30,022 nt of DNA from Elainellaceae cyanobacterium. GTDB taxonomy: Bacteria; Cyanobacteriota; Cyanobacteriia; CAZCXK01. Each line of letters starts with the position of its first letter. The stretch's first letter is position 1. The stretch is from the NCBI GenBank assembly GCA_051117555.1, contig JBNPEG010000180.1, positions 1 to 30,022 on the forward strand. The letters run 5' to 3'. Shown piece after piece: positions 1 to 30,022 of this stretch. The translations under genes were made by a program, and so were the position numbers. The notes under the pieces are model-generated. The model ran no database searches. It was given only the letters and a program-made list of their open reading frames with translations, and had not been told where the DNA came from.

Positions 1-114
1 GGGAGGCTCTATGAAATCTACACAGCAAGCTTGGAGGCTTGAGGTTGGGTTCGGAGTCCTCCCCTCAGCGATATGCTTTTAGGATAAATCCGAGGGGCGT
101 ACCGCTTATATACA

Positions 115-142
115 AGGTTGGGTTGACTCAGGAAACCCAACG
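115..142. repeat. Cyanobacterial REP/SDR-like palindrome (AGGTTGGGTTGA...GAAACCCAACG)
   Basis: GTTGGGTT and AACCCAAC are exact reverse complements around a short loop. Same family as the copy at 22494-22527. Confidence 0.6.
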
Positions 143-183
143 CTGGCAGGGTTTTCTCCATAGAATTGACAAAGGCTGGTGAC

Positions 184-1083
184 ATGACGCAACTGACAAC
201 GCGGGATAGTTTTGCTGAATCAGGCTTATATCTTCGACTCCGGACGCTTCGACAATTCCTTAAAGCGCTGGTGAGGAGTCCAAGCTCGAAGATTGGAGCG
301 ATTATTTTGCTGATTTTAGTTTTTACTGCGATCAATGCCGGGGCGATCGCCCCCTATGACCCGTTAGAACAAGGAATCGGACCATTACTATCGCCGCCGA
401 GCGCTGCCCATTGGTTTGGGACTGATGAATTTGGGCGGGATTTGTTTAGTCGAATTGTATTTGGTACGCGCCTGACGCTCAAAATTGGCTTAATCGCAGT
501 CGGCATTTCAATGACCGCAGGCGTGCTGATTGGCTTAGTGGGTGGCTATGCGGGTGGCTGGCTTGAAAGCCTACTGATGCGAGCGGTTGATGTATTATTT
601 TCATTCACTGAAACTCTCATTGCGCTAGCTGCTGTTGCCGTGTTGGGGCCGAGTTTGACAAACGCCATGATCGCAGTCGGCGTTAGCTCAATTCCGTTTT
701 ATGCCCGCGTCACATACGGGGCGGTGCTGGTTGAGAAAAATAAAGAATATTTCAAGGCGGCGCAAGCGGTTGGAGCCCGACATCTGCGGCTGATCTTTCG
801 CCATATTTTGCCCAATATTTTGTCGCCCATTATCGTGGTGGCAACGGTGGGGGTGTCTGTGGCGGTCTTGTCTGCGTCTGCGCTGTCGTTTTTGGGGTTG
901 GGCGCGCAGCCTCCGTCCCCTGAATGGGGAGCTATGCTAGCAGCCGGACGAGACTACTTCCGCCTTGCCCCCTGGATTACCACCTTTCCAGGATTGGCGA
1001 TCGCCTTAACGGTGCTAGGGTTCAATCTTCTAGGCGATGGTCTGAGAGAAGCGCTTGATCCTCAGCAGCGGGGACGAGGATAG
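184..1083 (+). CDS. Peptide/nickel ABC transporter permease (DppC/OppC family)
   Basis: HWFGTDEFGRDLFSRIVFG, EAA-type loop (EYFKAAQAVGA...HILPN), LSFLGLGAQPPSPEWG and FNLLGDGLREALDP. ATG at 184 preferred over TTG at 166. Confidence 0.93.
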   Translation: MTQLTTRDSFAESGLYLRLRTLRQFLKALVRSPSSKIGAIILLILVFTAINAGAIAPYDPLEQGIGPLLSPPSAAHWFGTDEFGRDLFSRIVFGTRLTLKIGLIAVGISMTAGVLIGLVGGYAGGWLESLLMRAVDVLFSFTETLIALAAVAVLGPSLTNAMIAVGVSSIPFYARVTYGAVLVEKNKEYFKAAQAVGARHLRLIFRHILPNILSPIIVVATVGVSVAVLSASALSFLGLGAQPPSPEWGAMLAAGRDYFRLAPWITTFPGLAIALTVLGFNLLGDGLREALDPQQRGRG

Positions 1084-1176
1084 CAGAAGCAGTCCACAGG
1101 TTGCGAAGTAAGACCAATTCTTCGAAGTCAGGCTACCAATGAACAGGCTAGAACCCTTGCAAGGCTGGTGGCCATC

Positions 1177-1202
1177 AATCCAAAATCGCAAATCCAAAAT
1201 CG
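1177..1202. repeat. STRR-like heptamer tandem repeat (AATCCAA AATCGCA AATCCAA AATCG)
   Basis: Three and a half degenerate 7-bp units in an intergenic spacer. This repeat type is typical of filamentous cyanobacteria. Confidence 0.65.
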
Positions 1203-1251
1203 AGAATTGGTATAAGACAGGTTCAATTCTACAGCGGGTAATGACGTAGGT

Positions 1252-1950
1252 ATGACGTTCTCAATTGTTGCTCGTGACCCCCACACTGGAATGATGGGCG
1301 TCGCGGTCTCTACTAAAAATTTAGCGGTGGGTGCGCTGGTGCCCTTTGCCAAATCAAACATTGGGGCGATCGCCACCCAAGCCACAACCAATCCGATGTT
1401 GGGCATCAACGGCTTAGATTTACTCAGACAACACGATGCTGAAACCACCCTCCAGCAGCTTTTACGTCAAGACGTGGGTCGAGATCATCGCCAGATTCAC
1501 CTTGTTGATCGCGACGGCAAAACCGCCGCATGGACGGGGCCCGACTGTGTTGAATGGGGTGGACATCTCACCTTTGCAAATGTTTCCATTGCAGGCAATA
1601 TGTTGGTCAGCTCAGATACCATTCAGGCAATGGCGGATGCGTATCACACTCATACGGACATCGTGTTCTCAGAGCGGCTATTATTAGCTCTAACAGCCGG
1701 ACAATCCGCAGGAGGTGATAAACGCGGACGACAATCTGCCGCACTCTACATCGTAGATGATCAGATTTATCCATTTCTCGACTTGCGCGTAGATGATCAC
1801 AGCCATCCCATCAATGAGTTAAAGCGGCTCTTAGTTGAATCGCAACAAGACTACTATCAAGACTTTCGGCGATCGCTCCCGACTCGCACTAGCGCTTGGG
1901 GTCAGGTTGATTCGCTCTCAACATCGTCCTCCATTGCCGTTCAACCGTAA
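1252..1950 (+). CDS. DUF1028 family Ntn-hydrolase-like protein
   Basis: N-terminal MTFSIVARD, GVAVST, GAIATQA, AAWTG, IAGNML, AGGDKRGRQSAAL and DLRVDDH are typical of DUF1028. Confidence 0.88.
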   Translation: MTFSIVARDPHTGMMGVAVSTKNLAVGALVPFAKSNIGAIATQATTNPMLGINGLDLLRQHDAETTLQQLLRQDVGRDHRQIHLVDRDGKTAAWTGPDCVEWGGHLTFANVSIAGNMLVSSDTIQAMADAYHTHTDIVFSERLLLALTAGQSAGGDKRGRQSAALYIVDDQIYPFLDLRVDDHSHPINELKRLLVESQQDYYQDFRRSLPTRTSAWGQVDSLSTSSSIAVQP

Positions 1951-2000
1951 TAACAGTTTTCAGTCGTATCCCCCAGTTCAAAACCAGTTCAAACGTCGCC

Positions 2001-3011
<1,011 letters not shown>

Positions 3012-3078
3012 CGATCGCCCGAGATTTTCAGACTCTTCAAAGTCCTTCAGATACACTCTCTCATTCTTGTCACGCGTT

Positions 3079-4098
3079 ATGGTCGAAACCCAGGCAAATA
3101 CCTCAAATACCACTCAGCAAAGCACGTCGCTCATGCAGGTGAATGACCTGCAAGTCTACTTCCCAGTATTTCAAGGACTGATTTTGCAACGTCAAACAGG
3201 ATGGGTGAAAGCCGTTGATGGTCTGACATTTGATATCCGTCAAGGCGAAACGTTAGGCTTGGTCGGAGAATCGGGATGTGGCAAAAGCACAACCGGACGA
3301 GCCATCTTACAGCTCATACGCCCCACCGGAGGGCAGGTCTTTTTTGAAGGTCAGGATCTGACTGCCACTCAGGGTGAGCCGCTGCGCCAAATGCGACAAC
3401 GGATGCAAATGATTTTTCAAGACCCCTACGCATCCCTCAATCCTCGAATGACGGTAGGGGCGATCGTGGGTGAACCGTTAGAAGTATTTAATTTAGCCTC
3501 TGGAAGCGCCAAGCAAGACCGCATCCATCAGCTCCTCGAAGTCGTTGGGCTAAATCCCAAATTTATCCACCGATATCCCCATGAATTTTCGGGTGGGCAA
3601 CGGCAGCGCGTCGTCATCGCGAGAGCCCTAGCTTCCAGTCCAGACTTTATCGTATGTGATGAGCCTATTGCGGCCCTAGATGTGTCTATTCAAGCCCAAG
3701 TGGTTAATCTGATGCAGTCTTTGCAAGACGAGTTTGGGCTAACCTACCTCTTTATCGCGCATGACCTCAGCGTGGTGCATCATATCTCCGATCGCATCGC
3801 AGTTATGTACCTAGGCAAGATTGTAGAACTGGCAGACCGTCTATCTCTCTACGAAAATCCGCTGCATCCCTACACAAAGGCACTACTATCAGCCGTTCCG
3901 ATTCCCGATCCAGTCATTGAGGCAAAGCGAGAGCGCATTATTTTGCGGGGTGATGTTCCGAGTCCGACGAGCCCGCCTAAAGGATGTCGGTTTCATACGC
4001 GGTGTCCTATTGCGGTGGATGAGTGTCGTCAAGACCCAGAACCTGAGTTTCGAGATGTGGGGAATGGGCATTATGTTGCGTGTCATCTGGTTGAGTAA
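3079..4098 (+). CDS. Peptide ABC transporter ATP-binding subunit (DppF/OppF family)
   Basis: [39 protein letters not shown] and [11 protein letters not shown] at 3079 avoids overlap with the upstream gene. Confidence 0.94.
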
Positions 4099-4302
4099 TT
4101 AGTCGTCAGTAGGCACTGCAAGGTAGATAATCACCCCTATGGAGAAGGATGCCATTGCCCCATGAGGTGGGATGTGCATCATCATCCAATAGGAACTCAT
4201 TGCAATACTCAACCGAATCCCGATAGGGCTAGTTACGTATTCTAGAAGGTCGAAAAGACCCAGCAATGCTCGCATGATAGTCAACGCTGAAACAGACATG
4301 GC

Positions 4303-5151
4303 TTACGCTTTCCCGGATAGAAAACCAACTAAATTTTGGATAAATGATTGGCTAATTTGACTGTCATGGGCTTGAGATGAGGCAAGTTCTACTACCTCAG
4401 ATTTGGTTTCTATGGAGGGTGCAGTAGCAATGAGCGGCATTTCTTCTGCTAGACCTGACACCATAAGCCGAAAGGCAATTTGCTGGACTTTTTCGGTGGG
4501 TAGTTGAAGCTGTTGGGCGATCGCATTCAATGACACCGTTCCATCTGTAAATTCCCAGACCTGCCATTCAGCTTGATTGAGCCGCAGTTGAGGTTTGCCG
4601 TCGATGGCGCTGATTAGCGCTGAGGTGGGCTGAGGTAGCTTGTCGGCTAGGGCAGACCAGTTTTTGAGTGCGCGCAATCCCGCTAACGTCACTTCTGTCG
4701 CGGGTGCACTCAACCCCGTCATCTCAGAGGAGGGAAGCGGTGCTTTGGGGTCAAACTGAAACCATCCATCATCGAGCGTGAACAACGCACAGATTTGCTG
4801 CATCACTTGTGAATAGAATAGAAGCTTGAGCTGCTCTGCACTCAGCACCCCTTGAGATTTGAGATGTAAGCCTGCTGGGGTATTTTCCGTGCGCGACTGA
4901 GCAAGACGAGATGCAGCGCGATCGCCCATCCAGCCGCGTTGACTGATTAATCGAAGTAAGCCCTGCTGATCGAGAGTATTCGCAGCCGCAACAATACGGC
5001 CTTGATTAAACCAAACGTGATGGTTTCGCTTTTTGTCCGAGCCTGCTTCTCCTAGCGCACAGATAGTCAGTAAGCCAATTTTGCTGCCTTGCTCCAAAAA
5101 CTGAAATAGCTCTGCTAGAGTGAATTCTGCTAAGTAACCTGTAATAGCCAT
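4303..5151 (-). CDS. DUF4388 (PATAN-like) domain protein with C-terminal wHTH-like segment
   Basis: N-terminal GYLAEFTLAELFQFLEQGSKIGLLTI, VWFNQGRIVAA and LDDGWFQF match DUF4388. LNQAEWQVW..TDGTVSLNAIAQQL..VQQIAFRLMVSGL resembles a winged helix. Confidence 0.8.
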   Translation of the reverse strand: MAITGYLAEFTLAELFQFLEQGSKIGLLTICALGEAGSDKKRNHHVWFNQGRIVAAANTLDQQGLLRLISQRGWMGDRAASRLAQSRTENTPAGLHLKSQGVLSAEQLKLLFYSQVMQQICALFTLDDGWFQFDPKAPLPSSEMTGLSAPATEVTLAGLRALKNWSALADKLPQPTSALISAIDGKPQLRLNQAEWQVWEFTDGTVSLNAIAQQLQLPTEKVQQIAFRLMVSGLAEEMPLIATAPSIETKSEVVELASSQAHDSQISQSFIQNLVGFLSGKA

Positions 5152-5271
5152 GATGAATCCTTATAAATTAATGGTGTGGTTGCAACTAAACTGTGTTTGT
5201 GTCTAGTGTGTTGCGTTTCTAAAATGCCTGATATTGAAAGCTGGAGTGATGACGTGATGGTAGAGAGAAGG

Positions 5272-5811
5272 TCACACAAAGCATCCTTGCGTAGAGTGCT
5301 CGACCAATTTGATGATAGCTCTTGCAACAGACGAAGCATCCGTTGGGTTAACCTGAATCATGGGAGGGCACTTCGATGAATTCAAATAGCCAAGCGCAAT
5401 ACTAATATTTTCAGGCTCCCATGCGTCCTCGCAATCGACGTGGGTTAACCCAATGATCATCGGAACGTGCGATCGCTGTTTCATAAATGTCAGGATGCGA
5501 CGGGCATACCGAAACTCACCGGGGCGATGCGCTGCGACTAGTAGCACGTAGGCATGGGCTTTGCGGATGAGAATGTCCCACATGAAATCAAAACGCGATT
5601 GCCCAGGAGTTCCATACAAATGAAGAGCCATATCAGGACCAAATTGCAGCCGTCCAAAGTCAAGAGCCACCGTCGTTTTTTTCTTTAAATAGAGTGTTTC
5701 ATCCGTCGCTCTGCAATCGGTATCCACAACCTCGATTTCACTAACTGAGCGGATAAAGGTAGACTTCCCGGCACCTACAGGGCCGGTCACTACTAAGCGC
5801 ATGATTTCCAT
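5272..5811 (-). CDS. Small Ras-like GTPase, MglA/CvnD-like (ATP/GTP-binding protein)
   Basis: G1 GPVGAGKS, switch I TTVALDFG, G3 LYGTPGQSRF and G4-like THVD. Start set at the ATG at 5811 (MEIMRL). Confidence 0.9.
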   Translation of the reverse strand: MEIMRLVVTGPVGAGKSTFIRSVSEIEVVDTDCRATDETLYLKKKTTVALDFGRLQFGPDMALHLYGTPGQSRFDFMWDILIRKAHAYVLLVAAHRPGEFRYARRILTFMKQRSHVPMIIGLTHVDCEDAWEPENISIALGYLNSSKCPPMIQVNPTDASSVARAIIKLVEHSTQGCFV

Positions 5812-5889
5812 ACTAGATGCCAAGCAAGTAATCGTTATTGCCAATAAATTAGTTATTGAAAGTCATCCATCTGTGGGAATTTGGGCGAC

Positions 5890-5919
5890 AACCTATACGT
5901 CCTGGTAGTGTTATGTCAA
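5890..5919 (-). promoter_or_regulatory. Candidate internal sigma70-type promoter for GTPase-DUF4388
   Basis: Minus strand reads TTGACA-N18-TAGGTT (perfect -35, TANNNT -10), about 80 nt upstream of the GTPase ATG. Confidence 0.4.
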
Positions 5920-6129
5920 TCAGTTGCGTAGGTCTATTAGATAGTAGATATCACGGTATTGCTGATTCCAGGAATGATGATTGAAAGGGCAAAGCTACAT
6001 CACCGTATGAGGCGTTATACCAATTCGCAAATCAGAGTTGCGCAAACCGTGAAAACCACTCAGCGACCCCACTTACCCATCCCACATCCGACATCCAAAA
6101 TCGGAAATTGGTATGACTGCTATCTAAAT

Positions 6130-6173
6130 GAATTCTACGGATAGAATTCTACAGATAGAATTCTACGGATAGA
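6130..6173. repeat. 14-bp tandem repeat x3 (GAATTCTAC(G/A)GATA)
   Basis: Units at 6130, 6144 and 6158, with one substitution in the middle unit. Confidence 0.95.
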
Positions 6174-6182
6174 GTGGATCGC

Positions 6183-6554
6183 TCATATCAAAGCATTTTT
6201 CAGCTCTGACAAAGCACGCTTGATTTCTAACATCAGCAATCCTTGCTTTGCTGCTTGGTTCGCCAAAACCAAGAAAACTGCATCCTCACCGCAACTCGTT
6301 AATACACCATATCCTTGATTGCCTTCTACAAAAATTCGATCGATGGTGCCCCTGGCAAGTTCATTACCGATGCGTTCTCCCAATGAAAGCATTGCTGCCG
6401 ACATCGCAGATACCCTTTCTTCATCCATTGCGCCGGGTAGACTTGCCGCTAGAGGTAACCCATCTGGAGTAACGACGGCTGCTCCTTGAACATCATTAGT
6501 AGACGTCACAAAGTTTTGCAGAATGCTGGTTAATTTTTCAGTGCTAATTGCCAT
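6183..6554 (-). CDS. Roadblock/LC7 (MglB-like) protein
   Basis: VQGAAVVTPDGLPLAS-type motif, ERVSAMSAAMLSLGERIGNEL, IFVEGNQGY and GLLMLEIKR. 123 aa, next to an MglA-like GTPase. Confidence 0.92.
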   Translation of the reverse strand: MAISTEKLTSILQNFVTSTNDVQGAAVVTPDGLPLAASLPGAMDEERVSAMSAAMLSLGERIGNELARGTIDRIFVEGNQGYGVLTSCGEDAVFLVLANQAAKQGLLMLEIKRALSELKNALI

Positions 6555-6627
6555 GATTGTTCCTTGTCAGAGTGAGAAATGAGAGGAGATATCAAATAGA
6601 AAAGGGGATTGAATACCTAACGAGACA

Positions 6628-7182
6628 TTACATCGCATTGGCGCCAGTGGTGATCAGTCGCCTAAAGAGATTCTCAGTCCACCCTGTTTCTCGTAAAACC
6701 GCAGAGGATGAAATCTCAATATAGGCTTGTTCAATGAATGCCAAATCAATCATGCAAATTTTGCTGAGCGCATCGCGAACTGCTTCATCTTTGCCGTCTG
6801 TGTGCGATCGCTTGCTGACTTCATGAACGACTGTCGCCATTGCTGGAACGACATGCTGAGGACCAATGCCGATGCGGACATGAATAATGCCAATCTTCCA
6901 ACGGCACTCAGCGTAAGCATCGCTCCAGTCATCAATACCAGTAAACATTTCATGAAACCATTGAACAAACGTTTCTCTGAGCCGATGAATTCGTCCTTCA
7001 GAGGCATTGAGAATGGCGCTCATTTCTTCGTCTCGCCCCATGTAAGCATAAAAGTGATCTGCCATGTCAGGGGCAATGAGCAACCCCCAATCCGCATTTG
7101 CTTTTAGTATTGCTTTCTCGTCTGCGTTAAAGTTCGTCCGAAATGACATTTTAGTCATGAAAGAATGCGGCTCTAGTGCCAT
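6628..7182 (-). CDS. Single-domain sensor globin (protoglobin/HemAT-like sensor domain)
   Basis: B-helix ADHFYAYM (B10 Tyr), F-helix KIGIIHVRIGI (proximal His) and ALSKICMIDL. An AGGAG ribosome-binding site sits 9 nt before the ATG at 7182. The ORF track starts at 7215. Confidence 0.87.
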   Translation of the reverse strand: MALEPHSFMTKMSFRTNFNADEKAILKANADWGLLIAPDMADHFYAYMGRDEEMSAILNASEGRIHRLRETFVQWFHEMFTGIDDWSDAYAECRWKIGIIHVRIGIGPQHVVPAMATVVHEVSKRSHTDGKDEAVRDALSKICMIDLAFIEQAYIEISSSAVLRETGWTENLFRRLITTGANAM

Positions 7183-8260
7183 GTGAACATGCTCCTTTTG
7201 AGGAAATTGGGTCATTCATGCTCACTGTTGTAACAGCTCAATCGATACGTTTAACATCGAATGAATACGTAAATTAAAAGTTGAGCGTTTCGGCTGAATT
7301 GATTAACAATCCTCGATACATTGTTCACTAAACTTGACAGAAAATCCTCGAAAATGACGAACTTACACAAAGTATTGTTAAGTTTCATCAACCCAAATCC
7401 AGACACATTGCTTAATCTAAACAGCATAATTTAAGCTGATTCTCTGGTTCGCGACAGAAAAAGATATGCGTGATTAGCCGAATCTGGCTCCAGGTAAGGA
7501 TTGCAAATTTAACAATTTTAATATTGTTATATGTAGTTGGATTGGCTGATTTTCAATACGCCAATCCAAACAGGTGATCGTCTGTCCACCGCTTAATGAT
7601 TTGTTAATGATCGATTGGATGTCTAGAAAATTAACTTTTTTGTCAGTTGGTTTCAATTAATTTCAACCCTATGTTGTTTTGTATCTAATAGAGTTCGTAT
7701 ATTCACGAGTAATTTTGTATACGTTTCTTAAAATTCCGCCCTTAATTCTTCCCTTGGAGATCCTATCCGGGGGTGCGGCAAAGACCTCCACAGGGGATAA
7801 AACCTCTCTACTCAACCTGAATACCCTCTGCTAGTGAGAAACCAATCGCTCTGAGAATCCAATCGTTTGCAATTAAACCCAAATTTGTTGTGCTATGTAA
7901 AAAACTTTGGGGTATGAGGGTCAAACTTTATAAAATAAGAAGTGGAAGGGTTATTCGCTATGTCACGACTATTTGTCTAGATCAAATCTGAACTCTTCTG
8001 TAGCTGTATAGCTTGTAAATTTCGCGTACATACAAAGACGTTGAACTGCAAGGTGATAGGCGAAACATAAGGATATCAATCGGTTCATGAATATCGATTA
8101 GGGGATTTAGAGCTGAGATGCGATCGCTTCAGCTAATCAATCATTCTGCAATTTTTCAATAATTCACCTATGCTTTAAATTCAACTGATATAAATTCTAT
8201 CAATATGAAAACTTAGAGATATTTTGTTGTTAGTGTCATCTAGCTAAAGACATAGTTTCT

Positions 8261-8290
8261 AAAGCATATTAAAGCATATTAAAGCATATT
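8261..8290. repeat. 10-bp tandem repeat x3 (AAAGCATATT)
   Basis: Three exact units 41 nt upstream of the PRC-barrel gene start. Confidence 0.95.
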
Positions 8291-8331
8291 GGCTTAATTA
8301 TTGACCTTACTTTTTAACCGGAGATGAGCAA

Positions 8332-9105
8332 ATGAATAGACCACAATCCTTAGTTAAACAAAGCGAATTGCCTGATCGACTGGTTCTCGACTGCAAAACG
8401 ACTGAAGAATTGGGACGAGTTGATGAATTGTGGCTTGATCCCCATGCTCATGAGGTTAGAGGGCTGACCAGCCAGACAGGATTTTGGAACAAGAAAACCC
8501 GCGCATTTATGTGGGAGCGGATTAAAACCATTGGCAAAGACAGCATATTGGTAGACAGTGAAGGGATTGAAACACCTGTCAAGAAACCTGAAGGCGTTAA
8601 GCCCATCATCGGCCACGAGCTGTGGACTGATGCAGGCAGTAAAGCCGGTCACATCGTTGACTACCTGATTGATCCAGAGACTGGCAAGATTGCTTACTAT
8701 CTGTTTCGTTCAGATGGCTGGAGTGGTCTTATGGACGGCATTTATGCATTGTCACCCGCTGCCATTTCGAGCATTGGAAGTAAACGTCTTATCGCAGACG
8801 ATACTGCGGTTCGTGAGAGTGAGAAGTATGCCGAAGGGTTAGAACAGAAACTGCACGCTGCCCAAGAATTCTTGAAGCAGGATTTAGAAAAAACTAAAGA
8901 CGATTGGGACGTTGCCCAGCAAAAGGGGCAGGCGATCGCCGAGCAGGTCAAGGAAAAGACTCAAACCGTCACCGAACAACTTAAAGACTCGTTGGCTCAA
9001 TCAGATTCGTCCCCGGACGCGACGCCATCATCGGATAACGATTCCGAATCCGATACAGCAGCGGCATCCGATACAGCCGATGAGCGGAAAACGAGTAACG
9101 TCTAG
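8332..9105 (+). CDS. PRC-barrel domain protein (two PRC barrels plus helical/acidic tail)
   Basis: LVLDCKTTEELGRVDELWLDP...IKTIGKDSILV and ELWTDAGSKAGHIVDYLIDPETGKI...ISSIGSKRLI are tandem PRC-barrel patterns. Confidence 0.82.
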   Translation: MNRPQSLVKQSELPDRLVLDCKTTEELGRVDELWLDPHAHEVRGLTSQTGFWNKKTRAFMWERIKTIGKDSILVDSEGIETPVKKPEGVKPIIGHELWTDAGSKAGHIVDYLIDPETGKIAYYLFRSDGWSGLMDGIYALSPAAISSIGSKRLIADDTAVRESEKYAEGLEQKLHAAQEFLKQDLEKTKDDWDVAQQKGQAIAEQVKEKTQTVTEQLKDSLAQSDSSPDATPSSDNDSESDTAAASDTADERKTSNV

Positions 9106-9141
9106 CAGTTGTTTCCGTTTCTACAAAGGAAGGTAATTAAT

Positions 9142-9777
9142 ATGAATGATCGTCCTAACCAATCCCACGATACAGAGAAAACTACCGATCATGCCGCTGT
9201 GGCGAATGGACAAGATGCGACATTGGCCACGGGCGATCGCCCCGGATCGCGAGAAGAGCATTTAGAAGACCGCATCCACCAGGTGCTAGAGCAAAAGCTC
9301 ATTTCACTGTTGGATAACGAAAGCACCAACCGAGAAATTCATTGGCTTAGACGGCAGGTCAACTGGTCAATCGGGTTCTTAGTTGCGCTGATTATTGTGC
9401 TGGGTGGAGCGTTTACATGGTTTGCCTATCGCCTGCAAACCCGGGTGCAACCCACCCCACAAACGGCGACTCCCAGTGAGATCGCTCCCGAAGATTTAGA
9501 GCAGCTTGAGCAGTTTCAGACTGAGATTCAAAACCAGATTCAAACGCTGGGCGATCGCATTCCAGAAAACTTGCCAGAAACCCTCAGCACCAATCAAGAC
9601 CAGCTTCAATCTGTCTCTGAACGGCTTGCCACCCTGGAAAGTGCAGTCAGTGAAAATCAGCAGTCACTGACTGATTTGGAAACATCAATTGAGGACTTGG
9701 ATCAATCTCTCCAGCTTGGCGAGCGCGGTTTGTCTAACTTGCAGCAAGAATCTGATTCAGGTTCGAATTCGAGATGA
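9142..9777 (+). CDS. Hypothetical single-pass membrane protein with C-terminal coiled coil
   Basis: Hydrophobic segment WSIGFLVALIIVLGGAFTWFAY and Q/E/L heptads. AGGAAGG lies upstream of the ATG at 9142. Confidence 0.72.
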   Translation: MNDRPNQSHDTEKTTDHAAVANGQDATLATGDRPGSREEHLEDRIHQVLEQKLISLLDNESTNREIHWLRRQVNWSIGFLVALIIVLGGAFTWFAYRLQTRVQPTPQTATPSEIAPEDLEQLEQFQTEIQNQIQTLGDRIPENLPETLSTNQDQLQSVSERLATLESAVSENQQSLTDLETSIEDLDQSLQLGERGLSNLQQESDSGSNSR

Positions 9778-9809
9778 TTTTACGGGGTTAGCCACATAGA
9801 GTTGCTAAC

Positions 9810-9828
9810 GCGGGCAAGATGCCTACAC
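9810..9828. repeat. Degenerate REP-like element GCGGGCAAGATGCCTACAC between convergent genes
   Basis: Imperfect palindrome resembling the cyanobacterial GCGGGCAAGATGCCCGC repeat (recalled pattern, not searched). Confidence 0.4.
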
Positions 9829-9903
9829 TCCCATTTGGTATGACGAATCCCAAGGAGAACACACAGCACTCCAACGGTCACGTCATACCATTTTCCTATG
9901 ACC

Positions 9904-10845
9904 TCACGGCTTGTCTATTGGCATAACGTCCGCTAGGTCGAGAATTTGCGGAATCAAGTCTTCACGCCGCACTGCCATCATATGCACCCCTTGGCAAAGC
10001 TGTTGCGCAAGTTTTACTTGCTCGGCGGCAATTTTCATGCCTTCCTTCAACGGTTCTGACGAACGGTCTAACCGATCAATAATGGCGTCGGGAATATGGA
10101 CACCTGGAACGTTGCGGTTGATAAACCGAGCATTTTTTGCCGATTTCAGCAGAAAGATCCCGGCCAGAATGGGTTTATTGGTATTTGCAGCAATCTGAGT
10201 CATAAACTTTTCGAGGCGATCGAAGTCTGAGATGAGTTGACTTTGGAAAAACTGAGCGCCTGCCTCCAGTTTGCGCTCAAATCGACGCTGCAATCCCGAC
10301 CAACTAGGGCTTTGCGGATCGACCGCTGCTCCTGCGAAAAGGTCGGTTGCGTCATTGGGTAACGGCTTTTCATTAAAGTCGATGCCTTGATTGAGCGTGT
10401 CGATCAGCTTCAATAACCGCACCGACTCCATTTCAAACACTGATTTTGCCTTAGGATGGTCGCCCGCTTTCACCGGATCGCCTGTAAGCGCCAAGATATT
10501 GCGGATGCCCAACGCATGCGCGCCCATGAGATCGGCTTGGAGGGCAATGCAGTTGCGATCGCGGCAGGCAATTTGGCAAATTGGCTCAACTCCGTGCTGA
10601 ATTAAAATTGCAGACGCCGCCAGTGACGACATGCGGAGAACCGCCCGACTCCCATCCGTGATATTGACTGCATGCACCCGATGCTGAAGCAACTGCGCCA
10701 TTTTAACCATGTGAGCCGGGTTGCCTCCTTTAGGCGGCATCACCTCAGCGGTGATCAAAAATTCACCCGATCGCGCAGCGCGACGAAACCGATTCATCGG
10801 CACCGGAGACACCAAATTTGTGGGTTGAGATTGGGAATCGAGCAT
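9904..10845 (-). CDS. metF: 5,10-methylenetetrahydrofolate reductase
   Basis: ITAEVMPPKG, NITDGSRA, QIACRDRN, NILALTGD, KLEAGAQFFQSQ and GVHMM. The start could instead be the downstream ATG (MNRFRR). Confidence 0.92.
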   Translation of the reverse strand: MLDSQSQPTNLVSPVPMNRFRRAARSGEFLITAEVMPPKGGNPAHMVKMAQLLQHRVHAVNITDGSRAVLRMSSLAASAILIQHGVEPICQIACRDRNCIALQADLMGAHALGIRNILALTGDPVKAGDHPKAKSVFEMESVRLLKLIDTLNQGIDFNEKPLPNDATDLFAGAAVDPQSPSWSGLQRRFERKLEAGAQFFQSQLISDFDRLEKFMTQIAANTNKPILAGIFLLKSAKNARFINRNVPGVHIPDAIIDRLDRSSEPLKEGMKIAAEQVKLAQQLCQGVHMMAVRREDLIPQILDLADVMPIDKP

Positions 10846-10933
10846 CTAAACCTTGGGAAGGGAGTCAAATGATCGTAACGCTGATCTGACACCTGGATGA
10901 TGGGTTTTCATGATTCACTATACAGAATCATGA

Positions 10934-11944
10934 TTACAGTGGCGTTGAATAGCCTAAAGCATCTTTCACTCTAGCAAGTGTCTGGGTGGCGATCGCCTCC
11001 GCCTGTTTTCGTCCGTCGCGCAATACCGATTCTAGATAGCCTTTATCAGACATAATATCGTTATATTTATTTTGAATTGGCTTCAAGGCTTCAACGGCTG
11101 CATCGGCTAGCAATGGCTTAAACTGCCCCCACCCCATATCGCTACATTCTGCCTCGACTGCTTCTTTGGTCTGATTTGACAGCAGCATATAGAGCGCTAG
11201 CAGATTATTACACTCAGGCCGCTCCGGATTATCAAACTCTAACCCTCTGACTGAGTCTGTTTTGCAGCGCTTAAATTTCTTTTGAATGGTTTCGGGCGGA
11301 TCAAGCAGATTAATCCGGCTGAGTTCAGACGGGTCAGATTTCGACATCTTGCGAGTGCCGTCAGTCAGACTCATCACTCGGGCGCCCTCCTTACGAATGA
11401 GCGGATCGGGTAGCTTGAGAACGGGCACATCAGTAGAGCCAAACTGGTAGTTGAGACGCGCCGCAATGTCGCGCGTTAGTTCAAGATGCTGCTTTTGGTC
11501 TTCCCCGACAGGCACCTTATCCGCGTCATACAGCAAAATATCAGCCGCCATGAGTACCGGGTAGTTGAGCAACCCAGCCCCAACATTTTCGCCCTGCTTG
11601 AGTGCTTTTTCTTTGAACTGCACCATATCCTGAAGCCAATTGAGCGGCGTAATGCAGGTTAGCAGCCAAGCGAGTTCGCTATGGGCTGACACATGAGACT
11701 GAACAAAAATGTTGGCGTAGTCTAAGTCAATGCCACAGGCGAGATAAAGCGCTGCAATCGTATAGGTATCTTGAGCGAGGGTTTGCGGGTCGTGGGGAAC
11801 GGTTATAGCGTGTAAATCAACCACACAGAAAAAGTTTTCATATTGGCTTTGCCCGTCTACCCAATTGCGAATTGCGCCTAGATAATTGCCCAGGTGTAAG
11901 TTGCCTGTCGGTTGAATGCCGGAGAGAACGCGCTGCTTGCCCAT
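10934..11944 (-). CDS. trpS: Tryptophan--tRNA ligase
   Basis: SGIQPTGNLHLGNYLGA (HIGH), VDLHAIT, YPVLMAADIL, VPVGEDQKQHLEL and KMSKS. Confidence 0.98.
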   Translation of the reverse strand: MGKQRVLSGIQPTGNLHLGNYLGAIRNWVDGQSQYENFFCVVDLHAITVPHDPQTLAQDTYTIAALYLACGIDLDYANIFVQSHVSAHSELAWLLTCITPLNWLQDMVQFKEKALKQGENVGAGLLNYPVLMAADILLYDADKVPVGEDQKQHLELTRDIAARLNYQFGSTDVPVLKLPDPLIRKEGARVMSLTDGTRKMSKSDPSELSRINLLDPPETIQKKFKRCKTDSVRGLEFDNPERPECNNLLALYMLLSNQTKEAVEAECSDMGWGQFKPLLADAAVEALKPIQNKYNDIMSDKGYLESVLRDGRKQAEAIATQTLARVKDALGYSTPL

Positions 11945-12223
11945 AACGATTGGATAGATTAACGAATGTATAGCGACAATAAATTAAATGACGAATAACC
12001 CTGTCGAATCGATACAAAGAGATGGAACTATCTTGGAGATTATAAACGCCCAAGAATACGATTGGATAGCATCTGAAGTGTCTAATCTTTAACTCACATC
12101 CTTGGCTTAGCTTTAAGAAAGACCCAATATTAATGAACATTTAGTGAACATTCTTTGATAAAATTAAGCAGAGTTTAAGAAATGTAACATCATTTCGTGC
12201 CGACACTTTGAGTTTTAATATCT

Positions 12224-12526
12224 ATGTCTAGATTATCGTGTCCAGATTACACCTCTCAGCTTCAGCACTGCCTCGATTTGGCAGAAGACGTTTCCAAGCA
12301 TTCGGAAGCAACGCAGCAGTTTGAAGACCTTCGAGAGCGAGTGGCGGCTCACAATCCAGAAGCGGCGGATTTGCTCACCATGCTCTGGCAAGATGCGTTA
12401 TCCAATCGTCGGTCTGCTATCTTTTGGCAGGAGCTATGCAATGTTGAAAAAGAGTTAACCAATCGCATGGCAGAAAGCCACATGCAGCTCCGCCAAAACT
12501 ATTTGCGACTGATGCAAGAGCAGTGA
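12224..12526 (+). CDS. Hypothetical alpha-helical/coiled-coil protein
   Basis: 100-aa ORF filling the gap divergent from trpS. Its stop overlaps the next start (GTGA). Confidence 0.75.
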   Translation: MSRLSCPDYTSQLQHCLDLAEDVSKHSEATQQFEDLRERVAAHNPEAADLLTMLWQDALSNRRSAIFWQELCNVEKELTNRMAESHMQLRQNYLRLMQEQ

Positions 12527-13296
12527 AATTTTTAGGAGTCGATCTGGGCTGGGTGTCAGGTGATAGTGGATTGTGCTGCCTGAGTTGGCACGATGATCAT
12601 CTTACCCTGTCCAATCTTGATCGACTCGTTCGGGTTGAAGACGTATTACAGTGGATTGATTGCCTCGTTAAGTCAAGTGAGACGGCGGTCATTGCGGTGG
12701 ATGCTCCGACTCTGATTCCAAACAAGACGGGAATGAGGGTGCCCGATCGCCTGGCTCATCGACACTTTGGTAAGTATCATGCAGGTTGCTATCCTGCCAA
12801 TTTAAATCGTCCATTTGCTGCTCGCACCGTTGGCTTTGGACTCCAGTTAGAGGAACGAGGATTTGTTCATGATCCGGCGATCGCCCACTCCAAACCCCTA
12901 GGGCGCTATCAGCTTGAAGTATTTCCTCATGCAGCAATGATTCATCTATTTCGGCTTAATCGCATTATCAAATACAAAAAAGGGCGCGTCGCCGAACGCA
13001 AAGCCGGGCTGACTCAGCTCCGTACCTACATCCTCAACGTGCTGCCGACGCTTGATCCCCCCCTCAAATTCGTCACTCCCATTCCTGATATACCCACGAC
13101 AGGCGTTGAGTTAAAGCGTTTAGAAGACCGACTCGACAGCCTTATTTGCGCCTATACGGCTGCTCATTGGTGGTATTGGGGCATTCAGCGGAATTGGGTG
13201 TTGGGCGATCGCACATCGGGCTATATCGTTGTACCGACTCCGTTTGGGATGCTAACTAGGAATGCTAACCAGGAGCTAGGTCGCGACTCACTATAG
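12523..13296 (+). CDS. DUF429 family protein (predicted RNase H-like nuclease fold)
   Basis: FLGVDLGW...SGLCCL, VIAVDAP, LEVFPH and DRLDSLICAY motifs. GTG start. Confidence 0.85.
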   Translation: MKFLGVDLGWVSGDSGLCCLSWHDDHLTLSNLDRLVRVEDVLQWIDCLVKSSETAVIAVDAPTLIPNKTGMRVPDRLAHRHFGKYHAGCYPANLNRPFAARTVGFGLQLEERGFVHDPAIAHSKPLGRYQLEVFPHAAMIHLFRLNRIIKYKKGRVAERKAGLTQLRTYILNVLPTLDPPLKFVTPIPDIPTTGVELKRLEDRLDSLICAYTAAHWWYWGIQRNWVLGDRTSGYIVVPTPFGMLTRNANQELGRDSL

Positions 13297-13425
13297 CTGA
13301 CTCCAGAATTCAGTCGCGCCATCTTGCCAAGATATACTACATACGTGTTACATTTGTAGTCATACAGATTTATACGCAATTCAACCTTGTGATGTTTACT
13401 TAGGTCTGACCTGGGGCGGTGTGGT

Positions 13426-15243
13426 ATGACAAAATTTCGCGATATTCTTCACTATTTTCAGCCATATTGGGCGATCGCTACCTTCAGCATTGCCGCAAGC
13501 AGCCTGTTTGAAATTATTGATCTGCTAGTTCCCTATGCAATCGGTCAGATTCTCAACGTTCTTTCGAGCGAGACGCTTGATCCGCTCAGTTCAACCTTGG
13601 TTAATGGCATTGCTGCTCTGACAGGGTTGCCCGTGAATCGCTCCCTATCATTGGGAGTCTTGTTGGCACTCATTTTTGTAGTCACTGTAGTGCGTGCTCC
13701 CATTCAACCTTGGATTGGCACCTGGTTTCATTGGGATATCCCTCTACGGGCGCGACGGGATCAAGCGGGGCGCGTGATGGAAAAGATTCTCACCCTGCCG
13801 CTTGAATTCTATGACGAAAACAATCCAGGAAGGATTGCGGGGCGGGTGGCTAGAGGGCTTGCCAATCACACCTGGACATATCCCGAAATTGCGGGACAGT
13901 TGATTCCTAAGCTGTTTCGCGTCGTCGGCATTTTTGTCGTGATCTTGCTGATTGAGTGGCGAATTGGGCTGCTGTTTTTGGCATCGTTCGTGGTGATTCT
14001 CAGCGTTACGCTGAAAGATCTAAAACACCTGATCGACAAAGAAGAAATCCTCGATCGCTACATGGAGAATACCGAAAGCCGCACGTCTGAAATTATCACC
14101 AACATTAAAACGGTCAAAGCATTCGCGACCGAAAATCAAGAGCTTCGGCGGCAGCGGCAGCGGCTTCAGCGAGAATTTACCATGGTCGATTATCGAATTC
14201 ACCGAGGATATGTGAAGCTGTTTACCTGGCAGCGGTCGGTCATTCAAAGTTGCGTATTTGGAGTGTTGATCTTGACGCTATGGGCAACGATCCGAGGTGA
14301 AATTTCGTTAGGGCATTTCATCACGACATTGACCATATCGAGCATGGCGTATTCCGAGCTAGAACCAATTAGCACGATTGCGGAAGTGTTTGCCCGTCGT
14401 TTTGCCTCGATGTTGCGCTTTCACGAATTCATGAAAGTACCGACCGGACTCGATGCTGCAACGCTGGTGCATCCGTCTGAGGCGATCAAAACCTATGAGT
14501 TCTCAGGGAAAGTTGATCTCTCCCATGTCTCATTTGGATACACCCCCGATCGCTTTGTACTGCAAGACATCAACCTGCTGATCGAACCCTGTCAAACCGT
14601 GGCATTGGTCGGGCGATCGGGGTCAGGTAAATCAACGCTGGTGAAACTGTTGTTTCGCTACTTTGAACCTACCCACGGACAAATCTTAGTGGATGGACAC
14701 GATATTCGTTCCCTGGATGTAGCGGGATATCGCAAGAGGTTGGCGATCGTTCATCAAGACGTAGATGTGTTTAACGGAACGCTGCTCGATAATTTGACCT
14801 ATGGAAATCCGTCGGCAACGTTTGACGAGGTTGAAGAGGCGTGCCGAATTGCGCGGGTTGATGAATTCATTCATCTGATGCCGAAGACCTATCACACGGT
14901 CGTAGGTGAGAGAGGCGTTCGCTTATCGGGCGGGCAGCGGCAGCGGTTGGGCATTGCGCGGGCGCTATTGATGAATCCTGACATTCTGATTTTTGACGAA
15001 GCCACATCGAGCTTAGATTACGAATCAGAGCGATCGATTCAGCTAGCAATGCACAGCATTCTCGGCACTCGAACCACCCTTATCATTGCTCACCGACTCA
15101 GTACTGTGAGAGAGGCAGACAAAATTGTGGTGCTAGATCAGGGACGCATTGTTGAGGTCGGCAACCACGATGAATTGCTGAATCATGGCGGCATTTATCA
15201 TCGCCTGCATCGGTTACAGGAAACGGGAGAACTGGTAGCGTGA
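13426..15243 (+). CDS. ABC exporter, fused permease/ATP-binding protein
   Basis: N-terminal TM helices, GRSGSGKS, LSGGQRQR, IFDEATSSLD and IAHRLST. Confidence 0.95.
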   Translation: MTKFRDILHYFQPYWAIATFSIAASSLFEIIDLLVPYAIGQILNVLSSETLDPLSSTLVNGIAALTGLPVNRSLSLGVLLALIFVVTVVRAPIQPWIGTWFHWDIPLRARRDQAGRVMEKILTLPLEFYDENNPGRIAGRVARGLANHTWTYPEIAGQLIPKLFRVVGIFVVILLIEWRIGLLFLASFVVILSVTLKDLKHLIDKEEILDRYMENTESRTSEIITNIKTVKAFATENQELRRQRQRLQREFTMVDYRIHRGYVKLFTWQRSVIQSCVFGVLILTLWATIRGEISLGHFITTLTISSMAYSELEPISTIAEVFARRFASMLRFHEFMKVPTGLDAATLVHPSEAIKTYEFSGKVDLSHVSFGYTPDRFVLQDINLLIEPCQTVALVGRSGSGKSTLVKLLFRYFEPTHGQILVDGHDIRSLDVAGYRKRLAIVHQDVDVFNGTLLDNLTYGNPSATFDEVEEACRIARVDEFIHLMPKTYHTVVGERGVRLSGGQRQRLGIARALLMNPDILIFDEATSSLDYESERSIQLAMHSILGTRTTLIIAHRLSTVREADKIVVLDQGRIVEVGNHDELLNHGGIYHRLHRLQETGELVA

Positions 15244-15440
15244 ATGATCGAGAGAGACGGTGGGGGGGATGGGGGATGGGGTGCGAAATAACCGCAAAGT
15301 CCTGATATAAATTCAGCAAATTTCCTGAGTTATCTTGTTTAAAGCGTAAAAGTTATGGGAACTCTGGAATGTGGTGCAAGTAAATTCTCGGATATAGCCT
15401 TGTGGAATTCTTGCCCCAATGAAGGTATACAGGAGCCGTT

Positions 15441-18194
15441 ATGCGGACAGTTTTCATCCGGGCTCATTCCCATGACTGGGTGCGCCAGTGGCTAAAGGAA
15501 ACGCTCACCGAGAAAGCTAACTTTCAACCGCTCAACATCATCACCCCGAATCGCCTTGCTGCCCGTGCATTGGGAATCCCGAAGCGATCGCTCGCTGACC
15601 TGGCTCGGGAGATGTTGGCAAGCCATGATCTCCATATCGTTCCAGCTCTAACGGCTCAACGGCTTCTGCGAGACGCGATTCGTCAGACCATCCATCCGGC
15701 TGATTTAGACGGTACGACTCGCACGTGGACATCAGCCATCAAGGCGTTACTTCAATCTTCCGCAGTTCTTAAGATGCCTGACGTTCCAATCTCAGCGAGG
15801 GCATCTCAGCTGATTCAGGTCGCCCAGACCTATCAAACGTTGCTGCGTCAATACGGATGGGTAGATTCGAGCGAACTCCTGTGGCGATCGCTCGATTATC
15901 ATCCAAGCTCGTTGCCACTATTTGTGTATGGCTATGGTCAACCCACTGCCGATGAACTAGCGTTTATCAATGCGATCGCTGGCGAGGACAGCGTTTATAT
16001 GTTGCCCTGTGTTCAACATTCTGACTTTGCGGATATCGATACTGCAATCCAGATGTTAGAAGCGGCGGGTTGGCAGATTGACCAGACCGAACCCATTAGC
16101 CAGTCAAACTCGGTGGGCAACCAGCTCTCCTGCCGTTTTGTCAGCAATGATAATTCTATTACTAATGATAATTCTACTACTGTCAATACGTGCTCCGTTT
16201 ATGCCTACGGAACCCTAGAAGCGGAGGTGCGGGGCACGCTGGCACACGTGAAGCAACTCCTGATTCAAGGCGTTTCGGCACGAGATATCGGCATTATTGT
16301 GCGGGATGAAGTGGCGTATGGAGAAAAGCTTCTTGACATTGCCTGGGAATATGACATTCCCCTGCGAGTGCTCTATAACGTGCCCCTTAGCACGACCCGG
16401 CTAGGGGGGTGGATCAATCTGCTGCTGGATGTAATAGAAAATCAGTTCTCGTTTGAGAATACCGCAACGCTGCTGAGCCATCCTTTATGTAGCAATCCTG
16501 ATAGAGAATTTTGGAGTGTCGTGCGCGATCGCCATCCCAGTAGTTTTGATGCCTGGAATGATGTCAGTCAGGAGATTTTAGACATTGATCTGTCGGCATT
16601 TCGATTGCCCAATCATGCAAAGCGCAAAACCTGGGTCGAGCGAATCCAGACCATTCTCACGGTCGTTGATCTCCGTAGACGATGTGCCCGCTGGGCTCGT
16701 GAAAGCTTGGCCTTGAGTAAGCTAGAGCAGTCATTATATGAGCTATATCAACCGCACGATGAACCGCTTTCACGCACCGAGTTTTTTCAAGACCTGCGCG
16801 ATGTGATGGCGATCGCCCAGGTGGCTGCCCATCCCAGACGAGGCGGCGTTGAACTGCATTCACCCACTTCTGTCATCGGTGCCCAATACAGCCATCTGTT
16901 CATTATGGGGATGGCAGAGGGCGTTCTGCCAAAGATCGTGCAGAATGACGGGGTGCTCGACTTTTTCGAGCGCAAGGCTCTTCGCGCAGCAGGAATTGTG
17001 CTGCTCTCTGCGGCAGAGCAGACCCGGCGTGAATCCCTCGCTTTCTATCATGTGCTGCTGACTGCCATAACCCACATCGTCTGTTCATATCCCAAACTGG
17101 TAAATCGGCAAGAACAATTGCACAGTCCCTATCTAGACCGATTAGGACTGTCTGTCTCCCCAAGTCCTGAGCGTCCGATTGCGAGCCGTGAAGAATTGCG
17201 AAAGGTCATGCTACGTCATGAGGTTCAGGACGAGGATGAGGATGAAGTACTCGCCCATGCGCGTCATGCCTGGAAGGTTGAGCGACGGCGGGAAAGTAGC
17301 GCCCCCTATGACGCCTATGATGGCGTCACGGGCATTCCGGTGAATTGGACGAATCATTCATCGGAGGGAGTTGGCCAACGCGCCTTCAGCGTATCTCAAC
17401 TCACGAACCTAGGGCTTTGTCCATTCAAGTGGTTTGCCGATAAAGTGCTCATGCTGGGTGAACCCGACGACGTCGAAGACCAACTGAGCCCCAGTTTGCG
17501 GGGCAGTCTTTATCACAAAGCATTAGAGCTCCTGTTCGATGAAGTGACAGAAAATCCAGATTTAAAGGTGACCGATTTCCATCTACTGCAAACAGTGTTT
17601 AAACGCGCTGAAACAGACCTCCAGCTTCCCGCATTTCCAAACTGGGCGGCTCAGCGAAACGAACACCTCAAGACGCTGAGCCTAGCCATTCAACAGCCTG
17701 ATTTTTTCCCAGATGGGGCAGAGGCGATCGCCCTTGAAGAAGAATTTACAGGCAACTGGCATGGCTTCCAAATTCGTGGACGGGTGGATCGTATCGATCG
17801 TACTGATGACGGACTCCTCCTCATTGACTACAAAACAAGTTCATCTGCACCCAAAGGAGTCAGCAATGCTGACGGTAAAGCCTGCATCGACCTGCAACTA
17901 TCGATTTACAAAGACGTTGCAGCTCCAGCGCTCTTCCCCGGTGAACGAGTTACAAATGCCTACTACTACTCGCTGACGAAAGGTAAGAAACTGAAGGATC
18001 TCAGCAAGTTACCCACTCAAGATGAACTTGCAGATGTCGCAGAGCGGTGTCAGTCCCATCTCAACAACGGATACTTTCCTGTGAGCCCCGATACCGGGCG
18101 TGACGCATGCAAATACTGCGCCTATGACCTGGTTTGCCGTCAAGGCAATCGTCTCAGCCGGAAACCCCGTACTGCACCCACGGAGGAGTCATGA
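15441..18194 (+). CDS. AddB-like protein: inactive helicase-like N-terminus plus Fe-S PD-(D/E)XK nuclease
   Basis: IITPN, LFIMGMAEGVLP, SVSQL..CPFKWF, RGSLYHKALE, RGRVDRID...IDYKT, QLSIY and CKYCAYDLVC (1+3 Cys iron-staple pattern). Coupled to a UvrD-type gene. Confidence 0.88.
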   Translation: MRTVFIRAHSHDWVRQWLKETLTEKANFQPLNIITPNRLAARALGIPKRSLADLAREMLASHDLHIVPALTAQRLLRDAIRQTIHPADLDGTTRTWTSAIKALLQSSAVLKMPDVPISARASQLIQVAQTYQTLLRQYGWVDSSELLWRSLDYHPSSLPLFVYGYGQPTADELAFINAIAGEDSVYMLPCVQHSDFADIDTAIQMLEAAGWQIDQTEPISQSNSVGNQLSCRFVSNDNSITNDNSTTVNTCSVYAYGTLEAEVRGTLAHVKQLLIQGVSARDIGIIVRDEVAYGEKLLDIAWEYDIPLRVLYNVPLSTTRLGGWINLLLDVIENQFSFENTATLLSHPLCSNPDREFWSVVRDRHPSSFDAWNDVSQEILDIDLSAFRLPNHAKRKTWVERIQTILTVVDLRRRCARWARESLALSKLEQSLYELYQPHDEPLSRTEFFQDLRDVMAIAQVAAHPRRGGVELHSPTSVIGAQYSHLFIMGMAEGVLPKIVQNDGVLDFFERKALRAAGIVLLSAAEQTRRESLAFYHVLLTAITHIVCSYPKLVNRQEQLHSPYLDRLGLSVSPSPERPIASREELRKVMLRHEVQDEDEDEVLAHARHAWKVERRRESSAPYDAYDGVTGIPVNWTNHSSEGVGQRAFSVSQLTNLGLCPFKWFADKVLMLGEPDDVEDQLSPSLRGSLYHKALELLFDEVTENPDLKVTDFHLLQTVFKRAETDLQLPAFPNWAAQRNEHLKTLSLAIQQPDFFPDGAEAIALEEEFTGNWHGFQIRGRVDRIDRTDDGLLLIDYKTSSSAPKGVSNADGKACIDLQLSIYKDVAAPALFPGERVTNAYYYSLTKGKKLKDLSKLPTQDELADVAERCQSHLNNGYFPVSPDTGRDACKYCAYDLVCRQGNRLSRKPRTAPTEES
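16146..16181. repeat. In-frame 18-bp tandem duplication in the addB-like gene (NDNSIT NDNSTT)
   Basis: AATGATAATTCTATTACT followed by AATGATAATTCTACTACT. Confidence 0.9.
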
Positions 18195-20041
18195 ATTCAA
18201 CCCCGACCCCCCTCACACCTCAGCAACAGGATGCTGCTTACACTACCCACAGCATTGCCGTGACTGCTGGAGCCGGAACGGGTAAAACCCACATGCTAGC
18301 AGAACGCTACTTGCATCACCTGATGTCTGGCTATTCTCCATTAGAAATAGTGGCGCTGACCTTTACGGAAAAAGCTGCTACCGAGATGCGATCGCGCATT
18401 CGCAAAACAATCCAGAACAGAATCCAAAATCCAGATTGGATTGCAGAATTGGACGCAGCTCAGATCAGCACCTTTCATGCCCTCGCTGCTCGGATTTGCC
18501 GGGATCATCCTGAAACCGCTAATGTTCCACCTGACTTTACTGTGCTAGATGACCTAGACGGAACGCTATGGACGGCAAACGCTCTCGTTGACGCATTGCA
18601 TCATATTCCCGACGCGCTCTACGAGTATGTCCCATATTCTCTGATGCAAACAGCGATCCGGACATTTCTAGTTGATCCGTTAGCTGCAGAACACGCATTG
18701 CAGAAAGGGCGCAATGATTGGTTGCCCATCCTTCAACAGACTCAGCACGAGGCGTTAGCCACCCTACTACATGACGATCGGTGGTTAGTTGCAGGTGATA
18801 TCTTGCACGCTCACTCTGCCCCTAATGACAAGTTAAACGAAATGCGGGATGCCGCATTAGAATCGGTGGCATTTTTAGTCGGAGAGCGGACTACTATTCT
18901 TGAGTATGGTGATGACATTACTTCGGTTCTCAACGTCCTTAATGGATTGAAAATAAACTGCGGGCGGCAGAAAAATTGGGGCGGCAAAGATACGCTTGAT
19001 GCTGTCAAGGATGCCATCAAACTTGTGAGAGAACTAGCGCGAGATGCCCTCAAAGCAGGTTTGGTGACACTCAATCCCAATGAATGGGATGACCAGACCG
19101 AGGCAATCCTTCCAGTCCTGCGGGAAGGATTTGAAGTCGTGCGATCGCACCTCCACCACGCTAAGCGACAGCAGCGAGTCCTCGACTTCAACGATCTAGA
19201 AATCCATGCCCTCAGAGCTCTCGAACAGCCGGATGTGCAAAACTACTACGCTCAACGCTGGCAAGTATTTCTGATTGACGAGTTTCAAGATACAAATCCC
19301 ATTCAAGGCCAACTGCTTGAACGACTCACCCAAGGCAAATTGCTGACTATCGTTGGCGACGTTAAACAATCGATTTATGGCTTTCGTCGAGCTGATGTAG
19401 AGGTATTTAAAGCGTGGTGTAATCGACTCCATCCAACGCCAGATCGTCCTATTAAAGAACTCAGCCTCAGCTTTCGGACTCACCACACTCTTGTTCAAAA
19501 GCTTAACGCTGTCTTTGAGCCAATTTTGAATCCCCTGCACCAACCGCTAGAAGCGTATCGCCAGCAAGAACCGTTCCCGTCTCCCTACTTGCAGGTGTTT
19601 ACTGTTCGCGTCACAGACAGTACAAAATCCGATATTGGACAGCGCCGTCGCGTGGAGGCAAATCACCTGGCGAACTGGGTCACCGATCTGCTAGCCAACG
19701 GTGCCCAGGTGCATGACAAATCAACCGGGACTCTTCGTCCTGTTACACCCGGAGATATTGCAATTCTCTCTCGCACTTGGGACCCCCTAGACGTTTATGG
19801 CGAAGCCCTAGAAGGGTTGGGGATTCCTATCCTGCAAGTGGGAGGTGGCAACCTGCTCGACACCCGTGAAGCAAAAGATGCCTGGGCACTACTGCGGTTT
19901 TTGGTAGATCCGAGAGACGATTTAGCGCTCATTGCGGTATTGCGGAGTCCGTTCTGTGCCGTGAGCGATCGCCCCGTCTATTACAAGCCTCTTTCCTCGA
20001 AGAGGATAACGACGAGCTTTAAACGATCTGTAAAAGACTAA
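18191..20041 (+). pseudogene. AddA-like UvrD/SF1 helicase, 3'-truncated
   Basis: GGAGGAG RBS and ATGA overlap with addB. Motifs present: Q (LTPQQ), I (AGAGTGKT), Ia (TFTEKAA), II (DEFQDT), III (VGDVKQSIYGFRRA), IV and IVa (IAILSR). Motifs V and VI and the C-terminal nuclease are absent. Recognisable sequence ends at RSPFCAVSDR (about 19972). Confidence 0.8.
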
Positions 20042-20175
20042 TATCAGTAGTTTTAGAGAATGAAAGTCCCCATTCATACCTGACATAATTTCTGCTATCT
20101 TACAGATTTAATTCTGATGATGAAATTTGGTAGCGTAGGATATATTTGTGGATATAAACCTAATAGATCCCTTTT

Positions 20176-22176
20176 ATGAGAAATTTATTTGGAACCATTG
20201 GAAGATTTATTCTTATCGGTTCTGCTGCCTTTGGAATTGCCTCTTATGCAAACTTACGCCATTACGAAAGCTATTGGAATGGTACTATCAGGCGAGTTCA
20301 AACAGTAGACTTCAATATGTTATCTCACATGCTACCCACCAAACTTTCCCAGGCTTTGATTGAAGGTGATGAGCAAGAGATACAACGAACACTCGACAGT
20401 AACTATGGGCTATTCGGTCTGGTTGTTACTGATTGTAAGACAGTCCAACCTGACTGTTTTAACCAGCAAATTCAACGTGTCTCCAACTCTAATCTGCTTT
20501 GGAGAGATTTACTGAATGAAGATAATTTAGCCACTTCTACCTATGACGTGCTAAGAGATCCACCACCACTCTATGCAGAAGGTAGCTATGATAGCTCTCG
20601 CGATCATATTCGTAATGCCACAGGATTGAATAATTCTGGCAGAATCATTGGCCGAGTTTATTACGTGCGAGGAGTTCCACCTACATTCCTAGGCTCCTAT
20701 TTACAGTGGATACTGAGCTGGCCGAAGAGCTTCTTGAGTGACAGCGGTGCGAATAGATACTATGCCCTGACTACTATACTTTTTGGCGCTGGTGGGCTTT
20801 GGACATGGATCTTTGTAGAATCAATCCACTCCAAACACCGGCATCAGGAGCGGCAAGCTAAGGCAAAACAAGAGCAGTTGCAGGCAGAACAGGAAAATCT
20901 CGTATTGGAAGCTCAGATCTTGCGTCAACAGCTTCAAGAAAAATTCACTGAAAATTTACAACTCATTGAGGAACGCAATCAGAATCTAGCTGATTTGCAA
21001 GCTGCCCAGTCTCGACAGCAGAAGCGAGAGTTTGAACTTCAGTCTAGTCTTCAAAATCTACAGAGTCGGCTATCTGCTCAGGATCAAGTAAACTCCAAAG
21101 AAAAGCAGCGACAGATTGAGCTGCAAAATATTATTCAGCAGAAGCAGCGAGAAGCAGAATTACTGCGGGAGAAAATGATTGCTCTACAGGCTCAACAACC
21201 AGAGAAAGAGCAAGAAAGACAGCAGCTTCAGAAAAAAATTGCTGACCTCCAGAGAGAGCAGCAAACCAAGCACAAGCGACTAGAACAACATGTCGCCGAA
21301 TTAGATGAGCTATGGCAAGAATTGAGTATACAATCTGCCGAAAGGGAAGAGAAGGCCAAACTGGCAGAACTGCTATCTCAAGAAGTTGAGGAGGCAAAGC
21401 GCCAGCAGCGCGAAGCGCTTCAGCAAAAAGAGAACCTTCAAAAATCCATTGAGCAACTCTCTCAAGAGAGTCGAAGAGATAAACAAAGGCTGAATGCTCT
21501 GGAGAGCCAAATTAAAGACGGAAAGCAACAAGTAAATGAGCTTAAATCTGTCATTAGCGATGTAAGTCGGAGATCTCTCAATCATTTTGAAAGAGCCATT
21601 ATTCAGGTTTTAGAAGATAGCTCAAAGGTCAAATCTTTGGCTTGGTTAATACTACCTCAACTAGATGTAAGTGAGAGCGGTAGAAATAGCAGCAGCAAGG
21701 TTACCGACTGTGTTTTGATTGGAAAGTCTTTTGTCGTGGTGGTCGAAGCCAAAAACTATCTTGGCAAAATTCAATCATTAGGAGATGTTAAGCGCACTTC
21801 CTGGCAAGTATCTAGCGACGGAAATAAAGGAATGGAGATAGGCAGTTGCTGGGGAAATAATCCTTATCAGCAGGTCGATAGCTACACGAAAAGTGTTATG
21901 AAGATAATCCAGGATAAGCTGCCTTGGAATAAAAATATTACTCATAACAAGGTTTCTTGTTATGGAGTGGTTGTGTTTCCTGATAATGCTGATTTGACAA
22001 TGTTAGACACCGATTTAGGTAGTTATTACAGGATTACAAACTTAAGCAGTTTGCTAGACGTCATTCATAAACTAGAACGTCAAGCGCAGCAACAGTCTCG
22101 GTCAGGTCACAAAAGTTTATCTCCTCAGGAAATAGAGGCATATCTGTGTGGTAAACCTCTGCCAAAGTCGGCTTAA
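20176..22176 (+). CDS. Membrane-anchored coiled-coil protein with C-terminal NERD (PD-(D/E)XK-like) nuclease domain
   Basis: Hydrophobic segments at about aa 9-25 and 195-214, Q/E/K heptads at about aa 220-465, then NHFE...DCVLIGKSFVVVVEAKNYLG...NNPYQQV...GVVVFP typical of NERD. Confidence 0.8.
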   Translation: MRNLFGTIGRFILIGSAAFGIASYANLRHYESYWNGTIRRVQTVDFNMLSHMLPTKLSQALIEGDEQEIQRTLDSNYGLFGLVVTDCKTVQPDCFNQQIQRVSNSNLLWRDLLNEDNLATSTYDVLRDPPPLYAEGSYDSSRDHIRNATGLNNSGRIIGRVYYVRGVPPTFLGSYLQWILSWPKSFLSDSGANRYYALTTILFGAGGLWTWIFVESIHSKHRHQERQAKAKQEQLQAEQENLVLEAQILRQQLQEKFTENLQLIEERNQNLADLQAAQSRQQKREFELQSSLQNLQSRLSAQDQVNSKEKQRQIELQNIIQQKQREAELLREKMIALQAQQPEKEQERQQLQKKIADLQREQQTKHKRLEQHVAELDELWQELSIQSAEREEKAKLAELLSQEVEEAKRQQREALQQKENLQKSIEQLSQESRRDKQRLNALESQIKDGKQQVNELKSVISDVSRRSLNHFERAIIQVLEDSSKVKSLAWLILPQLDVSESGRNSSSKVTDCVLIGKSFVVVVEAKNYLGKIQSLGDVKRTSWQVSSDGNKGMEIGSCWGNNPYQQVDSYTKSVMKIIQDKLPWNKNITHNKVSCYGVVVFPDNADLTMLDTDLGSYYRITNLSSLLDVIHKLERQAQQQSRSGHKSLSPQEIEAYLCGKPLPKSA

Positions 22177-22493
22177 GGATCGGTCGTAGAAAGTTGAGGT
22201 TGAGGTTGAGCTAGCGGTTTTAGTCCGCAACACGAGTATCGAAAAGTATGATGTCTTCTTAAGTGAGGAACTGCTCTGCTGGAATTATGCATCTAGCAAC
22301 CTTGACATTCAAGGCGCATGGCAGACTCTGCACCAAATTATCAAATGACAAGCATAGTTTTTGTCCAAGAGCCAACAAATTAGTAGACTGCTTCTAGCTC
22401 TGATGTTTGTCTTACAGGCAATCAACGCCAAAACCCAACGTCTCTATGAGAAACAACTAACATCATGAGCAAAAAAGCGACAAGCTTCGTTAT

Positions 22494-22527
22494 CGTTGGG
22501 TTTCGCTCTGCTCAACACCAACCTACA
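22494..22527 (-). repeat. GTAG-type REP/SDR-like palindrome
   Basis: Minus strand reads TGTAGGTTGGTGTTGAGCAGAGCGAAACCCAACG. An inverted partial copy AAACCCAACG lies at 22431-22440. Confidence 0.65.
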
Positions 22528-22593
22528 GAATCCTACACTTTTAGGCTGATAGACTCACGCTGATTTCGGCGCTTTGCGATGACGTCCAACCCC

Positions 22594-23601
22594 TTAGATA
22601 GAAACAGCCACCTTCGATAGATTCTCTTCCCACTTACGCGGTGGACTTGCGCGGCGAATATTCCGCCAAATTTGCGTTGCCGCTAAGGTTCCATCCGCAA
22701 CTGCGACCGAGACTTGGTTCACACCTTGCTTCAAGTCGCCTAAGGCAAAAATGCGATCGTGGGTTGTTTTTGCCATATCATCCGTGATCAGATTTTCACC
22801 CTTCCATTCCAGTCCTTGAATCCCCTTCAAGTAGTGATTGTGGTAGATCGATCCCATATTCACTAACCCTGTAGTGGCTTCAACAAGGGTGCCATCAGCA
22901 AGCTCCACCCCGCTCATCTGATGATTTTCTCCTAGGAATCGGGTAATCGGAGCTTCGTAGAGCGGATATCCGTGATCGGCCAGCTTCTGTTTCATCTCAT
23001 TGCCGACGGTGCAAAGTCCATGGGTCAACACTGAAATGTATGGAGTAAACCAGTTCAATACAAATGCTGCATTGATTTGAGATTCCGATCCTGCAATCAA
23101 GACTGCCTTTTGATCCCACATGTCAAACCCATCACAGATCATGCAAACGTGGAGAGTATATCCTGCATAATCATAGACATTTTGCATGTTGTCTAACTGG
23201 GGCAATACATCGATGACTCCAGATGCAGCAATCAGATACTTACTGCGAAAGACTGGATAGATGCTTTCTTTCTTGCCTACTTTTGCTCGTACAGCAAAAG
23301 TTTCGCCCTCATCAACCACATCTTCAACGTACCCGTAGAGGTAGTCTCCTCCCCAGTCCATCACTTGCTTAGCTCCATGGCTCAAGATATTTCGCCCGGG
23401 AGTATCTGGGTCAAATCCTACGTAGTTGCGCAAATCTTGCATCCAGAGCGATCGCCCTCTACCCTTCTCGATCACCAGGCACTTAAGACCATAGCGAGCT
23501 AGATAGATTGCGGCAGAAAGCCCACCCATGCCACCACCCACAACGATGGCATCATAGAGAGTATCGAGGCGTTCGTCGAGATTTTTACTAGAAAGTTTCA
23601 T
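22594..23601 (-). CDS. Thioredoxin-reductase-like flavoprotein, probably DDOR (diflavin-linked disulfide oxidoreductase, Synechocystis Slr0600-like)
   Basis: FAD motif VGGGMGGLSAA, redox CMICDG and RIFALGD. The NADPH glycine motif is degenerate (LIAGSESQINAA). Closely resembles Slr0600 as recalled, not aligned. Confidence 0.85.
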   Translation of the reverse strand: MKLSSKNLDERLDTLYDAIVVGGGMGGLSAAIYLARYGLKCLVIEKGRGRSLWMQDLRNYVGFDPDTPGRNILSHGAKQVMDWGGDYLYGYVEDVVDEGETFAVRAKVGKKESIYPVFRSKYLIAASGVIDVLPQLDNMQNVYDYAGYTLHVCMICDGFDMWDQKAVLIAGSESQINAAFVLNWFTPYISVLTHGLCTVGNEMKQKLADHGYPLYEAPITRFLGENHQMSGVELADGTLVEATTGLVNMGSIYHNHYLKGIQGLEWKGENLITDDMAKTTHDRIFALGDLKQGVNQVSVAVADGTLAATQIWRNIRRASPPRKWEENLSKVAVSI

Positions 23602-23662
23602 TAATAACCTATTTAGATTCCTTCACTGGATGTGGATTCAGGCAAATGGAGTAAGTCGTTAG

Positions 23663-23708
23663 ATAAATGCAAAGAGGGACATTCATCGCAAACCCCCTTT
23701 GCATTTAT
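23663..23708 (-). terminator. Intercistronic stem-loop between prx and ddor (terminator or mRNA stabiliser)
   Basis: 16-bp arms ATAAATGCAAAGAGGG / CCCCCTTTGCATTTAT. The single mismatch becomes a G-U pair in the minus-strand transcript. Confidence 0.65.
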
Positions 23709-23752
23709 TTAACATTTAAGACTATCTCTACCGGAGTTGGAGATGAGGAAAA

Positions 23753-24325
23753 CTAGCCAACGAATGCTAGACGAGGCTCAGAAACACCAGCAGGCTCAGA
23801 ACCTTTCAGGTATGCCAACATGGTGTCAGCATCAGAAACCTCAAATGGATCAGTTGGGCAGTTGTCTCCAAAGTCTGGCTCGACAAAGATTTTCTCAATC
23901 TTGCAATCGTCAACCAACATCGAGTAACGCCAGGAACGCAAGCCAAAGCCGAGATTGGACTTATCAACTAACATTCCCATCTTGCGCGTAAACTCAGCAT
24001 TGCCGTCAGGAAGTAAGAACACATTCTTTGCGCCAATCTGCTTGCCCCACTGAAACATCACAAAGGCGTCATTAACTGACACGCAAACGATCTCGTCGAT
24101 GCCTAGAGCTTTGAACTCATCGTAGAGTTCTTCATATCGAGGCAAGTGGTTAGACGAGCAAGTCGGCGTAAACGCACCCGGTAGCGAGAAGACAATTACC
24201 TTCTTACCACCGAAAATATCTTGAGTTGTCTGGTCTTGCCACCGAAAAGGATTAGGGCCAGGTACGGATTCATCCCGAACGCGGGTCTTGAAAGTTACAT
24301 CGGGTAGACTTTGGATAACGGCCAT
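23753..24325 (-). CDS. Type II peroxiredoxin (Prx5/Redoxin family, Sll1621-like)
   Basis: [45 protein letters not shown] and DPFEVSDA. Confidence 0.95.
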
Positions 24326-24389
24326 ATTTACCTCTCTCGTAATGTGAAATAACTTAGATCGTCTTTACTTCAGTGGCTGCTGCCACATC

Positions 24390-24404
24390 TTAGAATAATT
24401 CTGA
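24390..24404. promoter_or_regulatory. Putative Per box (7-1-7 inverted repeat TTAGAAT-A-ATTCTGA)
   Basis: One mismatch from a perfect 7-1-7 palindrome and close to the TTATAATNATTATAA PerR consensus. Lies between the divergent prx and perR genes. Confidence 0.65.
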
Positions 24405-24589
24405 TTTAGGAATAAATCAAGGGTGAGAATTATTTATTTCTAACTTATTGTATAAATTACGTGTAGTTCTTATTTAAGAATGATAATCTTCTAAGTAAGT
24501 GATAGAGTTAACCATTTGAGCTGCACCAGTCTGAAGCTCTTGCGGCATTATGCAGGGGTGTTCTAATTTAACGTTCGGAGCGAAGTGCT

Positions 24590-25012
24590 ATGCAACAACA
24601 CGCAGATACGACTATCCAAGCGCTGAAGTCTAAGGGGCTGCGGGTAACGCCTCAGCGATTTGCTGTTTATACAAATCTGCTCGCCCGTGCCGATCACCCA
24701 ACAGCAGATGACATCTTGGGTGATCTCAATCAAAATGCCCCAACATCCTCTCAAGCGACAGTCTATAGTTCGCTACAGGCATTGCGCGATGCTGGATTAA
24801 TTCGTGAGGTTTTGCTTGATCACGGTGTCTGCCGCTACGACGCTAATGTGTCACCGCATCACCACTTTCGGTGTACATCGTGTGGCAAAATCGAGGATAT
24901 TGCTTGGGAAGAGTTTCAGGGAGTCGATATCCGAAAGCTACGTTCAGGTCTGAAAGTAGAGGGGTATGAAATTACAGTTCATGGTCTGTGCGATCGCTGT
25001 AATAGTCATTAG
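24590..25012 (+). CDS. perR: Fur-family peroxide-sensing repressor PerR
   Basis: GLRVTPQR, HPTA, ATVYSSL, RYDAN, HHHFRCTSCG and CDRC. Divergent from a type II peroxiredoxin, as in Synechocystis slr1738/sll1621. Confidence 0.85.
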   Translation: MQQHADTTIQALKSKGLRVTPQRFAVYTNLLARADHPTADDILGDLNQNAPTSSQATVYSSLQALRDAGLIREVLLDHGVCRYDANVSPHHHFRCTSCGKIEDIAWEEFQGVDIRKLRSGLKVEGYEITVHGLCDRCNSH

Positions 25013-25304
25013 CTTGAAAAGGGGAAGGAAACCCTACTTGCTACCCATCAGCAGTCGCGAATTTACATTCTCAGCTCATGACTAGCGGCAATCTCCGGTC
25101 GGAAATCTATGTGTTGACTTTGCACGTCTCCATCAAAACCAAACTCTGCGCAATACTCTGATCCCACCCGTTGCTTGACTTGATTCGTATCAATTACTGC
25201 TTGAAATTCTGGTGATAGACTATTTGCAGCAGGACTCACTCACTCTACACGCGTGATTTCGCGTACTCCTACAGCCCTTTCTAGATAAACTCTAATCTTC
25301 AAAA

Positions 25305-25401
25305 CTATAGCGGTATGCACTTGGGTTAAGAACGGTGGTGTAGGGCGAGGCGCGCCCCGCACCACCGTTCCCGTACTTGACGCAATTGCAAATTGCCATA
25401 G
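25305..25401. mobile_element. ~97-bp MITE-like foldback element (TATAGC-ended family), copy 1
   Basis: Outer 26-nt imperfect inverted repeats (19/26) enclose the inner hairpin GAACGGTGGTG...CACCACCGTTC. Confidence 0.6.
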
Positions 25402-25501
25402 GTTTAAATTGCTGTGAAATTGAATAAAGAAGAAAAAAGTTTTTTCACTGTCCGTTTTACACGTTACGATTCAACTAAATTGATCATGAAACACACATGC
25501 C

Positions 25502-26047
25502 ATGCTAACTGAATTCCAAAAGCGCAAACTCATCAAGCTATTCAGCATGTATGACACAACACATAACGGTTCGCTAGCACATCAAGACTTTGAAAAAATC
25601 GCCAAGCGAATCATTGATCTACGGAACTGGTCACGACGCTCTCCACGGTGTCAAATCCTATCAAATAAGTATGAATATAAGTGGAAACGTTTGCTTACAA
25701 AAGCTGATAAAGCCCACGACCAAGAAATCAACTTAGAGGAATGGTATGCCTATCACGATTTAGTGTTGAATGATGGAGCCCTCTATGAAGAAGAAATCGA
25801 ATCTCTTATGAGGATTGTGATTGATGCATTAGACACGGATGAGGATGGAAAGATCAACCAGCATGATTGGGGCAATTTCTTAAGCGTTTATAGTGTTTCA
25901 CCTGTATATGCACAGCTTGTGTTTTCTAAAATTGATGGCGATCAAAAGGGATTGCTAAGTCGAGACGAAATTCTAAAGCTTATTTTTGAGTTCTATCATG
26001 GCAACGAGTCAGATAGTCAAGCCAATTTTATGTTTGGTCCCTATTAG
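25502..26047 (+). CDS. Four-EF-hand calcium-binding protein (calerythrin/SCP-like)
   Basis: Loops DTTHNGSLAHQD, DKAHDQEINLEE, DTDEDGKINQHD and DGDQKGLLSRDE. Ends in FMFGPY. Confidence 0.88.
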   Translation: MLTEFQKRKLIKLFSMYDTTHNGSLAHQDFEKIAKRIIDLRNWSRRSPRCQILSNKYEYKWKRLLTKADKAHDQEINLEEWYAYHDLVLNDGALYEEEIESLMRIVIDALDTDEDGKINQHDWGNFLSVYSVSPVYAQLVFSKIDGDQKGLLSRDEILKLIFEFYHGNESDSQANFMFGPY

Positions 26048-26096
26048 GGTGACTCAATTTATGGCTTTGATTATGACTATCGATGGCAGCAACGGC

Positions 26097-26132
26097 ATCT
26101 AACTTCGTGGGATCTAACTTCGTGGGATCTAA
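26097..26132. repeat. 15-bp tandem repeat x2.4 (ATCTAACTTCGTGGG)
   Basis: Exact units at 26097 and 26112 plus a partial ATCTAA at 26127. Confidence 0.95.
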
Positions 26133-26305
26133 GGATACAGAATTTTACCTCTGCACCTTTAAACATCGTTTGTGACTGACGGGATGACTATATTCCCGAC
26201 GATTGCAGCTCACTAGATGCAATTTAAATTTCGATCATAGCGGGATTTGCATCATCGTTGGCGATCGCCCAGACCAACCCTACCAAGGAACATTAAAAGA
26301 TTAGC

Positions 26306-27202
26306 ATGAGAGGCAATTCTCAAAACCAATTGAAGCTGTCTCAACTGCGAATCTTAGTCAGCGTTGCTGAATACGGAAATTTCAGTGAGGCAGCCCTAAG
26401 GCTTGAGATGTCTCAGTCAGCCGTGAGTCATGCGATCGCCACCCTTGAAGACCATCTGGGGATCGTCCTTGTTCATCGAGGGCGACGGGGTGCCCGCTTG
26501 ACTCCCGTTGGAGAACGCATTGCCGACCATGCGCGTGAAATGATTCGTCATGCTGATGAGATCGAAAGAGAGGCTCAACTTGCCAAAGGGCTCACCAAAG
26601 GACAGATTCGGATTGCCTCGTTTCGTAGCGTAGCAACGCAGATTTTACCCGCTGTGATTGCGAAATTCCATCAGCGATTTCCCGCGATCGCGGTGAGCCT
26701 AGACGAATATGACGACTATCCCCATATAGAGCAAGCTCTCCACGACGGGAGAGATGATATCGGCTTTACATTTATGCCGGTTGGCAAAGGGCTAGACGGG
26801 TGGGAAATCTATCGTGATGAATTTATAGCGTTGTTACCCGACACGGTTAAGCTCGCTGGTTCTCAACTTACCTGGGACGAACTAGCCAATCAACCCATGA
26901 TTATGCCGCCGATCAACGATGTAATGATGCGTCGAGTTTATATGCATCTCCATTCGCACGGATGTCGGCCCACTATTGCTTACGAAGTAGAAACAGACTC
27001 CACTATTGTCAGCTTGGTATCTCAAGGATTGGGAGCAACAATCCTACCCAGATTGGCGGCTGAGCCAATTCCAGCGAATGTTAAGACGTATAGCCTACCA
27101 GATCCTCTAGAGAGGATTATCGGCGTGGCGGTGTTAGCGCACGCAATGCATCCCCCTCCTGTCTATGCATTTTTAGACATTCTCAAAGAAATTAACATCT
27201 AA
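26306..27202 (+). CDS. LysR-family transcriptional regulator
   Basis: HTH FSEAALRLEMSQSAVSHAIATLEDHLG, RGARLTPVG, and substrate-binding domain with LVSQGLGATILP. Confidence 0.95.
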   Translation: MRGNSQNQLKLSQLRILVSVAEYGNFSEAALRLEMSQSAVSHAIATLEDHLGIVLVHRGRRGARLTPVGERIADHAREMIRHADEIEREAQLAKGLTKGQIRIASFRSVATQILPAVIAKFHQRFPAIAVSLDEYDDYPHIEQALHDGRDDIGFTFMPVGKGLDGWEIYRDEFIALLPDTVKLAGSQLTWDELANQPMIMPPINDVMMRRVYMHLHSHGCRPTIAYEVETDSTIVSLVSQGLGATILPRLAAEPIPANVKTYSLPDPLERIIGVAVLAHAMHPPPVYAFLDILKEINI

Positions 27203-27292
27203 AATGGGGCGATCGCCAGCCATCAAATCTGATAATCGAAGATTGAATCAGGTATGGTTATGGGTGTGGTTTTTCAAGAGGCTTGAGACACA

Positions 27293-28501
27293 ATGTGCTG
27301 GTGGCGATTTGTCTGTTTATTTATCGTCGGAGTGGTGATGAGTCTAGGCATTGCCTGCTCACGACCCACCCCACAAGTTTCGTCATCTCCTCAGACGACC
27401 GAATCAGAAACTGCGGCGATCGCGGAATCGTCTGAACCTGCAAAACCATTGCCCCCAGAAACCCAAGCCATCATTGACAGCATGGGGGCAGAGGGGCTGT
27501 ATAATCCGCCTCGGGGTGATGTGCGACTGCTGGTGATTAGCGATTTGAATGCGTCGTATGGGTCAACCGATTATGACCCCGACGTGGATAAAGCGATGCA
27601 GCTGATTCCCTTTTGGCAGCCTGATATGGTGGTGTGCAGTGGCGACATGGTGGCAGGGCAAGACCTAACGCTGCCGCCTGAGCAAGTGCGGGCCATGTGG
27701 GCAGGCTTTGACGAGCACGTTGCTGCTCCCCTGAGGGATATGGGGTTGCCCTACGGGTTCACCATCGGCAATCATGATGCCTCCAGCGCACTGGGCGTAA
27801 ATGGCTCCTTTTTGTTTAAGAGCGAGCGAGATCTGGCGTATGAATATTGGGATGATCCCAAGCATGATCCCGGCATTCAGTTCATCGATCGCTACGAATT
27901 CCCCTTCTATTACACCTTTGAATTTGACGACATCTTTTTCCTGGCCTGGGATGGCTCGTCTCACCACATCCCCGATGAAAAGCTCGCGTGGATCGAGAAA
28001 ACCCTAGCCAGTGAACAAGCGCAGCAGGCTAAAATGCGAGTGCTCTTAGGGCATCTTCCCCTATATGCCGTCGCTATCGGGCGCAACGAACCCGCTGAAG
28101 TGATGGAAAATGCTGACCAGTTGCGAGAAATGCTCGAACGCTACGACGTTCATACCTATATCAGCGGTCATCATCATGCCTACTATCCGGCGCACAAGGG
28201 TGACTTGCAACTACTGCATATGGGCATTTTGGGGTCGGGGCCGCGTCCGCTGATTGATAGCAACCTTCCGCCTTGGAAAGCGCTCACCGTCCTCGATATC
28301 GACTTTGATTCTCCCGAGCTTACTACATATACGACCTATGACATCCAAACGCTTCAGCAAATCAAGTATGAACAGCTTCCGCGTTTCCTAACGGGGCACA
28401 ACGGCATGGTGATGCGGCGAGATGTAGACTGGGAAGACCTAGAGCCATTGGAGAAAACCGCGTGTGAACAAAAGCTTGGCAAGGCACTCTGCGGCGCTTA
28501 A
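27293..28501 (+). CDS. Calcineurin-like metallophosphoesterase, predicted lipoprotein
   Basis: Signal peptide with lipobox-like LGIAC. Motifs ISDLN, SGDMV, GNHD, GHLP and SGHHH. Confidence 0.88.
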   Translation: MCWWRFVCLFIVGVVMSLGIACSRPTPQVSSSPQTTESETAAIAESSEPAKPLPPETQAIIDSMGAEGLYNPPRGDVRLLVISDLNASYGSTDYDPDVDKAMQLIPFWQPDMVVCSGDMVAGQDLTLPPEQVRAMWAGFDEHVAAPLRDMGLPYGFTIGNHDASSALGVNGSFLFKSERDLAYEYWDDPKHDPGIQFIDRYEFPFYYTFEFDDIFFLAWDGSSHHIPDEKLAWIEKTLASEQAQQAKMRVLLGHLPLYAVAIGRNEPAEVMENADQLREMLERYDVHTYISGHHHAYYPAHKGDLQLLHMGILGSGPRPLIDSNLPPWKALTVLDIDFDSPELTTYTTYDIQTLQQIKYEQLPRFLTGHNGMVMRRDVDWEDLEPLEKTACEQKLGKALCGA

Positions 28502-28615
28502 CTGGGCACTTATTGGTGATCAATTTGGATAGTTGCGATAGAGGCGTGTTTGCGCAGGCGATCGCCCCTAATGAGTTGTCTCTATTTCCTAGCAATAAGT
28601 TGGTGTAGTAATCCC

Positions 28616-29695
28616 ATGATTAATCGACGTTGTCTGCTGCGAACCTTTTTTCCACTATTTGCCGCTGTGCTACTTTGGGTCATTGCCTGTCAACCACAAC
28701 CCCAGTCAGAATCTGCATCATCTCCTACGTCATCGCCAGCCAACGAGGCTCCAGTGTATCTAAATGGCACAGGCGCAAGCTTTCCTTTCTTTATCTATCA
28801 GCGCTGGTTTAGCGAATATAACACCCTGCACCCCAACGTGCAGATCAACTATCAGCCCACTGGGAGCCAGGTAGGCATTCAGCAAATGATATCGGAGACG
28901 ATTGACTTTGGTGCAAGCGATGTCGCCATGACTGATGAACATATCAGCCAAGCAGAAGATAGCATCGTCATGGTGCCGATGACCGCAGGCAGTGTGGCGA
29001 TCGCCTATAATTTACCCGGTGTTGAAAGCGGATTAAACCTTCCTCGCAGCGTCTATCCCGATATTTTTCTGGGCAAAATCACCACCTGGAATGATCGTCG
29101 ACTTGCAGACGCAAACCCAGATATGTCCTTACCCGATTTGCCCATCGTGTTAGTGCATCGCGCTGATGGAAGCGGCACCACGGCAGCGGTTACTCGACAT
29201 TTGAGCGCTATTAGCCCCAGTTGGGAGGAGCAAATTGGAACTGGGCTGAGCGTGCAGTGGGCAACGGGAGTCGGCGTTAAGGCAAATGCCGGAGTCAGTG
29301 CCCAGATTCAACAGGCAGAAGGCGCCATTGGCTACGTGGAATATAGCTATGCACAGCAGCTTGATATGCCGATAGCTGCACTTGAGAACAAAGCCGGACA
29401 GTATGTATTGCCGGATGTGGAATCAACCGCTAATGCCCTTGACAATATCCAGCTTCCAGACAACTTGCGAGCATTTGTTCCTGACCCCGATGGTGCGGAT
29501 GCTTACCCTATTTCGACCTATACCTGGATGTTGGCATACAAACAGTATGACGACCCGGCAAAAGCCAACGCCCTCAAAGACCTATTTCAATGGTGTTTGA
29601 CAGACGGGCAGCAATACAGCGAAGAACTCGGATATGTGCCGTTGCCAGACGACGTGGTGGGTCGAGTGTTAGAAGCTGTTGAGCAGATTCAGTGA
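28616..29695 (+). CDS. pstS: Phosphate ABC transporter substrate-binding lipoprotein
   Basis: Lipobox-like VIAC, GTGASFP, INYQPTGS, DFGASD, HRADGSGTT, GAIGYVE and AYPISTYTW. Start set at the ATG at 28616. Confidence 0.93.
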   Translation: MINRRCLLRTFFPLFAAVLLWVIACQPQPQSESASSPTSSPANEAPVYLNGTGASFPFFIYQRWFSEYNTLHPNVQINYQPTGSQVGIQQMISETIDFGASDVAMTDEHISQAEDSIVMVPMTAGSVAIAYNLPGVESGLNLPRSVYPDIFLGKITTWNDRRLADANPDMSLPDLPIVLVHRADGSGTTAAVTRHLSAISPSWEEQIGTGLSVQWATGVGVKANAGVSAQIQQAEGAIGYVEYSYAQQLDMPIAALENKAGQYVLPDVESTANALDNIQLPDNLRAFVPDPDGADAYPISTYTWMLAYKQYDDPAKANALKDLFQWCLTDGQQYSEELGYVPLPDDVVGRVLEAVEQIQ

Positions 29696-29765
29696 TTCTT
29701 TGCTCAATTCATATAGAACTAATGACAGATGAAATACCGAGTTCAACCAGCAGACAATCAAGCTA

Positions 29766-29857
29766 TATAGCAATCCCATCTGGGTTGTGAGTGGTGGGGC
29801 GGGCGGCGCCCGCCCCACCACTCACACACAATTCACAAGCAATTTAGGATCGCTGTA
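29766..29857. mobile_element. ~92-bp MITE-like foldback element (TATAGC-ended family), copy 2; may also act as a pstS terminator
   Basis: Outer 25-nt imperfect inverted repeats (18/25) and a perfect 19-bp stem at 29786-29804/29808-29826 with a GGC loop. Confidence 0.62.
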
Positions 29858-30022
29858 GAACACTGAACGATTAAATCATGACTGCTGTGCGAGGGCTTGT
29901 TTGCTTCTTTAGAGTACAAGAGATGAGTCGACACGCTGGCGATCGCCCTAATGTCTTAATGTCCTCAGGAGTAGGCCATTAGATACTTGAACGTTTATAC
30001 TTTTCTATCTTTTGTCGGAAAC

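Follow-up and report, generated by a model that had tools for sequence, protein, structure and literature searches.

A sensor-type globin encoded with Roadblock, small GTPase, and PATAN-winged-helix proteins: a candidate kinase-free signaling switch in Cyanobacteria

Gene content of the locus

The window analyzed here is the whole 30,022-nt stretch at positions 1 to 30,022 of contig JBNPEG010000180.1 from an Elainellaceae cyanobacterium (assembly GCA_051117555.1). Open reading frames and Pfam matches confirm the initial annotation in placing four co-oriented minus-strand genes at positions 4303 to 7182, which are listed below together with the neighboring features.

7183..8331, upstream of the globin gene: AT-rich spacer, 1149 nt, no ORF with a family match
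6628..7182, minus strand: globin, 184 aa (Pfam PF11563)
6183..6554, minus strand: Roadblock/LC7 protein, 123 aa (Pfam PF03259)
6130..6173: 14-bp tandem repeat inside the 371 nt that separate the Roadblock gene from the GTPase gene
5272..5811, minus strand: small Ras-superfamily GTPase, 179 aa (Pfam ATP_bind_1 PF03029, Roc, and Ras)
4303..5151, minus strand: DUF4388 (PATAN) and winged-helix protein (Pfam PF14332 and a fold match of the predicted structure)
4099..4299, minus strand: hydrophobic ORF, 66 aa, beginning 3 nt past the stop codon of the DUF4388 gene

The boundaries of the cluster are likewise as first described, with a convergent ABC-ATPase gene ending at position 4098 on one side and the gene-free 1149-nt spacer, followed by a divergent PRC-barrel gene, on the other. 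The intergenic gaps within the cluster are 73, 371, and 120 nt, the second of which makes co-transcription of the four genes uncertain.

The globin

The globin matches the Protoglobin family (PF11563) with an E value of 6.2e-17 (62.5 bits against a cutoff of 25); this is its sole Pfam domain and the ORF stops at 184 aa, in line with the earlier statement that no output domain is fused to it. A homolog search that admitted lengths of 101 to 322 aa yielded 629 clusters, with the homologs seen spanning 180 to 198 aa, and the start codon at 7182 is supported by the fact that nearly all of the 120 listed matches are 184 aa long. The B10 Tyr (Tyr45) and the proximal His (F8, His101), whose retention had been noted, are the same in all 47 aligned members, as is Leu68 at position E11, the divergent clade included. 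In the PDB, the globin matches the “Tlr1989 protein” (8h17_A, E value of 6e-78) over its full length, followed by the globin domains of AfGcHK, GsGCS, and HemAT (globin-coupled sensor structures 5ohe, 1.3e-11; 2w31, 1.2e-6; and 1or4, 1.6e-5). Tyr45, Leu68, and His101 align with Tyr45, Leu68, and His99 of the AfGcHK chain 5ohe, and Tyr45 also aligns with Tyr70 of HemAT (1or4); we take the aligned Tyr and His residues of 5ohe and 1or4 to be the distal Tyr and the proximal His of these solved proteins. Judged from its sequence, the window protein is a single-domain sensor-type (S-family, Protoglobin) globin that is predicted to bind heme, a type referred to as “sensor single-domain globin” in the accessible text of PMC7475203. 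The C-terminal tail (residues ∼157 to 184), which lies outside the Pfam match, is highly conserved, and the mean column identity of the globin across orders is 70%, which suggests that its sequence is constrained by multiple partners. The solved structure of an ortholog, 8H17, had been missed by the initial annotation.

The GTPase and the Roadblock protein

The GTPase is matched by ATP_bind_1 (PF03029, E value of 5.4e-14), Ras (21.7 bits against a cutoff of 21.6), and Roc; its length of 179 aa matches that of its homologs, which supports the start at 5811, and its C terminus reads Cys-Phe-Val. The P-loop (G10xxxxGK16S), the switch I pair Thr46-Thr47, and the G3 motif G67TPGQ71 are conserved without exception in 39 sequences. 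The G4 motif is (T/S)H124xD126, with His replacing Lys in all 39, and because the canonical Lys is absent, the nucleotide specificity of the protein is not certain. In profile comparisons with the PDB, the matches are to Arl/Arf (8e-7), KRas (2e-5), and MglA (6.7e-5) structures, and its relatives carry such database names as “ATP/GTP-binding protein,” “GTPase,” and “SRP receptor subunit beta.”

According to the accessible text of PMC4316618, MglA groups 2 to 5 are single-domain Ras-superfamily GTPases of 150 to 240 aa that have GTPGQ in G3 and, where group 1 carries its Arg finger, a Thr beside the G2 Thr, and that have an MglB/Roadblock homolog with an Asp-Gly pair encoded within four genes; group 1 MglA combines TVPGQ in G3 with an intrinsic Arg finger. 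The same source gives G4 as [NT]KxD for groups 1, 4, and 5, the last of which includes cyanobacteria, and describes loss of the G4 Lys for groups 2 and 3. With its 179 aa, GTPGQ, Thr46-Thr47, and adjoining Asp-Gly Roadblock gene, the window GTPase is by its sequence features of the MglA groups 2 to 5 type; it is not assigned to one group, since the Lys-to-His change in G4 breaks the [NT]KxD pattern of groups 1, 4, and 5, and Lys loss is a trait of groups 2 and 3. The label “MglA-like” thus stands as far as the signature of groups 2 to 5 is concerned but does not extend to MglA proper. Assignment to the latter (group 1) is ruled out by GTPGQ and Thr-Thr, found instead of TVPGQ and the Arg finger.

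The Roadblock protein matches Robl_LC7 (PF03259) with an E value of 1.2e-17, and its Asp31-Gly32 pair is invariant in 42 of 42 sequences; such a pair is characteristic of the MglB homologs that accompany MglA groups 2 to 5 (PMC4316618, accessible text). In the PDB, its profile matches 7f8m (1.7e-31), 9jue (6.9e-26), cvnB5 (3leq, 1.8e-15), and 7yh1, with no MglB chain at an E value of ≤0.01. Of the combined name MglB/Roadblock proposed earlier, the Roadblock part holds, and the MglB part is doubtful; the protein appears nearest to CvnB and to Roadblocks of the Asgard type.

The PATAN-winged-helix protein

The DUF4388 domain (PF14332) is recognized in the fourth protein with an E value of 1.7e-27 (96.3 bits against a cutoff of 25) and in 38 of 38 family members. 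A winged helix (∼171 to 241) follows the PATAN domain (residues 4 to 166); then come a variable linker and, near the C terminus (∼267 to 281), a helix motif that is conserved. The initial call of a winged helix is upheld by fold: in the AlphaFold model (pLDDT of 83.5), residues 171 to 241 match GATOR1 (8fw5_C) with a VIA Z score of 9.8 and an rmsd of 1.9 Å over 70 residues, and the SEA complex (8adl_S) with a Z score of 9.3. Searches of the 38 family members found no DUF742 match (E value of ≤0.1), and no receiver (Response_reg) match was found in the window protein or its family. This protein is presumed to be an effector or adaptor.

Linkage and distribution

Conservation of the gene neighborhood across cyanobacteria, which had been anticipated, is borne out. 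Of the globin loci, 52 are flanked by 4 kb or more of sequence in each direction; 40 of these carry Roadblock and GTPase genes, joined by a PATAN gene in 38 (in several gene arrangements) and by an NB-ARC gene in 2, whereas 2 carry Roadblock alone and 10 carry none of these. For five of these 10 bare loci the genome was checked, and all five genomes hold a complete Roadblock-GTPase-PATAN-globin cluster elsewhere, the bare globin being a second paralog. With G, R, T, and D standing for globin, Roadblock, GTPase, and DUF4388, respectively, the gene order is GRTD in 33 loci, RTDG in 7, and DTRG in 3, and the set still stays together in the orders DGTR and TDGR, each seen at a single locus; synteny thus persists across cyanobacterial orders in no fewer than five arrangements. 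Of 301 genomes sampled evenly over the phylum, 27 encode the globin, 35 encode the GTPase, and 25 encode both, and in all 25 a globin gene and a GTPase gene lie on the same contig within about 3 kb of each other. The linkage of these genes is very strong, withstands rearrangement, and is not due to chance.

The globin is missing from 10 of the 35 GTPase-positive genomes, which makes it an optional input and not a core part, and the GTPase family is the larger of the two (3745 versus 629 clusters). One genome of the same genus lacks the globin, so the module is dispensable. The cluster is not limited to motile filamentous taxa, as it also occurs on contigs named Thermosynechococcus, Gloeomargaritales, Crocosphaera, Chroococcus, Microcystaceae, and Prochloron.

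Module exchange and genomic neighborhoods

A second cluster in the genome of the window has the order globin-Roadblock-GTPase-GTPase-NB-ARC (contig C250), and its proteins are 71, 79, 57, and 54% identical to those of the window; the globin was duplicated as a unit with its Roadblock and GTPase. In relatives of the window cluster, an NB-ARC protein can take the place of PATAN. On the input side, one sampled genome without a match to the globin query encodes a divergent Protoglobin of 183 aa (Pfam E value of 2.3e-32, 24% identity) in the position of the globin, and six sampled genomes that lack the globin have a V4R/TRAPPC3-fold protein instead, which in relatives matches the TRAPPC3 protein of Thorarchaeota (7yh3, 1.4e-4). 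Both inputs are present in 22 of 80 globin loci, and globin-Roadblock pairs with neither GTPase nor PATAN genes at the locus were found three times (L046, L064, and L117). Input and output genes are therefore swapped around a Roadblock-GTPase core.

Among 55 flanking proteins surveyed from 26 loci, none was related to pili or chemotaxis and no other effector recurred, so the genomic context lends no support to the motility or aerotaxis output that had been suggested. A hemerythrin gene lies directly downstream and co-directional in 3 of the 26 loci, from distant lineages, and with ChuX/HutX-like genes beside 2 loci it gives the neighbors a touch of gas and heme biology that fits the globin. 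Histidine kinase or response regulator genes flank only some relatives (e.g., HisKA_3 and LuxR in Nostocaceae), and no kinase is encoded in the conserved core or among the four window genes, so that the earlier description of the pathway as kinase-free stands.

Comparison with known systems

The analogy drawn earlier with the actinobacterial conservons is apt. The Streptomyces CvnA-D and mycobacterial Mfp systems, similarly to the window cluster, are compact cassettes of a sensor, a Roadblock protein (the window profile matches cvnB5, as noted above), an accessory protein, and an MglA-family GTPase, and the GTPases carry the same GTPGQ/Thr-Thr signature and go by the same name, “ATP/GTP-binding protein.” However, the conservon sensor CvnA is a histidine kinase-like membrane protein, whereas the window sensor is a soluble globin; the fourth window protein is PATAN plus winged helix and not DUF742 as in CvnC; and the window cluster belongs to Cyanobacteria. 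Its G4 motif, (T/S)HxD, also differs from the NxFD/DAR pattern of MglA group 2 given in the accessible text of PMC4316618.

As in the MglA/MglB systems of Myxococcus and Thermus, a small Ras-like GTPase is encoded beside a Roadblock-fold regulator, and PATAN genes adjoin some MglA/MglB genes (PMC4316618, accessible text). Unlike MglA, the window GTPase has no TVPGQ or Arg finger and matches MglA structures weakly, behind Arf and Ras, and the window cluster shows no partners of the Frz or RomR type. A further parallel is HGbRL of Methylacidiphilum infernorum, a globin-Roadblock/LC7 fusion encoded in a genome that has an MglB/MglA-like pair elsewhere; with a heme globin tied to Roadblock, it offers a fusion precedent for globin-to-Roadblock signaling. 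In the accessible part of its description (PMC4476040), the HGbRL globin is 38% identical to HGbI and belongs to the Tyr-B10/Gln-E7 group, the protein is restricted to one genus, and its operon has no PATAN or GTPase gene. The HGbRL globin is thus fused and of a non-sensor family, whereas the window globin is a separate protein of the sensor family.

With the globin-coupled sensors AfGcHK, HemAT, and GsGCS, the window globin shares its family and pocket residues, but it has no fused transmitter, and its output must therefore go through separate proteins. Its ortholog of solved structure is Tlr1989 (8H17), and a Thermosynechococcus copy that matches Tlr1989 (E value of 4e-103) lies in the same globin-Roadblock-GTPase-PATAN order. 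Literature searches found no paper on this structure entry and, as the initial annotation had supposed, no experimental description in print of the cluster itself. PixE, PixG, and PatA share an N-terminal PATAN/DUF4388 domain with the fourth protein, in which the REC domain is replaced by a winged helix plus a conserved helix at the C terminus and for which the presumed upstream switch is a GTPase in place of phosphorylation.

Finally, relatives that add a V4R/TRAPPC3-fold protein resemble the small GTPase/Roadblock/TRAPPC3 set of Asgard archaea. The best PDB matches of the window Roadblock (7f8m, 9jue, and 7yh1) bear no more specific name than “Robl_LC7 domain-containing protein” or “Roadblock/LC7 domain protein,” and “7F8M” does not appear in the accessible text of PMC10933270. 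The Asgard genes are described there as generally lying outside operons, whereas the cyanobacterial genes are clustered.

Proposed signaling pathway and alternatives

On balance, the evidence leans, if moderately, toward a kinase-free, conservon-like signaling switch with the globin as its input, for which we infer heme binding, ligand, contacts, direction of the signal, and output as follows. The stand-alone S-family heme globin would report a diatomic gas or redox state, with O2 as the most likely ligand because the Tyr-B10/Leu-E11/His-F8 pocket resembles that of the O2 sensor AfGcHK. The globin would signal by protein-protein contact to the Roadblock dimer and its partner, a GTPase of the MglA group 2 to 5 type with GTPGQ and without an intrinsic Arg finger; gene linkage is the basis for the idea that it may influence the GTPase cycle in trans. 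Depending on whether GTP or GDP is bound, the GTPase would then control the PATAN-winged-helix protein as an effector or adaptor. By analogy with PATAN regulators such as PixE, one candidate target would be the type IV pilus motor; for PATAN in an output role, binding of PilB1 and PilC is a precedent (bioRxiv 10.1101/2021.06.11.447907, accessible text).

The globin could instead sense heme or tetrapyrrole status, or carry heme, with the cassette tuning tetrapyrrole and iron metabolism and not behavior. Such a role is suggested by certain neighbors: “solo” globin paralogs of Nostocaceae have as conserved neighbors the genes for an ArsA-like ATPase, a UbiA-family prenyltransferase, a 110-aa protein, and a GUN4-like porphyrin-binding protein; one Prochloraceae globin lies between a ChlB-type subunit (Oxidored_nitro plus PCP_red) and a Rieske oxygenase; and ChuX/HutX-like heme-utilization genes flank two clusters, with a ferrochelatase and a P450 gene flanking one each. 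The alternative input module, too, has a V4R fold, and the V4R family is named for a bacteriochlorophyll 4-vinyl reductase. We nevertheless regard this explanation as rather unlikely, because the invariant pocket is that of gas-binding sensor globins, the tetrapyrrole neighbors are found mainly in one duplicated clade outside the cluster (SH-aLRT of 99), and the other heme-related neighbors are single cases among 26 loci that could be due to chance.

The conservon-like switch might also end in transcription, with the winged helix binding DNA and the GTPase controlling gene expression. An output of this kind has been proposed for partners of MglA group 3 that combine receiver-like and wHTH domains (PMC4316618, accessible text), and it would agree with the winged helix of the model, with its Z scores of ∼6 to AsnC, MarR, and LexA-type DNA-binding domains, with HTH_47 matches in 11 of 38 family members (E value of ≤0.1), and with the absence of motility genes from the flanks. 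PATAN is, however, documented as a protein-binding output domain (bioRxiv 10.1101/2021.06.11.447907, accessible text). The top structural matches, GATOR1 and SEA, are protein-interaction winged helices that score clearly above those of the DNA-binding domains, and the window protein itself scores below the Pfam cutoff for HTH_47 (E value of 0.0078), which makes DNA binding an improbable output.

That the globin is an enzyme (an NO dioxygenase or another detoxifier) or an O2 buffer that is merely co-expressed with the Roadblock-GTPase-PATAN genes and does not regulate them is highly improbable: although single-domain globins are frequently enzymatic, nitrite reductase and peroxynitrite isomerase activities are mentioned for protoglobins in the literature accessible to us, and the GTPase cassette occurs in some genomes that lack this globin, its linkage survives many rearrangements, it was duplicated along with Roadblock and GTPase, a very divergent second sensor globin fills the same slot, globin-Roadblock pairs persist without a local GTPase or PATAN gene, and the cluster contains no reductase partner.

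More tentatively than the conservon-like switch itself, the cassette could represent a small G-protein system under gas control, the first of its kind, in which the globin or, in relatives, the V4R/TRAPPC3-fold ligand binder would serve as a ligand-gated GEF/GAP modulator of the Roadblock-GTPase pair and the modules would be interchangeable. If so, cyanobacteria would hold in one operon a toolkit of Roadblock, TRAPPC3-fold, and small GTPase proteins that is otherwise discussed for Asgard archaea and the eukaryotic Ragulator/TRAPP, with interchangeable inputs (globin and V4R) and outputs (PATAN-winged helix and NB-ARC).

Other features of the locus

The spacer at 7183..8331, with a GC content of 0.39, is presumably where the cluster has its promoter and 5′ leader. 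An Rfam search of it found no family, and a consensus promoter scan found 4 sites, fewer than the 9.8 expected from shuffled sequences. The 66-aa ORF at 4099..4299, which had no tblastn match in 80 related loci (E value of ≤1e-5) or elsewhere in the same genome, is probably not a conserved gene. The tandem repeat just 3′ of the Roadblock stop codon consists of 3.1 copies of the partly palindromic unit GAATTCTACGGATA.

Organization of the gene cluster

The cluster consists of four genes, listed here 5' to 3' along the minus strand:

6628-7182, minus strand: globin, 184 aa (Pfam Protoglobin, E = 6.2e-17)
6183-6554, minus strand: Roadblock/LC7 protein, 123 aa (Pfam Robl_LC7, 1.2e-17)
5272-5811, minus strand: small GTPase, 179 aa (Pfam ATP_bind_1, 5.4e-14, with weaker matches to Roc and Ras)
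4303-5151, minus strand: DUF4388 (PATAN) protein, 282 aa (Pfam DUF4388, 1.7e-27, with a sub-threshold match to HTH_47)

An ORF scan and Pfam searches agreed in every detail with the initial annotation, which had placed four co-oriented genes between a convergent operon and a 1.15-kb spacer. On the downstream side, the convergent neighbor encodes an ABC-transporter ATPase and ends at nucleotide 4098; on the upstream side, the AT-rich spacer of 1149 nt is followed by a divergent PRC-barrel gene. The four genes are separated by 73, 371, and 120 nt. Start codons were chosen to give the lengths of homologs: 184 aa is the length of nearly all globin relatives among the 120 listed, and relatives of the GTPase have 179 aa and the N-terminal sequence MEIMR. 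None of the four proteins is covered by an NCBIfam model (the sole match, small_GTP, is sub-threshold), no Rfam families were found in the window, and a scan for consensus promoters and terminators returned fewer sites than in shuffled sequence. The sequencing runs listed as containing this stretch are all of soil-metagenome DNA, with no RNA run among them. A candidate fifth gene, a 66-aa ORF at 4099-4299, was discarded for lack of conservation, having no match in the related loci or elsewhere in the genome. Two non-coding tandem repeats, each of 3.1 copies, are seen at 6130-6173 (14-bp unit, 3' of the Roadblock stop codon) and at 8260-8290 (10-bp unit TAAAGCATAT, just upstream of the divergent PRC-barrel gene).

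Linkage of the four genes across cyanobacteria

Scanning one genome per species by pattern recovered 80 loci with relatives of the window globin, all 55 to 76% identical to it, and each locus was searched with the four window proteins and with those of a paralogous cluster. In 52 loci the globin gene has 4 kb or more of sequence to either side; of these, the Roadblock, GTPase, and DUF4388 genes were all present in 38, Roadblock and GTPase genes together with a gene for a STAND NTPase (an NB-ARC-type protein replacing the PATAN protein) in 2, Roadblock alone in 2, and none of these in 10. The 28 loci with shorter flanks carried Roadblock, GTPase, and DUF4388 (9 loci); Roadblock, GTPase, and STAND (2); Roadblock and GTPase (3); Roadblock and STAND (1); Roadblock only (7); GTPase only (1); or none (5). 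Where the set is kept together, its order (G, globin; R, Roadblock; T, GTPase; D, DUF4388) is GRTD in 33 loci, RTDG in 7, DTRG in 3, and DGTR and TDGR in 1 each.

For an independent check, 301 genomes were drawn evenly from the phylum. The globin was found in 27 of these genomes (18 of the 133 genera) and the GTPase in 35 (26 genera); 25 of the 27 globin carriers also encode the GTPase, and in all 25 a globin gene lies within ∼3 kb of a GTPase gene on the same contig. Of the other two carriers, one (genome G173) has a 40-residue globin remnant and the other (genome G283, locus L117) a globin-Roadblock pair. Such clusters are widespread in cyanobacteria, as the initial annotation had thought possible; related genomes not being independent, the counts speak for consistency and not for statistical significance.

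The 10 "solo" globins of the well-flanked set come mostly from Nostocaceae, and all 5 solo-globin genomes that were searched have a complete Roadblock-GTPase-DUF4388-globin cluster elsewhere, with a second globin paralog. In the globin tree, from which hits of <170 residues were omitted, 8 of the 10 solo copies and one short-flank copy form a single clade (SH-aLRT 99); its position next to the clustered Nostocaceae copies indicates that it is a lineage-specific duplicate, no longer part of the cluster. A 4.6-kb contig labeled "Candidatus Sericytochromatia," a non-photosynthetic sister lineage (locus L044), carries globin, Roadblock, and GTPase genes with 67 to 76% identity to those of the window; its globin groups with the STAND-type globins in the tree, and the contig could reflect misbinning or transfer.

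Modular relatives of the cluster

The genome that contains the window encodes a second cluster (contig C250, 1356-5587; locus L119), with a globin (71% identical to that of the window), a Roadblock protein (79%), and a tandem pair of GTPases (57 and 54%); a 619-aa NB-ARC STAND protein takes the place of the PATAN protein, and there is no DUF4388. This architecture recurs in five other loci (L015, L026, L033, L072, and L083), often with two Roadblock proteins. A DDE transposase ORF is located upstream of the L119 cluster.

Ten sampled genomes encode the GTPase but gave no match to the globin query, and their loci were inspected. One carries only Roadblock, GTPase, and DUF4388 genes (G043); in another, a divergent 183-aa Protoglobin (Pfam, 2.3e-32) directly precedes Roadblock, DUF4388, and GTPase genes (G079). 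In six genomes (G149, G169, G185, G247, G289, and G295) the globin is replaced by a conserved protein of ∼155 aa, here referred to as x155; such loci also have DUF4388 (L107 to L112) or consist of GTPase, Roadblock, and x155 only (L113). The remaining two are G253, whose truncated contig holds GTPase and STAND genes along with part of a Roadblock gene, and G163, a member of the same genus as the window's source, in which a 252-aa GTPase is accompanied by a GTPase-Roadblock fusion of 374 aa. In the fusion ORF (L115, 6437-7561), an N-terminal GTPase-like part, 34% identical to the window GTPase, is followed by Roadblock/LC7.

Besides standing in the globin's stead, x155 accompanies the globin in 22 of the 80 loci, its gene then lying between those for the globin and the Roadblock protein (e.g., L007, 8722-9195, and L099, 5974-6441); a search of the window's own genome did not find it. 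It has no Pfam match at E ≤ 0.01 (V4R, 0.12, and TRAPP, 0.15, being the only hits), and its structural model (pLDDT 83.7) has the V4R/TRAPPC3 (Bet3) fold, with Foldseek matches to the sensory domains of PoxR and MopR (E = 1.3e-6, TM 0.66), to Bet3/TRAPPC3 (∼1e-5), and to the Thorarchaeota TRAPPC3 7yh3 (1.4e-4). Cys residues at alignment positions 19, 83, and 104 are nearly invariant. The core is therefore Roadblock plus GTPase; the inputs (globin, divergent globin, or V4R-fold protein) and the outputs (PATAN-winged helix or NB-ARC STAND) are interchangeable or combinable, as would be expected were the globin an input module that binds a ligand.

Conserved features of the globin

Among solved structures, the globin matches 8h17_A, "Tlr1989 protein," best (E = 6e-78, over the full length), followed by the globin domains of the sensor kinase AfGcHK (5ohe, 1.3e-11), GsGCS (2w31), and HemAT (1or4). 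Counted along the printed pairwise alignments, Tyr45 corresponds to AfGcHK Tyr45 and HemAT Tyr70, Leu68 to AfGcHK Leu68, and His101 to AfGcHK His99, which we take to be the B10, E11, and F8 positions of the heme pocket. All three residues are invariant in the 47 aligned sequences (the window globin, globins from 45 of the 75 usable loci, and a divergent clade member with 24% identity). The alignments of the other families likewise comprised subsets (40 of 59 Roadblock proteins, 37 of 50 GTPases, and 34 of 46 DUF4388 proteins), with a few rows added. The mean column identity of the globin, 70% across orders, is unusually high, and conservation is equally strong within the globin fold and in the ∼28 residues that follow it. 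Identity with photoglobin, a non-heme globin, was rejected: the photoglobin paper concerns another family and does not mention Roadblock, GTPase, or PATAN, and the invariant heme ligands also contradict it.

A Thermosynechococcus globin that matches Tlr1989 (E = 4e-103) sits in a globin-Roadblock-GTPase-DUF4388 cluster, which places the solved protein in this system. PDB entry 8H17 shows that this globin has already been worked on, and no publication on the structure was found in the open literature.

GTPase and Roadblock proteins

The initial annotation had described an MglA-like GTPase and an MglB/Roadblock protein. Membership in the wider MglA/MglB superfamily holds, with motifs of MglA groups 2 to 5; judged by the GTPase motifs, the pair is not MglA/MglB proper. 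Invariant motifs of the GTPase are GxxxxGK(S/T), Thr46-Thr47, GTPGQ (67-71), and (T/S)HxD (123-126), and Asp31-Gly32 is invariant in the Roadblock protein. According to Wuichet and Sogaard-Andersen (2014; PMC4316618, section 15), MglA groups 2 to 5 share GTPGQ and a Thr that replaces the Arg finger of group 1, their MglB partners have a conserved Asp-Gly pair, and the G4 Lys is often missing in groups 2 and 3; the window proteins fit all three of these statements. In profile searches against the PDB, the GTPase is about equally distant, by sequence score, from Arf/Arl (8e-7), Ras (2e-5), and MglA (6.7e-5); the Roadblock family profile matches 7f8m (1.7e-31), 9jue, Streptomyces cvnB5 (1.8e-15), 7yh1, Rv3364c, and 3kye, with no MglB chain at E ≤ 0.01. 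Database names for the GTPase include "ATP/GTP-binding protein," "GTPase," and "SRP receptor subunit beta." As read from the alignment, 18 of 39 aligned GTPase orthologs end in Cys-x-Val (sometimes with 1 or 2 additional residues), and the window protein ends in Cys-Phe-Val (5272-5283); such an ending resembles the C-terminal Cys motifs of eukaryotic small GTPases.

Relation to known systems

The cluster resembles a conservon in combining a sensor, a Roadblock protein, an accessory protein, and a GTPase, but lacks two marks of a conservon, the CvnA kinase and DUF742. PATAN genes adjoining MglA/MglB genes have been noted before (PMC4316618, citing Makarova 2006), in a paper in which the word "globin" does not occur. 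Consistent with the initial annotation, which knew of no experimental description, no account of the globin-Roadblock-GTPase-PATAN cluster was found in the mostly open-access literature searched.

Stand-alone "sensor single-domain globins" are a recognized class, for which the passages of review PMC7475203 that were consulted name neither partners nor outputs; one such globin now gains a fixed, defined set of partner genes. The cassette also offers a prokaryotic G-protein switch with a defined, soluble, and spectroscopically tractable input. Beyond Myxococcus and Streptomyces, an input is known for few of the Ras-like GTPase/Roadblock pairs of prokaryotes. Should the coupling prove real, a G-protein switch in oxygenic phototrophs, which produce their own O2, would be controlled by O2, NO, or redox state with no kinase involved. 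Natural controls for dissecting the logic are at hand in relatives that carry the V4R/TRAPPC3-fold input, the NB-ARC output, or the GTPase-Roadblock fusion. Because the structure of an ortholog is solved and the cluster is present in contigs named Thermosynechococcus and Anabaena, genera that include genetically tractable strains, the system can be tested at once.

Proposed signaling and genomic neighborhoods

Gene content, motif conservation, linkage, and modularity are observations; the mechanism built on them is inferential. In the proposed scheme, the globin would bind heme via His101 and sense O2 (or NO, CO, or redox state) in the Tyr45/Leu68 pocket; ligation would change how it touches the Roadblock dimer, the GTPase, or both, with the conserved tail as a possible point of contact; the Roadblock protein would then set the nucleotide state of a GTPase that has no Arg finger of its own, and the GTP form would engage the PATAN-winged helix protein. 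The Roadblock protein is the most likely candidate for direct partner of the globin, since the Methylacidiphilum protein HGbRL is a globin fused to a Roadblock domain (PMC4476040) and globin-Roadblock pairs persist without the other two genes (L046, L064, and L117). The predicted complex of two Roadblock copies with the globin scored 0.54, against 0.38 for a single unrelated-protein control, which counts neither way.

The strongest alternative is that the globin senses heme or tetrapyrrole status. ChuX/HutX-like heme-utilization genes adjoin two clusters (L021, 10669-11070; L117, 6532-6939), one cluster has a ferrochelatase gene next to it (L008, 11143-12360), and another has a P450 gene (L017, 5700-7031). 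Eight solo Nostocaceae paralogs (L029, L030, L038, L043, L052, L055, L058, and L069; ∼4.4 to 8.6 kb) share a conserved neighborhood that encodes an ArsA-like ATPase, a UbiA-family prenyltransferase, a 110-aa protein of unknown function, and a GUN4-like protein, and in a Prochloraceae contig (L054) the globin gene is flanked by a ChlB-type gene on one side and a Rieske oxygenase gene on the other; these neighbors hint at a link to tetrapyrrole metabolism. Other associations include a co-directional hemerythrin gene directly downstream at three loci of distant lineages (L016, 11163-11594; L073, 10475-10930; L085, 10785-11249), GAF/PAS hybrid kinases flanking several loci, and a HisKA_3 kinase and a LuxR-type regulator upstream of the Nostocaceae clusters.

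The output might also be transcriptional, through the winged helix of the DUF4388 protein. In the AlphaFold model of this protein (pLDDT 83.5), the PATAN domain is followed by a winged helix (residues 171-241), which a disordered linker joins to a conserved C-terminal helix. HTH_47 is matched by 11 of 38 family members in Pfam, and none of the 38 has DUF742 or a receiver domain. The best structural matches of the winged helix are to GATOR1 (Z = 9.8) and a SEA subunit (Z = 9.3), as compared with Z ∼6 for DNA-binding domains of the AsnC/MarR type; the match lists are filled by the winged helix, with no solved fold listed for PATAN. A third and unlikely possibility is that the globin is an enzyme merely co-expressed with the other proteins.

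Motility, suggested initially in the form of aerotaxis or gliding reversals, found no contextual support: a survey of 55 flanking proteins from 26 loci contained no conserved neighbor, pilus gene, or chemotaxis gene, and the cluster occurs in unicellular and filamentous lineages alike. In regulators of the PixE type, the PATAN domain binds PilB1 and PilC and on its own is able to reverse phototaxis (bioRxiv 10.1101/2021.06.11.447907). The window's genome encodes PilB-type ATPases with the MshEN domain, which is true of many bacteria and proves nothing. At the C terminus of the DUF4388 protein (residues ∼267-281; window 4303-4350), after the disordered variable linker, a conserved, predicted helical motif, Ser-x-Ser-Phe-Leu-x-x-Leu-x-x-Phe-Leu, could be a docking or membrane-binding helix.

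Follow-up and report, generated by a model that had tools for sequence, protein, structure and literature searches.

What does a lone nuclease gene with the layout of a membrane receptor do in a cyanobacterium? The question arises from a 30,022-nucleotide stretch of an Elainellaceae genome (GenBank assembly GCA_051117555.1, contig JBNPEG010000180.1), here called the window. One of its genes encodes a 666-aa protein in which a first transmembrane segment (TM1) is followed by a 170-aa domain predicted to face outward, a second segment (TM2), a 244-aa coiled coil and a NERD nuclease domain. An earlier note, made from the sequence alone, likened this order to chemoreceptors and histidine kinases and offered two readings: a nuclease activated by an envelope signal, or a membrane-tethered RmuC-like DNA-processing factor. 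From the analysis described here, the protein seems to belong to a kind of alarm or defence receptor, made of one protein, that has been little described. The features concerned are listed in Table 1.

Table 1. Features of the receptor-like NERD gene and its surroundings, in window coordinates.
Feature	Position	Strand	Basis or remark
Truncated addA (UvrD-like helicase)	18134..20041	+	635 aa here vs 1145 aa in G002; neighbour, outside the system
rmuC 3' end remnant	19962..20042	+	first 11 nt (19962-19972, with HIP1) are the joint of the 2465-bp deletion relative to G002
2552-bp single-gene segment, missing at the same site in same-genus genome G002	20043..22594		blastn of window vs G002
Promoter-like hexamer pair upstream of the gene	20060..20089	+	consensus match only; number found no higher than in shuffles
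Receptor-like NERD protein gene	20176..22176	+	666-aa ORF; full-length homologues at 51-56% identity
Transmembrane segment 1 (aa 4-24)	20185..20247	+	hydropathy 1.67 over 19 residues
Predicted extracytoplasmic sensor domain (aa 25-195), conserved family hallmark, PDC/Cache-like model	20248..20760	+	alignment A3, AlphaFold2, VIA-align, ESM Atlas leads
Cys87...Cys94 pair in sensor	20434..20457	+	covarying Cys in A3
Transmembrane segment 2 (aa 196-216)	20761..20823	+	hydropathy 1.44; K/R/H-rich stretch after TM2
Coiled coil (aa 222-465)	20839..21570	+	composition, heptad periodicity, weak SMC coiled-coil matches
NERD domain (aa 471-602), PD-(D/E)XK fold	21586..21981	+	Pfam PF08378, model, Foldseek
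Catalytic residue span	21589..21753	+	E472 (21589-91), D511 (21706-08), E524 (21745-47), K526 (21751-53)
C-terminal strand and helices (aa 603-666), packed on NERD core	21982..22173	+	model elements E164-168, H169-186, H196-204

Two hydrophobic segments were found in the protein (Kyte-Doolittle >1.4 over 19 residues). The sensor domain between them is predicted to lie on the outer side, judging from hydropathy, a cysteine pair and the placement of the same domain in CHAT-nSTAND1 proteins. The motifs picked out in the earlier note (TDCKTVQPDC, which holds C87 and C94, GLFGLVVTD and IIGRVYYVRG) all occur in the protein. HAMP, HisKA/DHp, HATPase_c and MCP signalling domains were absent from it in a Pfam search. 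The receptor layout holds, and paralogues with the same sensor are true histidine kinases: G1 boxes were found in 15 of 16, an H-box-like motif in all four that were read, and a response-regulator gene at +1 in 3/3 kinase-type loci. No family in the PADLOC-DB 2.0 protein models, which include Zorya, Shedu and Nhi-like NERD+UvrD, matched the window protein at E <= 0.01. Searches of PHROGs and of INPHARED phage records also gave no match, and the gene sequence was listed in none of the RNA runs.

The sensor is the best conserved part of the protein. Among 65 NERD-type relatives, its median identity to the window protein is 55%, compared with 37% for the NERD domain and 22% for the coiled coil, and residues Q42, T43, D45, N47, P54, S58, F80, T85, Y162 and R165 are invariant in alignment A3. 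Cys87 and Cys94 are both present in 33 of the 60 rows of this alignment and both absent in 27, with no row holding only one. This all-or-none pattern fits an oxidising compartment, and the pair probably forms a disulfide.

The domain is one that the searched Pfam copy, including its Cache, CHASE and PAS models, does not match at E <= 0.01, and a sensor profile run against PDB sequences gave chance matches only. Its AlphaFold2 model (pLDDT 86.2, pTM 0.79; elements H2-39, H42-52, E57-61, E75-78, short helices, E98-104, E132-140 and H147-156) has the topology of PDC domains, with a long N-terminal helix, a helix-flanked central antiparallel sheet and a C-terminal helix. Judged from entry titles, about 45 of the 50 best VIA-align matches of this model are periplasmic sensor domains, drawn from kinases, chemoreceptors and c-di-GMP receptors, with Z at most 7.6. 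A LapD-type domain (Z 7.6) and LuxQ (Z 6.8) lead the list, followed by CitA, CusS, WalK, DctB and chemoreceptors, the whole range running from 7.6 to 5. The earlier guess of a Cache/PDC fold therefore agrees with the model and with VIA-align, but it finds no match in Pfam or in Foldseek, where the best E value against PDB was 0.13 and none was at E <= 0.001. ESM Atlas scores of 0.87-0.93 were taken as leads only. No second copy of the sensor was found in the window's genome, and sCache_4, sought for a comparison profile, occurred in 0 of 201 cyanobacterial genomes.

The coiled coil contains one proline and one glycine, and Q, E, L, K, R and A make up 75% of its residues. Its heptad contrast is 0.41, against 0.264 +/- 0.031 (maximum 0.38) in 200 shuffles. 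This part spans 103-473 aa in 74 NERD-type relatives. The idea of a hairpin, with a conserved proline break midway along the coiled coil, was dropped because most relatives have no proline there.

The NERD domain is matched by Pfam PF08378 (E 1.8e-9, 38.5 bits against a cut-off of 22.1). D511, E524 and K526, reported as intact in the earlier note, are indeed so, as is E472, and all are nearly invariant across the 66 NERD-type rows of alignment A1 (D511 in 66, E472 and E524 in 65 each, K526 in 64). With its catalytic set intact, the domain is a predicted nuclease. Its model (pLDDT 91.8) shows, by Foldseek, a restriction-endonuclease-like alpha/beta fold and has as its best match the Shedu nuclease SduA (PDB 8ps5; E 4.9e-4, probability 0.99). 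Restriction endonucleases (R.BspD6I), SfsA, Bax1, Can2 and McrC follow, and the TM-scores of the matches are low (0.2-0.38). A PDB sequence search with the NERD part gave chance matches only, while a word search with this part alone returned only family members. The C-terminal residues 603-666 have a median identity of 33% among relatives.

The gene lies at a rearrangement junction, as had been proposed. Besides holding an insert that G002 does not have (GC 0.423 compared with 0.488 for the genome), the window lacks 2465 bp present in G002, namely the 3' part of addA and rmuC, a putative deletion at an 11-nt HIP1-bearing repeat. The gene at the G002 site is RmuC (PF02646, E 6.7e-104). Contigs of runs X1 and X3 contain the undeleted flanks, and the missing addA/rmuC segment was not found elsewhere in the assembly. 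At the insert borders, no terminal repeats, tRNA or Rfam match were found, and promoter and terminator scans there gave no mobile-element mark. Within the window, the gene is surrounded by housekeeping genes only, and the window is not a defence island.

The absence of HIP1 over 2 kb had also been put forward as a sign of foreign origin. The gap is real, with no site between 19965 and 23448, but the argument is weak: the chance of finding no HIP1 in the 2552-bp insert is 0.04 at window density, and the largest HIP1 gap is this long in 33% of random placements. Horizontal acquisition, likewise suggested, fits the absence of the segment at the same site in G002, the patchy distribution of the family and its copies on plasmids and in prophages.

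How far does this layout extend beyond the window? The sensor domain defines a small, patchy family, with 260 clusters among 1.84 billion representatives, found in Cyanobacteria and Melainabacteria and present in 16/401 genomes of the phylum. Different effectors on the same N-terminus, which the earlier note had suggested looking for, are real and recur across relatives. Among the best 150 representatives of the sensor family, the output is NERD in at least 28, DUF2325-like in 20, a histidine kinase in 16, HicA in 8, a second HicA-like class in 9 and Gp49/HigB in 3. The same set contains a YoeB output (E 1e-26), a Schlafen AlbA_2 output (E 2e-11), weak YoeB/ParE-like matches and a weak match to a Card1-like nuclease, and RelE-like ends occur on the same sensor. 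A RelE-like reading of the class 'unassigned A', made by eye, is unsupported; PDB sequence searches with this class and with the DUF2325-like class gave chance matches only.

Other architectures also carry the sensor. CHAT-nSTAND1 proteins (P0162, P0179 and the fragment P0128) end C-terminally in this domain, after a TM helix, and melainabacterial members consist of sensor and coiled coil with no enzymatic end. On the sensor tree, AU tests rejected both the NERD-type rows (p 0.00018) and the kinase-type rows (p 0.0024) as single clades. No antitoxin gene was found adjoining the HicA-type genes, which suggests that these toxins are controlled in cis.

Members of the family have been found on 8 plasmid records, and 4 loci have the gene in a prophage head module, flanked by the portal gene and the scaffold gene. 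HEPN, GIY-YIG, methylase and helicase genes surround one plasmid copy, and thermonuclease genes lie near two plasmid copies. A PADLOC-model match within 3 ORFs was found at 16 cyanobacterial loci, a raw count with no control neighbourhoods; it comes from a scan of 148/193 neighbour-cluster representatives (146 in a first batch, less one family HicA fragment, plus 2). The neighbour types were NERD+UvrD helicase, type IIG RM, DISARM-like, GmrSD-like and Cas3/Cas8/WYL. In the closest relatives (L007, L009 and L041), a NERD+UvrD helicase gene follows the family gene. In Melainabacteria, the sensor and coiled-coil gene is followed by an SNF2 helicase that matches ZorD and DpdE models through the helicase core.

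Another set of neighbours recurs as well, comprising a secreted thermonuclease, a PhnD-like binding protein and a class B acid phosphatase. Of 80 family loci, our own HMMs detected genes for the secreted SNase at 17, for the PhnD-like Phosphonate-bd protein at 20 and for the phosphatase at 12. In the 6.06-Mb genome of the window, the respective counts were 0, 1 and 0, and the sole binding-protein match is distant and unlinked (at C146). Nostocales carry a gene string in which sensor-NERD is followed by a Phosphonate-bd+SNase lipoprotein and an acid phosphatase, and a binding-protein gene is also present in 3/3 kinase-type loci.

Several known systems resemble parts of this protein. TM-PDC-TM topology, as in PDC sensor kinases and LapD/LuxQ-type receptors, is predicted for the window protein, which differs from sensor kinases in that its output is a predicted nuclease on a long coiled coil. 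Gerdes described 'Class 14 SMC-HicA' fusions, which end in a HicA domain and also contain a long coiled coil and a globular domain that is well modelled; some members have a NERD domain, and a role in defence was suggested (bioRxiv 10.1101/2023.12.08.570793). Compared by description, these are probably the same family as the HicA-type relatives P0071-P0120. Gerdes read them as SMC homologues, whereas the window protein scores 34.9 bits with TIGR02168 against a cut-off of 567, over aa 219-492 (the coiled coil) only, and has no ABC-type ATPase head; an SMC identity was therefore rejected. The passage on 'Class 14' mentions neither the pair of TM segments nor the periplasmic sensor, and it is silent on the neighbours and the further outputs described here. 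Apart from that passage, the texts covered by our literature search, some of them partial, contain no description of the sensor domain or its family.

Zorya (ZorAB with ZorC/ZorD) combines an inner-membrane part, an extracytoplasmic domain facing the cell wall and nuclease effectors, the signal passing along a very long coiled-coil tail in the cytoplasm; its trigger is envelope perturbation, its motor is 5:2 and ion-driven, and its effectors are separate (bioRxiv 10.1101/2023.12.18.572097). As far as the available text of that source goes, the window protein would share the membrane part, the outward domain, the signal-carrying coiled coil and the nuclease effector, and the melainabacterial pairing with an SNF2 helicase is similarly laid out. 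It differs in being a single chain with two TM helices and a fused effector, with no match to ZorA or ZorB models, and in having a PDC-like sensor where Zorya has an OmpA-like peptidoglycan binder.

On the effector side, ZwsA is a NERD protein described as an anti-phage RNA endonuclease, with E535, D567, E580 and K582 as the mutated residues (bioRxiv 10.64898/2026.04.06.716636). Both proteins have an E...D...ExK layout with a D-to-E spacing of 13, and SduA shares the PD-(D/E)XK core. Going by the accessible parts of their descriptions, ZwsA and SduA are soluble and have other accessory domains, whereas the window nuclease would be attached to a sensor in the membrane. In STAND NTPase conflict systems with CHAT effectors, the C-terminal sensor ends vary, and some are extracellular and have TM helices (CHASE2) (Kaur et al., eLife 2021, PMC8195603), and the window-type sensor forms such an end in the CHAT-nSTAND1 proteins. 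Set against the available portion of that account, the window protein has no NTPase switch and its sensor is wired directly to the effector via the coiled coil.

On balance, we lean, with modest confidence, towards a single protein that senses at the envelope and thereby activates a cytoplasmic nuclease, in a role in defence or conflict. The N-terminus would lie inside the cell, with TM1 leading to a disulfide-braced, PDC/Cache-like periplasmic domain and TM2 leading back into the cytoplasm. There, a long coiled coil, probably a parallel dimer, would carry the PD-(D/E)XK nuclease. What the periplasmic domain detects may be a partner protein or a conserved cue from the envelope or periplasm, and the resulting change would be relayed via TM2 and the coiled coil to release the autoinhibition of two nuclease domains. 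Once freed, these would cut nucleic acid, either DNA or RNA, and the invader would be destroyed or the cell arrested, as in defence or abortive infection.

This defence reading draws on the architecture and catalytic residues, the conservation of the sensor, its confident model and cysteine pair, the output swaps with the AU tests, the response regulators beside kinase-type genes, the lack of an antitoxin gene beside HicA-type genes, the patchy distribution, the plasmid and prophage copies and the company of defence genes, as well as on SduA as the best structural match of the NERD domain and the report of ZwsA as anti-phage. Set against it are the housekeeping surroundings in the window, the failure of any PADLOC model to match the protein, and the HicA-type genes of Microcoleus, which lie in conserved rplM-rpsI-rpmE-prfA synteny at 8 loci. 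Sensors that bind phage proteins evolve fast, whereas this one is strongly conserved, and the evidence for its fold is middling. The variable length of the coiled coil fits a rigid signalling rod poorly, and the thermonuclease, PhnD-like and phosphatase neighbours can equally be read as nutrient scavenging.

That last point leads to a different reading, in which the protein serves phosphorus scavenging or DNA uptake rather than defence, as a receptor whose ligands are nucleic acid, nucleotides or phosphate esters in the periplasm. By docking a nuclease or binding protein of the periplasm, the sensor would report substrate; kinase types would regulate genes, and NERD types would process incoming DNA at the membrane. 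The counts over the 80 family loci, the Nostocales gene string, the binding-protein genes at the kinase-type loci and the thermonuclease genes near plasmid copies all suit this reading. So do the best structural neighbours, going by their titles, since the PDC domains of LapD-type proteins and LuxQ bind periplasmic proteins. We nevertheless consider it unlikely, because HicA, YoeB, Gp49/HigB and RelE-like RNase toxins and CHAT-STAND proteins with this sensor do not belong in nutrient uptake, and the prophage and defence-gene company points elsewhere. Moreover, the window's genome has no linked neighbours of these kinds, and the loci that do are mostly from related Nostocales and so are not independent. 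The same neighbouring periplasmic nuclease and binding-protein genes could also indicate control from the inside out. Here the cytoplasmic end would sense a state, such as foreign nucleic acid on an inactive or slow NERD domain, and the periplasmic domain would be the output, capturing or releasing a partner such as a thermonuclease, in the way that LapD handles LapG. A LapD orthologue supplies the best VIA-align match, through its periplasmic output domain, and the melainabacterial members have no enzymatic end. However, the top Z values lie within about 1 of those of ordinary outside-in sensors, the NERD catalytic residues are conserved, the enzymes found as swapped ends serve elsewhere as effectors, and kinase-type members signal inward by design, leaving this arrangement with scarcely any likelihood.

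Very improbable, too, is the RmuC-like alternative of the earlier note, a membrane-tethered DNA repair or recombination factor partnering the neighbouring AddAB helicase-nuclease. RmuC pairs a coiled coil with a PD-(D/E)XK nuclease in the same order, the window gene directly follows addB-addA-rmuC (with the rmuC remnant immediately upstream), and the NERD+UvrD helicase gene after the closest relatives could be seen in the same light. Yet PF02646, which finds the true RmuC of G002, misses the window protein, and G002 has addB-addA-rmuC without a receptor-like NERD gene. The window gene is accessory, its sensor family being confined to a few genomes of the phylum; the nuclease is exchanged for RNases, including toxins, and kinases on the same sensor, and the neighbourhoods of relatives are not conserved around repair genes. 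RmuC is not known to carry a TM-sensor-TM module.

A broader form of the defence reading is possible but doubtful, namely that Cyanobacteria and Melainabacteria have a class of transmembrane immune receptors marked by this sensor domain, which would be the bacterial equivalent of receptor-type pattern recognition. Its PDC domain would read an envelope danger signal, perhaps periplasmic nucleic acid or nucleotides perceived directly or via a docked thermonuclease or binding protein, and fire whichever death or alarm module is attached. These modules would be NERD, antitoxin-free ribosome-dependent RNase toxins, a histidine kinase, a CHAT-STAND caspase-like switch or, in trans, an SNF2 helicase.

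The sensing of envelope attack before phage genome expression is understood for very few bacterial systems, and this family offers a simple case, a single chain with, as predicted, a sensor outside, a rod and a toxin inside. It also represents a natural domain-swap experiment, with nuclease, RNase, kinase and STAND outputs on one sensor, and corrects the reading of such proteins as SMC homologues. A testable class of ligand is suggested by the repeated association with secreted thermonuclease, binding-protein and phosphatase genes, and the family would reveal a way of controlling toxin-antitoxin-type toxins when no antitoxin is present.

The window gene is intact and encodes a true NERD-domain protein of 666 aa. 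The layout proposed in the earlier note, two membrane segments around a predicted outward region, then a coiled coil and a NERD domain with D511, E524 and K526, was borne out by hydropathy, Pfam, heptad analysis and a homologue alignment. Segments at aa 4-24 and 196-216 enclose a 170-aa region holding the motifs quoted in that note, including C87 and C94. After the second come 244 residues with one proline and one glycine, 75% of them Q, E, L, K, R or A, whose heptad periodicity of 0.41 lies above all 200 shuffles (0.264 +/- 0.031). NERD is the sole Pfam domain (aa 471-602, E 1.8e-9, above the gathering score); NCBIfam gave only sub-threshold SMC coiled-coil matches, and PADLOC models gave none. 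E472, D511, E524 and K526 are kept in 65, 66, 65 and 64 of 66 aligned NERD-type rows. The confident AlphaFold2 model of aa 455-666 (pLDDT 91.8) has the Shedu nuclease SduA as its top Foldseek match (E 4.9e-4, prob 0.99); restriction endonucleases, Bax1, Can2 and McrC come next, and all TM-scores are low.

The predicted outward sensor is the best-conserved part: among 65 NERD-type relatives, median identity to the window protein is 55% in the sensor, 37% in NERD and 22% in the coiled coil. It matched no Pfam model, no solved structure by sequence and, as a model, nothing in Foldseek at E <= 0.001. Its alignment-based AlphaFold2 model is nevertheless confident (pLDDT 86.2, pTM 0.79) and runs from a long N-terminal helix through a second helix and four main strands with interspersed short helices to a C-terminal helix. 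VIA-align against 48,161 representative chains returned 20 matches with a Z of 5 or more, none of which reached 8. About 45 of the best 50 are, judging from entry titles, periplasmic or extracellular sensor domains, including a LapD orthologue (Z 7.6), LuxQ (Z 6.8), a PAS-type kinase sensor, CitA, CusS, WalK, DctB and many chemoreceptor Cache domains. The Cache/PDC resemblance suggested in the earlier note fits the modelled fold; Pfam and Foldseek gave no such match. Because the tool warns that Z < 8 may reflect a shared arrangement alone, a PDC/Cache-like fold is likely and homology to a named family is not claimed. Two ESM Atlas look-ups, taken as leads only, returned sCache, CHASE, GAPES and LapD_MoxY_N clusters at 0.87-0.93. 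One further cluster among these leads consists of NERD proteins of 524 aa, chiefly from Thermodesulfobacteriota, whose predicted N-terminal part resembles the sensor (TM 0.61-0.63), so that sensor-NERD proteins may occur beyond Cyanobacteria.

Of 60 aligned sensors, 33 have both C87 and C94, 27 have neither and none has just one, a pattern consistent with disulfide formation in an oxidising compartment. Non-photosynthetic Melainabacteria, which are not known to have thylakoids, carry the domain too, so the periplasm is a likelier location than the thylakoid lumen.

The family defined by this sensor is small and patchily distributed. A sensor profile recovered 260 clusters at E <= 0.001 (231 at <= 1e-10) from 1.84 billion representative proteins, and 102 loci in one-per-species genomes, covering many cyanobacterial orders and Melainabacteria/Obscuribacterales. 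Among 401 genomes sampled from the phylum, a member occurs in 16; counted by genus, it is 12 of 155. A search of 41 relatives with the full window protein gave a match in 5, but none in the two genomes of the same genus (61% and 99% complete) or in the one of the same family.

Judged from sequence, repeated exchange of outputs on a constant sensor is not in doubt; such swaps had been named as a check on homologues and were found many times over. The first protein search found the same N-terminal half fused to HicA or DUF2325-like ends. Among 71 family ORFs (from 80 genome loci, nine lost to a motif filter), Pfam assigned NERD to 29, HicA to 7, HATPase_c to 3 and, below its cut-off, DUF2325 to 3; it found nothing in 29, chiefly short melainabacterial forms and fragments. 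For the best 150 representatives at 50% identity, the C-terminal 190 residues were clustered and exemplars searched with Pfam. This gave NERD (at least 28), fragments (21), DUF2325-like ends (20), histidine kinases (16), unassigned classes A (12) and B (5), coiled coil only (4), HicA (8), a second HicA-like class lacking a Pfam match (9) and Gp49/HigB (3, E 1e-17). Four outputs occur in pairs (weakly YoeB/ParE-like, weakly Card1-endonuclease-like, weakly DUF2293 and one matchless) and 16 are singletons, including YoeB (E 1e-26) and Schlafen AlbA_2 (E 2e-11). Three representatives have the sensor at the C-terminus of a CHAT and nSTAND1 NTPase protein, immediately past a TM helix. A G1 box was found in 15 of 16 kinase-type members and an H-box-like motif in all four inspected, and a response-regulator gene lies at +1 in 3/3 kinase-type genome loci.

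On an IQ-TREE sensor tree of 114 complete representatives, 14 output classes require 42 changes, an uncertain count, as the sensor trees have about 150 columns and many weak forks. A FastTree of 209 sensor rows requires 48; in 200 label shuffles the number never fell below 111. AU tests reject a single clade for NERD-type (delta lnL 157, p 0.00018) and kinase-type members (p 0.0024).

Neighbourhoods were surveyed from crude ORF calls around 71 genes, with three neighbours on each side clustered. Pfam covered 146 of 193 cluster representatives (the other 47 are mostly melainabacterial), and PADLOC the same set minus a HicA fragment of a family gene plus two extra. A PADLOC-model match lies within three ORFs in 16 cyanobacterial loci, a description rather than an enrichment, there being no control neighbourhoods. 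NERD+UvrD helicases occur in seven loci, immediately 3' of the gene in the closest relatives L007 and L009. Other matches are type IIG RM plus DEDDh, a type II methylase, DrmMI with a DpdE/DrmD-like helicase, DrmB plus DrmC, HKD+Snf2, GmrSD-like proteins, a PD-T4-6-like kinase, WYL, Cas3 and Cas8. In four Leptolyngbya/Nodosilinea loci, portal and scaffold genes flank the NERD-type gene. Eight plasmid records hold a member, one on a conjugative Nostoc plasmid and one, with a RelE/ParE-like motif at its end, on Synechococcus elongatus IITB plasmids. Three observations do not suit a purely defence-island setting: HicA-type genes of Microcoleus lie behind rplM-rpsI-rpmE-prfA in eight loci, further loci are plainly metabolic, and the phage record collection gave no family match.

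A second kind of neighbourhood also recurs. In Nostocales, two genes come after the family gene in the same orientation, the first for a lipoprotein with PhnD-like Phosphonate-bd and staphylococcal-nuclease (SNase) domains and the next for a class B acid phosphatase. Kinase-type genes adjoin the binding protein alone, and stand-alone SNase genes lie near members in other orders. Our own HMMs found SNase, binding-protein and phosphatase genes in 17, 20 and 12 of 80 loci (1.07 Mb), versus 0, 1 and 0 such genes in the window's whole 6.06-Mb genome, a comparison with one control genome and many interrelated loci. The window gene itself lacks all three neighbours. Melainabacteria (L066-L086) have effector-less sensor and coiled-coil proteins of 373-455 aa, followed in 15 loci by a 1111-aa SNF2_assoc+SNF2 helicase whose core matches the DpdE and ZorD models; in seven loci, the gene two or three places upstream encodes a serine/threonine kinase (STK_OB model).

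Locally, the gene sits among housekeeping genes: peptide ABC transport, MTHFR, TrpRS, an ABC exporter, AddB and AddA precede it, and convergent thioredoxin-reductase-like and peroxiredoxin genes, Fur and others follow. As the earlier note held, it lies at a rearrangement junction. Window 15549-19972 and 22595 onward align at 84-91% to G002, a same-genus genome in which rmuC directly adjoins the thioredoxin-reductase-like gene; nothing in G002 corresponds to the gene and its flanks of 133 bp upstream and 418 bp downstream. Conversely, a 2465-bp piece of G002 is missing from the window. It comprises the final 1.46 kb of addA and almost the whole of rmuC, and its loss truncates addA (affected stretch 18134-20042); neither this piece nor another addA or rmuC copy was found in the assembly. 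The stretch occurs in three soil-metagenome DNA runs from one study. Contigs cover the gene at >= 99% and pass 19962 and 19972 into sequence matching G002's undeleted addA and rmuC, and no contig shown spans the joint, so the deletion is either a variant within the population or an artefact of assembly. This doubt does not touch the insertion, whose GC is 0.423 (genome 0.488). The reported absence of HIP1 is real (0 sites against about 3.8 expected at genome density), but as the window's longest gap it is not unusual (P 0.33).

Coordinates of features in the window and in family loci (L-numbers)
Feature	Location	Remarks
Window gene	window 20176-22176 (+)	
Insert	window 20043-22594	
Deletion joint	window 19962-19972	11-nt HIP1-bearing repeat, at both G002 sites
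34-nt element	window 22494-22527	gene's 3' flank; copies at C11:34987-35018 and C47:2522-2555 (contigs of same genome)
10-nt inverted repeat	window 22431-40 / 22494-503	
DUF4388, ATP_bind_1 small-GTPase-like, Roadblock/LC7, protoglobin genes	window 4303-7215 (-)	
GC trough (0.37-0.39)	window 7000-8500	beside DUF4388-protoglobin string
Prophage head module with NERD-type gene (terS, terL, portal, scaffold, major head)	L010:4414-12271	PHROGs on L010, neighbour clusters; flanking also in L011, L012, L014
RelE/ParE-ended member, thermonuclease, N6 DNA methylase, Swt1-HEPN, HEPN, GIY-YIG nuclease, DEAD/DEAH helicase	L090:1389-10675	IITB3 plasmid
Sensor-coiled-coil-NERD, Phosphonate-bd + SNase lipoprotein, class B acid phosphatase	L048:7872-13255	operon-like; 15 other Nostocales loci
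693-aa NERD + Phosphonate-bd periplasmic binding domain fusion	L037:1753-3834	upstream of kinase-type member; second coupling of NERD to a periplasmic module
Melainabacterial sensor gene and SNF2 helicase	L080:7848-12513	

The recurrent SNase, binding-protein and phosphatase neighbours suggest that the sensor has a partner protein in the periplasm, or that it detects nucleic acid or phosphate esters there. LapD and LuxQ, its top structural neighbours, are PDC domains that bind periplasmic proteins, and by analogy fit the partner idea. The preferred reading, judged somewhat more likely than not, is a one-protein sensor-effector. A conserved cue or partner would bind the periplasmic PDC-like domain, the change would be transmitted across TM2 and a dimeric coiled coil, and the freed NERD domains would cut nucleic acid, resulting in defence or abortive infection. 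This is favoured because the outputs are known effectors or toxins, because kinases and the STAND-CHAT switch use the same sensor and so mark it as an input module, and because antitoxin genes are lacking and the distribution is mobile and patchy. The substrate may be RNA rather than DNA, since other fused ends are RNases and ZwsA, a NERD protein, is reported to cleave phage RNA via equivalent residues (bioRxiv 10.64898/2026.04.06.716636).

The periplasmic neighbours could also belong with a nutrient or periplasmic-DNA receptor, which is rather unlikely; RNase toxins and a CHAT-STAND protein on the same sensor speak against it. An RmuC-like repair factor is improbable: G002 has addB-addA-rmuC but not this gene, and RNases and kinases replace the nuclease on the same sensor. 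Inside-out control of a periplasmic partner, which shares the evidence for such a partner and faces a sensor used as input by kinases, is slightly more improbable still.

The closest printed description found is 'Class 14 SMC-HicA' of Gerdes, likened to the family by description: these proteins have a coiled coil and a globular domain, some of them NERD as well, and are interpreted as SMC homologues (bioRxiv 10.1101/2023.12.08.570793). Beyond it, the literature search found no account of the sensor domain, membrane topology, output range or neighbours. Nearest in mechanism is Zorya, with an envelope-facing membrane part, a long coiled-coil tail and nuclease effectors (bioRxiv 10.1101/2023.12.18.572097), although PADLOC models show no sequence relation. 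Within this modular sensor-effector kind, the family's novelty would be a predicted extracytoplasmic PDC-like sensor wired directly to swappable toxins.
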